From positions 4,874,307-4,938,306 of the forward strand of contig OZ251998.1 in the NCBI GenBank assembly GCA_965246985.1: 64,000 bases of DNA. Reading direction: 5' to 3'. The notes beneath the pieces were generated by a model. That model searched no databases. It saw only the letters and a program-made list of their open reading frames with translations, and had not been told where the DNA came from. This stretch comes from Candidatus Poribacteria bacterium. Its GTDB lineage: Bacteria; Poribacteria; WGA-4E; WGA-3G. A program made the translations under genes and the position numbers. Positions 1 to 64,000 of this stretch are shown here, piece after piece. Positions within the stretch are counted from its first letter, which is position 1. The number at the start of each line of letters is the position of its first letter.

Positions 1-216
1 AACATAATCATCTTTTTTAAGGTATTGCTGGATTGTCCGCCTAAGCCTGTCGTTCAAAGATTGCCCTTTTTTATTGTACATCAGGGATTCCGTGCCGCCA
101 ACTGTTTGAATAGATAGATTCCCGAGTCGCAAATGTGTTACCAACTTATCTGTCAAATGTTTGACGACTTTGGCATCATTGGTTGATTCCAAGGTCCAAA
201 TCCTTATTCGTGGCAT
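1..216 (-). CDS. Partial ORF (runs off window), partner of the upstream ATPase; possibly DUF4276/TOPRIM-like
   Basis: ATG at 216 overlaps the ATPase end; open frame MPRIRIWTLESTNDAKVV...YLKKDDYV to position 1; E..D after a beta-strand resembles a TOPRIM start. Not in the ORF track. Confidence 0.55.
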   Translation of the reverse strand, partial: MPRIRIWTLESTNDAKVVKHLTDKLVTHLRLGNLSIQTVGGTESLMYNKKGQSLNDRLRRTIQQYLKKDDYV

Positions 217-1388
217 GCAGATTCATCCTCCACCATGTCTTGCAGAAGTTCACTATGAAAGATAGCACTGCCAATCCCGAAGTCTACGATCCATCCGTTT
301 AGTGCTTCATCGCCACCACGCCTATCCTCAAGGTCAATTACTTCTGTGCCGAGTCCAGATCGGTTACGCAAGAGTAAAACGCCAAGCGAATCCGATAAAC
401 TCTTAGAACTGAAAGAGTCAAGGAGTTGCGAACTATGGGTTGTGATAATCACTTGTGTTCGTGCAGCTAGTTTTTCAAGTATGTATGTGATATCTTTTAG
501 GGCACCGGGGTGCAGACTCCTCTCGGGCTCTTCAATAGCAACAAGCGGAGGCAATTCAGGTAGCCCAAGCAAGGTATAATATGCAACAAGATACAGTGTT
601 CCATCAGAGGCACCAGCCAAAGGTATCGGATCTTTGTATCCTTCAAGAAAGCAGAGTTGGAATTCCCTATCAATTTTGCGGAAGTCTATGTTAATATTCG
701 TGGAAGCCATAAGGGAATTACTAACGTAGCGAAAATCCTCGGGGGTACTCTCGTACCAGTCCCAAAGTATGTCCGGTACATTCACACCATAAGGATTAAG
801 TTTTAGCGTTTCCCGAATATTTTTTGTAACAGGAGAGAATCTATTAGAATTAGTTCGTATGTTGTCTGGTTGAAAGTCATAAAATTCCCATCCTTGAATA
901 AAATCCGTTAAGGCACTCGTAACAGGTTTATTGCCATAATCACCAGCAGACCTCAAAGCGAGCTTATTAGAGTTGTATGTCGTTTCATTCTCGCCATTTT
1001 CATCCCAGACCCTGCCCTTCCCATTTTGAATTGAGATGACCTTTACACCGTCAACCGACAATTCTTCATCAACAGACAGATTGTTAGACGTGGCTTTAAA
1101 CTCTAGTTTATATACAGATGCTTTTTTTTTCACTTCGACGTGTAACTGACAAGTAATGTGATCCGCTCCGCCCGCCCAAACTCGATCTTGAATGAAATTA
1201 ACCGTTGTGGGAGGTGTTTCACTTCTTAGAATCCAATGAAAGAGGCGTAAGGCATTCAAAGTATTTGATTTTCCACTCGCATTGGGGCCGACAAGAACCG
1301 TTAGAGGTTTGAACGGAAGGGTAACATTCCGCAAACTACGGTAGTTTTTAACATGGATTTTCTCTAAAAACGCTTTCTGTTCGGACAT
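204..1388 (-). CDS. ABC/AAA_21-type ATPase
   Basis: Walker A GPNASGKSN, signature-like ASDGT, Walker B IEEPE, ITTHS; likely start MSEQKAF at 1388. Confidence 0.85.
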   Translation of the reverse strand: MSEQKAFLEKIHVKNYRSLRNVTLPFKPLTVLVGPNASGKSNTLNALRLFHWILRSETPPTTVNFIQDRVWAGGADHITCQLHVEVKKKASVYKLEFKATSNNLSVDEELSVDGVKVISIQNGKGRVWDENGENETTYNSNKLALRSAGDYGNKPVTSALTDFIQGWEFYDFQPDNIRTNSNRFSPVTKNIRETLKLNPYGVNVPDILWDWYESTPEDFRYVSNSLMASTNINIDFRKIDREFQLCFLEGYKDPIPLAGASDGTLYLVAYYTLLGLPELPPLVAIEEPERSLHPGALKDITYILEKLAARTQVIITTHSSQLLDSFSSKSLSDSLGVLLLRNRSGLGTEVIDLEDRRGGDEALNGWIVDFGIGSAIFHSELLQDMVEDESACHE

Positions 1389-1428
1389 GGGTTTCGCCTT
1401 TATATCGAGATTAAACCTTCGGTGCAGC

Positions 1429-2379
1429 TTAGTTTTCAAGGTTCAAGAGGGCATGTGTAAACTCATCAATGTCTGATGCTTGGGCGGCGACACGGTGTAA
1501 CTGATCCAGACGCTGTAGATCGTCAATGACCCCAAGAAAAGGCTTTAGCTTCTCTGCGACATCGGTCTGAAATCGGACCTCCAGCACTGTGAGTATCGCT
1601 TCAACGGCGTACTGTTTTTTGCCTTGCTCAATGCCTTGCTCAGTGAAGTATTGGATGATAGAAGATTCTTGCACGATGACCTCCGATATTGCCTCGCGGA
1701 TGGTTTGAGAGTCGTAAGCTAACCCACCGAGAATCGCTGAGTCCGCGAGCATCTCCTTTTGTTGCGATTCGTCTTTCGTACCTGCCTCAATTGCACGTAC
1801 GCAATGCCGTATCCATTCCGGTGCCTTCAGAGAAGCAGGTGGTTTCATCAAGGCGGCGAACGGAACTAACCCCACCCGGTTCGTATCCAGAAGGGCTTGC
1901 CCTTCCATTTCAGTGAGTCTTAGCACGCGGTATTGGATGCCAATATTATATCCGGACACCTCTTGGACGTAAAGGCCCGGGTCGGTGCGCCCAGCCGTTG
2001 GATGCAGGTAAACGACATGAGAATAGATTGGGAGTTTGTAAAACGCAATGGCACTACCGATATAACCTGCCATTCGGAAGGGCATCGGTACGTCCCGACT
2101 GTCGTGGGTCTGAAACTCACAGTGGACAATGGCTTGCTTGCTCCCAGTGGTAACGCGTATAAAACTATCAGCTAAGTGCGTTTTCATTGAAAGCTGCTCG
2201 GTTTCAATGACCTGAAACTCGTCTGCTTCTATACCAAGGAGCGTCGTGACAAAGCCCTTGGGATCTCTGCGGATTCTGCGTTTTGTGATGTTATCAAACT
2301 GTCTGGGCAGGACGAGTTTTTGGTCAGGAACGCTTCCTTTGGGCTCCTGTGTTCGCGGTGAGTTCGGATTCCCTGTCAC
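1429..2379 (-). CDS. Rpn/YhgA-like PD-(D/E)XK putative nuclease
   Basis: ADSF...HCEFQT...MPFRMAGY motifs; C-terminal EQGIEQG...LEVRF. Confidence 0.75.
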   Translation of the reverse strand: MTGNPNSPRTQEPKGSVPDQKLVLPRQFDNITKRRIRRDPKGFVTTLLGIEADEFQVIETEQLSMKTHLADSFIRVTTGSKQAIVHCEFQTHDSRDVPMPFRMAGYIGSAIAFYKLPIYSHVVYLHPTAGRTDPGLYVQEVSGYNIGIQYRVLRLTEMEGQALLDTNRVGLVPFAALMKPPASLKAPEWIRHCVRAIEAGTKDESQQKEMLADSAILGGLAYDSQTIREAISEVIVQESSIIQYFTEQGIEQGKKQYAVEAILTVLEVRFQTDVAEKLKPFLGVIDDLQRLDQLHRVAAQASDIDEFTHALLNLEN

Positions 2380-2519
2380 AACAGTTTTCTCCCTTTCATC
2401 AGGCTCTTTTGAATGTCAAGATAGACGCGAAAGTTGACCTGGCTTTGGACGCTGCATCCATCTATAGAGTGTCCTCCACATCGTCTTGTTGCAAATTATA
2501 CACCTTGGGTTTGTATTTG

Positions 2520-3701
2520 TCAATTGCTTTTAGGATCCTTGTCAATGTCAAGTTCGGATACGTCAATCTCGCCGGAGATGAGTTTGGGGAGGAGGAGGTC
2601 ACGGGTCTGGCGGAGGGTCTTATTCTGAAAGATTAAATTCTGGATTTTGTCAACCACATCGCAAGTAAAATTACTAAAACGTTGCATGATTGGGTCCGGT
2701 GGAATCACAACTTGGTACTCAGCAAGTACGTTCCATTCAGCTCTTGGCATTTTTGATCCTTGTGAGGTCGTCGTTGCATACGCTATAAAATGTTCACTAG
2801 AAACATAGGAAAGAGTTATTGCAAAGCATTCTTTCCTTTTAGGACGTATCACGATTGTATCTGATGAACAGATCCCATCTAGAGGAGCAACACCAACCTT
2901 ATGAAAATAGGGGCGAATCTTACCGAAAAGAATTTCACCTTTTGTGAATTCCAATTTTGCGCTGTTAATTGAGTCAACAGAATCCCATTCTGAAAGTGCA
3001 ATTGATTTTCGTGGTAGATGTGCTAATCCGAAATAGGGAGTTTCTTGAATAATATCACTCGGCTTAACGTTCCGCCTGATGGATTCTGCCAAATTGCCAA
3101 GTTTACTTATTTTCCACGCTTCCGGTATCGGCCCCAACGATGATTCTACCATGGGTACATTCTCATGTTCCGGAAATCGGAAGTGGACGAACCATTCTTG
3201 GTAGAGGGTTTGTGCCATGTCTTCAAGGATTTTGATGCGGCGGGTGTTGTTTTCGATGAGGTCATCGTAGGCGGAGAGGATGGCGGCGATTTTGCGTTGG
3301 ATATGCATCGGCGGACAAAGGATTTTCGATGTTTTCAAATATTTGAAATGCCTTTGATAACCGAAGTGTTCTAAGGACAAATCTCGCAATGCATAGTAAA
3401 GGTAGCGAATATCGAAATCTTTTGTAGGACGTATTAGCTGCGTTCCGTCTGCGCCTACTGCAAAAGGGAAATTCACGTATTTCAAGGTGCACGTATGGTC
3501 GCCGAACACAATGACTGGGAGGTGCCCGGCATAAGCGCGCTCTGTGTCATTGATGTAAGCTGCTATAAACTCTTGGCTTTGATCAACAACCGGAATAGCA
3601 CCACTGGGTAAATACTCAGATTTTTTTATTTTATGCTTTTTTCTCAGAGTTTGAATGTGATCTCCAACCAAAACTCCGCTGTTTTGCCGAGAAGTACCCA
3701 C
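2520..3701 (-). CDS. hsdS: Type I R-M specificity subunit
   Basis: PPMHIQRKIAAILSAYDDLIENN, WFVHFRFP, TRDLLLPKLISGEIDV conserved regions. Confidence 0.92.
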   Translation of the reverse strand: MGTSRQNSGVLVGDHIQTLRKKHKIKKSEYLPSGAIPVVDQSQEFIAAYINDTERAYAGHLPVIVFGDHTCTLKYVNFPFAVGADGTQLIRPTKDFDIRYLYYALRDLSLEHFGYQRHFKYLKTSKILCPPMHIQRKIAAILSAYDDLIENNTRRIKILEDMAQTLYQEWFVHFRFPEHENVPMVESSLGPIPEAWKISKLGNLAESIRRNVKPSDIIQETPYFGLAHLPRKSIALSEWDSVDSINSAKLEFTKGEILFGKIRPYFHKVGVAPLDGICSSDTIVIRPKRKECFAITLSYVSSEHFIAYATTTSQGSKMPRAEWNVLAEYQVVIPPDPIMQRFSNFTCDVVDKIQNLIFQNKTLRQTRDLLLPKLISGEIDVSELDIDKDPKSN

Positions 3702-3822
3702 TACATGTCTCCTCGAAAATCATTAGTTATTAACCCACGTTGCTACTAACAAATTTTGGGCATTCAACAAGATTTTTCAGACACTTTCCCCACCCGGTAG
3801 GGTGATATGTCTATAGAAAACT

Positions 3823-4992
3823 TCAATCACGCTTAGGTTTGGCTTTTACCCTGATACCCTTGTTTTTCTCTATAGAGATGATGTCAACCTCAGTTACGCT
3901 TAGATTTAGCCCAACAAGGAGTTCTTTGAGATCCTCAGTGTATTCTGGCATGGCCTCTTGATCGACTAAACTGTATAACTCATGAGCAGTCAGGGAAAGT
4001 TGAATCCCAAATAGGTTTAATTGCGGGTTTTCATCACTATTGTCAGCAACAGGAGATACCATCCAATTCTGACTTTGGTGCCGAAATAGAATTGGAAATT
4101 TTTCAAATTGCCAGTGAGAAAAGTCTGAGCCTAACACCAATCCACATTCTTGTAATGTACTCAGGGCATTATAAGACAACCCATGTTTTTCAAGTGTATG
4201 TGAAGAAAGAGGATTGCTTTCCAGAGTAAGAACTCTGAGGGTAGAAATATCTCCAGATGATAAATTTATGTACCCTGTAGATAGCGAGCACAATTTCTTG
4301 AATAAGATTGCTGCATTTTGATCGAGTTCACCGAGGGTTTTTAAGGTTCGGATTGAGTAGGATCCCGGATTCCTAATTTCCCCAGCCAAGATGCGGCCGA
4401 AAAGAAGCCGCCCTTCTTCAGTGCTTTGTGGACGTGCTTCTGTCTCGAAAATGTTAATCCAAACATCGTCGATTACCTTTTCCTCGCTGCTACTTGAGGC
4501 CTGATTCGTTGAACCGGCAGATTGTTGTTCATTAGATTCACCCTTGTTTTGATCGACTGAGTTATTGGGTTCATCTTTATTAAGTTCATTTGCAGCAATA
4601 GCGGAAATATTATCAAGATTAATCTGCTCTCCAATTATCTTTCCCATGTATTTGTTTACTGCTGCTTCTGCATATTCTGGCGGAACTTTCATTTGTTGGA
4701 TAATTTGGTCAGTACCCGCTCCTATAATTTTAACACGCGCCTCTGATTCTGCCTGGGTTTCAGCAGCTTTCCCTTCAAAATATGCATCAAACCATTTCTT
4801 CGGAGCAGAGCACAATTTGCCGAAAGCTTTGAATGTGTTTCGCGCCAACCAAGTAGAAGGATCCAGTCCTGATATAAAATTGGTGACAATGTCAAGCGCA
4901 TTACCTGCTGCGTCTTCGGGAACAACATCAAGAGTGGTGTTTGCTTCATCTTCGGTTGTTGCAGGTAGATCCGGTTTAGTTTCGTCAGACAT
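3823..4992 (-). CDS. DUF2806 domain protein
   Basis: EQINLDNI...IDDVWINIFETEA...LFGRILAGEIRNPGSYSIRTLKTL pattern. Confidence 0.75.
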   Translation of the reverse strand: MSDETKPDLPATTEDEANTTLDVVPEDAAGNALDIVTNFISGLDPSTWLARNTFKAFGKLCSAPKKWFDAYFEGKAAETQAESEARVKIIGAGTDQIIQQMKVPPEYAEAAVNKYMGKIIGEQINLDNISAIAANELNKDEPNNSVDQNKGESNEQQSAGSTNQASSSSEEKVIDDVWINIFETEARPQSTEEGRLLFGRILAGEIRNPGSYSIRTLKTLGELDQNAAILFKKLCSLSTGYINLSSGDISTLRVLTLESNPLSSHTLEKHGLSYNALSTLQECGLVLGSDFSHWQFEKFPILFRHQSQNWMVSPVADNSDENPQLNLFGIQLSLTAHELYSLVDQEAMPEYTEDLKELLVGLNLSVTEVDIISIEKNKGIRVKAKPKRD

Positions 4993-5121
4993 TATGAATT
5001 CCTTTTTCATCGCTTATTGTTCGGGTCGGGTAGCAGGTTTATCGGATTTCCCATTTTTGGGTTATCTCTAAGGGATATTATACCATATTCTTCGGAGTTT
5101 TCCAAATTTCTGTTGTTATAC

Positions 5122-5247
5122 AGATACCACCCCTACAGGGCTAAAGAGGGAAGGGACAACGGATTTCTATAAACATTTCGTCCCTACGGGACTAAAGACA
5201 TAAACATAACAGACCGCTATAAACATTTTGTTCCTACGGGACTGAAA
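5122..5247. repeat. Three short hairpin repeats (ATAAACAT...CCTACGGGACT)
   Basis: Three related copies; relatives at ~12820-12900, 25555-25640, 40060-40085. Confidence 0.65.
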
Positions 5248-5414
5248 AGGGAAATTGACGCGTTTCTATCAATTTGAGAATTATCCAGTGCGGTTGAAAA
5301 CCTGACCATAAGCGTCAATTTAAGAAATAATTGACGCGCTGAATGCCCAGGCCCGGTAGGTGCGGTTTTGGGAACTGGCGAGGTTGGGAAACCTCGCTTA
5401 TGATAGTTGGTTGC

Positions 5415-6584
5415 TTATGGACTCACAACCTTGTAGAGTTCTATCTGTCCGTTGCGGATTGTGTAGAGCTCGAGGCTTTTGATGGGGTGTCGATTCTCAT
5501 CAAAACGGGAGATAGCGGACGCGCCTTGATAGTTGGTTGTGTTCGCCAAGGCATCTCGAACTGCATCAGGCTCCAGCGTTCCAGCGTTTTTGATGGCAAG
5601 TGTGAGGAGTGCCATAGCATCATAGCCCCATGCTGAGGGACCGTCTGGCGGTTCCATAAACATCGCGGCGTACGCTTCAACAAAGGGAGCTGCACTCGGA
5701 GATTCGACATTGAAACCTCTGGTGAAGTAGGATCCTTCTAACGGGGCATTGTCATCTAAAGTACCGAAGAGTTTGTCGGGTTCATCCCATCCGTTGGTGC
5801 CGATAAAGGTCGCGTCAATGCCCATATTCCTCGCTTGTAATGCTAACAAAGGAATTTCTGGATTAAAGCCGGCAATTAAGAGGACATCCGGGGCTGCGGC
5901 TTTAATTTTTTCCAATTGCACAGCGAAATCTCTATCACCGTGTTGATAGACTTCGCTTGCGACGAGTTTTCCACCGAGTTCCTGAAAATTCGCTTCAAAA
6001 GCATCAGCAACAGCACTGGAGTACACATCTCCAGCCTGACGGATCGTTGCGGCGGTTTTAGCGTTGAGTTCCACAGGATCCAGCGCGAATTGTGCTGTCG
6101 TCGCGCCCTGAACTGAAGAGGGAGCAACTGTAATAAACACGAATTCGCCTGTAGAGGTCACCTTCTCACCAGATGAACCGGTAATTATGGGTCGCCGAAG
6201 TTCGGTAACGACGGGACCAACCTGCATGGAATTTGTGGAGAGTAACGGACCGAGGATTGCGACAACGCCTTCCTCTTGGATGAGTGCTTTGGCGATGCGG
6301 ACGCTTTCTGCTGCATCTGGGAATTCACGGTTGCCTTGATTATCCATAATGACAAATTCGATTTGCATTCCGAGTAGACCGCCGGCATTGTTAACTTGGG
6401 TTCTTGCGAGTTCCGCGCCTCTGGTGAAATTAGGGGCAAGTCCTGACGGTTGAATCACACCGATTTTGATAGAGGTGGTATCTGTGGAAGGAGCATCGGG
6501 TGTAATGACCTGTTTTACGCGTTCGCACCCTAAAAAGGATATAAATAAAATTGCGATTAGGCTTAGGAAAATTTTTGTTTTCAC
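5415..6584 (-). CDS. Branched-chain amino acid-type ABC substrate-binding lipoprotein
   Basis: Lipobox FLGC, IKIGVIQP, GVVAILGP, GYDA; LivK-like. Confidence 0.85.
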   Translation of the reverse strand: MKTKIFLSLIAILFISFLGCERVKQVITPDAPSTDTTSIKIGVIQPSGLAPNFTRGAELARTQVNNAGGLLGMQIEFVIMDNQGNREFPDAAESVRIAKALIQEEGVVAILGPLLSTNSMQVGPVVTELRRPIITGSSGEKVTSTGEFVFITVAPSSVQGATTAQFALDPVELNAKTAATIRQAGDVYSSAVADAFEANFQELGGKLVASEVYQHGDRDFAVQLEKIKAAAPDVLLIAGFNPEIPLLALQARNMGIDATFIGTNGWDEPDKLFGTLDDNAPLEGSYFTRGFNVESPSAAPFVEAYAAMFMEPPDGPSAWGYDAMALLTLAIKNAGTLEPDAVRDALANTTNYQGASAISRFDENRHPIKSLELYTIRNGQIELYKVVSP

Positions 6585-6586
6585 TA

Positions 6587-7132
6587 TTAATTCCTTGTCT
6601 GAAAAGGAAATTGTTCTGCAACGACGAATCTGTCATCTGTTTCAGGTGAACGGTAGATGAGACTGAGGTGTGCGATTTCACACTGTATCGGCTGCCATTC
6701 CTCTTGGAGTCGCTGCTGTTCGGTATGGAGAGAACGGGTCTGGAATTGTCCGACCGAGAGGTGCGGATGGAATCCACCGACAAATCGTGCTGTATCATCG
6801 TAGTCTGGTAGGTGCTGCAGCAGTGTGCTGTGTAACCGAGCGATTTCGTCTGCAGGTTCAGGAACGAGGAACATCGTACACGACTTGCGGTGCTGAAAAG
6901 CGTCAAAACGAGCGAGTTCAATGGAAAAGGGTGATGTCTGTTGTGATGCCTTGGCGAGTGCGGACGTGATTTCTGTGAAATCGCGACGCTCTGCGAATGG
7001 ATAGAGCAGCGTTATATGGGGCATCCATCGCTTGAAGTTCCGGTCATGAATCCGGCGTATAGCCTGAATGGGTGGCTGCACGGCTTCCGAAGGGATGAGA
7101 ACAACAGCTGTGGTGTGAGTTTTGTTAGGCAT
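6587..7132 (-). CDS. 2H phosphoesterase / 2'-5' RNA ligase family
   Basis: Two HxT/S motifs, PHITL and PHLSV; start MPNKTH. Confidence 0.85.
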   Translation of the reverse strand: MPNKTHTTAVVLIPSEAVQPPIQAIRRIHDRNFKRWMPHITLLYPFAERRDFTEITSALAKASQQTSPFSIELARFDAFQHRKSCTMFLVPEPADEIARLHSTLLQHLPDYDDTARFVGGFHPHLSVGQFQTRSLHTEQQRLQEEWQPIQCEIAHLSLIYRSPETDDRFVVAEQFPFQTRN

Positions 7133-7142
7133 ATTGTGAATA

Positions 7143-7227
7143 GGCGAGGTTAGAAACCTCGCCAGCAAGTATAGGCGAGGTTAGAATGCAGGTCGCATTT
7201 GGGCGCGTACGCCGCAAAACCTCGCCA
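7143..7227. repeat. REP-like palindromes GGCGAGGTT..AACCTCGCC (simple form plus loop-expanded form)
   Basis: Two tandem copies; family recurs at ~5378, 12975, 36848, 38051, 43685, 46147. Confidence 0.8.
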
Positions 7228-7249
7228 GCGAAGGAGTGGAAGAAGAAAA

Positions 7250-8047
7250 TTAACCGACGGACATTCCCATGCGTCCGCCATCAACGTGTAGCGTCTGTCC
7301 TGTGATGTAGGAGGCATCGTCGCTGAGGAGGAAAGCGATCACAGATGCAATCTCTTCAGGACCGGCACGACGTTTCATGATGCACGAAGATATCGGTGAC
7401 TCTTCAAGTTCTTTTTTGCGTGCGGCGGGGTCGGGTGCTCGACCGAAGTGCATCTCTGTAACAATCCAACCCGGTGCGATGGCATTGACTCGGATACCGT
7501 ATTCGACGAACTCGGATGCCATCGTTTTGGTGAGAGAGACTAACCCGGCTTTAATGGCATCGTAGACCCACTGTCCGGGCCTGCCGAGAAATCCACCTTC
7601 CGATGAGAGATTGACGATAGCGGCACCGTCCTGTTTCAAAAGCGGTAAGAGATGCTGCGTAATCAGCACCCAGCCGCGGAGACCAATTGCGGTTTCGGGT
7701 TCCCAATTGGGTATCCATGCGCCGTCTTCAATCTTACCACTTCTCAGGATAGCGGCGTTATTGACGAGAACATGGAGGGCAGAAAACTTTTCAGCGACAG
7801 TCTGCACGGCGTTATCAACGCTCTCGTCATCGGCGAGATCAACCTCTATGTATGTGGCTTTACCACCTGTTTCTTGGATTTGTGCGACTGTCTTGTGTGC
7901 CATTTCGGCGTTGTTGTCGGCGATGATGACGTGCGCGCCTTCGGCTGCGAGACGGTTCGCAGTAGCCCTACCGATGCCGGAGGCACCACCTGTTATTAAT
8001 GCGACTTTATCTGTAAAGCGGATTGTTCCCCATGGGTTTGTTTGCAT
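7250..8047 (-). CDS. SDR oxidoreductase
   Basis: TGGASGIG, NNAA, YDAIK. Confidence 0.9.
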   Translation of the reverse strand: MQTNPWGTIRFTDKVALITGGASGIGRATANRLAAEGAHVIIADNNAEMAHKTVAQIQETGGKATYIEVDLADDESVDNAVQTVAEKFSALHVLVNNAAILRSGKIEDGAWIPNWEPETAIGLRGWVLITQHLLPLLKQDGAAIVNLSSEGGFLGRPGQWVYDAIKAGLVSLTKTMASEFVEYGIRVNAIAPGWIVTEMHFGRAPDPAARKKELEESPISSCIMKRRAGPEEIASVIAFLLSDDASYITGQTLHVDGGRMGMSVG

Positions 8048-8063
8048 TCGTTGCTAATCCTTT

Positions 8064-9214
8064 TTACAATTCTTGTAATGTTAAATTATAGTTTTGTTGA
8101 TAGAAAATGGATAATCTATTAAAAAATTTTTGATTAAATTCCAATGGCATAATTTTATACAACTCCCTTCCTAATGGTGTAAACGGTATCCCCACAATTA
8201 TTGTTTGTTGTGTGCTATTTAATAGCACATATTTTTTCTTAGCATAAAGAATTATGTTTGTCTGATAAGCAGGCCAATTACCAGATAAAGAAATAAGTCT
8301 TCTGTGTTCCATTTGAATTAAATCATCAAATGAAATATCAAATTCTAACAGTTTTAAAAAAGGATTTGTTATATTAACGTGAGCTTGAAAAAGGTTTTTA
8401 CCCGTAGTGCCCTGTATCAGTTTTAGCAAAAAACGGCACAAACTCACAGTTTATGCTACAATAATACCGCTTTTTTAGCCATGAACAGTGTTTAGAGCGA
8501 ACTCACATTTTATTATCAAACTCACGTTATATTAGAAATACTAGACCCTGTAATACTTGATTCAAAATTAATCGCTCTAACGTCCAATAATTCATTTCCT
8601 CTACTAATAGGAACAGCAATACTAACACTGCATAATCTTTGAAATGTTAACAACTCCGACTTTGATAAATCGTTTAGAAGAGAATTTCTTTGAATAATTA
8701 TTTCATCGTCTTTTTCACTATCATCGTCAAGCAATTTTTTACAATAATTTCTATCAAAATCATCAAAATCTTCTATTTCTCCACCGCAATCGTTAATGAG
8801 TTTTATCAAAGAGTAACGTGTTCCCAATTTGGGGAAATCTAGATAATTTAAATCTAATATAGATGTCCTGTCATCTATATTCCAAATTGATGCCTTTGCC
8901 ATATCACATTCATCAATTTTTATGGGTTTCAACCAGTTTTCACCATCGATTCTTTTTTTATACTCATCACATATCAAACTTATTTCTCTTCCAATGTCAG
9001 AAGACGTTCTACTAAACAAGAAACTTGAAAAACAAACAATAGCAAAATCACATATCTCTATCTGTCGCTTCGTTGTCGCACGAGTATCTGCACCAATAGG
9101 AAGATTCAATGTATAAATCCACGGTTCAAAATTATGTCTTTCTAAAGTTTCATAAATATATTTTCTAACCCAGTGTTCATCTTCATCAACACAAGCAATA
9201 AAAATCTTCTTCAT
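8064..9214 (-). pseudogene. TIR domain fused to a DUF2806-like C-terminus, interrupted by a MITE
   Basis: N-terminal KIFIAC...IEICDFAIVCFS...REI is TIR-like; removing 158 bp rejoins the two ORFs in frame (SSISNITNPFLKLL), 330 aa; AT-rich. Confidence 0.75.
8376..8528. mobile_element. 153-bp MITE, ends AACGTGAGCTTGA / TCAAACTCACGTT
   Basis: Terminal inverted repeats; ATATT duplicated at 8371-8375 and 8529-8533. Confidence 0.85.
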
Positions 9215-9433
9215 TATAAAAACCTCTTTACTAATTTAACCTAAGTTGCTACCTTTATCCAAAGAGCTGCTTGATACTTGTTACGATGACAAACAAAAGC
9301 ACTTTTAACTCAAAACCGGGGGCAAATACCGTATGAATTGACTTCGGGAGAAGTTGTTCAATGAGACTGATTATAGTGATGGTCCTACAAGAATCGTGAG
9401 CACAGCTCGCTCCTACAGAAGAGATGCAGTCGT

Positions 9434-10210
9434 CTATACGCCTGCGGCGAATCCGCCATCAACGAGGAGGGAGGCACCGGTGATCCATTCTGCGTCGTCG
9501 GAGGCGAGGAATACAGCGGCACGTCCGATGTCTCTCGGTAAACCGAAGCGTGGTAAGGCGGTCTTTTCCAACGCCTCTTCAATCTGTTCTGGCGTGAGGT
9601 AGTCCTGGATTGCTGTCTCGATATAACCGGGACAGATAGCGTTGACGGTTATCCCGTATTGCCCGATTTCTAAAGCGGTATCCCGAACCATGTTGACGAC
9701 AGCGGCTTTCGCGGGCGCATACGCAGGACCTGCACCACCCCCATAGGCGTGAACAGAGGCGATCTGGATGATCCTTCCATATTTTGACTGTTTCAGATGT
9801 GGGATTGCGAGTTTCGTTGAGACGAAAACACCGCGGAGATTGACACCGACGACTTTGTCCCAATCGGCGATTGAGAGGTCTTGTATGCCACTGGGGATAT
9901 GGATGCCAGCGTTATTAACAAGCACATCGAGTCCGCCGAAGTGGTCGACGGTTTGCTGGATTGCATGCGCGATCTGTGATTCGTCGGCGACATCGGTTTG
10001 GAGAAATATCCCTTGTGCACCGAGTTTCTCGATTTCCGCGACGGTTGGCGTCGTGACATCGGTCTCGTGATATTTGCCGCGAAAGGGTGCCTCTTGCTTA
10101 TCGGCGATAGCGACGCGCGCGCCTTCACGGGCAAATTCAAGCGCGATGCCGCGCCCGATGCCCGAACTCCCGCCGGTTACAATGCAAATGCGATTTTTAA
10201 GTGCCATCAA
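9434..10210 (-). CDS. SDR oxidoreductase
   Basis: TGGSSGIG, NNAG, YAPAK. Confidence 0.9.
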   Translation of the reverse strand: MMALKNRICIVTGGSSGIGRGIALEFAREGARVAIADKQEAPFRGKYHETDVTTPTVAEIEKLGAQGIFLQTDVADESQIAHAIQQTVDHFGGLDVLVNNAGIHIPSGIQDLSIADWDKVVGVNLRGVFVSTKLAIPHLKQSKYGRIIQIASVHAYGGGAGPAYAPAKAAVVNMVRDTALEIGQYGITVNAICPGYIETAIQDYLTPEQIEEALEKTALPRFGLPRDIGRAAVFLASDDAEWITGASLLVDGGFAAGV

Positions 10211-10241
10211 GCCTTCCTTTGCTGAAATAAAGAAGGTATCG

Positions 10242-10571
10242 TTAAGTCACAAAAACTCGCTGGTGTCTGACTGCTCCATCCGAAGGCGTAATGTGAATTT
10301 CAACGTTGCGGTTCAGCTTTTTCAGAATCATTAGCAGCCGTTCCACAGTGAAATCTGTAAAATCCATCTTCTTCAGGCGGGACAGATCACTCGGATCAAG
10401 TCCAAAGTGCTCCTCAGCCTTTGCCGGGGTTAGTTTTTGCTCCTCAAGAAGACGGTGGATTGCAAAGGCAAGGTCTACCCTTAACTGTTCGTATTCCGCT
10501 TCTTCCTCAGAGAAACCAATGTCCAGAAACACATTGCCGGAACTCTCTTCAATTTTGATTTCTTCACTCAT
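10242..10571 (-). CDS. XRE/HigA-type HTH antitoxin
   Basis: SSGNVFLDIGF N-terminus, HTH; overlaps the toxin gene. Confidence 0.85.
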   Translation of the reverse strand: MSEEIKIEESSGNVFLDIGFSEEEAEYEQLRVDLAFAIHRLLEEQKLTPAKAEEHFGLDPSDLSRLKKMDFTDFTVERLLMILKKLNRNVEIHITPSDGAVRHQRVFVT

Positions 10572-10920
10572 TTTTTCCCTCCATCTCTCTCGCCATTTTC
10601 AGACGCTGCTTAATCAAGTTAATTTCCTTTTTGGATGTGCTGATACCACGAGTGGATTTCTTCTGAAATGCATGAAGCACATAGATGTTCTCGCCAATCT
10701 TAACAGTATAAACCGCACGGTAGGTGTTCGTATCGTAACGAGCGACGATCTCAAATACGCCTGAACCTACTACCCTTAGCGGTTTTGCATTCTGGTGTTT
10801 ACCTCCGATTTGAGCAATACGTAACGCTTCACCTACTGCTGCTTTAGCGGCTTTAGGGAAACGCCGTAACTGGTTACGAGAATCTCCAACCCACCTCACA
10901 TCTTTCGTCGCTTGATCCAA
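10564..10920 (-). CDS. RelE/ParE (Gp49-like) toxin
   Basis: GVFEI...YRAVY...IYVLHAFQKKS. Confidence 0.85.
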   Translation of the reverse strand: MDQATKDVRWVGDSRNQLRRFPKAAKAAVGEALRIAQIGGKHQNAKPLRVVGSGVFEIVARYDTNTYRAVYTVKIGENIYVLHAFQKKSTRGISTSKKEINLIKQRLKMAREMEGKNE

Positions 10921-10938
10921 AATTCTACCTCTCTGATA

Positions 10939-12504
10939 TTATACTCTATCTTCCAAAATCCTTGCAACATTTTCAGTGATGCGTTCTTCGAGTTGATGTG
11001 CCTCTGCATTTAGGACTTCCAACGCTTCGTTGAGCTCCGTAAATCGCTCGGTGAAGTCGAAATCATCAGCAGCTTGTTCGGCGACTCCGACATAGCGTCC
11101 GGGGTTGAGGCTCCATCCTTGTGCTTCAATTTCGGCTATGGTAGCTACCTTGCAGAGCCCTGGAACATCAATGTATTTGGTATCGGGGAATTTTGTGGCG
11201 AGGAAATCAGCACTGTCGTGTTGATTCTCAGGCGTTTCACCCCGATAGAGTCTGACAATATTGGCAAGGAATTCAAGCTGCAAAGGTGTAAATTCGCGAT
11301 GTGCGCGGCTCACCTGTTGATAGAGATGGCGTGCGTCAATGAATAACACCTTATCGTGTCTATCGCTATTCCGTTTGGATTTATCAAAAAACCAGAGGGT
11401 ACAGGGTAAAGTGACGGTGTAGAAGAAATTTGAGGCGATGCTGACGACGACATCAACCGCCCCCGATTCGATAATTTGGCGGCGAATTTCGAGTTCAGAA
11501 GCGCGGGCATCGGCGGCGGAGTTCGCCATAACAAAACCTGCACGTCCGGATTCGGAGAGGGAACTATAGAACAGTTGAATCCAGAGGTAGTTGGCATTGC
11601 CAACGCGAGGCATGCCGAAAGGAAACCGAGAATCATCTGTGATACGTTCTCTATCGACACGATCAACATTGAAAGGCGGATTCGCCATGACGAAGTCAAA
11701 TCTACCGAGGCAGTTATGCGGATCCGCGTAATAACTATTGGCTTGCTTGACATCGCCTTCAAGCCCATGGACAGCGAGATTCATCTTGCACAACCTGATA
11801 GTTTCGGCGCCGCGTTCTACCCCGTGGATGCTGATGTGTCCGTGGTTTCCATTTTGCTGATGGTTACGAATGAACTCTGCGCTCTGAACAAACATCCCAC
11901 CGGAACCGCAGGCAGGATCAAGGATACGCCCGTGAAAAGGTTGGATAATTTCAACGATGAGTTTGACGAGGGAGGTGGGCGTGAAGAATTCACCACCGCG
12001 CTGTCCTTCGCTCATAGCGAAATTGCCGAGAAAGTACTCATACACCTTCCCGAAAGCATCGCCCTCAATGTCCATAGGGATCTGTTCCATAATACGGAGA
12101 AGTTCAAGGAGCGTGTTCTTTTCAAGGCGGTTGTAAGTCTTCGGTAGAACACCATCAACTTGAGGATTTTCTGCCTCTATTGCCTTCATAGCATCAGTGA
12201 CAGCTTGTCCGATATTTTCGCCCTCTGGCAAACTCAGAAGGTATTGAAAACGTGCTTTCTCTGGCAGGTAAAATACGCCGCGGGCTTGGTATTGCGTTCT
12301 TGGATCAGTTCGTATGCGCGTGCTCGTAGAGGCTTCGCTGCTGATTTCCTGCGCAGCTTGTGTGAATTTATGATCCGCATATCGTAGAAAGATAAGCCCA
12401 AGCACAGGTGTTGAGTACTCTGAGGCTCGAAGACGTGAATTGGCTCTGAGTTCGGCGGCGGCACTCCAGAGTCTATTTTCGATTTCGGTGAGGTTAGTAT
12501 TCAT
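10939..12504 (-). CDS. hsdM: Type I R-M methyltransferase subunit
   Basis: [27 protein letters not shown]. Confidence 0.93.
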
Positions 12505-12513
12505 AATAATTTT

Positions 12514-12770
12514 AAGACTTACGCATTATCCATTTTTATAGTAGGAGATTTGAGTTCTTGTTGGAGATACTCAGGAAATATTGCATATTTGACTTGATAA
12601 AGAGTTTTCCCTTTTTCATGTGCCTGACGCATGAGTCGAATCTAAACTAAAAACGCACATGCGATGTGATTGCGAACAATACGCGGGCGACGACATTGGC
12701 ATTTTTCAAGGCCCGTCAACGGTTTCACCTCACGGTGAATTTGAGTAACGTGAAAGCCTTGTTCATTCAA
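12514..12770 (-). pseudogene. IS701-like transposase C-terminal remnant with IS end
   Basis: Minus strand reads CQCRRPRIVRNHIACAFLV*IRL...LYQVK; ends in TGCGTAAGTCT, the same end motif as the MITE at 59841. Confidence 0.6.
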
Positions 12771-13070
12771 AATTAGGTTGGTTGAAGGGCAACATCACAG
12801 TCACCCATATAAGATTTTCCATACACCTGTCGCCCCGCTGGGGCTTTAGAATTTGGTGATAACTGTGTTCTATACACATGCCGCCCCGCTGGGGCTGCTT
12901 TTCCTGAGTCCGAAATGTATTTCCTCCGAGGAGTTCCAAAGAAACTATAGTAAACCCACAATTAACTATACATTGGCAAGGTTAGGAATGCAGCTTGCAT
13001 TTGGGTGCGTCCGCCGCAAAACCTCGCCAGCGGGCTGGTATTTTGTGTATTCTAAAGTGTCCACGTATTT

Positions 13071-14462
13071 CTAAGCGAACCAATAGGAATATAAACTTGC
13101 CTGCTTGAGTTGAAATCGTAGGCGTACCTCTTTCCCCTTGAGTGCTTCTAACGAACCGTTGAACTGAACTGGTGCCTCTAATTGGTTACCAACGATTTGC
13201 TGAGAAGTGTAATCCTCTAAGGGTGTTCCAATATCGTCGGTGATCGCAACAGTGACATAGCCTTGGCTTGCATCAACATTCAGGCGCAATTCCGTGCTCT
13301 TGAGTGTCAACGGTTTTGTCAGCACATATCCCTCCATTTCACCCGCATCAAGCGAGACGAACCCGTCACGCCGTAGCGTCGCCAAGCCGAGCATGGATTT
13401 ATGCTTGCGTTCAACCTGTCTAAATTTTCTACCGGTGTGGGGCCCGTTCACACCGCCGTAATAGAAATAGATATGGTCGTTATGTGTGATGAAATTCTGG
13501 CTGATTCTCGCCATGCCATCTTCCCAACTTCCCAACTCACCAAGTGTCAGAAATGTTTGACGATCCAAAACGCGTTGCCAGTTGATTCCATCACGGCTCG
13601 TTGCGAGTGATGTGTCGATAGTGCCATCGACACCTTCGCGGTAGACCCATATCATACCGAGATAGAGACCTTCGTAGAGATTGATCGGCATGCCGTAAAT
13701 TTGTGTGCCTTCTTCATCTATCTCATCGCATTCAAAGACGCGTTCCGGTTGGCTGAAATGAATCGCGTCGGGACTTTCGGCACGTGCAGTTTTGCGTCCA
13801 CCTGCCCCGAACCGCCCAAAGACAACGTACTTCTGTATTTTCGGATCCCATACCAAGGACTGAGTTGTGTCGCTATCAAGTGGAATAACCGGATTAGATT
13901 CGCAGTTTGTCCAGTGAACACCGTCTGGCGAAAAAGACATCCACATACCGTCTCCTTCACCACGTCCCCAGATTGTGCGTCCTTCGTGCTGAATGAAGGT
14001 GTCGATCCCGCCGTGCTCCCAATAAAAGCCTTTGTAACGGCGAGCGGGGTCGGTTTCGTGTTCGTCGTAGATGATAGCCGCACCTTCGCAGTTTGTGCGT
14101 CCGATGTCAATCAGATTGTTCTCGGTGCTTCCTTCAAAATCGACTTGGTTTAGGATTGGTTTGTCCCAATGTACACCATCTGTCGAAGTCGCATAGCCGA
14201 GGAGTGTTATATTGCCGAGTGCGTTTCGTTGACGGACTTGCACCATGCCATCCACGTAAGGTCCTGTGAGATACCACATTTTGAAGCGCGAATCCTGTGG
14301 ATCGCGAAGCACTGTGCCGTAGAGGGATGTGAGGCTCTCCCATGGATTCTCGCCGCGCAGCACTGGGTTATCGGGATGCCGTTGGGGTTGGTGCATCCGG
14401 CGATATAACCCTTCGATTCGGGTGATATGATGCAGGTCGAGGAAAAGATAACGGTGTTCCAT
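13071..14462 (-). CDS. Beta-propeller glycoside hydrolase-like protein
   Basis: Asp-box-like repeats STDGVHW, SPDGVHW, SRDGINW; LATLRRDGFVS. Confidence 0.7.
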   Translation of the reverse strand: MEHRYLFLDLHHITRIEGLYRRMHQPQRHPDNPVLRGENPWESLTSLYGTVLRDPQDSRFKMWYLTGPYVDGMVQVRQRNALGNITLLGYATSTDGVHWDKPILNQVDFEGSTENNLIDIGRTNCEGAAIIYDEHETDPARRYKGFYWEHGGIDTFIQHEGRTIWGRGEGDGMWMSFSPDGVHWTNCESNPVIPLDSDTTQSLVWDPKIQKYVVFGRFGAGGRKTARAESPDAIHFSQPERVFECDEIDEEGTQIYGMPINLYEGLYLGMIWVYREGVDGTIDTSLATSRDGINWQRVLDRQTFLTLGELGSWEDGMARISQNFITHNDHIYFYYGGVNGPHTGRKFRQVERKHKSMLGLATLRRDGFVSLDAGEMEGYVLTKPLTLKSTELRLNVDASQGYVTVAITDDIGTPLEDYTSQQIVGNQLEAPVQFNGSLEALKGKEVRLRFQLKQASLYSYWFA

Positions 14463-14593
14463 GTGTCAGTTCCTTAGACGCTCCGTGTCCTTTGTGCAGA
14501 CATGTTATCATGGATGCGAATGCAAGTCAACCGTGACGGAAGCATCGGGCAGAGCCATTCAGTTCTCCCATTTTTTTGTCAGGTTTCATCCCA

Positions 14594-14703
14594 GGCCCGG
14601 TAGGTGCGGTTTTGCGGCGTACTCGCCCAAATTTTGCCCATACGCGGCAAAATTTGTCTTTGCTTTACATTTGCGATCTGCATTCCTAACCGAACCTACC
14701 GGG
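14594..14703. repeat. Nested palindrome (CCGGTAGGTGCGG family with inserted loop module)
   Basis: Arms CCCGGTAGGT / ACCTACCGGG; relatives at ~5351, 27410, 27518, 40175, 49250. Confidence 0.7.
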
Positions 14704-14800
14704 TTTGGGGTGAAAATTAGAGCGAATAATAGAAAACTAAATGGCTCTGGCGTATTCCACCCTTTATCTGCTTTTGTTAGTATTGGACTTACCTGTTGGG

Positions 14801-15979
14801 TTACAGCGTGCGTAACTCTTCAAATAGAGCCAGTTGTTGACGGTAATCTGTTGGGAGGGGCCGGATTTCTTGATAACCTTCAAAGAAAATTGTCTGTTCA
14901 GCCTCACTAAAATGGCGTGAAATAGTCAGAATATCTGAGAGATAATAACCAAACCCGAACTGGACCACGTCAATTGGGCACGGTTGTCCGTCCGCGATAA
15001 TGATATTATGGGGTTCCAGATCGGAGTGAATCAGTCCAAAAACGTCTTGTCCTTCCCCGTGTTCTGTGACAAACCGTGAGAAGCGCGAAGAAAGAGAAGA
15101 AAGTTTTGCAAGTTCTTCTGGCGAATAGTCCATATCACTTCCAAGTGCTTTTTCAACTTGGAGAGTAACCCAGTCTATGTGGTACCGGGGACGGGTGAAC
15201 CAGCGTGGTAATTCTAACGTTTGCGACACAGAGTGCATGCGACCCACCATGGTCCCAAGATTCCGAATCAGTTCTGGCGTTTTTTCTGCTGCTGAGAGGG
15301 TGTTAAGCGTCTCACCAGGAATCCAATCGTATACAGTTGCATAGCGCGAGGGTAGGTCATTTGGGGAGATACATTGAATCATTTTCCCATCACGTCCAGC
15401 CACAGGGGAGAGGGTCTTGATTCGTCCCTTGTTCCAAAGAGCCTTTAACCAATAGATTTCAGATCGAATTTTATGGACAGAGGTCCCGGCCCGATGGAGT
15501 CTCAGTGTGAACCGAGCATCCCCAGTATCTACGAAAAACAACATATTAGCAGCATCAAATCCAACACCACTAATTCGGAATGAGACCTCATTGAATCCAT
15601 AGGACATAACAGCCGCTTTTGCATAATGCGAATCGGTGGCAACGTATTGTAACCCACTTCTGTTATAAACTATCAAATAGCCGTTGTCACAAGCATGTTG
15701 TGTTGATTCGGATATAAACATCCGCTGTTCATCATCGAGTGAATCCAAGAAGGCAAGGATGGCGGGGTCAATCTGTGGGTGTGGGTCAAGGATTGCTTCA
15801 AGCCAATACTGTCTACACTTATCATGACAATCAATTCGGTAGACGGGTAGGGACGGATCTCGGTACCAATCCGGTGAATTTTCGATAGCGTATTCAACCT
15901 GAGTGCCACAAAATGGACACGACATTTTCTCTGCCACTGTGGTGTGCCTCCTGTTCACGTTGATTTTGTATGAGGACAA
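14801..15979 (-). CDS. APH/homoserine kinase II-like phosphotransferase with N-terminal Cys-rich extension
   Basis: LIHSDLEPHNII and PID motifs; N-terminal CPFC...CHDKC. Confidence 0.75.
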   Translation of the reverse strand: MSSYKINVNRRHTTVAEKMSCPFCGTQVEYAIENSPDWYRDPSLPVYRIDCHDKCRQYWLEAILDPHPQIDPAILAFLDSLDDEQRMFISESTQHACDNGYLIVYNRSGLQYVATDSHYAKAAVMSYGFNEVSFRISGVGFDAANMLFFVDTGDARFTLRLHRAGTSVHKIRSEIYWLKALWNKGRIKTLSPVAGRDGKMIQCISPNDLPSRYATVYDWIPGETLNTLSAAEKTPELIRNLGTMVGRMHSVSQTLELPRWFTRPRYHIDWVTLQVEKALGSDMDYSPEELAKLSSLSSRFSRFVTEHGEGQDVFGLIHSDLEPHNIIIADGQPCPIDVVQFGFGYYLSDILTISRHFSEAEQTIFFEGYQEIRPLPTDYRQQLALFEELRTL

Positions 15980-16014
15980 CTTGGATTCGTCCGTAAAAAT
16001 ATGATAGCCGATTC

Positions 16015-17289
16015 TCAGGAGTTTTGGTCAAATCGCGGTTCAGCCAATCGGAAGGTCATCAAAAATCCTACCAAAACAAGTACACCGCATCCAATAAAAA
16101 CCGGTTCAAAGGCGAATTCCTCAATTAACGCTCCAATCAGAGGTGAAACGAACAGAGGGATCGCCTGAAAAAGACTCATGACTCCGAGATATTGCGGGTG
16201 TTTCTCCTGTGGTGCGATTTCAAGGGTGTAGTTTGTGACGATGCGTGCCGACACGGGTGTGAATCCCATAAGGGCAAAGATAATCCAATAAAACTGAGCA
16301 CCGGTTGGCATTCGACTAATGCCAACCGCCAACAGTGGCATACAGGCACTGATTAATATCAGGATACGCAAGACGAATCGGTTCCCTAAACGATCTGCGA
16401 CGTTGCCCATGATACCGGCACCGATAGCATTGGATGCATTCTGCGCAATTATCAACGTGGCGAAACCAGAAGGGACGAGTCCTAATGTCCGCTTTCCGAA
16501 AACCGTATAGTGTGGAAAAAGGGGCCAGATCGAATAAAATAGCAGGATAACGATTGCAAATCGCCGAAAATTCCTGTCGTACCGCAACGATAGAAGGGCA
16601 TCACCGAGAAATTTGAAAAAGGGTGCGGTGCCCTCTGGCTGTGAAGGGAGTTCTCTAAACCAGAAACTGACTGCCGCTGCGACACCAAAGAAAACGGCTG
16701 TCGCACCAAAGAGCATCGCATAACGCGGCGTGCTTCCAGAAAACCAACGCGGTAAAAGATAAAAAGCGACTCCGATCGCAAGTGTACAACCGATGATATT
16801 GGAATAGGCGAGTAGCCTGCCCCGTTTTTCGGGACTGATGAGTTTTCCTTGTAACGTTCCGTTCGCCAGATGATTGCAACCGACCGCGAGCCAGTGCAGG
16901 GTACAGAGTGCAAGAAAAACAGGAACGATGACATTCCCTGACCAGCGTGTTAGGCTTAATGTCCCAGACAATACAAACCACGGAATGGCGAAACCGAACC
17001 CTGTGAGAATAAAGAACCCTTGTTTTTTCGGCATTTGCGCGACACGTTGCGCGACCAGAAACTGGGGTAGACTCTGCCCGATTCGCAGAATAAGTGGCAG
17101 CAACCCGCGGATAGTCCCAGACGAGGTATAGACATCAATAAACGCTGGAATGACGACAGACTCGGCTTTGAACATCCAACCGAGACGCATCAGAATCTGG
17201 TTTAGAGCGAAAACAATTAAATTGCGCTTTTCATGCGGATAGGATTCTTCCAAACGGACGTTCGCCTGATCTGACGCGTTTTTATTCAT
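16015..17289 (-). CDS. MFS transporter
   Basis: ~12 hydrophobic segments, GNVADRLGNR loop. Confidence 0.85.
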   Translation of the reverse strand: MNKNASDQANVRLEESYPHEKRNLIVFALNQILMRLGWMFKAESVVIPAFIDVYTSSGTIRGLLPLILRIGQSLPQFLVAQRVAQMPKKQGFFILTGFGFAIPWFVLSGTLSLTRWSGNVIVPVFLALCTLHWLAVGCNHLANGTLQGKLISPEKRGRLLAYSNIIGCTLAIGVAFYLLPRWFSGSTPRYAMLFGATAVFFGVAAAVSFWFRELPSQPEGTAPFFKFLGDALLSLRYDRNFRRFAIVILLFYSIWPLFPHYTVFGKRTLGLVPSGFATLIIAQNASNAIGAGIMGNVADRLGNRFVLRILILISACMPLLAVGISRMPTGAQFYWIIFALMGFTPVSARIVTNYTLEIAPQEKHPQYLGVMSLFQAIPLFVSPLIGALIEEFAFEPVFIGCGVLVLVGFLMTFRLAEPRFDQNS

Positions 17290-17588
17290 TGAAATTCCAT
17301 TCGTCTATTATGGTAAAGCCCACAATTACCTATACACGTAAGGAAAGCGGGGTTACATGAAGTTTCAGTATTTAAATCGGTAATCCCCAGGCCCGGTAGG
17401 GTTTTTGATAGGGTGTTTCTTCGCGGTTTGCAACCGCGCCGGGCATACGCTGAAAACGCTATGGTTATCCTAATGAAATTACCGAATTATTTTTTGAATC
17501 TTCATCAAACCCCGCTAGCGGGAACGGTGTTTCACGGAAAGCGAGGTTACAAACCCCGCCAGCGAAGGAGGGTATTTCAGCATCGGAT

Positions 17589-18407
17589 TTACGGTGTCAG
17601 TGCACCTTCTTCGAGCCGCTGCGCCCCATACCTTTCCAAATCTGTTCGCGCCGCCGCTGCTAAGGTCTCTTGCTCGGAGAGTGCCTCTGCAACCCGATGG
17701 AATCGTTCAACGTCCCTCAATCCCATGATCGTTAGATCTACACTCTTATGGCTGAGCACATACTGGTAGAATTGCTCTGGAGATGGAGCATCAGCATTCC
17801 CAAAAAGTCTGTCATTACGCGAGGCATTCATAATAACAACACCGGTATTGTGTTTGTCGGCAGCGGGGAAAACCGTATCTTCTGGCGTTTTCATCGCACA
17901 ATTATACCAGCAAAGAACGGTGTCGAAGAATCCGGTATCAACGGCGTGTCCTATCTCGACCCAATCGTGTCCAGTAACGCCGATGAAACGAATAAGTCCT
18001 TCATCCCGAGCTTTCTGTGCCATTTCCAATGCGCCATCGGGTGCCAACGCTTGGTCTCGTTCCTCTTGCGTGTTCAGGTGATGCAGTTGATAAATGTCAA
18101 TGTAATCAACGCCAAGCATCTGTAACGATGTCTCAAGTTCTGTCCGTGCGCTTTCTGCATCGCGCTTAGCGGTTTTCGTTGCAAGAATCAGTCTATCGCG
18201 TTGCCCTTTTATGGCAGCCCCAATGACTTTTTCGTCCTCACCATCTCTGTATACCCGCGCTGTATCCATATAGTTAACACCGGCATCAATTGCCTTGCGG
18301 TAACCGTCAACGGATTCACAATACGCGCCGCCGATACCGAGTCGGGTAACTGTCAAACCTGTGCGACCTAAGACTGTTCTCGGAATTTCATAAGTCATGA
18401 TGTTCAC
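17589..18407 (-). CDS. Aldo/keto reductase
   Basis: LGRTGL, DTARVY, LATK, IDIYQLH. Confidence 0.9.
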   Translation of the reverse strand: MNIMTYEIPRTVLGRTGLTVTRLGIGGAYCESVDGYRKAIDAGVNYMDTARVYRDGEDEKVIGAAIKGQRDRLILATKTAKRDAESARTELETSLQMLGVDYIDIYQLHHLNTQEERDQALAPDGALEMAQKARDEGLIRFIGVTGHDWVEIGHAVDTGFFDTVLCWYNCAMKTPEDTVFPAADKHNTGVVIMNASRNDRLFGNADAPSPEQFYQYVLSHKSVDLTIMGLRDVERFHRVAEALSEQETLAAAARTDLERYGAQRLEEGALTP

Positions 18408-18414
18408 CTCTATG

Positions 18415-18500
18415 GCTATCAGCAGTCAGCAATCAGTTTTCAGCGGACTCCGTTTCAGTTTTCTTACTGACGACTGACGGAAACCGATGGCTGACGACTA
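18415..18500. repeat. Degenerate heptamer (CTGAC/GCTGA) tandem repeats in inverted arrangement
   Basis: Same short-repeat type at ~28580, 34540, 35377, 43155, 46045, 56028. Confidence 0.6.
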
Positions 18501-18559
18501 CTTTATCCTTGAATGTTAGGAAGAGTATATGTTATTTTGATACAAAAGTCAAACTTCTC

Positions 18560-20083
18560 TCAAAATGCTGGTGCCATCTCCCACGCTTGAATGGATCGGA
18601 AATGTGCCTGTCCACCACGGCTCACTAATCTCACGCCGGTGCTGTCGGCTCGTGTCGGGTAGACCCGCTGTGTAATGCACTGCCTACCGTTAGCGAACAC
18701 TTCAACCACAGACTTATCAACATAGATACGGAGATGGAGTGTTTCCTTGTCCATCAGCGTGAATGGGGCACACTCAGCATCGACAAACCGCTCTGATTCT
18801 GGCAATCTCTCATTACCACCCGCGCTCCGGTAGCGCGGGTACTGAATAACTTCGTTTAAGGTAGAACGACTGATGTCGATTTTTAAAGTTCCTTCCGCTG
18901 GAACATACATAATCCCGGTGCGTTCAGCCTGATCTGGTGAGCAGAGTACTTGGACACCGACTTCGGTTGCATCGCCGGGATCAATTTCGACAGCCAACTC
19001 AAGACAATTCCCATGAATATCTTCTAAGCTTACCTCGTCATCAGCGTTCAGGGTGATATTTTCACGCGTTTTTGGGTTCATCCGCAGGCATTCCAGCTCT
19101 GGCACGGGTTCAATCTGTAGACTACCATCGGTGGCAAGTGACAGGATTCGTGGTACTGTCATAATGCCTGACCAACCGGAAGCCCGTTCCTGTTCGGTGC
19201 CGCGAATCTCGCGAATCCAATCGAAAAAGATACGGCGACCTTGGGCATCTAACAATGAACGCGGTCCACCGAGCAGCCCGCCTTCCCAACTCATCCGTCC
19301 GTAGCTTTCGACGTGATATTGCTCGTCTTCAAATCGTCCGAGGTAATACTGCGTACCCTGCCAATGGCTACAAAATAGCAACATGTGCTTATCGCCCAAC
19401 GGATAGAAATCGGGGACGGCACAGTCTTCTTCAGCGTCTGTCCACTCGCGCCGTGATTGGTAAAAGGAGCGCACAAATTCCCAGTCTACAAGATTAAACG
19501 ACTTAAACAGAGCAGTTCCATCCCCGATTTGTCTTGGCATCGTGTTCCCAATGAGTGCATAATAGGTATCGCCTTCCACCCAAGCACACGGGTCATATAC
19601 GATATAGTCGCCATGTCCTTTCTCACCCGGTTTTGGTACCGGAATTACTGGATTGGCTGGATGCTTGTCCCACGTAATGAGCAGATCATCATCACTCGTT
19701 GCGATACACGTGCCATCGGGGATTCCATGATAGATGAACGTTGGGATGCCTTCACGACTCACGAAGGCACCGCCGCTAAAGCAACCGCCGCGGTCTGGTC
19801 CGTCAAGGTCAGGCGTTAAAGCGATTGGGTGATGTACCCAATGCACCATATCAACGCTTGACGCGTGTCCCCATTGCATCCACTTCCAATAGCCACCTTC
19901 GGGATTGTGCTGATAGAAGATATGGTATCGCCCTTTCCAAAAGATGGAACCGTTAATATCGTTCATCCAGCCGAATGGCGGTGTGAAGTGATAGCGCGGT
20001 CGATAAGGATCGTCTTCAAACATCGTGCCGAGCACTCGTGCGGCATGAATAAGTGCTTCTGTTTTTTCGATGGTTGTGTTCAT
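18560..20083 (-). CDS. GH32 glycoside hydrolase
   Basis: WMNDING, WGHASS, FSGG, YDP, DKSVVEVF. Confidence 0.9.
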   Translation of the reverse strand: MNTTIEKTEALIHAARVLGTMFEDDPYRPRYHFTPPFGWMNDINGSIFWKGRYHIFYQHNPEGGYWKWMQWGHASSVDMVHWVHHPIALTPDLDGPDRGGCFSGGAFVSREGIPTFIYHGIPDGTCIATSDDDLLITWDKHPANPVIPVPKPGEKGHGDYIVYDPCAWVEGDTYYALIGNTMPRQIGDGTALFKSFNLVDWEFVRSFYQSRREWTDAEEDCAVPDFYPLGDKHMLLFCSHWQGTQYYLGRFEDEQYHVESYGRMSWEGGLLGGPRSLLDAQGRRIFFDWIREIRGTEQERASGWSGIMTVPRILSLATDGSLQIEPVPELECLRMNPKTRENITLNADDEVSLEDIHGNCLELAVEIDPGDATEVGVQVLCSPDQAERTGIMYVPAEGTLKIDISRSTLNEVIQYPRYRSAGGNERLPESERFVDAECAPFTLMDKETLHLRIYVDKSVVEVFANGRQCITQRVYPTRADSTGVRLVSRGGQAHFRSIQAWEMAPAF

Positions 20084-20190
20084 AGTTTTGGTATTCCTTG
20101 CTGAGAATTAAGCGACTTGTTGTTGATAGGAAAATGCAGCTTCCCTGGTCCGAAAAATTGTAAAAAGCGAATTATCAAGCAGCCCAATGC

Positions 20191-20580
20191 CTAAGTTATC
20201 CAAAAGAGGTAGACGAATACGAGCACTATCCACACCCATGCGACCGTTTTCGTCATGACACTTTTCCATCCCTTTGTTGTGAAATAATAGGCAATGTGAT
20301 TAAATAGGAGCATTAAGCCGACCATGAGACCACCGTAGTTATCATAACCAAAATTGCGAAACTTGAAGAGGATAAAGACGCTCCAAGCAAGAAGGGCGAG
20401 AATGAACGCGAGTAAACCGTATTTCCAGAGGTAACTTGATGTAAATCCGGTTTTTGCTGATGTCTCTTTTGAATCTTTAGGAGTATTCGGGTAGATTTCG
20501 CCAAGCGTTTGTTGCCGTTCTTATTCGTCTTTAATTTTTGTCTCAAGATCCTGCTTTTCAGTGTCGGATAACTGCTTCAT
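20191..20580 (-). pseudogene. Small membrane protein paralogue with a premature stop
   Basis: MKQLSDTEKQDLETKIKDE*ER...LWKYG...TKGWKS; homologous to 21390-21803; single TAA at codon 20. Confidence 0.8.
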
Positions 20581-20641
20581 GAAACACTACCTCTTTTGCT
20601 AATCTTGCTAAAATTAGGTGTCAATCTTCGCGATTCTAATC

Positions 20642-21358
20642 CTATTTGTGCCTCAAGCATGACCAAACATCATGTAAATTTGAGATTGAGTCGTCTGGTC
20701 GTTCGTCCGCTATTTTCGGTATCAGGACATCTGATTTTCGGTTGATGAAGATGCTTATCATGCCTGCCCGGTTGGCACCAACGATGTCATTTTGAATGGT
20801 ATCACCGACGTACACTGCCTCTTTCGGTAAAACATCAGCACGCTCACAAGCCACTTTGAAGATTTCAAGGTTCGGTTTTCTGACACCTATTTCACCAGAA
20901 ATTGTCAATGACTGAATACGTTCGCTGAGTCCAAGATGTTGGACTTTAGACAGTTGGCTGTCGGTATGTTCATCGTGCGCACCATTTGTAATGATACCGA
21001 CATGATATGCGTGCAATTCCTCAAGCACTGGAACATCGTCGTAAAGACGCAAACTTGTGAGGTAACGCGAACAGAAAAAGTCGCTTAGTTCTTCTGTAAT
21101 TTCACCTGTGGGCAAATCCAGTTCTTTGAATAAACACGGGAAGCGTGAATCTCTCACTTCTACTATGGAAATTTTCCCCGCGTCGAGTTGCTGGAAGAGT
21201 CTCTGATGAACTGTTCTCCATGCGTTTGTAATAGCCTCTTCTGAAATACTTGGCTTCTGCTTGCATAACAGTTGAAATGTTTCTCTTACCGCGATGCTCC
21301 ATGCTGCATCAGAGTCGCAGAGTGTGCCATCAAGGTCAAAGAATACTGCCTTAATCAT
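20642..21358 (-). CDS. HAD hydrolase
   Basis: DLDGTL, ITNG, KP, VGDT..NDI. Confidence 0.9.
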   Translation of the reverse strand: MIKAVFFDLDGTLCDSDAAWSIAVRETFQLLCKQKPSISEEAITNAWRTVHQRLFQQLDAGKISIVEVRDSRFPCLFKELDLPTGEITEELSDFFCSRYLTSLRLYDDVPVLEELHAYHVGIITNGAHDEHTDSQLSKVQHLGLSERIQSLTISGEIGVRKPNLEIFKVACERADVLPKEAVYVGDTIQNDIVGANRAGMISIFINRKSDVLIPKIADERPDDSISNLHDVWSCLRHK

Positions 21359-21389
21359 TTTTTCTCAGATGTTTTAAAATAGCGATCCA

Positions 21390-21803
21390 TCAAGCTTTCC
21401 AAGAGATGTATAGGTAAATGAACACCAATACCATCCAAGCCCAAGCAACCGTTTTCATCACACGACTTTTCCACCCTGTTTTTGTGAAGTTAAAAGCAAT
21501 GTGAATGAATAGTAGCGTTAACGCAATCAGAAGGTTGAGATTGATATTCCTGTTAGAACCAAAATCGCCCCATCTGAAAAATTGAAACACGTTGAAGGCA
21601 AATAGACAAAGAATAATCCCGAGAAAACCGTATTTCCAGAGTTGCCTTGGCACAAACTTCCGGGCAATCCCTGTTTTTGCTGATGCCGCTTCAAAAGTTT
21701 CGGGTAGGTCGGAATTCGATTCTCGAAGTGCCTGCTGGCGTTCCTTTTCTTCTTGAATTTTCGCCTCAAGCTCTCGTTTTTCAGCGTCGGTTAATTGCTT
21801 CAC
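21390..21803 (-). CDS. Hypothetical three-TM membrane protein
   Basis: Charged N-terminus, three hydrophobic segments, paralogue nearby. Confidence 0.7.
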   Translation of the reverse strand: MKQLTDAEKRELEAKIQEEKERQQALRESNSDLPETFEAASAKTGIARKFVPRQLWKYGFLGIILCLFAFNVFQFFRWGDFGSNRNINLNLLIALTLLFIHIAFNFTKTGWKSRVMKTVAWAWMVLVFIYLYISWKA

Positions 21804-21808
21804 GAAAA

Positions 21809-22313
21809 TTACCTTCTTTCCGGCGATTTAAGAGGCATTACAAAAGCCAAACACTTTTCATCACGTTCCATCGGTTCTACGGCAAATCCCATAGAGAGTT
21901 TGAGGTGATGGTTTTCAGGGTGATTCTCACCACTGACGGATCTGAACTTGGTAGCAGCCAAACATCTTCGCTTGCTTGAGGGTATATTCCTGAAGTGCCC
22001 TGCCGATGCCTTGCCGTCGGTATCCTTCTTTCACGCCAAATGCGAGGATTTTCGCCTCTTTTAGCGTCTTGCCATGCATTTGAATAGGTGGATGATCGCG
22101 GTCGTTGGGACCAATGTCCCATATAACAAACATGAGGAATCCAACGATAGTCTCATCCTGTTTCGCAGCCAAAAAATAGCGTGAAAACTGCTCAAAATAC
22201 GGGTTAAATGCCCAGTCTGCCTGATTTACATCGTTGACGAGCGCGACAAATTTCTGCCAATCCGGATGGTCGGCTGTCAACTCTTCAATGGAAAAATGAT
22301 GTTGCGTGTTCAT
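21809..22313 (-). pseudogene. GNAT acetyltransferase with a frameshift near the C-terminus
   Basis: VKEGYRRQGIG motif; after GCYQV another frame continues RSVSGENHPENHHLKLSMGF... to a stop at 21809. Confidence 0.7.
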
Positions 22314-22402
22314 CCATTGGCCCGTTTTCAAATCGGTTATGTTCAATTGAACGCAGTCTTTAGGGACAACCACAAGGGAAAGAAACACCCAAGCAAAACC
22401 CC

Positions 22403-23176
22403 CTACTTTGAAATTTTTATTGTTCCCCAAGTGAGTGCCAATTTCTGGGTCGGTTCAACAGCAAGTCCTACCGCGTCAAGGTTCTGTTCAATCTCCGCTT
22501 GACTTAGACCGCGGTTGTAGAGGCGAAGTTCGTCAAGAAGACCGTTGAAAGGGAGCCCATCCGATTTTCTGGCACCCATCCAAAAATTCTCTCCGTTATG
22601 TTTGAGAACACCTTCAAATTTTTTCTCATTATCCACTTCACCATTGATATAAATAATGGCTACGGAACCGTCGTAAACGCCAGCGACGTGATGCCATTTA
22701 CCTACATCGGGCTGACCCACGCTGTGAAAGGGCCACGTCTCTAAGGCACCGTTCCAGAGATTGAAATCAACCCGAGTTTGGTCTGACCACGCAATCACAT
22801 AAGAATTACTTCCTGACCTTGACATGCCAGCGATAATCGCCCAGCCAGCTTTTTCAGGCTTTATCCACATCTCCAATGTCATTTGGTCGCCAATGTCGGT
22901 TAAATTCTCACTTGCTCCACAATCAACATGGCCCCCACTAAACTTGAGTGCCTCACCGACTTTACCGTTAACAACCTCAACATTTCCATCCATGGTTCCA
23001 TCGTTGTCACCAAAAATGTCTTTAACCGTTTTACCTTCAACCGAAGCCTTATTAAAGGACCAGTAACTCACCAGCCCATCGGTAATCGCTTGGCGTGCTT
23101 GTGCTGTGTTTGTAGCCATTAGAACAGTTGTTATAACGGCTAAAACAAATATTTGTCTCAGAGTTCTGTTAATCAT
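22403..23176 (-). CDS. Secreted LamG/concanavalin-like domain protein
   Basis: Signal peptide, GLVSYWSF, WHHVAGVYDG, DELRLYNRGLS. Confidence 0.9.
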   Translation of the reverse strand: MINRTLRQIFVLAVITTVLMATNTAQARQAITDGLVSYWSFNKASVEGKTVKDIFGDNDGTMDGNVEVVNGKVGEALKFSGGHVDCGASENLTDIGDQMTLEMWIKPEKAGWAIIAGMSRSGSNSYVIAWSDQTRVDFNLWNGALETWPFHSVGQPDVGKWHHVAGVYDGSVAIIYINGEVDNEKKFEGVLKHNGENFWMGARKSDGLPFNGLLDELRLYNRGLSQAEIEQNLDAVGLAVEPTQKLALTWGTIKISK

Positions 23177-23506
23177 TTTGTCCTCCTGTTTCGGAATATT
23201 GGGTGCCTTTCGGTAATATTAAATTAATGTGAGTTCGATATAAGCGTGTAGGTTAGAAGCCCGACACATCCTCACACGTGCAGCGTTGGATTGTTGGGTT
23301 TCGCTATGTCTATTTCTATGAATGGACCATTGAATAGCAGGATTTTCCTGATAGACTGGCGGGTTCTTGGTCATTCACGGCTTTACCCAACCTACGGAGA
23401 TACTTATAGTTTGTATCAAATGACCCCATGAGTTAAACTAATAGTATGAGTTATCATAACAAGTAGATGTATTTGCATCACCGATAATCTACTCATGGAG
23501 GTCGAT

Positions 23507-24395
23507 ATGACACGCCAGAAGGATACCGCCTACGGTATCAAACGACTCGAATCTAAGAATGCCAGAGCTGCTATTATTCAGAAGATTTCCTCAGACTTTA
23601 ATCTCATGCCTATCGTGGCTGAAGCCTACTATAAACAGATTTCTACCTACTTTGAGCAGCACGCCGATGTTCAACTGTCCTCAGGGCAAATTTGCTATGA
23701 GGCAGTCGCCGCCGAGGAACCCGCAGGCAAACACATTGCTTTAGCGAAAAAAGTTTCCTGTCGACTCAAGCTCAACGATGTCGAAGCCGACCTTGAAGTC
23801 TTAGGCACTTATGGGCTCGCAGGTCTCAGACGGCATCGGATCCTCCGATTGACCCAAGAAGCTTATGACCAAGATGCCTTGCTGAGTTATACCAAATTAA
23901 CCCCGTTTGTAGCGCGAGGTCCCTGTGCCTCGCAATGCTGACTTGATCAAAAAACTTCTAATCAAGTTAATTTGGTATTATGAGGATTTGGCGGTGTTAT
24001 TAACCACCAGTCCGGCTACCGTCAAACGCGACATCCGAGCGTTGAAGCAGTCCGGCTATTTCGTGATGACGCGCGGGGCGAAACACGACATGGGCCCGGG
24101 GCTGTCTCATAAGACGCAGATTCTCGAGTTGTATTTCAAAGCATACACCTTCACCGAGATTGAGCAAAAGACGAACCACTCCGAACGGGCTGTCTACCGC
24201 TACTTGAGAGACTTCACACAAGTCGCCACGCTCCATCATCAAGGCTTTCCTGACGCACAGATACGGCTCATCACTCACCTCTCTGACCGACTCATACGGG
24301 AGTATCTCTCGCTGTATAAGGAATACCAACACACCGATCGCATGACCCAGCTCCTTCACCCAGAGCCCGTGGAGAAAAAAAAGGAGGATCTCTGA
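23507..24395 (+). pseudogene. DUF1670 protein A, split by an 88-bp MITE
   Basis: GGAGG RBS; GQICY, RILRLTQEAYDQDALLS|YEDLAVLL, TRG..HDMGPG.SHK, HS..AV.RY; removing 91 bp restores the frame. Confidence 0.85.
23890..23977. mobile_element. 88-bp MITE with IS630-like ends
   Basis: TACCAAATTAAC / GTTAATTTGGTA; TTA duplication; near-identical copy at 40928-41016. Confidence 0.9.
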
Positions 24396-25279
24396 TGAGC
24401 AAACCTTTGACGCGCACGCAAATCAACGAGAAGAAGTTCAGACGCATCAACGATAAATCCCTACGACAGTTGCTGATCCATCGCTTTCTCAATGACTACG
24501 GTTATGACAAAGGCGAAGTCACGGCGACGGCTATTGTTGATGATATTCTTAAGACCGTTGAAGACTATTTCGTGATTACCCTTCCTTTGGAGAAACTCGC
24601 CACGGGTGACGCACTCCCGGAGGAGCGGCTCCTCAGTTATGGACATCTCGTTTGGATGGCTGTCCCAATTGAGGAACATCCACAAAGAGGAAAGTCCATC
24701 GTCAAAACCCGAATGAAACCTGTCATCCTGACATACCTCGCTGCAGAGGATATTGAATCGTTTCGCAATGGCTTTACCTCTCGGCAATTGCGGATCAATC
24801 GCTTGGTCCGCTGGTGTCATCAAGCTTATGACCAAGGTGCCTTATTGACCCAACTCGACTTGGCAGTTTTGCTCAATGTCTGTGATGCTGTCGTCAGTGA
24901 TTATGTCAATGAATGGCAAAAAACCACTGGAGAACTTTTGCCCACTCGTGGTAATATCCATGATTTATCGGGGGCCATTACCCACAAGAAAGAGATCATA
25001 ACCCTCTATCTTCAAGGACATCTCACCCCGAGTATTGCCGCGAAAACCAAACACTCTAAGGAGGCAGTTGACCGATACATTCGCGATTATGAGAGCGTCA
25101 AAGTCGTTCGCACCGCAACCCGAGATATTGACGAAATCTCACAGATCACCCGACTTTCTAAACGCGTCATCTCTCAATATCTCGACCTTATTCCCAAGCA
25201 GCACCTCCAAGCCATAGATGCAAACCTCGCCAATGCAGCTGCAAACGATAAAGCAACGCACCAAGGAGAAGCCCAATGA
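24395..25279 (+). CDS. DUF1670 protein B
   Basis: RLVRWCHQAYDQGALLTQLDLAVLL, PTRGNIHD, THK, HS..AVDRY; translationally coupled to gene A (TGATG). Confidence 0.85.
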   Translation: MSKPLTRTQINEKKFRRINDKSLRQLLIHRFLNDYGYDKGEVTATAIVDDILKTVEDYFVITLPLEKLATGDALPEERLLSYGHLVWMAVPIEEHPQRGKSIVKTRMKPVILTYLAAEDIESFRNGFTSRQLRINRLVRWCHQAYDQGALLTQLDLAVLLNVCDAVVSDYVNEWQKTTGELLPTRGNIHDLSGAITHKKEIITLYLQGHLTPSIAAKTKHSKEAVDRYIRDYESVKVVRTATRDIDEISQITRLSKRVISQYLDLIPKQHLQAIDANLANAAANDKATHQGEAQ

Positions 25280-25346
25280 TACCATAACCCCCTGTTCCCG
25301 ACGAACTTTACTTCGCAAAACCGGGGCAGGTGCCTTGAAAATACGC

Positions 25347-25376
25347 TTGACAGTCCGCTACCGGTTTTGCTATACT
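25347..25376 (+). promoter_or_regulatory. Sigma70-like promoter inside the element's 3' non-coding region
   Basis: TTGACA-18 bp-TATACT with extended -10 TG. Confidence 0.65.
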
Positions 25377-25382
25377 TTAGAC

Positions 25383-25495
25383 ATGTTGATCGCTCAGCGC
25401 ATCATTTCTCGAAGAAGATGCCAGCGAACCCAACTCAACCCGCTCATCAACGATGGCTGCGAAGCTAATAAACATCAGCATTCCAGCTATCCTAT
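25383..25495 (+). ncRNA. Candidate structured RNA of the DUF1670 element
   Basis: Directly downstream of the promoter; hand-foldable into two stem-loops with a 19-nt bulge; no convincing ORF or RBS. Confidence 0.4.
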
Positions 25496-25709
25496 GGTCA
25501 TTTGATACTATTTGTATTTTATTATCGAACTCACGTTAAATTACCACCTTTTTATAGACATAGTACTCCGCTGGAGTGCGGGCACTTTAACGCACAGGTT
25601 TCTATTCTCACTGCGAAGCAATAGCACTCCGCTGGAGTGGAAAAACAGACTGATAACCCTCCGTTGAATGTATAAAACTCGTTAGGTCGCAACTTGGGTT
25701 TCAATTAAC

Positions 25710-26087
25710 TTACTCATCATATTCTACAACAACATCATCACCATCAACCTTGACGGGATACGTTGCCACGCGCAATGTTTCATCAACGAGGCACTGTCCG
25801 GTTGCAATATCAAATGTCCACTGATGCCATGGACATCGTAGCACCTCACCCAAACTGTCAACAGAAGGCATTACACCTTGAATTGAAGGCGGTGCGTCGG
25901 CGGCGAACCTACCGGTCAGTTCACCTGTACATAGGGGTCCCCGCTTATGCGGACAAATGTTACGGACTGCGTAAAAGGTGCCGTCAACATTAAAGACCCC
26001 AATGCCTGCTTTACCACGAAATGGCACGATGATTTTGCGTTCTCCCGGTGGAATCTCCGACACCTTCCCGACGACGACCCGTGCCAT
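25710..26087 (-). CDS. Rieske [2Fe-2S] protein
   Basis: CPH...CPWH. Confidence 0.9.
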   Translation of the reverse strand: MARVVVGKVSEIPPGERKIIVPFRGKAGIGVFNVDGTFYAVRNICPHKRGPLCTGELTGRFAADAPPSIQGVMPSVDSLGEVLRCPWHQWTFDIATGQCLVDETLRVATYPVKVDGDDVVVEYDE

Positions 26088-26089
26088 GA

Positions 26090-27253
26090 CTACTTATCCT
26101 CCAGTCGAAGCATATCAAGCGCGTTTTTGGCAAAAATTCGGTGGTGTAAGTCTTCTGGAAGCTTAGGGAAAACCGTTACTGGATCGTTCCAGTCAAAATG
26201 TGGGAAGTCTGAGCAGAATATCAACGTCTCATCGGCGTGGAGCATCTCTAACATCTGGTACATCTGTTCCGGTTTTTCAGGTTCATGCATCGGCTGCGAA
26301 CCGATTCGGATATGTTCACGGAAGTATTCACTCGGTAGACGTTTGAGCCAAGGGGTCTGGTCGCGCAATGCCTTCCAGTCGGTATCGAGATGCCACATCA
26401 CCGGCACTGCCCACATCTGTTGTGCTTCAATAAGCGCGAACTTGAGTTTAGGAAACTTTTCAAATACGCCTTCGCAGATCAGAGAAGTCGCGTGTGTGCT
26501 GGCGACATAAGGTCGGCTCATCCGAGATTCCATGTAGTAGGTGGGATGCCCGACTGGGGTTGGAATTGTGCGGGTTGCACCGCCGCCACCGCCGATATGA
26601 GATACAACTGGGAGTCCGTGTTGTTCGCATGCTTCCCAAATAGGATGATAAAAACGGTTGCCGAAGGGACGGCTTGTCCCCATCGGGACCATAACAGCGA
26701 CGGTATCCTTCCGGTCTGCAAGTCTGTTAATTTCTTCTACGGCTTGGGGTGGGTCAGATGGAGAGACGAGAATCGCATTAACGACGCGTTCGTCGCGTTC
26801 CAGCCAATGTTCGATTGTCCAATCGTTAAAGGCACGGCAGAGTGCAGCCGCCCAATCGGGATCCGGTAACCCAGAATACCCATAGAATGGCGGCGGTCCC
26901 GTAAGCAAGGCGACATCAATATTCCAGACATCCAGATGCTCGTCTTGGAGGAACTCTAAAGTAAAGTTAAAATCTCTCGGATCGCCGCCGGAGTTCTTGG
27001 GAATCGATTCAATGGCTTCTTCGACCCTCCCTTTGAGATCAACACGGTTGCTCCGAATCGGGATGTTGGGATACCCACCGAGATGTAGCCCTTGGTCGAG
27101 GAGGTGCTCCTGATAGAATTTTGACAGGTAAGGCAACAGTTGTGTCGGGTGGCGAAAGTTGTGGTGAACATCACAATCAACGATTGCTATACCCTCTTTC
27201 GGTTTCGCAGTCCAACCTGGTGCGGTAACAGGGGTTGATCCAATTTGACGCAT
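26090..27253 (-). CDS. Amidohydrolase family 2
   Basis: DCDVH, GVFEKFPKL, SDFPHFD. Confidence 0.9.
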   Translation of the reverse strand: MRQIGSTPVTAPGWTAKPKEGIAIVDCDVHHNFRHPTQLLPYLSKFYQEHLLDQGLHLGGYPNIPIRSNRVDLKGRVEEAIESIPKNSGGDPRDFNFTLEFLQDEHLDVWNIDVALLTGPPPFYGYSGLPDPDWAAALCRAFNDWTIEHWLERDERVVNAILVSPSDPPQAVEEINRLADRKDTVAVMVPMGTSRPFGNRFYHPIWEACEQHGLPVVSHIGGGGGATRTIPTPVGHPTYYMESRMSRPYVASTHATSLICEGVFEKFPKLKFALIEAQQMWAVPVMWHLDTDWKALRDQTPWLKRLPSEYFREHIRIGSQPMHEPEKPEQMYQMLEMLHADETLIFCSDFPHFDWNDPVTVFPKLPEDLHHRIFAKNALDMLRLEDK

Positions 27254-27674
27254 GCGAACGCCTCCTTACTGACTGATGAGATAAAACGACTAAAGGGACA
27301 AACTTTGGAGGTGCCCCTGCTAACCGACAATTGTTAACTGCGGGTGGCACATAAATCATTAGCCCGCAAACTATAGTGAATCGTAAAAATAAAGAGACAC
27401 TTTCATCCCCCGGTAGGTTCGGTTTCCTAACCGAACCGGCACAGGGTGTCCTATTAATTCTAAACTTTACTATAATTGAAGATTAAAAATTTAATTCGGT
27501 AATTTCTTTGCGAAGCCCGGTGCGGTTAGGAATGCAGATCGCATTTGGGCGAATACGCCGCAAAACCGCACCTACCGGGCCTGGGGAAAACATAAAATTA
27601 CCGAAATATTTTCTGAAACTTCATACAGTTTGCGGTACGAAACCCACCCGAGTAACGAACCTCCTTCAGTTAAC

Positions 27675-28571
27675 TTAATGGCGATAAGCCTCGCCGATCA
27701 AATTATTGGCAGCACGAACGGGACGGAAAAGGGTCTGTCGCTTGGCAGGCATCTCTTCAAGCATTTTCGGATTCGGATCCCAATCGTGCCACTTGCTATT
27801 GACGGTGTTGTAACAACTGAAAATAGCGAGGCGGTCGTTTTCTTCATTCGTCCAAGTGTGCGTGCTATGTGTCAACGCCTCCGTGAAAAAGAGGAGCGAA
27901 CCGGCAGGACACTCATACGTATCCCAGATAGGCGAATCTTGACTTCGGATCGTTTCGGGTGCTGTGTAGACCGCCTTATGGCTCGCTGTAATAAATAGCG
28001 TGCCACCCTGTCGGTATTTGACGGGATTCAGCTCCCAAACGATGCGGGTTAGCCCGCTATAGCCTCTGCCGGGGATACAGCGATAGAGGTGTGAGTCACC
28101 GGGAAAACGGAGCATCCCGTTTCCGTTATGCGGTCCAAAGTTTCCGTCGCCGACAGTGCGGGAGAACAGGCTGCACGATTCCATCCTGAATCCGTAGCAA
28201 TCTTGGCTTGACAACGCCGGATGTGCGAGAAACTCGTTGAGAAAGCCGACGACATTCGGATGGTCGGCGAGGTGTTGCATGGGACCACCGAGCGGAGAAC
28301 GTTCATGCTCTGGAATTGACTCCGGTTCGTGGCGGAGTTTATACCCGAACTCTTGCATCTCAGCGAGTTCGTCACCTGACAGCACACCGGGGACTAAGAG
28401 CCAACCGCGCATGTCAAAGAGGTACTTCTGTTCCTGCGTCGGTGGAACAACAGGTATGCCGTCGGAGGTTGTTTCCGTAAGTTGGGCATTCTCAATGTCG
28501 AGTGCTGCTCCGAGGTTTTTATCAACAATAAACGGTTTTGTATGATCTGTGACTTGTGCCATAATAGACAT
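27675..28571 (-). CDS. Phytanoyl-CoA dioxygenase (PhyH)-like protein
   Basis: GGTLFITASHK, PAGSLLFFTEALTH. Confidence 0.8.
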   Translation of the reverse strand: MSIMAQVTDHTKPFIVDKNLGAALDIENAQLTETTSDGIPVVPPTQEQKYLFDMRGWLLVPGVLSGDELAEMQEFGYKLRHEPESIPEHERSPLGGPMQHLADHPNVVGFLNEFLAHPALSSQDCYGFRMESCSLFSRTVGDGNFGPHNGNGMLRFPGDSHLYRCIPGRGYSGLTRIVWELNPVKYRQGGTLFITASHKAVYTAPETIRSQDSPIWDTYECPAGSLLFFTEALTHSTHTWTNEENDRLAIFSCYNTVNSKWHDWDPNPKMLEEMPAKRQTLFRPVRAANNLIGEAYRH

Positions 28572-28658
28572 CCTTTGTATTGGCTATCGGCTATCAGCAA
28601 AGACACAAGCGTTACAGAAAGGTTTTTCTTTGCTGACTGCTGATGGCTATTCTTCTTC

Positions 28659-29864
28659 CTATGCGGTTTTGGCGCGTTTGAGTGCATCTTCAGAGACGCT
28701 TAAGGTCTTGGCAATATCCTCATCGGTATGGGACATGGACATGAACCAAATATGTCCTTCTGGTAGATATAAGCCGCCATCTAAGGTTGCTTCATAGAAG
28801 GTTTTGTGGAATCGCTGCTGTTTTTCGTCATCGCTATCGGTACTCAAACCGAAGTAAGGCATGGATCCGATACCGCCGATGCGGGCATTTTCGATACCGA
28901 GGCGTGCTGTCATCTCCCTATAGCCATCCAACAATTTCTGTCCCTGTTTCCACATAAAGGCGACACCGTCCTTTGCCTCAAGTTCCTCAATTGTGGCGAT
29001 CGCAGCGGCGACGAGTGATACCTCTCCATGGAAGGTAGCGGCAACCCAGACATCACCGACCTCATCCATGATTTCTTCTTTTCCGACGACGACCGCAGTA
29101 GCAAATCCGTTAGCGAGTGCTTTGCCAAAGACAGACATGTCGGGTGTGACACCGAAATATTCTTGTGCACCACCCAAAGAATAACGGAACCCGGTTTTGA
29201 CTTCATCAAAAATCATCAATGCACCGTTGGTATTGACGAGTGCTTTGGCTTCTTCAAGATACCCGTCTTTAGGCAGGTCTTGTCCGGAAGGTTCCATAAT
29301 CAAGCAGGCGATCTCACCTGGGTGTGCTTTAAAGAGGTCGGCGAGTTCATCAAGATCGTTGAAACCGACACTGAGTGTAGCAGCGGCTGCGTCTGAGAGG
29401 TGTCCACGTGCGTGGCTACACCAATCGTGCCATCCGTGATAGCCACACCGAATGATTTTTTCTCTATCGGTATAAGCGCGAGCGAATTTAATTGCGCCGG
29501 TCGTTGCATCCGATCCACCGACAAAATAAGCAACTCTGTCCGCCGAAGGGATAATCTGAACTAACTTTTCGGCGAGTTCTACTTCAAGTGTATGCCCGAA
29601 ATTATAGACATTACCACGTTCAACGAGGTATTTCGTGACAGTATCAATCACAGTGGGATAGGCGTGTCCAAGTATCATGGGTCCATATCCCATGAGATAG
29701 TCGATATAGTCGTTGCCATCAGCATCCCAAAAATGTGCGCCTTTCGCGCCTTCGATCATAACAGGTCTCGGTGGTTGGCTCTGTTTGTGGGGTTGCCCAC
29801 CGCCGACTAATGCTGCTTTCGCGCGTTCTTTCCACGCGAGTGATTTTTCAAAACTTCGTCCCAT
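28659..29864 (-). CDS. Class III PLP aminotransferase (GSA aminomutase-like)
   Basis: WDADGNDYIDY, YHGWHD, FDEVKTGFR, FGKALANG. Confidence 0.9.
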   Translation of the reverse strand: MGRSFEKSLAWKERAKAALVGGGQPHKQSQPPRPVMIEGAKGAHFWDADGNDYIDYLMGYGPMILGHAYPTVIDTVTKYLVERGNVYNFGHTLEVELAEKLVQIIPSADRVAYFVGGSDATTGAIKFARAYTDREKIIRCGYHGWHDWCSHARGHLSDAAAATLSVGFNDLDELADLFKAHPGEIACLIMEPSGQDLPKDGYLEEAKALVNTNGALMIFDEVKTGFRYSLGGAQEYFGVTPDMSVFGKALANGFATAVVVGKEEIMDEVGDVWVAATFHGEVSLVAAAIATIEELEAKDGVAFMWKQGQKLLDGYREMTARLGIENARIGGIGSMPYFGLSTDSDDEKQQRFHKTFYEATLDGGLYLPEGHIWFMSMSHTDEDIAKTLSVSEDALKRAKTA

Positions 29865-30872
29865 CCAGAAACCTCCAATTTGGGTATACAATGCGTTAGG
29901 ATCCGCTTAATTTCAATTATTTTAGCACAATTATGGATTTGATGGGAGAATTTGTTGAAAAAATGTCCGATGCTGTGAAGGAATACACACAAAAGAAACC
30001 AGTTGTCAAGTGGTTGGGAAGGCTATGGCAGGGCTATTCAGTTTTCCAATTTCTCATTGGATGAGTTTAACTGCGAGTAAAGGTTTTGAAGCGAGAAATC
30101 GTATTGTTTCAGAGATTTTTGTGTGTCCTGCGAAGCGTAAAACAGACATGGCAGTGTTGCGTAATGCTGCGATGACTTGTGGTATACTCCCGGTTCTCGC
30201 CTGTGAAGCGTCCTCCCCGAGAACGGTGTCTCGGACCCAATGGACTTTGTTTTCTATCGTCCAATGTTCGCGTCGGAGTTTGAGCAAGTCTTCTGCGGAT
30301 GCGACTTCGGGTGAGAGACTCGTGATGCCATACTGCGTCTGCGAGGAGATCTGGGCTGTTTTTGTGTTTTCTCGCTGAGATTGGTATTGATAAACCTGAG
30401 CGATTCCGGGCCATTTGATGTAATCTGTGAGCAATGTGCTTGCGGTTAGGGTGCGTGTGGTGGTCAACCCGTGTGATGTTTCAACATGGGTGTAGGTATG
30501 AAGGTGTGCGCCTTCTTGGGTGTGAAGGTTTTCAAAGCGTCGGGTCTCAACCTCTGTGGCATCTGTCTCCGAGAGGGGTTCAAAGAGTTGCTGAATGTCG
30601 TCATACATCTGTTTGTGATTTTCTTTGACAGGCAGCGCATAGTCTGCCTGATGTTCGAGAACTTCTTTACAAAAGGTTCTCTGCGTCAAAAGGGCATCTG
30701 TCGTCACGACTTTCTCTGCGACATCAAACGCTTTGAGGAGTTGTGTTGAGATCGGAATCTCGTTGGTTTTCCCACTGACAGGCTGTTGTGCGAGGGTAAT
30801 CCCTAACTCATGACAGACTGCGGAAAGTAAATGTGTCCGGTATCCCGTCTCTGGGTTTTCAGAGCCACATAA

Positions 30873-32025
30873 TACCATATTAACGCGACTATTCTTGTGT
30901 ATATTTTTTAGATATGTTATTGTGAAGAGATGAAAAAGCAAAAACATGAGGTTTTCCCCCACTTTTCAGTAGAAGTTGTTAAACAAAGGTATCTTGAATG
31001 TGAATGTCTTCGGGAACGGACGCACTGGCATATTATTTGGCTCCTTGCGGATACCAGAGATTCACGCACCCCCCGGCAAGTCGCTGAGATTGTAGGATGC
31101 ACGCCGGACTGGGTTCGCAAGTTGCTCAAACGCTATAATGCTGAAGGCGAAGCCGCTTTGCGAGATAAACGCAAAAATAATACAGGTGTGCGTTTTTTGG
31201 ATGAAACACAGCAAGCCGCCCTTGCAGCTGCCCTTTCTGCGCCTCCTGGTGATGGGGGTCTTTGGACGGGTCCGAAAGTGGCTGCGTGGATATCTGAGAC
31301 ACTCCAGCGTCGTGTCAGTGACGTGTCAGGTTGGAAATATCTCAAACGTCTCGGTTATACTTTACAAACACCTCGTCCGCAACATCAGGCAGCCGCAACA
31401 CCCGAGGCACAGCAAACATTTAAAAAAAAACTCAAGGAGCGGGTAGCTACGCTTGAAAGTCAGCACCCAGAGAAACCGGTAGAGATCTGGGCAGAAGACG
31501 AGACGCGCTTGGGATTATTGCCGGTTCATCGGCGTGTCTGGGCGAAGCGAGGTGAAAGACCGATAGCCCCCGTGTGTCCGGCATATAAGTGGTTTTATGG
31601 TTTCGGTTTTGTCCGTCCACAGACAGGTGAGACCTATTGGCTGCTGATGCCGAGTGTGAGTGTTGAAGTCATGAACCTTGCCTTGGCAGAGTTTGCGCGT
31701 GATGTGAACCCGGAAGGCAAGAAACAGATAATCCTTTTGTTAGATCGTGCCGGTTTTCACACGGGTAAGGATTTAGAAGTCCCAGAAGGGATTGAGTTAT
31801 TTCATTTGCCCCCGTACACACCAGAACTTCAACCTGCCGAACGGCTCTGGCCTTTGTTGCGAGAGGTGGTTGTGAATAAAGTTTTTACAACGCTCTCAGC
31901 ACTTGAAGAAGCCGTTGTGAAAAGGTGTCAATGGTTCTCTGAAAACACAAAGAAGGTGCAGGCACATGTCGGTTTTCAGTGGATTTGCAAAATGGAAAAA
32001 TAATACAAATCACGTTAATTTGGTA
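30873..32025 (+). mobile_element. IS630-family element
   Basis: Ends TACCATATTAAC / GTTAATTTGGTA; TAA duplicated at 30870-30872 and 32026-32028. Confidence 0.9.
30930..32003 (+). CDS. IS630 transposase (single open frame)
   Basis: HTH N-terminus; EDETR, LLDRAGFH, LPPYTPELQPAERLW DDE motifs. Confidence 0.92.
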   Translation: MKKQKHEVFPHFSVEVVKQRYLECECLRERTHWHIIWLLADTRDSRTPRQVAEIVGCTPDWVRKLLKRYNAEGEAALRDKRKNNTGVRFLDETQQAALAAALSAPPGDGGLWTGPKVAAWISETLQRRVSDVSGWKYLKRLGYTLQTPRPQHQAAATPEAQQTFKKKLKERVATLESQHPEKPVEIWAEDETRLGLLPVHRRVWAKRGERPIAPVCPAYKWFYGFGFVRPQTGETYWLLMPSVSVEVMNLALAEFARDVNPEGKKQIILLLDRAGFHTGKDLEVPEGIELFHLPPYTPELQPAERLWPLLREVVVNKVFTTLSALEEAVVKRCQWFSENTKKVQAHVGFQWICKMEK

Positions 32026-32723
32026 TAACTCCTTCCCATCAATAGCGATGCCTTGTAGACGCTGTGTTTTCAAAACATGAAGACTTTCAAGTTTTGAAAA
32101 CACCCATTTCGTTAGGGAGGCTTCGAGACTCGCTACGTCAAGACGCTTCAAGAGATTATGCAGTGTTGACGCACGCGGGGTCTTCTTAGATCTGAAACCT
32201 AATGCTTGGATCAGTTCGGGTTGGCTTCCTGCCCACGTCGCTACAGAGGTATAACCTTTATGTCCCGTCATCAGACCGATGACGATCAAAGCCAAGATAG
32301 AGACCAAAGGATAGCGTTTGCCTTTTTTATGGCGCGGATCCGGCACTTCTGCTAATATATCAAGTAAGTGGCAAGAGGAATTGCTTGTCATGATTCACCT
32401 CAAAAAATAGGTTCATTTTTTACGGTGAAGGATAGCACATATCGCGTGAAAAATCACGCGATATGTGCTATCTCAAAATATTAACAGATGTGAAAAATAT
32501 TACAAAAAATTCCGAAAACTGAATAGTCCTGAAGGCTATGGAGATAGCCAAGAGGTGTCAAAATAGGATGTAACAGCGGTGCCTGTGGGGCGAACTGTGT
32601 GTTAAAAAAGATCCCGCCCAGTGTCAATGCGACATGTACGGACGGGAACCTTGTTGTGAGTGGATATGACAGCAGCCCCAACAACTTTGACAATTTGAAA
32701 AATTTGATTTTATTTGAAAACTG

Positions 32724-33139
32724 TCATTTTCTAATAAGAATAGGGCCTTTGACTTCCTTTACGAACTGTGCGCTCCACACTGTACAGAACTCTTGTCGAC
32801 AGACCTCTTCTAACCCTGGAATCCAAGTGACAATATGTTTAGGGTTGTCACGATTCCAATGAATCTTCCACCAAATATGATTATCATTCTCTACAGGTCC
32901 ATCAACAATTTCACCTATTGCACCATCAAATACATGTCCAGCTATAAATCGATCACCAAGTTTTGGTTCTCCTCGCGTGTGCAAACCGTGTGGTTGACCA
33001 TTTTCCAAAATCTGGTTTACGTTTTGAACAATAACGAAAACGCCAATTCTGAATTCTTCTTGTTCGTCTTCGGGTAGATCTTCAATTTGATTATTCCCTA
33101 TAACAGGATCTTCTACAACTTCTTCTACATCTGATATTT
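32724..33139 (-). pseudogene. 5'-truncated gene remnant (acidic linker plus SH3-like domain)
   Basis: Open frame EISDVEEVVEDP...GEIVDGPVENDNHIWWKIHW with no start codon, abutting the IS701 remnant. Confidence 0.5.
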
Positions 33140-33164
33140 CTCAAAACATTGTTTGATTCAATAG

Positions 33165-34331
33165 TTATGAGTGTTCTTGTGTGTTCTGTTCATGAAAATG
33201 CGCGCTGATGATAGACAACATCTGCCTTTCAGCAGAAAGTTGAAGTTTTATCTGATGAAAAGTTAGGCGTGTTGAGCGCCTCACCTGTTGGATCATGAGA
33301 TAACTGAAGATCTTTATGCCTAAGGTGTACCATAGGCCCCGTTTCGTTGGTGTAAACTCATCGCTGAAAGTCGGAGATCGGTTTTCAGATGTCGCCAAAA
33401 CTGTTCTATGCCGTGGTGTTGGGCCCAAATATGGAGTATCTCTGCGGATCGTAAAGGTTTCCCAAAGACCATCAGGGTTTGCGTTTTCCGGTGCGTCGAA
33501 AAAAAGAGAAGCACGAGTTCGCCAAAAGTCGGACTCTTTGCCCGGAGCCGCCGCACCGGTTTATCACACGTCCATTGATTCGCAAGCAACTTGACGTTTT
33601 GCTTATGTTCTGAAAGTTTGGCAGTTTTACCGTCAATCTCCATGACATAGTTGCTTTTACCGTGGATAAGAATACAAGTAAACCCTAACTCTAATAACGC
33701 CTCAATGAGATCTTTACTGCCATACCAAGAATCAAAGGGGATCGGATACTTTCTCAGATCAACACCTTCGGCATCAAAGACATCAAGGACTTCTTCGATC
33801 AGAGTCCGAAAGCACGTCGATTTATCGGTGTTTCCTCTGCCTTGCTTACTGATAATGCGGATATTCAGTGGCAGGATCACGTCGCCAATCTTCAGGGGGA
33901 TCGCCAATATATTTCGGCATTTGATAGCATTGTTGTGCTGTTTCGACCACCACTTATAGCAATACGAAAGTGTCTTGGCATATCGCGGGTCATTGGTATC
34001 ATCAACACTTATCGTGATACAACGCCGCGAACGCGTCGCCGCACTTTTCGATGCCGCAGCGCGTATCTCTTCAACGGAAACCATAGCAGAACTGATACCC
34101 ACTAATAAAGACTTCCACTGATGCAGACTCACGTCTTTGAGTTCTCAATAGAGTTTGGCTTTCGAGAGGCCTAAAGCATCGGCGACTTGATTCGGGTTGT
34201 AAAGTCCAAAGAGAGGTCTTCCCCGTTGAAAGTAAAAGCAAGGTTTCACAGAGGGCAGGCATCATAGCCCGAGAGTTCGCATACAAAGCGGATTGAAAAA
34301 ACGTCACTGATGTGATAACATGTTCTCGCAT
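33165..34331 (-). pseudogene. IS701-like DDE transposase, frameshifted
   Basis: ISVDDT, FDSWY, IEQFWR; coding is spread over three frames; element ends not resolved. Confidence 0.75.
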
Positions 34332-34590
34332 GAGATGTCCTCCTAAAAGGTGTAGTTAACTCTTAGGATGCCATCTCATGCGCTAAAAATCAAGAAACTT
34401 TTTAAAAACGAAACGCATTTTCATAACACGACACGCTCTTAGGCAACGCCGTTAGTAAAGTAACCATAACTCTGATAAATATCAGTATAGTTAATTGTGG
34501 GTTTTACTATAGTCCGATAGAAACGGTATTTGTGTAGAAACTGAGTACTGACAACTGACTGCTGATGGCTAATTCAATGGAGGTAACCCA

Positions 34591-35343
34591 ATGCGAATCA
34601 AAATCCTTGCCGATGTTGGGGACGAACTTACCCTCCCCGTTAACTACAACCACCTGCTCACAGGCGTAATCTACCGGTTCCTCGCAGAATCCGATCCTGA
34701 ATACGCATCCTTCCTACACAACGAAGGCTATCTCGCCGCAGAGAAACATTTCAAACTCTTCACCTTCTCACAACTCATGGCGGAACGCAGGCGCATCACC
34801 GGTGACAAGATCCATTTCCGTTCAACTTTAACATGGTACATCTCCTCCTCAGTAGAACGCTTTCTGTCCCATTTTGCCGATACACTCTTAAGCGAGGGAC
34901 GTTTATCTCTTGGACACCGCCACTTACAAGTCAGAGATGTCACCGTGCCGCGCATCCCGCGTTTCCAATCAGAAATGCATTTCCGGTGCCTCTCCCCGAT
35001 TGTGATGAGCACTGTCCGTGAGTGGGATGGCAAACAGAGCACGTACTACTGCATGCCGGACGATCCAGCACTCTCCGAACTCATTCACCAAAACCTGATG
35101 CGCAAATACGAGGCGATCCACGGTCGCGCACCGCACGACGACACTTTAACATTCCGTTTCGACACCGACTATATCAGCAGACGACAAGGACGCGTCACAC
35201 GTCTCGTAGACTACAAAGGCATCAAGATAAAAGGGGTAATGTGTCCATTCCGTGTATCGGGGAGTACTCCGTTGATCCAAACAGGTTACGAATGCGGTTT
35301 CGGCGACAAAAACAGTGCCGGTTTCGGCATGGCAGAAGTCTAA
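34591..35343 (+). CDS. cas6: CRISPR-associated endoribonuclease Cas6 (orphan)
   Basis: LPVNYNH, FLHNEGY, FKLFTFS, LSPI, C-terminal G-loop GFGDKNSAGFG; GGAGG RBS. Confidence 0.92.
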   Translation: MRIKILADVGDELTLPVNYNHLLTGVIYRFLAESDPEYASFLHNEGYLAAEKHFKLFTFSQLMAERRRITGDKIHFRSTLTWYISSSVERFLSHFADTLLSEGRLSLGHRHLQVRDVTVPRIPRFQSEMHFRCLSPIVMSTVREWDGKQSTYYCMPDDPALSELIHQNLMRKYEAIHGRAPHDDTLTFRFDTDYISRRQGRVTRLVDYKGIKIKGVMCPFRVSGSTPLIQTGYECGFGDKNSAGFGMAEV

Positions 35344-35443
35344 ATATACGACCATAACATTCTGAATCCGGTAGTCACTGACAACTGACAACCATCCCGC
35401 TGACCCCTGATTGCTGACAACTGAATGCCTCTGCCCTGAGAAA

Positions 35444-35565
35444 CAGGGTCATTTAGTTCTCCGATAAAAGTGAACACTCAATCTCAATATACCCCTGTAG
35501 AAGCACGCTCCGATTCGCGACTTTCCTAACAAAATGGATAAAAAGCTGAAAACTAAATAGCCCTG
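35444..35565. mobile_element. 122-bp ISAs1-type MITE
   Basis: CAGGGTCATTTAGTT / AACTAAATAGCCCTG; 10-bp TSD CCCTGAGAAA. Confidence 0.85.
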
Positions 35566-35666
35566 CCCTGAGAAATCAAACGCATTGACCCCTTAAATGA
35601 ATTATGGTACAATGGAAAACATCAACGGCATAGACAAACGGACACGAGGACAGCGAAAGGAGAAAA

Positions 35667-36820
35667 TGATGAAAACATATCGGATCGGAATTTTGGGATG
35701 TAGAGGACGCGGGACAGCAGCGGCACGGGCATATCATGCACACCCACGCACAGAGATCGTGGCACTCTGCGATCTGGTTGAAGAACGCCTGAACACCTTG
35801 GGTGAAGAAGTCAACGTCACGACACACTTCACCGATTTAGATGAGATGATCCAGCAGACGCAACCCGACATCGTCGCGATCCCCACCGGCACGGAGTTCC
35901 ATTACGATCTGTGTATGCGTGTGCTGGAACACGGTGTCCACATTGAAGTTGAGAAACCGATGTGCATAGATCTTGTGGAAGCGGATGCTGTTATCGCTAA
36001 AGCGGAAGAGAAAGGCGTGCAGGTCGCCGTGCATCATCAGGGTCGGGTCGGCGCATCTATGCAGGCACTTGCACGTGCTTTTAATGCCGGGAAAATCGGT
36101 GAACTACGCTATATGTACGGCAGCGGGAAAGGCTACTACGGCGGTTACGGATTGATGAACATCGGCACACACATGCTGAACAACATGTTGCACTTCGGGA
36201 AACGCTGCGAAAGCATTGTTGCACACCTAACGACAGGCGGAAAACCGATCGCAGCTACAGATGTTGTGCCATCACCGAGCGGTATGGGAACGATCGCCGG
36301 TGAATATATCACCGCAACGTTGCAGTATGAAGGTCACGTCACCGGCACGCTGCTCCAACACCGGTTTCCCAAGATGGATACGGATGCATATTCTATGGAA
36401 CTCTACGGGACTGAGGGGCGACTTTTATGGAAGATCGGTGGGGCATGGTGGCTCCCAACACCACATTATCTGCCCGACGGCACACACGACCAATGGGAAG
36501 CGTTGGAGCTTATCTACCCAGAACACTACGATCCCAAAAGTAGCGCGTCGGAGATGGATTACTGGTTCGTGGAGGATTACGTCAACGCGTTAGATGAAGG
36601 CAGGGCACATACGTGCAGTGGCACCGAGGGACGACACATTATTGAGATGATGATGGGGATTTTTGAATCGGCGGCGTATGGCACACGTGTGGATCTCCCA
36701 CAATCCGATCGGCGGCACCCGTTGTTAAGATGGCGTGAAGAATCAGGATTGGAACCGCCGGCAGAGATGCCGCGGGCGTATGGCGAATGGCTAACGTTGG
36801 AATCCGATCGGATTAACTAA
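35667..36820 (+). CDS. Gfo/Idh/MocA oxidoreductase
   Basis: YRIGILGC, EKPM, IGTH; start approximate (MMKTYRIG). Confidence 0.85.
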
Positions 36821-36981
36821 CCTTCAGAAATTCAATTTTTTATCGCTGGCGAGGTTTTGCGGCGTACGCACCCAAATTTGGTTTCCCACACGCGGAAACC
36901 AAATTTTGCTTCGCAGTGAGAATGCTTTACATTTGCGATCTGCATTCCCAACCTCGCCTTTCTCATAACAACTCGGCGCGC

Positions 36982-37944
36982 CTACATTATCTGCGCGATA
37001 ATTGCGTTTGTCTGCAACCCAGCCTCACCTGAACACCGGATCGGTTCACCCGTCTTGAGGTGGTTGACGAAATCCTCAACAAGCCCTGTATGCGTATGCG
37101 GCAGTCGGTTTTGATGCAGTTCAATCTGCCCTTCTAATTTTGTCTCAAGGGTCAGGTTCCCAGAATTCAGCGGTGAACATCGTAAACACCCCTCCGTGCC
37201 GTAGACCTCAACGTCGTCAATCGAGACTCCGACATTCCAGTTGATGTTCGCAACCGCATGCACACCACTCTCAAAACGGAGCGTAAACACGGTGGAGTCG
37301 TCAACCTCAATATCCAGATGAACGGTCTCCGCATATCCTTGCACAGATTCGATGCCCCCCATAAGATACTGAAGGAGCGAGATGCGGTGGCTACCGAGAT
37401 CCATCAGCACACCGCCACCGCTGACTTTTGGATCCACCCGCCAGCTGCTCAGATCGTGCCGATTCGGATTATAGAAACCTGTATGATTGACTCGCGCAAG
37501 CACTACGTCACCAATAGCACCCTCATCCATCAACGCCTTCATTTTCACGATATTCGGATAGAAATTCCGGTAATAAGCAAGCATCAAGGTAACACCCGCG
37601 TCGTGGCAGGCATCCACCATACGTTGACACTCGTCAACCGTCATCGCCATCGGTTTCTCACAGAGGACGTGCTTACCTGCTTCCGCCACACGGAGCGTGT
37701 GTTCACAGTGGAGATATGGCGGCGTTGCGATGTAAATCGCATTGAGTACGTCATCTGCAAGGAGTGCGTCTATGTCGGTATAGACCCTTTTCGCGCCGTG
37801 TCTCTCGGCAAAGGCTTCCGCTTTCGCACGGTCCCGTCGCATCACAGCGATGAGTTCCGAGTCGTCAACGCTATAGAGGGGCGGTCCACCTTTATATTCA
37901 GCGACATCGCCACAACCGAGTATGCCCCATCTGAGTGTTGCCAT
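36982..37944 (-). CDS. Gfo/Idh/MocA oxidoreductase
   Basis: WGILGCG, CEKPM, GGGVLMDLGSH. Confidence 0.9.
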   Translation of the reverse strand: MATLRWGILGCGDVAEYKGGPPLYSVDDSELIAVMRRDRAKAEAFAERHGAKRVYTDIDALLADDVLNAIYIATPPYLHCEHTLRVAEAGKHVLCEKPMAMTVDECQRMVDACHDAGVTLMLAYYRNFYPNIVKMKALMDEGAIGDVVLARVNHTGFYNPNRHDLSSWRVDPKVSGGGVLMDLGSHRISLLQYLMGGIESVQGYAETVHLDIEVDDSTVFTLRFESGVHAVANINWNVGVSIDDVEVYGTEGCLRCSPLNSGNLTLETKLEGQIELHQNRLPHTHTGLVEDFVNHLKTGEPIRCSGEAGLQTNAIIAQIM

Positions 37945-38171
37945 GAAAATATCCCTTTCTCAATTCAGAGTGTGATCATCGCCGTTAGTATACTATAAAA
38001 CTTCTAACGTGTCAACAACACTTCCGCGCTTTAGTCCGGTCCTCTTCGCTGGCGAGGTTTTGCGGCGTACGCGCCCAAATGCGATCTGCATTCCCAACCT
38101 CGCCTCTTTTTCGTTGAATACCAGACACAAATCTGTTAGGATGTTCTGGAAGGAAAATAGGAGGATGGACG

Positions 38172-38567
38172 ATGGCAACTGATTCAATACTTGAGGAGAT
38201 CGCCCCTTTTTTCATAGTCAAAAACCTTGCTGTCTCAATTGACTTTTACAATCAGAAACTCGGTTTTGAGACGGATCTACTCGTTCCAGAAGAGGATCCG
38301 TTTTTTGGGATAGTGTCTCGTGATAATGTGCGGATTCTTCTGAAACATATCACTGAATTTATTCATCCAGTACCCAACCATACCCAGCATGCGTGGGCAA
38401 AATGGGATGCTTTTATCTGGGTTTCCGATCCTGACGCGCTGTATGCTGAGTATCAGTCGCGTGGACTGGCGTTCCACGAACCCCTCGCAGACACCGACGA
38501 CGGTCTCCGCGCCTTTGAACTCAAGGACCATGACGGTTATGTTTTGTGTTTTGGGAAACCGCTTTGA
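38172..38567 (+). CDS. VOC/bleomycin-resistance family protein, copy 1
   Basis: DFYNQKLGF, FELKDHDGYVLCFG. Confidence 0.85.
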   Translation: MATDSILEEIAPFFIVKNLAVSIDFYNQKLGFETDLLVPEEDPFFGIVSRDNVRILLKHITEFIHPVPNHTQHAWAKWDAFIWVSDPDALYAEYQSRGLAFHEPLADTDDGLRAFELKDHDGYVLCFGKPL

Positions 38568-38625
38568 GCGAAGATGCGATGAAAATGTGTAATCTTGACA
38601 TTAATGGAAACAGGATGATATTACA

Positions 38626-39021
38626 ATGACAACGCGTTCAGCAATTAAGAAGATCGCCCCTTTTTTTATTGTTGAAAACCTCGCTGCGTCAGTTGACTTC
38701 TACAAGCAGAAACTCGGTTTTGAGACGGATCTACTCGCTCCAGAAGATGACCCGTTTTTTGGGATCGTGTCTCGTGATAACGTACGGATTCTTCTGAAAC
38801 ATATCACTGAATTTATCCATCCAGTACCGAACCACATACGGCACGAGTGGGCGAAGTGGGATGCTTTTATCTGGGTTTCCGATCCTGACACGCTATTTGC
38901 CGAGTATCAGTCGCGTGGACTGGCGTTCCACGAACCGATCGCGGACACCGACGATGGTCTCCGCGCCTTTGAACTTAAGGACCGTGATGGGTATGTTTTG
39001 TGTTTCGGGAAACCGCTTTGA
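38626..39021 (+). CDS. VOC/bleomycin-resistance family protein, copy 2
   Basis: Near-identical tandem paralogue, 131 aa. Confidence 0.85.
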   Translation: MTTRSAIKKIAPFFIVENLAASVDFYKQKLGFETDLLAPEDDPFFGIVSRDNVRILLKHITEFIHPVPNHIRHEWAKWDAFIWVSDPDTLFAEYQSRGLAFHEPIADTDDGLRAFELKDRDGYVLCFGKPL

Positions 39022-39093
39022 GGAATAAGGGCATAGAAAGGAGGTCAGATCTCATGTTTTGTTAGTTTGTTAGCCCCAGCAGAGAATTATTCG

Positions 39094-39903
39094 TCATTCT
39101 CCGAGATTTTTAAAAACAGAAGATTTCTCATCTTCGACTAATTTTTCCACTCCTTCTATGCCAATTGAATTCTGTTGAATTAATGCTAAGGCATGCTCAA
39201 TTCTATACACCAACATCATTCCTGAATTAACCTTTGATTTTACTCCGACGTTAGTTTGAATTAAATCACCCGCAACTTCCTCTTCAAAATATCCAGACAC
39301 AACACCCGCAAATAGTAAAAGGTTTGGCACGCCTCTCATACTCAGTCCGCCTTCCTTGGGTGAGATCAATTGCGTTTTTTTATATACGACTGGTCCGCCA
39401 GAAAAACCTGAGTTGTTGTGTCCATCTAACAGTAGATAATCCAGATTTCCTGCCGATACTTTAGCTGATTTTAATATAGCAAATGGGATGTTGGCACCTA
39501 TATCAGCCTCTCTTCCATGAGGAAAACCTAAAAAATACATTTCATCCCCATACCATATTCCATTTGTCTCCGTTGGAAATTCAAACCCACCTAATATAGG
39601 CAATGGTATTTGTGCAGTCAATACCGAAATATCAATTTCTTGCTCACAATGTCCGATGATCCTAATTGGGATTGGGTTCCATCGTTTGTTAAACTTTATA
39701 TCTATAGAATCACCGCGAAATTCCCAATAATCATGTTCATCTTTGTGTATGAAAAGGTGCTGAGCAGTAATAATATATTGCCTATTGTCCACGTTAATGG
39801 TAAAACAAGTTCCGGAGGCGAACCTATTTTTTCCACTGGAATTTGTCTGTTTAATTCGTATATGAAACGTGCTTTTTAAAAGACTCAAAGGGATGATATT
39901 CAT
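39094..39903 (-). CDS. Trypsin-like serine protease
   Basis: TAQH, DISVL, GFSGGPV catalytic triad motifs; AT-rich. Confidence 0.8.
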   Translation of the reverse strand: MNIIPLSLLKSTFHIRIKQTNSSGKNRFASGTCFTINVDNRQYIITAQHLFIHKDEHDYWEFRGDSIDIKFNKRWNPIPIRIIGHCEQEIDISVLTAQIPLPILGGFEFPTETNGIWYGDEMYFLGFPHGREADIGANIPFAILKSAKVSAGNLDYLLLDGHNNSGFSGGPVVYKKTQLISPKEGGLSMRGVPNLLLFAGVVSGYFEEEVAGDLIQTNVGVKSKVNSGMMLVYRIEHALALIQQNSIGIEGVEKLVEDEKSSVFKNLGE

Positions 39904-40403
39904 GTTAAATTCCTTTATTAGTGAAGGGTGTTCTATTTTATATTGGCAACGCCAACCTCAGATAAGAAATTATATCACATACGTGAACTGGTATCAAGGT
40001 GTTTTACGCACATCCGGGATTGTTTAGTTTCCGATTTGCTGCCCATTTTAGGAGGCTATACACATGCCGCCCTTACAGGGCTAAAGCGGATAGCAGGAAC
40101 ATTTTCTATAAACATGCCGTTCCTAATGAAGTTTAAGTATTTAAACGGGTAATTTTCGGTTTCCTTGTCGGGACCGGTGCGGTTAGGAAACCGCACCTAC
40201 CGGGTTTGGGATTCGAGCCCTAATTACCCAATTTATTTGTTAATCTTCATACGGAACTGGAGAATGGAAAACTAAAAATCTCGACTTTCAACGCAATTTA
40301 CCTAACGATTTGACGTGCCTGTTGAATCCGTGCTATAATTATTCAACAGGCAATGGTGGTGTCCAAGCCAAGGAAAAGGAATCAGATAAATGGAGAGACG
40401 GGA

Positions 40404-40751
40404 ATGCAAATTGAAGAATATTTTAACTTTTTAGCAGCAGATGACATTCGGATAAGAGGCACACGCATCGGTATTGAGAGTATGCTATATGAATATATCC
40501 ACCGTGCGCAAACGCCTGAACAGATCGCGGAACGTTTCCGGACGCTGACGTTGGAACAGGTCTACGCGACAATTCTTTATTACCTACAAAACTTGGAAAA
40601 AGTGGGTGCGTATTTAGCGGATTATCTCCAATACTGCCAAGCAGCACGGGAGGAATACGAGAAAAATCTGCCTCCGGTTGTCGTCCGTCTGCAAGAACTC
40701 AGGACAGAAACGCGGGATAGTACATCAAGTGCAATACCCTCCCCATCCTAA
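40404..40751 (+). CDS. DUF433 family protein
   Basis: IRGTRIGIE...TPEQIAERF..LTLEQVYATILYY. Confidence 0.85.
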   Translation: MQIEEYFNFLAADDIRIRGTRIGIESMLYEYIHRAQTPEQIAERFRTLTLEQVYATILYYLQNLEKVGAYLADYLQYCQAAREEYEKNLPPVVVRLQELRTETRDSTSSAIPSPS

Positions 40752-40927
40752 AACAAAAAAATCAGATCGCCGCGTATCAGTTAGCTGGACACATTCAGAG
40801 CCATTCAGTTTTTGGTTTTCTACCGGTCTCAGGCAAGGGTCGCGATCAGGAGATCGCTCCTACAAGAAAACCATACCCCCGCTTTCAAAATATCTCCGCT
40901 TGAAAACTTATCCAAAGCACTGTATAA

Positions 40928-41016
40928 TACCAAATTAACCCCATTTGTAGCGCGAGGTCCCTGTGCCTCGCAATGCTGACTTGATCAAAAAGACTTCTAA
41001 TCACGTTAATTGGGTA
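40928..41016. mobile_element. 89-bp IS630-type MITE inserted in a -10 box
   Basis: TACCAAATTAAC / GTTAATTGGGTA; TAA duplication; uninterrupted paralogous promoter at ~43260-43289. Confidence 0.9.
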
Positions 41017-41051
41017 TAATAAACGCAAAATTGGGTTGAGGTGCTATTGCC

Positions 41052-41233
41052 TTGAGTGACATTCCGAAAACACATTTCCGCTACCTCTCATTGACACTAC
41101 GAGACACAATCGTTGAAGGCGTAGCGCACGGGCGTGGAGGAGGCGTTGGAAGTGCCGACACGCAAAGACTATAGCAACGAAGCGACGTTACAGAAATCAC
41201 TACAGCATATCAGCAGGAGCGGAGATGGCTAAC
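41052..41233 (+). pseudogene. Internally deleted copy of the phosphopantothenate synthetase gene
   Basis: SDIPKTHFRYLSLTLRD start and DYSNEA...QHISRSG end match 43320-44111. Confidence 0.8.
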
Positions 41234-43150
41234 CGAAACGGACAACGGAATCTTGTTAAACCGCATATTCTACTGATTGGGTTGGTGCTTGTCGCTTTTA
41301 ATAGTTACTGGTGCCTGATGGGGACAGAGGTGTGGCACTCAACACAGTTGACAATCGCCTCACTGTTCTTCAATGCCGTTTTCACGCTCCTTGTCTTCGT
41401 GCTTCTGAACCTATTGCTGCAAAGGTTTATACCGCGTCTGGCGATGTCGCAAGCCGATTTACAAACCATCTATGTCATGGTCGTGATGGTAACAACGATC
41501 AGCGGACATACCATGATGGGGTACCTCATCCCCGTCCTCGCGCATACTTTCCAGTTCGCAACCTCGGAAAATGAGTGGTTATCGCTCTTTGGAAACAATA
41601 TCCCCAGTTGGATCGCCGTCAAAAGTCCACGTATCTTAGACGGGTTCTACACCGGCGATTCCACCCTCTATGATTCTGCCACACTAAACGCATGGATACC
41701 GCCGGTGCTATCTTGGTCAAGTTTCGTTATCGCGCTCTGGCTGACACTGCTGGCAGTAACCATCTTTCTCCGAAAGCAGTGGACGGAAAATGAACGACTG
41801 AACTATCCGATCGTCCAACTCCCGTTGGCATTGACGAGCAATCCGAAACGCTTTTTTACTTCACCGTGGATGTGGCTCGGATTCGCGCTTGCGGGGAGTG
41901 CAGAACTGCTCAATGGACTGAGTTTCCTGTACCCAGAAATCCCTTCCCTACCTATTAGAAACAAAGTGCTTGGACAATTCAGTTCAAAGCCGTGGAGCGC
42001 GATGGGACCGATTCGTATCTCCTTCTATCCATTTAGCATCGGTTTGATGTTCTTCACACCGTTGGATCTCTCGTTTTCATGCTGGTTCTTCTGGTTACTG
42101 ACCCGTGTTCAGATGGTCGTGACAGATATGTTGGGCGCACGCAATATCTATAATCTTGAACAGCAGACGGGTGCATGGATAGCGTTCGGATGCATCCCGT
42201 TGTGGATGGGACGACGGCACTATGGACGTATTATCCGTAAAATTTTTGGGATTGCACAACGTCGTGGCGAACCACCACCTGACGATTCCAGTGAACCGAT
42301 GCGTTACCGCACTGCTGCCGGACTGTTCACCGTAGGGTTGATGTTCCTTTTCTTCTTCTGTTATCAGATGGGGATGACATTCTGGGCGATTGGACTCTTT
42401 TTTCTCTTCTACTTTCCGATGATTATCGGTATCACCCGTATTCGTGCCGAAATTGGGCCACCCCTGCATCAACTCGTCCTTGTCGATCCCGGGCGGACGA
42501 TGGTCTTGGCATTAGGCACGCGCCGACTCGGCGCAGACAATCTGATGGGGCTAACGTTCCTCTACCCGTTTGTTCGCTGTTTCCGCGCGCATCCAACACC
42601 GAGTGAATTAGAAGCGTTCCGCTTAGCAGAACGGAGCCGTATCGGGTATCGGCAACTCCTCATCGGGATGATTTTGGCGATTGTGTTCGGTATCCTGATA
42701 ACATTTTGGGCATACCTACACGTCCTCTACGATATGGGTGCAGGAAGCAAAGCACGCGGCTGGATCGTCCATATGGGGTGGGAAACATTCAACCGCCTGC
42801 AAACGTGGCTTGTCAGTCCACGCGAGACGAGCGGACCCGAACTTGGCGTTATCGGTAGCAGCTTCATGTTCACGATTTTCCTGATGATTATGAAGATCCG
42901 GTTTCTATGGTGGCCGTTACACCCTGCTGGTTACGTGTTAGTCAGCGGCACCGGAATGGGAAGATTATGGTTTACAATCTTCTTGGGTTGGCTGGCAAAG
43001 GCAATTGTGTTAAAGATTGGCGGCGTGAAACTCTATCGACAAGCGGTGCCGTTCTTTTTGGGGCTGATCTTAGGGGATTACACGCTCGGATGTGTCTGGA
43101 GCCTCATCGGATTGGTGCTGCAGATACCAACCTATATTGTGTGGCATTGA
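41225..43150 (+). CDS. Large polytopic membrane protein (DUF6785/6784-like putative transporter), copy 1
   Basis: 641 aa, highly hydrophobic, QWTENERLNYPIVQLP, WWPLHP. Confidence 0.75.
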   Translation: MANRNGQRNLVKPHILLIGLVLVAFNSYWCLMGTEVWHSTQLTIASLFFNAVFTLLVFVLLNLLLQRFIPRLAMSQADLQTIYVMVVMVTTISGHTMMGYLIPVLAHTFQFATSENEWLSLFGNNIPSWIAVKSPRILDGFYTGDSTLYDSATLNAWIPPVLSWSSFVIALWLTLLAVTIFLRKQWTENERLNYPIVQLPLALTSNPKRFFTSPWMWLGFALAGSAELLNGLSFLYPEIPSLPIRNKVLGQFSSKPWSAMGPIRISFYPFSIGLMFFTPLDLSFSCWFFWLLTRVQMVVTDMLGARNIYNLEQQTGAWIAFGCIPLWMGRRHYGRIIRKIFGIAQRRGEPPPDDSSEPMRYRTAAGLFTVGLMFLFFFCYQMGMTFWAIGLFFLFYFPMIIGITRIRAEIGPPLHQLVLVDPGRTMVLALGTRRLGADNLMGLTFLYPFVRCFRAHPTPSELEAFRLAERSRIGYRQLLIGMILAIVFGILITFWAYLHVLYDMGAGSKARGWIVHMGWETFNRLQTWLVSPRETSGPELGVIGSSFMFTIFLMIMKIRFLWWPLHPAGYVLVSGTGMGRLWFTIFLGWLAKAIVLKIGGVKLYRQAVPFFLGLILGDYTLGCVWSLIGLVLQIPTYIVWH

Positions 43151-43319
43151 GGTATTCAGTTATCAGTTATCGGCTATCAGCAAAGAAGTGGACATCATAT
43201 TGGACTACTGACTGCTGACTGCTGATAACTGAATGCCTCTGAGTGAGACACATCACCTCTTGCAAACTTACCTAAAACACTGTATAATAGACGCAAATTT
43301 GGGCTGAGGTGCTATTTTA

Positions 43320-44111
43320 GTGAGCGACGTTCCGAAAACACATCCCCGGTATCTCTCATTGACACTGCGAGATAAAATCGTTGCAGGTGTGGAGCAAGGG
43401 ATAACCTCTATCCACGGACTCATTGCGCATGGACGTGGGGAGGCATTTGATTACCTCATTGGGGAGGCGACGCAGCCGTTCGCGATTGAGGCTATTCATG
43501 CTGCCGCGGTTATGCTTCTATCGGCGGAACACCCTGTTGTCTCTGTTAACGGGAACGTTGCGGCGTTGGTGCCGGATGAACTCATTGAATTGGGACGAAT
43601 ACTCAACGCGCCGCTTGAGGTGAATATCTTTCATACGGAAACGGGGCGGGAAGAAAAGATCCGAGAACACCTGCTGAAGCATAAGGCGAGGTTAGAAACC
43701 TCGCCAGCGGAAGACGGGGCGGGAAAAGGTGCAGAAGGTATGCCGGATGTGCTGATGCCTACAACCGAGGCGCAACTCTCTTATATCGACTCCAATCGGA
43801 AGTTTGTGCATCCAGATGGCATCTTTAAAGCGGATGTCGTCTTTGTGCCACTTGAGGATGGCGATCGGTGTGAGGCTCTTCGGAAGATGGGTAAAGAGGT
43901 CGTGACCGTCGATCTGAACCCGATATCGCGGACAGCAAAGCAGGCGAGTATTACGATCGTGGATAACGTCGTGCGGGCACTGCCGCTGTTATGTGACCAA
44001 ATTCAGAGGCTATCAGCACCCGATGTAGAAGTTCCCACACTCACGGATTATAGCAACGAAGCAGTGTTAAAAAAGGTGTTACAGCACATCAGCAGGAGCG
44101 GGAATGGCTAA
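43320..44111 (+). CDS. Archaeal-type 4-phosphopantoate-beta-alanine ligase (phosphopantothenate synthetase)
   Basis: HPRYLSL, GLIAHGRGEAFDYLIGE, SVNGN, VPLEDGDRCEAL, DLNP.SRT. Confidence 0.92.
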   Translation: MSDVPKTHPRYLSLTLRDKIVAGVEQGITSIHGLIAHGRGEAFDYLIGEATQPFAIEAIHAAAVMLLSAEHPVVSVNGNVAALVPDELIELGRILNAPLEVNIFHTETGREEKIREHLLKHKARLETSPAEDGAGKGAEGMPDVLMPTTEAQLSYIDSNRKFVHPDGIFKADVVFVPLEDGDRCEALRKMGKEVVTVDLNPISRTAKQASITIVDNVVRALPLLCDQIQRLSAPDVEVPTLTDYSNEAVLKKVLQHISRSGNG

Positions 44112-46041
44112 CGGAAACGAAAAACCCAACCAGGTTAAACAACTCGTCAAACCGCATATTTTGCTGATTGGATTAGTGCTTGTCGCTTTTAATAGCTACT
44201 GGTGCCTGATGGGGACAGAGGTATGGCACTCCACGCAGTTGACGATCGCCTCACTGTTCTTTAATGCTGTTTTCACCCTCCTCGTGTTCGTGCTTGCCAA
44301 CCTACTGCTACAGCGATTCATGCCGCGTCTGGCGATGTCGCAAGCCGATTTACAAACCATCTATGTCATGGTCGTGATGGTAACGACTATCAGCGGACAT
44401 ACCATGATGGGGTACCTCATCCCCGTCCTCGCGCATACATTTCAGTTCGCATCGCCAGAAAATGAATGGATACCGCTCTTTGGACACCACATCCCGACAT
44501 GGATCGCCGTCAAAAGCCCGCGTATCTTAGACGGGTTCTATAACGGAGATTCTACACTCTACACCTCTGCCACCTTAAACGCATGGATACCGCCGGTGCT
44601 ATCTTGGTCCAGCTTCGTCATCGCACTCTGGCTGACGTTGCTGGCAGTAACGGTTTTTCTCCGTAAACAGTGGACCGAAAATGAACGCCTGAACTACCCG
44701 ATCGTCCAACTTCCGTTGGCATTGACAAGCAATCCGAAACGCTTCTTTAGTTCACCGTGGATGTGGCTCGGCTTTGCACTTGCAGGTGGCGCAGAATTGC
44801 TGAACGGCTTGAACTATCTATTTCCAGACATACCAGCACTACCGATCAAAGGCAAAACGATCGGGCAATTCAGCTCAAAGCCGTGGAGTGCGATGGGACC
44901 GATTCGTATCTCCTTCTATCCGTTTAGCATCGGACTGATGTTCTTCACACCGCTGGATCTCTCGTTTTCGTGCTGGTTTTTCTGGCTCATTAGTCGTATT
45001 CAACTTATTGTAACGGATGCGTTCGGTGCCCGGAACATCTATCATCTTGAACAACAGACAGGGGCATGGATAGCGTTCGGGTGTATTCCGTTGTGGATGG
45101 GTCGGCGGCACTACGGACGCATTATTCGGAAGGTTTTTGGCATTGCGCAACGCCGTGGTGAACCGCCGCCTGACGATTCCGGTGAACCGATGCGCTATCG
45201 AGCTGCGGCGGGGCTGTTCACTGTCGGGATACTGTTTCTCTTCTTCTTCTGTTATCAGATGGGGATGACGATCTGGGGGATTGGGCTCTTCTTTCTGTTC
45301 TACTTTCCACTGATTATCGGCATCACACGCATCCGCGCTGAAATCGGACCCCCGTTGCATCAACTTATCTTTGTTGATCCGGGGCGGACGATGGTCTTGG
45401 CATTAGGCACGCGCCGACTCGGTGCAGGTAACTTGACAGGCTTAACATTCCTCTATCCGTTTGTCCGCTGTTTCCGCGCGCACCCAACACCGAGCGAATT
45501 GGAGGCGTTTCGTTTGGCAGAACGGAGTCGCATCGGATATCGGCAGCTCCTTATCGGGATGATTTTGGCGATCGTGTTCGGTATCCTGATAACGTTCTGG
45601 GCATATCTGCACGTCCTCTACGATATGGGTGCGGGAAGTAAGGCACGCGGCTGGATCGTCTATATGGGGTGGGAGACGTTCAACCGTCTGCAAACGTGGC
45701 TTGTCAGTCCACGGGAAACGAGCGGCCCGGAACTCGGCGTTATCGGCAGCAGTTTCATGTTCACGATATTCCTGATGATTATGAAGATCCGGTTTCTGTG
45801 GTGGCCCCTGCATCCGGGTGGCTATGTGCTTGTGAGCGGAACAGGGATGGGTGGCTTGTGGTTTCCGATCTTCCTCAGTTGGTTGGCAAAGGCAACTGTG
45901 CTGAAAATTGGCGGAGTGAAACTCTATCGGCAAGCAGTGCCGTTCTTTTTAGGGCTGATCTTGGGAGATTATACGCTTGGGTGCGTGTGGAGTTTGATTG
46001 GACTGGTCTTGCAAATACCGACCTACATTGTGTGGCATTGA
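44104..46041 (+). CDS. Large polytopic membrane protein, copy 2
   Basis: Close paralogue of 41225-43150. Confidence 0.75.
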   Translation: MANGNEKPNQVKQLVKPHILLIGLVLVAFNSYWCLMGTEVWHSTQLTIASLFFNAVFTLLVFVLANLLLQRFMPRLAMSQADLQTIYVMVVMVTTISGHTMMGYLIPVLAHTFQFASPENEWIPLFGHHIPTWIAVKSPRILDGFYNGDSTLYTSATLNAWIPPVLSWSSFVIALWLTLLAVTVFLRKQWTENERLNYPIVQLPLALTSNPKRFFSSPWMWLGFALAGGAELLNGLNYLFPDIPALPIKGKTIGQFSSKPWSAMGPIRISFYPFSIGLMFFTPLDLSFSCWFFWLISRIQLIVTDAFGARNIYHLEQQTGAWIAFGCIPLWMGRRHYGRIIRKVFGIAQRRGEPPPDDSGEPMRYRAAAGLFTVGILFLFFFCYQMGMTIWGIGLFFLFYFPLIIGITRIRAEIGPPLHQLIFVDPGRTMVLALGTRRLGAGNLTGLTFLYPFVRCFRAHPTPSELEAFRLAERSRIGYRQLLIGMILAIVFGILITFWAYLHVLYDMGAGSKARGWIVYMGWETFNRLQTWLVSPRETSGPELGVIGSSFMFTIFLMIMKIRFLWWPLHPGGYVLVSGTGMGGLWFPIFLSWLAKATVLKIGGVKLYRQAVPFFLGLILGDYTLGCVWSLIGLVLQIPTYIVWH

Positions 46042-46456
46042 GGCATTCAGTTATCAGTGGTCAGTTTGCCTCACAGTGAGAACTGCCAGAATCAGGATTT
46101 ATAGGATTATAGTAAAGTCTACAATTAAATGGACACTCAGGAATTGGCGAGGTTAGGAATGCAGATCGCATTTGGGTGAGTACACCGCAAAACCTCGCCA
46201 GCGACGGTGAAGTATCAACCCCTATTGTGTTCAGATGTTTTTGGGTTTTACTATAAAGGATTTTCAGGATAATTAGGGTATCTGTAAATCGGGCGGACAA
46301 GATTTCCATCCTATAAGAATGCTTCACGAGAATTGAATGGCTCTGATTTTTTCTTGATGGTTCTTATCAAACATGTTATTATCTTCATTGTTTGGATAAA
46401 CCTTCTTAAATATCGGCGGGATGTCGCTGAATACGACTATTTAGGCAATACCTTCT

Positions 46457-47596
46457 ATGAAAACTACCCACAATATCCTTTTTCAAGATGCACAAGATTT
46501 GAAAGAAATTCCTTCAGAAAGCGTTGATCTGATCGTTACCTCTCCGCCCTATCCCATGATTAGCATGTGGGATGATATATTTAGTAACCAGAATCCAGAG
46601 ATTCAGAAGGCATTAGCAAACGGCGATGGTAAACAGGCTTATGCGTTAATGCACGAGATTCTTGATGCTGTATGGGATGAAGTATTCAGAGTTTTAAAGA
46701 ATGATAGATTTGCCTGCATCAATATCGGTGACGCGACAAGGAAAGTAAAAGATGATTTTTGTCTGTATCCAAACCACGCGCGAATCTTGAATTACCTCTT
46801 AAATATCGGGTTTTCAGCACTCCCCGATATACTATGGCGAAAACAGGCGAATGCTCCCAATAAATTTATGGGATCAGGCATGCTACCTGCCGGGGCTTAT
46901 GTGACACTAGAACACGAGTACATTCTGATAGTGAGAAAAGGCTCCAAAAGAGAATTTAAAACAGAGGTCGAAAAAGAGAATAGACGCGAAAGTGCTCTGT
47001 TTTGGGAAGAGAGGAATATCTGGTACTCAGATATTTGGACGGATATCAAGGGAATAGGGCAGAAACTTCCCAATGCAATGTCGCGATTGAGGAGCGCAGC
47101 ATTTCCATTCGATTTGGCTTATCGATTGATCAATATGTATTCTGTGAAAGGTGACGTGATACTCGATCCGTTTCTGGGTACAGGCACCACAATTGCGGCT
47201 GCGATGACATCGGCGCGCAATAGTATTGGTGTTGAAATCGACAAAAGTTTTCAACAGGTCATCTGTCCGATTACACATCATATTGTCGATTTTTCAAACG
47301 ATTATTTGCACGAGAGATTGATAAGACACGCTGAGTTTGTCAAGAATCGGATCCAAAACTCGGGAGCGTTGAAATATACAAACAAGTATTACGACTGTCC
47401 GGTAGTGACGAGTCAAGAACAATGTATTTTGTTTAATGGCTTAAAAGAGGTTCACACCCGCGGAGATAATATCTTTGAAGTCATATATTCAACGAAACCG
47501 CAAGCTTGGAATTTTGAGCACGCCTCAGAATCTTTGGCAGGGAATAAAATGAAGGATGATATAAGACATTCTCAACTCAGTATGTTAAATGCGTAG
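46457..47596 (+). CDS. Beta-class amino (probably m4C) DNA methyltransferase
   Basis: DLIVTSPPY precedes DPFLGTGTT. Confidence 0.9.
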   Translation: MKTTHNILFQDAQDLKEIPSESVDLIVTSPPYPMISMWDDIFSNQNPEIQKALANGDGKQAYALMHEILDAVWDEVFRVLKNDRFACINIGDATRKVKDDFCLYPNHARILNYLLNIGFSALPDILWRKQANAPNKFMGSGMLPAGAYVTLEHEYILIVRKGSKREFKTEVEKENRRESALFWEERNIWYSDIWTDIKGIGQKLPNAMSRLRSAAFPFDLAYRLINMYSVKGDVILDPFLGTGTTIAAAMTSARNSIGVEIDKSFQQVICPITHHIVDFSNDYLHERLIRHAEFVKNRIQNSGALKYTNKYYDCPVVTSQEQCILFNGLKEVHTRGDNIFEVIYSTKPQAWNFEHASESLAGNKMKDDIRHSQLSMLNA

Positions 47597-47867
47597 GGAC
47601 TTCATATTGGACAAAGGTAGACGTATGCAAATTAAATTAAAAAATACTGAGATTCAGGAATACGTAAACGCGCCCGCTTCCGAATTTCCGAAGTACACCA
47701 CCCAATTAATGAATGTCGCAAATCAAAATTCTCAAGCTACGCGACCGAGGCACATTGGACAATTAAGCGATCTGATTCAGGAATTTCCGGGACAAACTTT
47801 TGAAGAATGGGTTACGTGGTATCAAGAACAATATCCTGATGCGATTGATGAGGCGACAGATAGACTA

Positions 47868-48727
47868 GGTTGTGTTTACATTTCATCTGCACTGAATGAG
47901 AATAGCCGCAAAATAGACGAAACCGAGATACCGAACCGCTAACTTATCATACCGCGTTGCGACACGACGATAACGCTTGAGGTATCCAATGAAACGTTCT
48001 ATAATGTTACGACTCTTATACTTCTCTTTATCATAATCCCGAGGTTCTGTCCGACTCTTACGAGGCGGGATGACGACCTCAATGTCTCTTGAAGTCAGCT
48101 CTTCTATAAACGCATCTGAGTCGTATCCTCTATCGGCAATAAGGCATTGACACTCAATACCTTCAAGAAGGGCAGAGGCTTGCGTGACATCATGACGTTG
48201 TCCGGGAGTCAACGTAATACGCAACGGGATATTTTTCTCGCTCAACGATATATTTATTTTCGTTGAGAAACCGCCACAACTGCGACCGAGTGCTTGCGCC
48301 TCTTGTCCCTCTTTTTTTTTGGTGCCCCCGCAGCGGAAGCATTTGCGCGCACGATTGTGCTATCAATAAAGACCGTTGAGACTTCAGCATCAGCGTGAAA
48401 GTGTTGTTGTAAAGTTTCAAAAACGCCTGCGTCAGCCCAGCGACTGAACCGTCGGTAAATAGCGTTCCAGTTGCCATAAGCATCTGGGAGTGCGCGCCAC
48501 GTGGCACCTTCTTTTGTTATCCATAAGACAGCGGAAAGGAAAACACGGCAGTGTTGTGGATTTCCGACATAGACGTTTGGACACGCAACGAGGAAAGGAT
48601 GTATTTTCTCCCACACCTCATCTGATATTTCTATTGGAAGTTTTTGGGTATTTTCTGTGTGTTTCATATAAACAGGATACCCAAAATAACTTAAATGTTC
48701 AACACTATTTCAAATGTAAACACAACC
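47868..48727 (-). mobile_element. IS5-family element, two-ORF transposase
   Basis: Perfect 16-bp TIR GGTTGTGTTTACATTT, TA duplication; ORFs 48254-48667 (WRALP..YG.W, IDST) and 47883-~48290 (ADRGYD, RNIIERF, RYDK) joined at an A-run frameshift site. Confidence 0.92.
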
Positions 48728-49017
48728 TAATCTCCATGATAGAAAATTTTAACGTTGCTGTGGATAAAATTGATCGGACCTTGGTTAAATCATGGGTAGA
48801 GGATCTAATTCTCGTCAAGACATTCGCGGGACTTAAATTTCAGGAGGCAATCCTGAAAAAGTTGTCAGAAATAAAAGGCTGCGACTACCGTTTGGCAGAA
48901 CCTCATGAAGAATCCCAAGGTATAGATGGATTCGTAGGCGATGAAGCGTATTCTATTAAGCCGAGTACCTATGATTCAATGCCGATTTTAGCGGAATCCA
49001 TAGAAGTAAAAATTATT

Positions 49018-49110
49018 GGCTCATGTAAAGACTGTGTGCTAATGAAGATGTAAAACCCGCGTGGTGACTGCCTTCGTTAGGAACAATCGCACATACTTTT
49101 TACATGAGCG
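49018..49110. mobile_element. 93-bp ISL3-type MITE
   Basis: GGCTCATGTAAA / TTTACATGAGCG; 8-bp TSD AAATTATT. Confidence 0.85.
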
Positions 49111-49381
49111 AAATTATTTATTACGAGAAAAAGACAGATGGCGTAGTATTTGAAATACCGGAGGACTAAGAGCGGTGGTGGGAACATATCCGTCTATAGA
49201 TTGTACCGATAGAAGAGTTCGTAGGTCGAGGTGAACAGTTGGCAAAGATCCGGCGCGGTTTCAAACAGCGCCTACCGGGTCTGGGGAAAATCCGGATTAC
49301 CGATTTAAATACCTAACCTTCATTAAACCACGCCTACCGAGGAAGCAACAAGTACGTTTATCAACGCCTCTTCGTCTCCTG

Positions 49382-49524
49382 CAGGGCTATTTAGTTTTCG
49401 GTTCCGCTTTCGATTTTAGTTTACGAATGTTAACATTTTTACGAGATATAGCGTGAAAATCAAGTCCTATCTCGTAAAAAGTATCCACACTTATGAAGTA
49501 AATATGTACAACTAAATGACCCTG
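49382..49524. mobile_element. 143-bp ISAs1-type MITE in the 3' end of an ABC gene
   Basis: CAGGGCTATTTAGTT / AACTAAATGACCCTG; 10-bp TSD TCGTCTCCTG. Confidence 0.88.
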
Positions 49525-51325
49525 TCGTCTCCTGCCCTTTGTATTGCAGCTGATACAACCGGTAATAGATGCCACCACTTTGTTGCAATAACTCGTTGTG
49601 TGTGCCGGTCTCTCGGATTTCGCCGCGGTGCATCACGATAATCCTATCCGCATTTTGGATCGTCGAAAGTCGGTGCGCAATGACGACAGAGGTGCGATTC
49701 TCCATCAGACGACTCAGGGCATCCTCAATCAGGATTTCGGTTTCGGTGTCAACACTTGAGGTCGCTTCATCAAGAATAAGGACACTCGGATCCGAGGCTA
49801 ACGCACGCGCAAAGGCGACCAACTGTTTCTGCCCAACGGATAAACCGGCACCATCTTCCTTGATCTCCGTGCCGTAGAGGTCCGGCATCTTCTGTACGAA
49901 CCGGTCTAAATGCACATCTTCCGATGCGCGCTTCACCTGTTCCGTCGAGATCGATGGGTCCCCTAAAGTGATATTCCGCTCGATTGAATCCGAAAAGAGG
50001 AAGATATTCTGTTGCACAATGCTAATCGCGCCTCGTAGATCCTCTAAGTTCATCTCTCGGATGTCTACCCCATCAATCAGGATCTGTCCCTTGTTGATCT
50101 CATAGAATCGGCATAGCAGATTAATGATAGAGGTTTTCCCCGCACCGGTATGCCCTACGAGTGCAACTTTTTCACCCGGTTTCACCTTAAATGAGACATC
50201 CCGCAGGACGTAGTCATCGTCGTTATAGGCAAACCAGACATTCCGGAATTCAATTTCACCTTTCAGACTATCAGTATCCTTTTTAGGAACGGTAGAAATG
50301 ATCGTGGGTTGCGTATCGAGCAGCTGGAAGATGCGTTCGGAAGATGCCATAGCGTTCTGGAAGATGGTATACTTTTCGCTTAACTCGCGGATGGGCCAGA
50401 AGAAACGTTCAGCGTAGCGGATGAAAGCGACTAACACGCCGAAGGTCAGCGCGCCTTGCACAATCTGTCCACCACCGTACCAGATAATCACGGCTGTCGC
50501 GAGAGAGGCGGTTACCTCAATCAACGGGTGAAAGATCGAAAAATAGAAGATACTCTTCAGGTTGGCAGCGAGGTATCTCCGGTTCCGCTCGTTAAAGCGG
50601 AGATGACTCTGTCGCTCTTGCGCGAAAAGTTTCATCGTCGTCATACCGACGATGTTCTCCTGTAAAAAAGCATTGATTCGCGCAAGCTGCTTGCGTTGTT
50701 CTCGAAATGCGCGACGCGAATAGATCTGGTAGACGAGTGTTGCCCCGAAGATGATAGGAATCACCGTGAACGTCACAAGTGCAAGTTTCCAGTTAATCAG
50801 AAGCATTACCACCACGATTCCAAAAATATTGAGAAGGTTCGCGAAAACGGTAATCACACCAGAGGCAAAGAGTTCATTGAGAACCTGAACGTCTCCCATC
50901 ACACGTGTCATCAATCTACCGACCGGATTTTTATCGAAAAACTGTACGTCTAAACGTTGTAAATGCGAAAAAAGCATCTGACGGAGATCATGCATCACGT
51001 GTTGCCCGATCATCTGCATGCGGTACTCTTCAAAGTAGCCGAACACGAATTCGCCAATCAATCCGAATACCATAAAAAGCGCTATCACCCCTAAACCCTC
51101 GGGCACTCGGGGGATAATATGATCGTCAATAGCGATATGCAATAGATACGGTCCGACGAGGCGCGAGAGTGTACTTCCAACCATGAGAAACCCGATGATG
51201 AGCAGCTGGATTTTGTAGGGTTTAAGGTATGAAAGAAGACGTTTCATCAGGACGCTGTCATAGACTTTCCCGAGATCATCCTCTTCATCATTATATTCGT
51301 ACAGGTTGCTCCCCATGCCAAACAC
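49460..51325 (-). CDS. ABC exporter ATP-binding/permease subunit
   Basis: TMD plus GHTGAGKT, LSVGQKQ, LDEAT. Confidence 0.92.
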   Translation of the reverse strand: MFGMGSNLYEYNDEEDDLGKVYDSVLMKRLLSYLKPYKIQLLIIGFLMVGSTLSRLVGPYLLHIAIDDHIIPRVPEGLGVIALFMVFGLIGEFVFGYFEEYRMQMIGQHVMHDLRQMLFSHLQRLDVQFFDKNPVGRLMTRVMGDVQVLNELFASGVITVFANLLNIFGIVVVMLLINWKLALVTFTVIPIIFGATLVYQIYSRRAFREQRKQLARINAFLQENIVGMTTMKLFAQERQSHLRFNERNRRYLAANLKSIFYFSIFHPLIEVTASLATAVIIWYGGGQIVQGALTFGVLVAFIRYAERFFWPIRELSEKYTIFQNAMASSERIFQLLDTQPTIISTVPKKDTDSLKGEIEFRNVWFAYNDDDYVLRDVSFKVKPGEKVALVGHTGAGKTSIINLLCRFYEINKGQILIDGVDIREMNLEDLRGAISIVQQNIFLFSDSIERNITLGDPSISTEQVKRASEDVHLDRFVQKMPDLYGTEIKEDGAGLSVGQKQLVAFARALASDPSVLILDEATSSVDTETEILIEDALSRLMENRTSVVIAHRLSTIQNADRIIVMHRGEIRETGTHNELLQQSGGIYYRLYQLQYKGQETTGSFSCTYLLHKCGYFLRDRT

Positions 51326-51377
51326 AGGTGGCTTCCTCCTTCAGACTGTATCGCGATGATTATCGCGTGTCCATTGT

Positions 51378-53186
51378 TTAAAATGCTTCAAGTTCCTCTT
51401 GTAAGAGTTGTGTTTCATAGATGCCAGCATAAATCCCGTTCTGCTCAAGTAGTTGTTCGTGTGTGCCTGTCTCAACGATGCTACCGTCATTGAGAACGAT
51501 AATCTGGTCGGCGGCTTTGACGGTCGAGATACGATGCGAAATGAGAATAGTGGTCCGATCTTTCATAATTTCAGCGAGTCGGTTGAGAATCGTATCCTCG
51601 GTCTGTGTATCCACATTTGCAAATGCATCATCAAGAATAAGAATTTTCGGTTTAATGATGATTGCGCGTGCGAGTGCGCTCCGTTGGCGTTGCCCGCCCG
51701 AAATCGTCATCCCGCGTTCACCGAGAAAGGTTTCCAATCCTTCGGGGAATTCCTCAATTTGTTCAAGGAGATCAGCGGTGTGTGCTGCGTCTCGGACTTC
51801 TTCGTCCGCTGCCGTTTCGAGACCGTAGGTGATATTATTTCGCAAATAATCAGAAAAGAGAAACGGCTCCTGCTCCACAACTCCGATATTGGAACGGAGG
51901 ACGTTTAGCGGTATATCCTGAATATCTACGCCGTCTACAAAGACAGTCCCGCGTTCCGCTTGACGGATACGTGGAATCAGGTTGGCAAGCGTTGACTTTC
52001 CAGAGCCAGTACCCCCGACAATCGCGAGGGTCGTGCCACGTGCGATTTTGAGGTTGATGTTCTTAAGCACAGGTGTTCCATCGGGGTAGTCAAAATTCAG
52101 ATTTCTAAATTCAATCTCGCCTTCAATATCTCTGATACCCCATTTCACCTGCTCATCATCAAAGATTTCTGGTTTTTCATCAAGGATCGCTTGGAGCCGC
52201 TCCATAGATGCTGCACCGCGTTCAAAGGTATTGACGATGAAGCCGAGGGTAATCATCGGGCGGACGAGCATCATGAGATAGGCACTGAACGCGAAGAAAT
52301 CACCGAGCGACATTTTGCCGTCAATGACATGGAGTCCGCCCATCCAGAGGAGCACCACACCACTGATCCCCGGTAAAAACCGGAAGAGAGGGAAAAAGAA
52401 GGTCATCAGTCGGATCTGCCGATGGTTACGGTTGACAAATTCTTGGTTCAACTCCTGAAAGTGCTCAATCTCACTCGCCTCAAGCGTATATGCCTTAACA
52501 ACGCGAACACCTGACAAATTCTCCTGAACCTTGGTATTCATCACAGAAACGGCTTCTTGGATGCCTTCGTAATGGGCATGCAACCGTTTTCCGAGAAAGC
52601 GGATCAAGACTGCAAGCATTGGATAAGGAAGCAGTGCCACAAGGGTGAGCGTTGTATCAATGCGCAGCATGATGACAAGTGCAAGTCCAAAAAACACGAT
52701 GGCATCAGCGCTATACATCACCGCACTGCTCAACACCATTCTGATGGCGTTTAGATCGCTAGTCGCGCGCGTCATCAGGTCACCGGTACGGACGTTATCG
52801 TAATACGCGGCAGAAAGCTTTTGGAGATGGAGAAAGAAGTCGGCACGGAGGTGAAACTCCATCTGCCGCGCGACCCCTTGGATAGTGTGCCGTTGAATGA
52901 AGCGTAGGATACCGCCAACGAGCGCGACCCCAAAGATGAGCAGCGCGAAAAAGAGGATGCGTTCGGAAGACATCGTAAAGATTGGGCCCTCAAAGGTTGG
53001 ATCATAAGCACTTCTCCACGCGTGTTCTAACTCATCAACAACCGTCTGGAGGATCTTTGGACTGATCAGAAGGATCCCATTCGTCAGAAGTACAAGAAAG
53101 AAGCTGATCGAGATGGCGTATCGATACCGAATGACATACTTTTTAAGACCGAATAGACTGCGAATGGTGGGACTCCTTTCGGGCAA
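51378..53186 (-). CDS. ABC exporter ATP-binding/permease subunit (heterodimer partner)
   Basis: TMD plus GGTGSGKS, ISGGQRQR, degenerate LDDA. Confidence 0.92.
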   Translation of the reverse strand: MPERSPTIRSLFGLKKYVIRYRYAISISFFLVLLTNGILLISPKILQTVVDELEHAWRSAYDPTFEGPIFTMSSERILFFALLIFGVALVGGILRFIQRHTIQGVARQMEFHLRADFFLHLQKLSAAYYDNVRTGDLMTRATSDLNAIRMVLSSAVMYSADAIVFFGLALVIMLRIDTTLTLVALLPYPMLAVLIRFLGKRLHAHYEGIQEAVSVMNTKVQENLSGVRVVKAYTLEASEIEHFQELNQEFVNRNHRQIRLMTFFFPLFRFLPGISGVVLLWMGGLHVIDGKMSLGDFFAFSAYLMMLVRPMITLGFIVNTFERGAASMERLQAILDEKPEIFDDEQVKWGIRDIEGEIEFRNLNFDYPDGTPVLKNINLKIARGTTLAIVGGTGSGKSTLANLIPRIRQAERGTVFVDGVDIQDIPLNVLRSNIGVVEQEPFLFSDYLRNNITYGLETAADEEVRDAAHTADLLEQIEEFPEGLETFLGERGMTISGGQRQRSALARAIIIKPKILILDDAFANVDTQTEDTILNRLAEIMKDRTTILISHRISTVKAADQIIVLNDGSIVETGTHEQLLEQNGIYAGIYETQLLQEELEAF

Positions 53187-53270
53187 GCGGACCGCGCGTT
53201 GTTAATATTATATTTTGACGTAAATGTTGGAGATGTGTTTAATCAAGTTTTCGGTAATACTAAGAAGCCT

Positions 53271-53500
53271 CTTCTTGTAGGAGCAAACTGTTCTCGCGAC
53301 CCGACGCGGATACTCACGGATGTAGTGTCTTACAGGTCTTCTTGTAGGAGCGAGCTGCGCTCGCGATATTATACGGACTGGTAAACCGAGCTCGGTGGTG
53401 ATCGCTTCTTGTAGGAGCGAGCTGCGCTCGCGACCCGACGCGGACACTCACCGGTGTAGTGTCTTATAGGTCTTCTTGTAGGAGCGAGCTGTGCTCGCGA
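53271..53500 (+). repeat. Array of four 29-bp GTAG-type REP-like repeats, period 67 bp
   Basis: CTTCTTGTAGGAGCGAGCTGCGCTCGCGA consensus at 53271, 53338, 53405, 53472. Confidence 0.85.
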
Positions 53501-53621
53501 TGCCTCAAGAACGCGTAAAAGTGCATCCAAAAATGGGTATAAGTGAATCGTTATCTGTCTGTAACGTAGCGAAATTGTCTATACTTTATAACATACACTA
53601 AACTACGACCAAGGAGTAAAT

Positions 53622-55715
53622 ATGAAACATAATCGAAGACCGGCACCCTTTAATTTCGTGCCGGGTGATTCCGAAGGCACTACATGGGCACTACCAGCAG
53701 GTGCAATCGCTCGACTGGGAAAAGGTAATTTTCGTGAAGTGAAACCATCTCCAAGTGGCGCGTATTTCGCCGTTGCAACCGGTATAGGTCTCTGGTGGTA
53801 TGAAATGTCGTCAAAACCACCTATCGCGTTGTGGGAAACTGAACGGGGAATGATCTCCGCTGTCGATTTTTCACAAAATGGCGAGTGGATTGCTATCGCC
53901 AATTATGACGGTGTTATTAAGGTGGTGGACATTCAGAGTGGTGAATGCCTCGCGCAGATGAAGCGGACGGAAGAACATAATATCTATTGGTACATTAATT
54001 TTTCCCCAGATCGTAAGTGGATTGCTACCGCGAATTGGCACGGCATCGTTGAAGTGTTAGATGTCCATCGCGGTGTCTGCGTCGCGCAGATGGATCGAGG
54101 AAACCGTGAAGTTAAAGCGGCTGATATTTCCCAACTCGAATTTTCACCCGATGGACAGTACATCGCCGCTATTGGTGATAACCCTAAAGTCCATTCAGTC
54201 CGCGATGACCAACTTGTTAACCCCGATACAGAAGGCATGCAAACTCACATCTGGCATCCAGCAACAGGTGTGCCAATTGTCAAGTTCGCAGGTAGTATAT
54301 TTGCGTTCTCGCCAGACAGTCGCCTGCTGGCGGGCGCAGCTCCTAACGAACCACTCGGCGGTGCCGATCGCGTTGACCGATGCATCTCAGTGTGGGACAT
54401 AGTGAATGGGGAACGCATTGCTCACTTCGCAGCACATAGCGACTGGGTAGACGCTATTACCTTTTCGCCTTGCGGTAATTTCCTCACATCAAGTAGTAGA
54501 GATAAAAGCCTACGCGTGTGGGATGTGGCGAAGGGTATGCAAAAGACGGCTTATACTGACTTTCAAACATCTCGGATAGCACCATTTTATTCAACGGAAG
54601 GTGAATTGTTCGCGATTGTAGATGGGCAAGACACCATTGAAGTCTGGGATGTGGAACGCAATGAAAAAATACAGACCCCAGAACTACATCCGAGGAGTGT
54701 TGATGCTGCATGGTTTAGAGAATTTCCGCAGTTGGCTCTCACCGAGATTCACACCAGCACCTCACCAAACAAAAAGACTCAGGTCGGCAACATACATACA
54801 TTCTCAACACTCCGTGAACCCGATTGCTTTCCAGATCCGATTCTGTTTTTGCCGGATGGAGAAACACTGGCGACAAGAGGAGGTCGTACCGGTATTGTGC
54901 TATGGGATGTTGAAAGTAAGCAGGTTCGAGAAACATTACTGAAAGATAAACGTATCACCTCTTTTACCGTTTTGCATTCTGGAAACATGCTGGCTGTCCA
55001 TAGTCAAGACAACAACATCAAAGTTTGGGATGCTGAGAAACCCGATGAACCGATTGCCGAATTTACCGAAACCGAACAGGCGCGATTGGTATGGCATATA
55101 GCGTTCACACCGACAGGCGATCGGCTTGCAGTTGGAAGCAGAGATGGCACAATTTATCATTGGGATCTCAGAGATCAGGAAAGATTGAAACCCTTCACAG
55201 GACATACAGAATTCATCTGGTCAGTGTGCTTCTCGCCAGATGGCAAACGACTGGCAAGTGGTTCAAGCGATGGCACCAATCGTCTATGGGATGTTGCAAC
55301 CGGCGAAGAGATTGCGGAATTCCCGTTAGATGAACCTCAGACCCTGATGAAGATAGCATTTTCACCGTGTGGTGACTTGATTGCGGGTGGGATGTACGGA
55401 GAACTTCGACTGTGGTGTGCCGAAAGTTTGACAACGCTTTTTGCGATACCGCAGCCAGAAACACAGAAACCGTATGCCCTCACATTTTCGCCGTGTGGTA
55501 AGTATCTGGCATCTGGCACTTGGTGGGAAAGGGGAATGGAGAAGATGGCAATTCGGTTATGGGATGTTGGAAATGGTGAGAATATCACTACCCTTTGGGG
55601 ACATCCGACAGATATTCAATCGCTCGCATTTTCACCGGACGGTACACTTTTGGCGAGTGGCGGTTTCGACCGTACTATTCTTCTCTGGGATTTGAAGCCC
55701 TTTATAGGTTCGTAA
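53622..55715 (+). CDS. WD40 repeat protein
   Basis: Many GH...FSPDG...LWD repeats. Confidence 0.92.
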   Translation: MKHNRRPAPFNFVPGDSEGTTWALPAGAIARLGKGNFREVKPSPSGAYFAVATGIGLWWYEMSSKPPIALWETERGMISAVDFSQNGEWIAIANYDGVIKVVDIQSGECLAQMKRTEEHNIYWYINFSPDRKWIATANWHGIVEVLDVHRGVCVAQMDRGNREVKAADISQLEFSPDGQYIAAIGDNPKVHSVRDDQLVNPDTEGMQTHIWHPATGVPIVKFAGSIFAFSPDSRLLAGAAPNEPLGGADRVDRCISVWDIVNGERIAHFAAHSDWVDAITFSPCGNFLTSSSRDKSLRVWDVAKGMQKTAYTDFQTSRIAPFYSTEGELFAIVDGQDTIEVWDVERNEKIQTPELHPRSVDAAWFREFPQLALTEIHTSTSPNKKTQVGNIHTFSTLREPDCFPDPILFLPDGETLATRGGRTGIVLWDVESKQVRETLLKDKRITSFTVLHSGNMLAVHSQDNNIKVWDAEKPDEPIAEFTETEQARLVWHIAFTPTGDRLAVGSRDGTIYHWDLRDQERLKPFTGHTEFIWSVCFSPDGKRLASGSSDGTNRLWDVATGEEIAEFPLDEPQTLMKIAFSPCGDLIAGGMYGELRLWCAESLTTLFAIPQPETQKPYALTFSPCGKYLASGTWWERGMEKMAIRLWDVGNGENITTLWGHPTDIQSLAFSPDGTLLASGGFDRTILLWDLKPFIGS

Positions 55716-55755
55716 GGTCTACTAACACGCATTCAAAATATAAGGTTATCAATAC

Positions 55756-55985
55756 GTAGGTTGGGTTGAACGAATTCCATCAAAACCGTGAAAAACCATA
55801 GAAAAATAAAGTCTCCTCCATACACGCTACGTCAAAGAGATACCGAGTGAAACCCAACGATTTTTCTATAATATAACGGTATTCAGTTGGGTTTCACTCG
55901 CTCTTATACATGATAGTATATAGTGTTTGAAGTGTGTTTGGGTTGTCAATATTATCCTTTCCAAGTCCGTTCAACCCAACCTACG
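55756..55985. repeat. GTAGGTTGGGTT...AACCCAACCTAC long hairpin element
   Basis: Outer arms plus inner GAGTGAAACCCAAC / GTTGGGTTTCACTC; degenerate relative at 23248-23395. Confidence 0.8.
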
Positions 55986-56121
55986 GCACTGCGAGGATTT
56001 ATGAACCCCTCAATTAAACGACCCTTTACTGACGGCTGACCGCTGATTACTGAAAACTCTCACTGTGAGGCAAACTGATAACTATTTCTCTGACTGCTGA
56101 ACGCCTCTGGCAAAAAATATA

Positions 56122-56151
56122 TTGACAGCATTTTCTCCTGCAGTGTATGAT
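56122..56151 (+). promoter_or_regulatory. Sigma70-like promoter of the gnd operon
   Basis: TTGACA-18 bp-TATGAT ahead of an AGGAGG RBS. Confidence 0.55.
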
Positions 56152-56186
56152 ATGCAAAACACACGCTACCATAGGAGGAAACAGAT

Positions 56187-57650
56187 TTGGCGGCAGACAT
56201 TGGACTCATCGGATTAGCAGTGATGGGCGAAAACCTCGCACTGAACATGGAAAGCAAAGGGTTTGAGGTGGCGGTCTTTAACCGTACCGTCTCACGGGTA
56301 GACGCTTTCATGGAACGTGCTGCAAAAGGCAAAAATATCACTGGAACACATTCTATACCAGAACTAATTGAGAAACTTGATACCCCTCGAAAAATTATCT
56401 TGATGGTGAAAGCAGGGGAGCCAGTTGACGCATTTATCGGGCAATTAGTCCCACACCTCTCAAAAGGCGATCTCATTATTGACGGCGGGAACTCTAATTT
56501 CAACGACACCGTCCGCCGACACACAGAGTTGGCTGAACAAGACATTCTGTTTATCGGAACAGGGATCTCCGGCGGCGAAGAAGGCGCATTGAAAGGACCG
56601 GCAATGATGCCGGGCGGTTCAGCCAAGGCTTACACACTCGTGGAACCGATTTTTACGAAAATTGCGGCACAGGTAGACGGCACGCCGTGTTGCTCCTACA
56701 TCGGACCGGATGGCGCAGGGCATTACGTCAAGATGGTGCATAACGGCATCGAATACGGCGATATGCAACTGATATGCGAAGCCTACTCGCTGATGCACAG
56801 CGTCTTGGGAATGAACTCGGACGAGATGCAAGCGGTCTTCAGCGAATGGAATCGCGGCGAACTCAATTCTTACCTCATCGAAATCACCGCTGACATCTTC
56901 ACACAACTTGATAGCAGCGGCACGCCTTTCGTTGATGTTGTGTTAGACCAAGCTGGACAAAAAGGCACCGGCAAATGGACGAGTATTTCAGCACTGGATC
57001 TCGGTATCTCCGCACCAACAATCGCCGAGGCGGTTTTTGCACGTTGTATCTCTGCTGTTAAAAGCGAACGGATCGCAGCATCAGAAGTTATTCAGGGACC
57101 GTCTGGTACATATCAAGGCGACCGAGATGAAGCATTAAAAGCGATTCACGACGCACTCTACGCCGCGAAAATCTGCTCTTATGCCCAAGGTTTCGCCTTA
57201 ATGCGGGAAGCAAGCGAAGAATTCGGATGGAATTTGGATCTCGGTAAAATTAGTCTCGGTTGGCGTGGCGGGTGTATCATTCGCGCAAAATTCCTGCACC
57301 GAATCGCTGAGGCGTTTGAACGAAATCCCACGCTTCCAAACCTACTGCTCGATTCCTACTTCCGAGGTGTGATTGAAGCGGCACAACCGAACTGGCGGAA
57401 TGTCATCGGTACAGCCACGCAGCTTGGTGTCCCGATCCCCGCATTCAGCTCCGCTTTAGCCTATTTCGATAGCTACCGCAGTGGCAAACTCTCTGCGAAT
57501 CTCATCCAAGCGATGCGCGATTACTTCGGAGCGCACACCTATCATAAACTCGATGCAGACGGAAACACGATTCTCGGAAAAGATGGCGAGCCGACGGTCT
57601 TCCATACCGAATGGATGCTGGATGGTCGTCCAGAAGTTATTGTTGATTAA
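56187..57650 (+). CDS. gndA: NADP-dependent 6-phosphogluconate dehydrogenase
   Basis: GLAVMGENLALN, KMVHNGIEYGDMQ, QKGTGKW, RDYFGAHTY. Confidence 0.97.
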   Translation: MAADIGLIGLAVMGENLALNMESKGFEVAVFNRTVSRVDAFMERAAKGKNITGTHSIPELIEKLDTPRKIILMVKAGEPVDAFIGQLVPHLSKGDLIIDGGNSNFNDTVRRHTELAEQDILFIGTGISGGEEGALKGPAMMPGGSAKAYTLVEPIFTKIAAQVDGTPCCSYIGPDGAGHYVKMVHNGIEYGDMQLICEAYSLMHSVLGMNSDEMQAVFSEWNRGELNSYLIEITADIFTQLDSSGTPFVDVVLDQAGQKGTGKWTSISALDLGISAPTIAEAVFARCISAVKSERIAASEVIQGPSGTYQGDRDEALKAIHDALYAAKICSYAQGFALMREASEEFGWNLDLGKISLGWRGGCIIRAKFLHRIAEAFERNPTLPNLLLDSYFRGVIEAAQPNWRNVIGTATQLGVPIPAFSSALAYFDSYRSGKLSANLIQAMRDYFGAHTYHKLDADGNTILGKDGEPTVFHTEWMLDGRPEVIVD

Positions 57651-57659
57651 GGAGAACGT

Positions 57660-58556
57660 ATGGCTCAAGAAGCACAACAAGCACTTTACAATTTCAAACC
57701 GCAACACGAGTTTTTCGTCGGAATCGACTCAGACGGTTGCGTTTTCAACAGCATGGAGGTCAAACACAACGACTGCTTCAGCGTGAACCTTGTCAAGTAT
57801 TTCGGCTTGGCATCTATCTCACGGCAGGTGCATCAGGCATGGGATTTTGTGAACCTCTACTCAAAGACGCGCGGCACAAACCGTTTCAAGGCGATCCTGC
57901 TGGTGTGCGATTTCTTACGCGAGATGTCGCTCGTGCAGAAGATGGGTGTCGCGGTACCCGAACTTCCCTATCTACGCGAATGGTCCGTAACGGAAACGAA
58001 ACTCGGTAACCCCGCGCTACAAGATGCGATTGATAACGCGACAGGGGAGAGACTTGACGAACTAAGTCAAGTGATGGCATGGAGTCTCGGCGTGAACGAA
58101 AGTGTCGCTGAGATTGTCTATAACCTCCCTCCATTTCCCGGAGTGCGTGAAACGTTGCAACGGCTTCAAGGTAAGGCGGATGTCATCGTCGTCTCTGCAA
58201 CACCGGACGAAGCACTCAAACGCGAATGGGATGAACATGAAATTGACTCTTATGTCGCGCTGATTGCGGGACAGGAGATGGGAACGAAAACGGAACATCT
58301 CACGATAACGACGAAAGATAGGTATCCCGAAAACCACGTCTTGATGCTCGGTGATTCTCCCGGTGATCTGAAAGCGGCACAAGACGTGGGCGCGTTGTTC
58401 TTTCCGGTCAATCCCGGTGCCGAGGATGCATCGTGGCAACTGTTTCTTGATGAAGCGATGGAAAAGTTCTTTAACGGACAATACGCCGGTGCTTATGAGG
58501 ACGCATTGATTGACAAATTTCAGGAATTGTTGCCGGAAACCCCGCCATGGCAATGA
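57660..58556 (+). CDS. HAD family hydrolase
   Basis: DSDGC, VSAT, GDSPGD. Confidence 0.85.
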   Translation: MAQEAQQALYNFKPQHEFFVGIDSDGCVFNSMEVKHNDCFSVNLVKYFGLASISRQVHQAWDFVNLYSKTRGTNRFKAILLVCDFLREMSLVQKMGVAVPELPYLREWSVTETKLGNPALQDAIDNATGERLDELSQVMAWSLGVNESVAEIVYNLPPFPGVRETLQRLQGKADVIVVSATPDEALKREWDEHEIDSYVALIAGQEMGTKTEHLTITTKDRYPENHVLMLGDSPGDLKAAQDVGALFFPVNPGAEDASWQLFLDEAMEKFFNGQYAGAYEDALIDKFQELLPETPPWQ

Positions 58557-58684
58557 AAAAAGACGGAAGGGTGGGAGAAAAACGGAAGTATGGAAGAAAC
58601 ATGCTCCTCCTGCCTCCTTCCACCCTTCCATTCTCCCACGCTTCTACTTACCTATGTTTATATTATGAAAGGACCCCTTAATTT

Positions 58685-59635
58685 ATGAAAATTTTACTTC
58701 AAGGACGTGTTGAAGGCGAACTTCTACAGAGACTGGAGGGCATCATTGGCGACGCACATACATACATTGCGCCAAGCTCACGCGAGGAACTTATTGAGGA
58801 AGGCAAAGATGCCGAGGTCTTTTTCGGTTTCTGTAGTGAAGACCTTTTCCCGCATCTACCGAACATCAAATGGATCCAATCCTCCAGTGCCGGGATGGAC
58901 AAGCACATGTACCCTGCACTCCGTGAGAGCGATGTTATCTTAACGAACGCTGCAGGCTTGTACGCAACACACGTCGCCGATCAGGCGTTCGCACTTCTGC
59001 TCGGTTTGGCACGCGGTATCCACGATTCCGTCCGGAATCAGGACAAACACCAATGGGGTGGCAGCCGCAGATCTCCGATGATCGAGATTGACGGGTTCAA
59101 GATCGGCATCGTCGGGATGGGTGGCATCGGGATGCAGATGGCGAAACGCGCAAAAGGGTTTGACATGTACGTTATGGCTGTTGATGCCTACCGTACCGAT
59201 AAACCGGATAACGTCGATGAACTGATGCCGATGGATCAACTTTCAAATATGATGAGCCAAGTGGATGTCGTGATGATTGCGTGTCCGTTGACAGAAGAGA
59301 CACGCGGTCTAATCAATAAGGATAACCTATCCGTGATGCAACCGACTGCGTTCTTTATTAACGTCGCTCGCGGCCCGATTGTCAACGAACCCGACTTGAT
59401 TGAGATTCTGCAAGCCAGAACAATTGCGAGTGCAGGGTTGGATGTCACCGAAATCGAGCCGCTGCCAGCAGATAGTCCGTTGTGGGATCTGGATAACGTC
59501 ATCATTTCGCCGCATTCCGCAGGTGGATCACAACACCGCATGCGCCGTGTTACCGAGTTTTTCTTGGATAATTTGGAACGGTATCTGAAGGGTGAAGAGC
59601 TGAAGAACATTGTGAATAAACAACTTGGATTTTAA
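58685..59635 (+). CDS. D-2-hydroxyacid dehydrogenase
   Basis: GMGGIG, INVARG, LDVTEIEP, SPHSAG. Confidence 0.92.
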   Translation: MKILLQGRVEGELLQRLEGIIGDAHTYIAPSSREELIEEGKDAEVFFGFCSEDLFPHLPNIKWIQSSSAGMDKHMYPALRESDVILTNAAGLYATHVADQAFALLLGLARGIHDSVRNQDKHQWGGSRRSPMIEIDGFKIGIVGMGGIGMQMAKRAKGFDMYVMAVDAYRTDKPDNVDELMPMDQLSNMMSQVDVVMIACPLTEETRGLINKDNLSVMQPTAFFINVARGPIVNEPDLIEILQARTIASAGLDVTEIEPLPADSPLWDLDNVIISPHSAGGSQHRMRRVTEFFLDNLERYLKGEELKNIVNKQLGF

Positions 59636-59840
59636 CAGGAACACGTATCTCTCCGGTAGCCTCGATCTCACGATCGAGGCACTACTGTTTCATCCATTTT
59701 GAATTTTAGGGTGCGTTAACCATAGAGGCGAGGTTTCCTCGCCTGATACTAAGCAGATACCCTCAATTTGAAACTGGACAGACCACTACTTTAAAGTTTG
59801 CAAAGAACAAGGGAAAGTACCAGATAAACTTTAGCTTAAT

Positions 59841-59966
59841 TAGGACTTACGCAGCAAGCATCTGTTCGCCGAGGTCCCCGTGCCTCGGCGAACTATCTTC
59901 TCACGGTTTTGCTTGCAGAATTCAAAGCGGACGCTTTCTTCCCAAATAGCGTTTGCGTAAGTCCTA
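59841..59966. mobile_element. 126-bp MITE
   Basis: TAGGACTTACGCA / TGCGTAAGTCCTA; 5-bp TSD TTAAT. Confidence 0.88.
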
Positions 59967-60065
59967 TTAATGCTAAAGACGTTTGCATTTTCGACACACA
60001 ACGACTATAATATTGGCAAAGACCGAAGAAGGTCTGGGATAAAAACCAGACAGGTGGGATAGTAA

Positions 60066-61664
60066 ATGAGAAGGTTCGGTACGCAGGGCCCTGTGAACCC
60101 TAAACAACACTACGTTGTCGCCCGCACGGAAGAACTCGCTGAGTTCATTAAGCGCATTAAAGAGGGACGCTACATCGTCATCTTCGCACCTCGGCAGACA
60201 GGCAAGACGACCCTCTTCTACGCTGCTATGGATATCCTTGCTGCCGAGGAGCCAACCTATCTTCCTATTCATTTAGATTTTGAGGCGTATAAAAACCTCA
60301 CCCCTTCCGATTTTTATAGTAACCTCACTGAAGATATTCGCGAGGAAATTGAGAACCTTTACCAAAAACGTAGAGAAGTGCCCTCCGAAGCACTAATAGA
60401 TTTTTTAGAGAACACAACACTCACTGATAATATGTCAATGATCAGAGGGTTCAGAACATTGGCGAGAGTGCTAGAAAACCAGAGGACTGTTGTCTTTATT
60501 GATGAGTTTGATGGCATTCCTCCCGCAGTCGTGAGCGATTTTCTGTATGCCCTCCGCCGCATCTACATCTCTAGAACCTCTCCCCGATGTCCCTACAGTC
60601 TTAGCATTGTAGGTGTCAAGAGTATCGCGCAACTCAACTACGATCACTCGGTTTCTCCGTTCAATATCCACGACGATTTTGCCTTGTCGAATTTTACGCT
60701 TGCTCAGGTGCAAGAGCTCCTTGGGCAATACACAGACGAGGTCGGACAAGCCTTCGTTCCAGAAGTGATTGAAGCTATTCACAAACAGACAGGCGGACAA
60801 CCCTTCCTCGTCAACCGATTCTCGCAGATACTCACCGAAGAGATGGACATACCAAAAACCGAAACACTGACAATAACACATCTTTCACAGGCACACATAC
60901 AACTCTTGGACGAAAATAACACCAACCTAACACATTTGACAACCAATATCCGGCGAAACCCTCGCTCTGAAAGTCTTTTGATGCGAATCATGTTGTATGA
61001 TGAAGGGGTGCCTTTCAATCTACGTAATGAACTCATTAATGAGCTCGCCACGTACGGAATACTCGCGAGAGGCACTGACAGAATGTGTAAGATTGCCAAT
61101 CCAATTTATCTATATTGCATTCTACAAACCTTCAAGCCGATAGTCAACGGATTGGAGCGCGACTACTTCCCCGAAGACACCGATCAATTTCAGTACCTCA
61201 CTGACACCGGACAGATTCAGATGGAACGGCTCTTGGATAACTTCCGAGACTTTATTGCCCGCGCAGGATTCAGGATCCTGCAAGTCCCCGAAACCCCACA
61301 AGAATTCATCGGACAGCACCTCCTCTTTGCCTACCTTGACCAGTTTGTCACCAGTGTCAATGGGACAATGTATATGGAAGTTCCAACCGGGCGCGGCAGG
61401 ATGGATATCCTCATCCTTCACAACCAGAAAAAATACATCGTTGAAACAAAGATATGGAGAAGTGAGCGGCACTATACCGAAGGGAAGCAGCAACTCGCCG
61501 CGTATTTATCAACGGAGGGAGTAGCGGAGGGCTACTACATGGTGTTCGATCATCGCGAGGTGCCAAAGTCGCACACAGAGACAGAGACGATAAATGGATT
61601 GACAATCCGCAGTTACGTCATTCCTGTGGTGCAAGAACGTCCTTCAAGTGAGAAAGTTAGATAA
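60066..61664 (+). CDS. AAA-like ATPase with C-terminal PD-(D/E)XK domain
   Basis: APRQTGKTT, FIDEFD; GRGRMDI...IVETK...GKQQL..Y. Confidence 0.85.
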   Translation: MRRFGTQGPVNPKQHYVVARTEELAEFIKRIKEGRYIVIFAPRQTGKTTLFYAAMDILAAEEPTYLPIHLDFEAYKNLTPSDFYSNLTEDIREEIENLYQKRREVPSEALIDFLENTTLTDNMSMIRGFRTLARVLENQRTVVFIDEFDGIPPAVVSDFLYALRRIYISRTSPRCPYSLSIVGVKSIAQLNYDHSVSPFNIHDDFALSNFTLAQVQELLGQYTDEVGQAFVPEVIEAIHKQTGGQPFLVNRFSQILTEEMDIPKTETLTITHLSQAHIQLLDENNTNLTHLTTNIRRNPRSESLLMRIMLYDEGVPFNLRNELINELATYGILARGTDRMCKIANPIYLYCILQTFKPIVNGLERDYFPEDTDQFQYLTDTGQIQMERLLDNFRDFIARAGFRILQVPETPQEFIGQHLLFAYLDQFVTSVNGTMYMEVPTGRGRMDILILHNQKKYIVETKIWRSERHYTEGKQQLAAYLSTEGVAEGYYMVFDHREVPKSHTETETINGLTIRSYVIPVVQERPSSEKVR

Positions 61665-61686
61665 CCTCCTTAAACAGCGGTTCGCC

Positions 61687-62043
61687 CTAAGAATCATCAG
61701 GTTCAATCCGCACGGCGCAGAATTTCAGCTCCGGTTGCTTAGATACTGGATCAAAAGCAGGATTCGTTACATAGTTCGCATTGGTTTCAGCGTGGAAGAG
61801 ATCGCCCCAGTGGAACGGCGTAAAGAGCAACCCACGCCGAATCGCTTCCGTGACACGCGCCTTCGCATAACACCGTCCACGTCGCCCGACAAGATACACC
61901 CATTCACCGTCTTCAACATCGTTCTCTACAGCGTCATCCGGATGGATTTCCACGAACGGTTCCGGGTCCTTACGCACCAGCTGCGGCACCTTACCCGTCC
62001 GGGTACGTGTATGCCACTAACTCTCAATCCGTCCTGTCGTTAA
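61687..62043 (-). pseudogene. Molybdopterin dinucleotide-binding domain fragment (assimilatory nitrate reductase-like C-terminus)
   Basis: TTGRIES*WHTRTRT, EIHPDDA, PFHWG, DPVSKQPELK; in-frame stop and no N-terminus. Confidence 0.8.
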
Positions 62044-62231
62044 ACCGAATCAAACCGCTGCCAGCAGATAGCCCGTTGTGGGATATGGATAACGTCATCA
62101 TTTCGCCGCATTCTGCAGGCGGCTCACAGCATCGTATGCACCGTGTCACCGAGTTCTTCTTGGATAACTTGGAACGGTATCTGAAGGGTGAAGCACTGAA
62201 GAACATTGTGAATAAGCAACTTGGATTTTAG
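62044..62231 (+). pseudogene. Duplicated 3' end of the D-2-hydroxyacid dehydrogenase gene
   Basis: PLPADSPLWD...NIVNKQLGF matches ~59447-59635. Confidence 0.88.
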
Positions 62232-62611
62232 GAGTTAATCTATTCGTGCCTTAAAGACCATGGGGTTGTGAGTGTATAACTCATCTTAATCATACAACGA
62301 TGAATAAGGGACACAGAAGAACATTCGACGTGATTTGTGTCCAACCAATCTCAGGCACCATCAAATGGCGAGATGTTAAATCTTTGTTAAACAAGACTTA
62401 CGCAATGCACAATGAATTGTGCTACTACAAACTTCATCCGTTTTGAGAAATGAACGTATTCCCAAGGTGTATCTTCGGTTTTTAGTGTCGTAGGCTCCGG
62501 TGATAGAACACTGATTAGACAAACTCGCAATGTTTTGGCGAGGCAGGAAGAATTTCCTCAATAACTGAAAATCAGCTTGTGGACGGTGAAATTCTCGTTT
62601 TATAAGTAAAT

Positions 62612-62640
62612 TTGACTTTTATGCTAAATTATGATATAAT
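62612..62640 (+). promoter_or_regulatory. Sigma70-like promoter
   Basis: TTGACT-17 bp-TATAAT with extended TG. Confidence 0.6.
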
Positions 62641-62676
62641 AGTAGTGTAAATTGTTTTATAGTAGTGTAAATAATA

Positions 62677-62925
62677 ATGGAGGGTATAATGAAAGGCAGA
62701 TCTCGCATTCCACAACGCGTTAGAGAGACACTCGGTGAAAACATCCGAAGGGAGCGCGTTATCCGAAAAATGACCCAAGCCGAACTTGCTAAGAAGATCG
62801 GCACATCGCAAATGATGATTTCCCGTTTTGAGAAAGGAAAGGACACCCCTTCGGTTTGGAGATGCTACCGGATAGCGAAAGTTTTTGATACCAGTATTGA
62901 ACAACTTTTGACGGAAAAGCCATAA
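62677..62925 (+). CDS. XRE-family HTH regulator
   Basis: LGENIRRER...MTQAELAKKIGTS...ISRFEKG. Confidence 0.88.
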   Translation: MEGIMKGRSRIPQRVRETLGENIRRERVIRKMTQAELAKKIGTSQMMISRFEKGKDTPSVWRCYRIAKVFDTSIEQLLTEKP

Positions 62926-63109
62926 ATCGGTATTATTGCCGTATTTTGGCTGCTGAGTGCTATCGGCGGATGTTAAAGAGGATAAACTCATATATTTAAG
63001 CGAGGACGTGGCTACAGCAATATGCTGGACAAGATGTTTACGCTTGATATTAGACTTTTGATCTACAAATACGTAAATCCAAAGTCATTACCAATAAGGA
63101 GTCGTAATC

Positions 63110-64000
63110 ATGTCAAATCAGAATTTCCCCCTTGTGTATTTCTTTGCGAAAAGTAATTTCGGCGATACCAATCCTGATTTTATCAAAATTGGGTATACAG
63201 GTACAGAACTTTCACTACGGAAAGCAGCACTCCAAACTGGCTGTGAATCCCTAATATGGGCGATGGGAGTCCTCCCGTTTGAGGCGGAAGATGAAGCGCG
63301 CCGCGAAGAAAAACGGATACATGAGCACTTTGGAGGGTTTCGGGCACGCGGAGAATGGTTTTATGCAACACCTCGGGTCATCCAATATATTGAGGATTAT
63401 GCGGTACAATACACTGAACTGTTTACAGAAGATGTGCCACCGACTTCAGGTGAAGAAGTTATAGAACTCGATTTAGAGCCTACCCGAAGTGAAGAAGCCA
63501 TTGCATTCGGAAAATGGCTTAGTGAGTGCCGGACAGAACATAATATGACCCAGGCAGAAGTAGCTGAAATAGTAGGCTGTGCTCGCGGATACATCGCGTT
63601 CATTGAGCGAGGCAGAGGTATGCCTGGTAAGGAGTTACATGACGCATTGATCCATTTATTCGGTGATCCTTTGGATTCTATCATGGAAATAAAATCTAAA
63701 ATTCTCGCTGTGCAAATGGAGGATGGCACTTGGATTGCAGAGAATACCGGAATAGACACGTTCATTCAGGTAATTAAGGAATTAGAAATCGAGGAGGTAA
63801 AAAAACTCGATTTGGCTATTAATGGGATACCTCTAATAGCAGATTGTGACTATGACGGTAAAGCCCAAAGAAAAGTTGAGACAGAGACAGGGACATATTG
63901 GATAGTGTCTGGGACCGATACCCAAAAAAAGAAAAAGATTTTAGATGACATTGCCGATCAGCTTAAACGTGATATGACTGTCTTTGCTAATCCGAGGGCG
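63110..64000 (+). CDS. T5orf172/GIY-YIG-like domain plus XRE HTH plus C-terminal domain (runs off window)
   Basis: AAGGAG RBS; VYFF...FIKIGYT...LQTG...EKRIHEHF...RGEWF, then MTQAEVAEIVGCARGYIAFIERG; open to window end; not in the ORF track. Confidence 0.8.
   Translation, partial: MSNQNFPLVYFFAKSNFGDTNPDFIKIGYTGTELSLRKAALQTGCESLIWAMGVLPFEAEDEARREEKRIHEHFGGFRARGEWFYATPRVIQYIEDYAVQYTELFTEDVPPTSGEEVIELDLEPTRSEEAIAFGKWLSECRTEHNMTQAEVAEIVGCARGYIAFIERGRGMPGKELHDALIHLFGDPLDSIMEIKSKILAVQMEDGTWIAENTGIDTFIQVIKELEIEEVKKLDLAINGIPLIADCDYDGKAQRKVETETGTYWIVSGTDTQKKKKILDDIADQLKRDMTVFANPRA

What the first reader, a model, noticed from the sequence alone, without database searches (positions are those of the whole stretch)
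25290..25495. Promoter-driven structured RNA candidate in the element's 3' end, with a 19-nt unpaired segment resembling the target repeat
Seen: after gene B come a hairpin (~25290-25330), a near-consensus promoter (TTGACA 25347-52; TGcTATACT to 25376) and ~110 nt that fold by hand. GTTGAT(25385-90) pairs with ATCAAC(25446-51), CGCT with AGCG and GCATC with GATGC, leaving AACCCAACTCAACCCGCTC (25427-45) unpaired. A second stem is GATGGCTG(25452-59)/CAGCTATC(25484-91). The bulge word AACCCAAC is complementary to GTTGGGTT at 23293-23300, ACCCAAC lies at 23385-91 about 20 bp from the insertion point, and AACCCGC is complementary to 23359-65. Known: IS110/IS1111 bridge/seek RNAs are encoded in non-coding element ends and direct targeting, some to REP repeats. 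Inference (speculative, since matches are only 7-8 nt): a guide or regulatory RNA for the DUF1670 proteins.
Basis: partly seen in the sequence, partly recalled or inferred. Interest (0 to 1): 0.75.

Follow-up and report, generated by a model that had tools for sequence, protein, structure and literature searches.

The report
Outward promoter in DUF1670 element end
The stretch is the right-hand non-coding end of a small jumping gene in a sponge bacterium; it holds a well-conserved outward-pointing promoter and two hairpins, but it is an optional add-on of this lineage and not a guide RNA that chooses the insertion site.

Summary
The sequence facts are real. The guide-RNA reading fails.

**The element.** Window 23401-25513 is one of 7 copies of a two-gene DUF1670 insertion element in a Candidatus Poribacteria genome. 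Earlier agents of this scan found the family on other DNA.

**What holds up**
- TTGACA-18-TGcTATACT (25347-25376) is conserved in 46 of 46 unique homologous ends.
- The 131 nt downstream diverge at 0.11-0.72 times the synonymous rate of gene B.
- Two hairpins recur: H1 (25389-25428) and H2 (25452-25491).

**What does not**
- The long-range GTTGAT/ATCAAC stem and the 25290-25330 hairpin are not conserved.
- Covariation is absent within the closest group and only moderate across groups.

**Evidence against a guide**
- The "bulge" matches its own flanks no better than other elements' flanks (5.83 vs 5.81 nt, 69 elements).
- It is deleted in 8 of 46 variants.
- Elements with near-identical RNA regions sit in different targets.
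- Promoter-less miniature derivatives still sit in the usual target.
- Two distant family members with the same ends and target type have right ends of only 32-40 nt.

**Best reading (0.4).** This is a lineage-specific regulatory module. An outward promoter lies behind the genes. H2 is probably part of the cis-acting end.

The parts
23401..25513 (+). One copy of the two-gene DUF1670 insertion element (2113 bp including a nested 91-bp insert). The last 5 nt, TATTT, may belong to the target.
   Evidence: There are 7 full copies in the genome with identical ends. Flanks diverge exactly at these coordinates.
23413..23425 (+). Left subterminal inverted repeat, GTATCAAATGACC.
   Evidence: It is a perfect complement of 25496-25508. 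It is also conserved in distant family members.
23495..24395 (+). Gene A (DUF1670), split in this copy by a nested 91-bp repeat.
   Evidence: Pfam PF07900 matches both halves (E 6e-17 and 2.6e-38). The intact 269-aa form is present in copy c5.
23887..23977 (.). Nested miniature repeat (about 91 bp with its duplication) that breaks gene A.
   Evidence: It is absent from 5 of 7 copies. About 45 further copies lie in the genome, some in tandem. RNA contigs join 23886 to 23978.
24395..25279 (+). Gene B (DUF1670, 294 aa).
   Evidence: Pfam PF07900 E 2.1e-61. The AF2 model has pLDDT 86.9, and only HTH and winged-helix parts find weak structural matches.
25280..25346 (+). Spacer between gene B and the promoter.
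   Evidence: 16 relatives have no consensus structure here.
25347..25376 (+). Outward-facing sigma-70-type promoter: TTGACA, 18 nt, TGcTATACT.
   Evidence: Scores 11 of 12 plus TG. Conserved in 46 of 46 unique homologous ends.
25383..25513 (+). Predicted transcribed leader or RNA, from the inferred start (7 nt after the -10) to the element tip. The 3' end is unknown.
   Evidence: Divergence is 0.11-0.72 of the 4-fold-site rate. Mean fold z is -2.1, with 22 of 38 below -2. RNA-library contigs cover it. The start site is inferred, not shown.
25389..25428 (+). Hairpin H1: ATCGCT/AGCGAA outer, GCATC/GATGC middle, TTCT/AGAA inner.
   Evidence: Group-1 consensus fold. No covariation within that group. 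Double changes appear across groups in a model-fitted alignment. Replaced by a 6-bp hairpin in the deletion variants. Its 5' arm is missing from the miniature derivatives read.
25429..25451 (+).
   Evidence: One of the two least constrained segments, at 0.66 of the synonymous rate. Largely deleted in 8 of 46 variants. No relation to own flanks.
25452..25491 (+). Hairpin H2: GATGGCTGCGAAG / CATTCCAGCTATC with the conserved loop CTAATAAACATCAG.
   Evidence: Present in both subgroup consensus folds. Kept in all 7 promoter-less derivatives read, in L085 with a C-G to T-A change read by eye. Absent from the short right ends of L182 and L183.
25496..25508 (+). Right inverted repeat, GGTCATTTGATAC.
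   Evidence: W125-W137 of the closing stretch GGTCATTTGATACTATTT (W120-W137) are invariant in 38 of 38. Wider sets have variants such as GGTCATATGATAC. Conserved in L181 and L182, with a variant in L183.
25509..25513 (+). TATTT, the reverse complement of AAATA. It supplies Lys plus the first two bases of the stop codon of the target gene and is probably the target's own core.
   Evidence: Target ORFs end inside the element's last 6 nt. K-stop ends 42 of 44 CTD-type genes, including AAATAG 15 and AAATAA 8. The last base of the left flank is T or C in 6 of 7 copies.
23219..23400 (.). Left part of a roughly 230-bp host repeat into which this copy has inserted. Its right part is about 25514-25541.
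   Evidence: 67 BLAST matches to the left flank, its own site included. Uninterrupted copies run on from ...cctacgg into ...caatttttattatcgaactcacgtt.

Best explanation
The finding is the 234-nt right-end non-coding region of a site-specific insertion element whose only genes are two DUF1670 helix-turn-helix proteins.

**What the region contains**
- A functional outward-facing extended -10 promoter (25347-76). This is inferred from conservation.
- A 131-nt leader with two hairpins (H1, H2) that runs to the element tip.
- The terminal inverted repeat.

**What it is.** The promoter, H1 and linker are a lineage-specific accessory module of the Poribacteria elements. They are not part of the family's core machinery and do not choose the target. 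H2 and the terminal repeat behave as the cis-acting end, because promoter-less miniature derivatives keep them.

**Most likely mechanism (inferred).** The promoter sits behind the genes and points out of the element. It is therefore uncoupled from genes A and B while the element is integrated. It can drive them only when right and left ends are joined, as in an excised circle or a head-to-tail form, in the manner of junction-dependent promoters of other insertion sequences. In the integrated state it transcribes outwards, against the converging host gene. Target choice is made by the proteins reading TATTT plus the degenerate end of the C-terminal sorting-domain gene.
For: **Element and family**
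- 7 copies with identical ends.
- Gene-B homologues in 46 of 176 genomes of the phylum.

**Promoter.** In 46 unique ends, TATACT is kept in 44, TG in 46 and TTGACA in 30. The spacer is 17 or 18. The hexamers are more conserved than the spacer, at 0.93 and 0.99 against 0.74.

**Constraint on the leader.** Divergence relative to 4-fold sites (0.46) is 0.72 for the 5' part, 0.53 for H1, 0.66 for the linker, 0.39 for H2 and 0.11 for the tip (23 sequences, 253 pairs).

**Accessory nature**
- L182 carries two DUF1670 genes, and its gene B is 54% identical to ours. It has the same inverted repeat and the same ...GGTCATTTGATACTATTT end only 32 nt after the stop codon. It sits on the last codon of a CTD-type gene (...KKAVILK*).
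- L183 has a 40-nt right end next to ...STKKMLLLK*.

**Cis end**
- 7 miniature derivatives were read out of 12 fetched. They keep 106-129 nt of the left end and only 53-112 nt of the right end.
- They lack this promoter. All keep H2. Six of the 7 sit at clearly typical targets, and L084's flank is degenerate.

**Genes lack a conserved own promoter of comparable quality.** Only a 9-of-12 hybrid site at the left junction was found.

**Transcription plausible.** RNA-library contigs of two studies cover 25315-25513. One contig identical to the window (X6 record 31, depth 69) is at a depth like those over gene B (48-78).
Against: - No joined right-end/left-end form was seen. There was none among the joints listed for 4 RNA runs (1687 pieces were not shown), in 176 genomes of the phylum or in the viral contig collection.
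- The start site, the 3' end and the strand of any transcript are not shown, because only contigs were available.
- If the promoter were needed to express A and B after excision, family members without it (L182, L183) must manage otherwise.
- A possible CCATGAG/CTCATGG pairing in the left end, read by eye, would hide the ribosome-binding site of gene A in any transcript that enters from outside.
- The constraint on H1 is not explained by a bare promoter function.
Confidence: 0.4

Rival explanations
1. The promoter makes a discrete right-end RNA (H1, linker, H2, terminal repeat) that works in trans with the DUF1670 proteins. It could be a scaffold or copy-number regulator. It could also run a few nucleotides into the flank and mark the occupied or emptied site, as the omega RNAs of TnpB/IscB elements do.
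For: - The promoter is conserved about 131 nt inside the tip and points outward.
- The whole leader is under constraint.
- Folds are better than shuffles, with mean z -2.1 and 22 of 38 below -2.
- Both hairpins recur in diverged groups. 15 pairs carry double changes against 8.4 in shuffles (0 of 500) in a model-fitted alignment of 58 distinct sequences.
- G-U cells outnumber A-C cells, 121 to 75.
- An earlier scan note (e1-1926432, unchecked) reports a conserved folded RNA in DUF1670 elements of another genome.
- Elements with near-identical RNA regions lie in different target classes. A flank-derived guide would allow this.
Against: - RNAalifold finds no consensus on the sequence-based alignment of 38.
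- There is no covariation within the 24 closest sequences: 87.2% paired against 87.6% in shuffles, with 1 double change.
- The G-U excess rests mostly on two positions.
- The module is absent from L182 and L183, so it cannot be a core cofactor of the family.
- The proteins show no recognised nuclease or RNA-binding fold. The best VIA Z is 6.3, and only on helix-turn-helix parts.
- First flank bases differ widely among copies of one genome. This argues against strict pairing to paralogous targets.
Confidence: 0.2
2. The promoter serves in the integrated state. It fires against the host gene that converges on the right end. It either shields genes A and B and the end from incoming transcription, or it makes antisense RNA to the 3' end of the sorting-domain gene.
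For: - In 6 of 7 copies here, and in most of the 104 flank sets read, the right end abuts the last codon of a gene on the opposite strand. The promoter therefore always faces that gene.
- The promoter is strongly conserved.
Against: - This reading does not explain the constraint on H1 and the leader.
- Family members at the same kind of site lack the promoter.
- No terminator-like site follows within the element.
- Antisense transcripts could not be examined, because contigs carry no strand information.
Confidence: 0.2
3. One reading: a bridge/seek-type guide RNA whose unpaired 19-nt segment pairs with the target repeat and directs insertion.
For: - There is a non-coding region of significant length after the genes, subterminal inverted repeats, and strict site and orientation specificity. 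The IS1111 paper describes the same for that group (PMC11187229, abstract and passages).
- The 7-8-nt words are really present.
Against: - The longest match of the linker to its own flanks (+/-40 nt) averages 5.83 nt. Against flanks of other elements it averages 5.81 nt (69 elements). The window's 7-nt match is reached by 12 of 69.
- The matched repeat is an atypical target, used by 1 of 7 copies.
- L044 lies in a CTD target and L057 in the 'caaaactcggtttctt' target. They differ at 2 positions of the linker, read by eye.
- The segment is deleted in 8 of 46 variants, including those of a genome with 13 protein matches.
- It is one of the two least constrained segments.
- The proteins are DUF1670, with no IS110-type Pfam domain at E <= 0.01.
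- The module is absent in L182 and L183 although the target is the same.
Confidence: 0.03
4. Nothing is transcribed. The conserved words and hairpins are DNA sites of the right end, that is protein-binding repeats or single-strand hairpins. The promoter likeness is incidental to those sites.
For: - Conservation rises towards the tip.
- H2 is kept in promoter-less derivatives.
- Hairpin pairing shows no clear strand bias in H1, with G-U 55 against A-C 44.
- There is no covariation within the closest group.
Against: - The pattern of conservation is that of a promoter. Both hexamers, the TG and the spacer length are kept while the spacer sequence drifts.
- Miniature derivatives that need only cis sites have lost exactly this part.
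- RNA-library contigs cover the region.
Confidence: 0.12

Closest known systems
IS1111/IS110 elements with seekRNA or bridge RNA (ISEc11, ISEc21: Siddiquee et al. 2024, PMC11187229, abstract and passages read; IS621: Durrant et al. 2024, PMC11208160, named in earlier scan notes and not read here)
   Same: Small element with a long non-coding region after the gene(s), as in the IS1111 group. It has subterminal inverted repeats. Insertion is site- and orientation-specific, with no evident duplication made at each insertion.
   Different: - The proteins are DUF1670 helix-turn-helix proteins, not DEDD transposases.
- The RNA region shows no complementarity to target or flanks above chance.
- It does not change with the target.
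- It is dispensable in family members with the same target.
- The promoter lies complete inside the right end. In those families it is created by abutting the ends (PMC11187229, introduction passage).
Junction-dependent expression in insertion sequences (Pjunc of ISEc11, cited as reference 22 in PMC11187229; IS3/IS30-type junction promoters and Tn916, recalled, not read here)
   Same: A promoter at one end points out of the element. It would read into the genes only when the two ends are joined.
   Different: Here both hexamers lie in one end, 131 nt from the tip, with a constrained structured leader between. No joined form has been seen.
Right-end (omega) RNAs of IS200/IS605-type TnpB and IscB elements (recalled, not read here)
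   Same: A conserved RNA-like scaffold lies next to the right end and is oriented outward. Insertion occurs beside a short fixed word (here TATTT) in one orientation. There are hairpins near the ends.
   Different: No RuvC-type nuclease gene is present. The proteins have only helix-turn-helix matches. Read-through into the flank is not shown, and covariation support is weak.
Two-gene DUF1670 insertion elements noted earlier in this scan (e1-3003129, e1-3003130, e1-1447963, e1-923537). No paper holds the word DUF1670.
   Same: Two paralogous DUF1670 genes are the only cargo. Insertion is on the last codon of genes for proteins with a type IX-like C-terminal sorting domain, always in one orientation.
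   Different: The Poribacteria lineage has a 234-nt right end with a promoter and two hairpins. Other members read here have 32-, 40- or 184-nt right ends.

Membership tests
IS110/IS1111 bridge/seek-RNA elements | DEDD (RuvC-like) transposase of the IS110 type | tested here: not met
   Pfam gives only DUF1670 and helix-turn-helix families for genes A and B at E <= 0.01. Fold searches show only HTH and winged-helix matches with Z <= 6.3. That fold result alone would be inconclusive.
IS110/IS1111 bridge/seek-RNA elements | Non-coding region of significant length beside the transposase gene (downstream in IS1111) | tested here: met
   234 nt lie between the gene B stop (25279) and the element tip (25513). 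The feature is as stated in PMC11187229.
IS110/IS1111 bridge/seek-RNA elements | RNA segments complementary to the target flanks, changing with the target | tested here: not met
   - Own-flank matches average 5.83 nt against 5.81 nt for foreign flanks (69 elements).
- L044 and L057 have near-identical RNA regions but different targets.
- The segment is deleted in 8 of 46 variants.
IS110/IS1111 bridge/seek-RNA elements | Circular intermediate with abutted ends that creates a promoter | tested here: inconclusive
   No abutted ends were found among the listed joints of 4 RNA runs, in 176 genomes or in viral contigs. Assemblies rarely hold such forms.
IS110/IS1111 bridge/seek-RNA elements | Subterminal inverted repeats (IS1111 group) | tested here: met
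   A 13-bp perfect repeat starts 12 nt from the left tip and ends 5 nt (or 0 nt) from the right tip.
OMEGA systems (TnpB/IscB with right-end RNA) | RuvC-type RNA-guided nuclease encoded in the element | tested here: not met
   No such Pfam family was found in genes A or B. There are no other ORFs of 150 aa or more on the + strand of the element.
OMEGA systems (TnpB/IscB with right-end RNA) | RNA scaffold ending at the element boundary and continuing into a flank-derived guide | not testable with these tools
   Only assembled contigs of RNA runs were available. They end at the boundary because the flanks of the copies differ.
Structured non-coding RNA (any family) | Match to a curated RNA family | tested here: not met
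   Rfam 15 searched over 22000-27000 at E <= 1 gave only two chance-level rows, snoTBR7 and bxd_5.
Structured non-coding RNA (any family) | Conserved secondary structure supported by compensatory changes | tested here: inconclusive
   - No consensus on 38 sequences.
- No covariation within 24 close sequences.
- 15 pairs with double changes against 8.4 in shuffles, in a model-fitted alignment of 58 distinct sequences. That alignment leans towards the structure.
Two-gene DUF1670 insertion elements (provisional family of this scan) | Two paralogous DUF1670 genes as the only cargo, between conserved GTATCAAATGACC-type inverted repeats | tested here: met
Two-gene DUF1670 insertion elements (provisional family of this scan) | Insertion on the last codon of genes with a type IX-like C-terminal sorting domain, in one orientation | tested here: met
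   Met by 6 of 7 copies in this genome, though not by the window's own copy. Target ORFs end inside the element's last 6 nt. The same holds for L181 and L182, and for L183 beside a broken gene end.

The most novel reading that the evidence does not exclude
The Poribacteria DUF1670 elements have acquired a right-end RNA of about 130 nt that is made from its own promoter. It binds the two helix-turn-helix proteins and either tunes transposition with copy number or, by running into the flank, marks the occupied site. This would be an RNA partner for a transposition system that has no recognisable catalytic domain, evolved independently of bridge, seek and omega RNAs.
Probability: 0.12. Interest if true: 0.85.

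Novelty: new variant of a known kind. Interest (0 to 1): 0.45.

Why it matters
**An undescribed family.** DUF1670-only insertion elements appear to be undescribed in print: a full-text search for DUF1670 found no paper. They insert with base precision at the last codon of secreted-protein genes, yet carry no recognisable DNA-cutting enzyme.

**What this result rules out.** Any clue to how they work is valuable, and a guide RNA would have been the obvious answer. The right-end region is not that guide. Elements without it use the same ends and the same target, so the proteins themselves must read the site.

**What is left.** A strongly conserved outward promoter remains, with a constrained, hairpin-forming leader, found so far only in the Poribacteria elements among those read. 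It is a concrete handle for experiments on how these elements control their own expression.

**Material for reconstitution.** The work also defines the minimal cis ends, at most about 130 nt on the left and 55-80 nt on the right, from natural miniature derivatives.

Tried and rejected
- **Small protein.** A 40-codon frame starts at the inferred transcript start (ATG 25383). It is broken by stops or lacks a start in most of 38 relatives. Rejected.
- **Curated RNA family.** Rfam gave nothing.
No consensus structure.
- **Terminator behind gene B or behind H2.** No terminator-like site on the + strand there.
- **Circle or tandem junction.**
  - Not among the joints listed for 4 RNA runs.
  - Not in 176 genomes.
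  - Not in viral contigs.
  - This is no proof of absence.
- **RNA abundance.**
  - A 183-nt variant contig over 25315-25481 has depth 4387 in one size-fractionated RNA library.
  - It includes the promoter region.
  - Bins inside gene B reach similar summed depths (2852 and 8469).
  - It is therefore no evidence for a discrete small RNA.
- **Empty-site search.** A search with the left flank of copy c7 failed as such a search. I included 500 nt of the element by mistake, and the flank is itself repetitive. It did reveal the miniature derivatives.
- **Distant relatives.**
  - The protein word search and the genome-contig scan returned only close Poribacteria relatives.
  - An alignment of 28 distant proteins was too diverse for the metagenome scan (error).
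  - A single distant protein then worked.
- **Fold of gene B.** Foldseek against PDB gave no match below E 0.39. The wide VIA search gave at best Z 6.3 on helix-turn-helix parts, including the winged helix of topoisomerase VI-A/Spo11, within the noise range given by the tool.
- **Strand bias of wobble pairs**. Too weak to tell RNA from DNA hairpins.
- **Not followed.** The lead that an IS3 group shares an RNA with DUF1670 elements (e1-1926432). In this genome the module occurs only in the 7 copies and 2 right-end remnants.
- **Not seen.** Supplements of PMC11187229 were not opened; they may hold the seekRNA structures.
Full report
**Setting.** Window 23401-25513 is one copy of a small mobile element.
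- A search of the window's own genome found seven full copies whose sequence stops being alike exactly at these coordinates. The genome is 6.68 Mb in one contig. Source names of close protein relatives and of related records call it Candidatus Poribacteria.
- The element carries two overlapping genes, both Pfam DUF1670 (PF07900), with helix-turn-helix sub-matches and nothing else.
- In the window's copy and one other, gene A is split by a nested 91-bp repeat that has about 45 further copies in the genome.
- Copy c3 has a frameshift in gene A. Copy c5 has an intact 269-aa gene A.
- A 13-bp perfect inverted repeat lies 12 nt inside the left tip (23413-25) and 5 nt inside the right tip (25496-508).
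- No paper in the library holds the word DUF1670.
- Earlier agents of this scan described the same kind of element on other DNA.

**Target.**
- In six of the seven copies the right flank is homologous DNA: the reverse strand of the 3' end of genes whose products end in a type IX-like C-terminal sorting domain.
- The target ORFs end inside the last 6 nt of the element.
- Of 44 such gene ends found in this genome, 42 end in Lys-stop. AAATAG occurs 15 times, AAATAA 8, AAGTAA 11 and AAGTAG 6.
- The base before the left tip is T or C in six of seven copies.
- The simplest reading is that the element inserts just 5' of a TATTT that belongs to the target (Lys plus TA of the stop). The element proper would then end at 25508. 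This is inference.
- The window's own copy is the exception. It sits in a roughly 230-bp repeat with 67 BLAST matches to the left flank, its own site included, whose uninterrupted copies run on across the insertion point.

**The observation.**
- The promoter scores 11 of 12 with an extended TG. The region holds no more promoter-like sites than shuffles do (3 against 3.7 +/- 2.1).
- The conservation of this site is striking. Among 46 unique right ends, from elements whose gene B is 70-95% identical, TATACT is kept in 44, TG in 46 and TTGACA in 30. All remaining -35 variants keep at least 4 of 6, and the spacer is 17 or 18 nt. The spacer sequence and the upstream DNA drift: column identity is 0.74 and 0.71, against 0.93 and 0.99 for the hexamers.
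- I take the promoter as real. The start near 25383 is inferred.

**Structure.**
- The window's RNA folds at -31.8 kcal/mol, z -2.44.
- Over 38 homologues the mean z is -2.1, and 22 are below -2.
- RNAalifold finds no consensus on the sequence-based alignment of all 38: 3 trivial pairs.
Pairs with double changes are no more frequent than in shuffles (9 against 8.8, with 292 of 500 shuffles as high).
- Its long-range GTTGAT/ATCAAC stem is broken in many sequences. One pair is unpaired in 24 of 38 and another in 17 of 38.
- Folded by subgroup, the 25 closest sequences give two hairpins (-36.8 kcal/mol), H1 at 25389-25428 and H2 at 25452-25491. The 13 more distant ones give H2 clearly and only the tip of H1.
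- Within 24 close sequences there is no covariation: 87.2% paired against 87.6% in shuffles, one double change, and many disruptive changes.
- A covariance model built on these 24 sequences aligned 77 hits, 58 of them distinct. There 84.6% of cells pair against 79.3%, and 15 pairs have double changes against 8.4 (0 of 500 shuffles). Such an alignment leans towards its model.
- G-U cells outnumber A-C cells 121 to 75, mostly at two positions.
- The hairpins therefore recur, but the data do not decide between RNA and DNA hairpins.
- A 40-codon frame from the inferred start is not conserved.
- Rfam has no match.

**Constraint.** Against a divergence of 0.46 at 4-fold sites of gene B (23 sequences, 253 pairs), the segments diverge as follows.

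| Segment | Divergence | Ratio to 4-fold sites |
|---|---|---|
| First 9 nt | 0.33 | 0.72 |
| H1 | 0.24 | 0.53 |
| Linker with the "bulge" | 0.30 | 0.66 |
| H2 | 0.18 | 0.39 |
| Last 22 nt | 0.05 | 0.11 |

The whole stretch is under some selection. The selection is weakest where a guide to a conserved target should be most conserved.

**Tests of the guide idea.**
1. For 69 full elements with both flanks, the longest exact match, on either strand, between the 35-nt linker and +/-40 nt of its own flanks averages 5.83 nt. With flanks of other elements it averages 5.81 nt. The window's 7-nt match is reached by 12 of 69.
2. Eight of 46 unique ends, from six genomes, lack about 34 nt. The missing stretch includes most of H1 and the AACCCAACTCAAC words. 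One of these genomes has 13 protein matches.
3. A second target class (TATTT followed by c.tcaaaactcggtttctt) is used by L050, L051, L052, L053, L056 and L057. L044 lies in a normal target, and its linker differs from that of L057 at two positions, read by eye.
4. Non-autonomous miniature derivatives occur in related genomes. Of 12 fetched, 7 were read in full.
   - They keep 106-129 nt of the left end and 53-112 nt of the right end and lack this promoter.
   - Three keep little beyond H2 and the tip.
   - Six of the 7 lie at clearly typical targets, and L084's flank is degenerate.
   - H2 is kept in all seven. In L085 a C-G pair has become T-A, read by eye.
5. Metagenome contigs fetched with a distant homologue hold family members with two DUF1670 genes and the same ends.
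   - L182's gene B is 54% identical to ours. Only 32 nt separate its stop codon from ...GGTCATTTGATACTATTT, and it sits on the last codon of a gene ending ...KKAVILK*.
   - L183 has 40 nt and abuts ...STKKMLLLK*.
   - L181 has 184 nt of unrelated sequence and abuts ...KKLIIMR*.
   - The module is therefore not needed for the family's ends or target choice.
   - These are single contigs, so activity of those copies is not shown.

**Transcription.**
- One search found 22 runs. Four RNA runs from two studies, held as contigs only, were laid on 23250-25650.
- Contigs cover 25315-25513. One identical to the window has depth 69, next to 48-78 over gene B.
- A variant contig over 25315-25481 has depth 4387 in one size-fractionated library. 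It includes the promoter region, and bins inside gene B reach 2852 and 8469. It says nothing about a discrete RNA.
- Contigs stop at 25513, as expected where the copies' flanks differ.
- No joint of right end to left end is among the joints listed.
- A joint from 23451 to 25488 points to still smaller derivatives.

**Proteins.**
- An AlphaFold2 model of gene B, built on 74 aligned sequences, has pLDDT 86.9.
- Foldseek finds nothing below E 0.39 in PDB.
- The wide VIA search gives at best Z 6.3. It covers only the winged-helix (126-192) and helix-turn-helix (195-260) parts, within the noise range stated by the tool.
- H197, H220 and Y228 are invariant in the 74 sequences.

**Reading.**
- Shown: the region is the right end of a site-specific DUF1670 element. 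Its promoter is conserved, its leader is constrained, and two hairpins recur. The linker has no relation to targets. The module is lineage-specific.
- Inferred: H2 and the terminal repeat are the cis-acting end. The promoter, H1 and linker are a regulatory add-on.
- I commit at 0.4 to an outward promoter that can reach genes A and B only when the ends are joined and otherwise fires against the converging host gene.
- I give about 0.85 to the narrower statement that this is not a target guide.
- Rivals are a trans-acting right-end RNA, possibly reading into the flank (0.2), a role only against the host gene's transcription (0.2), DNA sites without transcription (0.12), and the bridge-type guide (0.03).

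Noticed in passing
window 23887-23977: A 91-bp miniature repeat (with its duplication) splits gene A in this copy and in copy c2. About 45 further copies at 92-100% identity lie in the genome, several in tandem runs of two or three. It is very deeply covered in RNA-library contigs.
   Followed up: partly
window 23219-23400 and 25514-25541: This is a roughly 230-bp repeat with terminal inverted repeats (TTAATGTGAGTTCGATA / TATCGAACTCACGTTAA) and an internal GTTGGGT/ACCCAAC pair. 67 BLAST matches hit its left part (its own site included). A right-end remnant of the DUF1670 element elsewhere (G000:C1:5444793-5444895) is fused to the same repeat at the same point...cctacgga. The reason for this shared break point is unexplained.
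   Followed up: partly
L079-L090 (relatives G138, G174, G127, G135 and others): These are non-autonomous derivatives of the element, 213-544 bp long. They keep the left end up to the first codons of gene A and 53-112 nt of the right end. Several are filled with palindromic CACTCCGCTGGAGTG units and GATCGCGAGTAAAACTCGCTCCTACA repeats. Six of the 7 read lie at clearly typical sorting-domain gene ends.
   Followed up: partly
L050, L051, L052, L053, L056, L057 (right flanks): A second recurrent target, TATTT followed by c.tcaaaactcggtttctt, is used by the more distant Poribacteria elements. In L050 the frame that would give Lys-stop has a stop 7 codons upstream, so this target may be non-coding (frame read by eye).
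   Followed up: partly
L047, about 620 on the reverse strand: A different hairpin-bearing end (…GGTTATTTGATAC) abuts the left tip of a DUF1670 element, sharing one TATTT. It looks as if a related element had inserted 5' of the TATTT that begins the left end.
   Followed up: no
proteins P0133, P0134, P0141, P0143: Proteins of 930-952 aa match gene B in three separate stretches. They look like fusions of three DUF1670 modules. H197, H220 and Y228 of gene B are invariant in 74 aligned family members.
   Followed up: no
window 25555-25645: Two copies of a palindromic unit (ACTCCGCTGGAGTG) lie just right of the element. One is flagged as terminator-like on the minus strand. The same unit fills the miniature derivatives in relatives and is very deeply covered in RNA-library contigs.
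   Followed up: no
G000 copies c3, c4, c7 (L003, L004, L007): Copies c3 and c4 are 4 nt longer, and c7 is 5 nt longer, than the intact copies c5 and c6. In c3 gene A is frameshifted. Probably only two of the seven copies encode both proteins.
   Followed up: partly
L181 3811-3998: A distant family member has a 184-nt right end unrelated in sequence to ours. It holds a long hairpin (GGGAAAC…GTTTCCC, read by eye) about 45 nt before the terminal repeat. Right-end hairpins may have arisen more than once.
   Followed up: no
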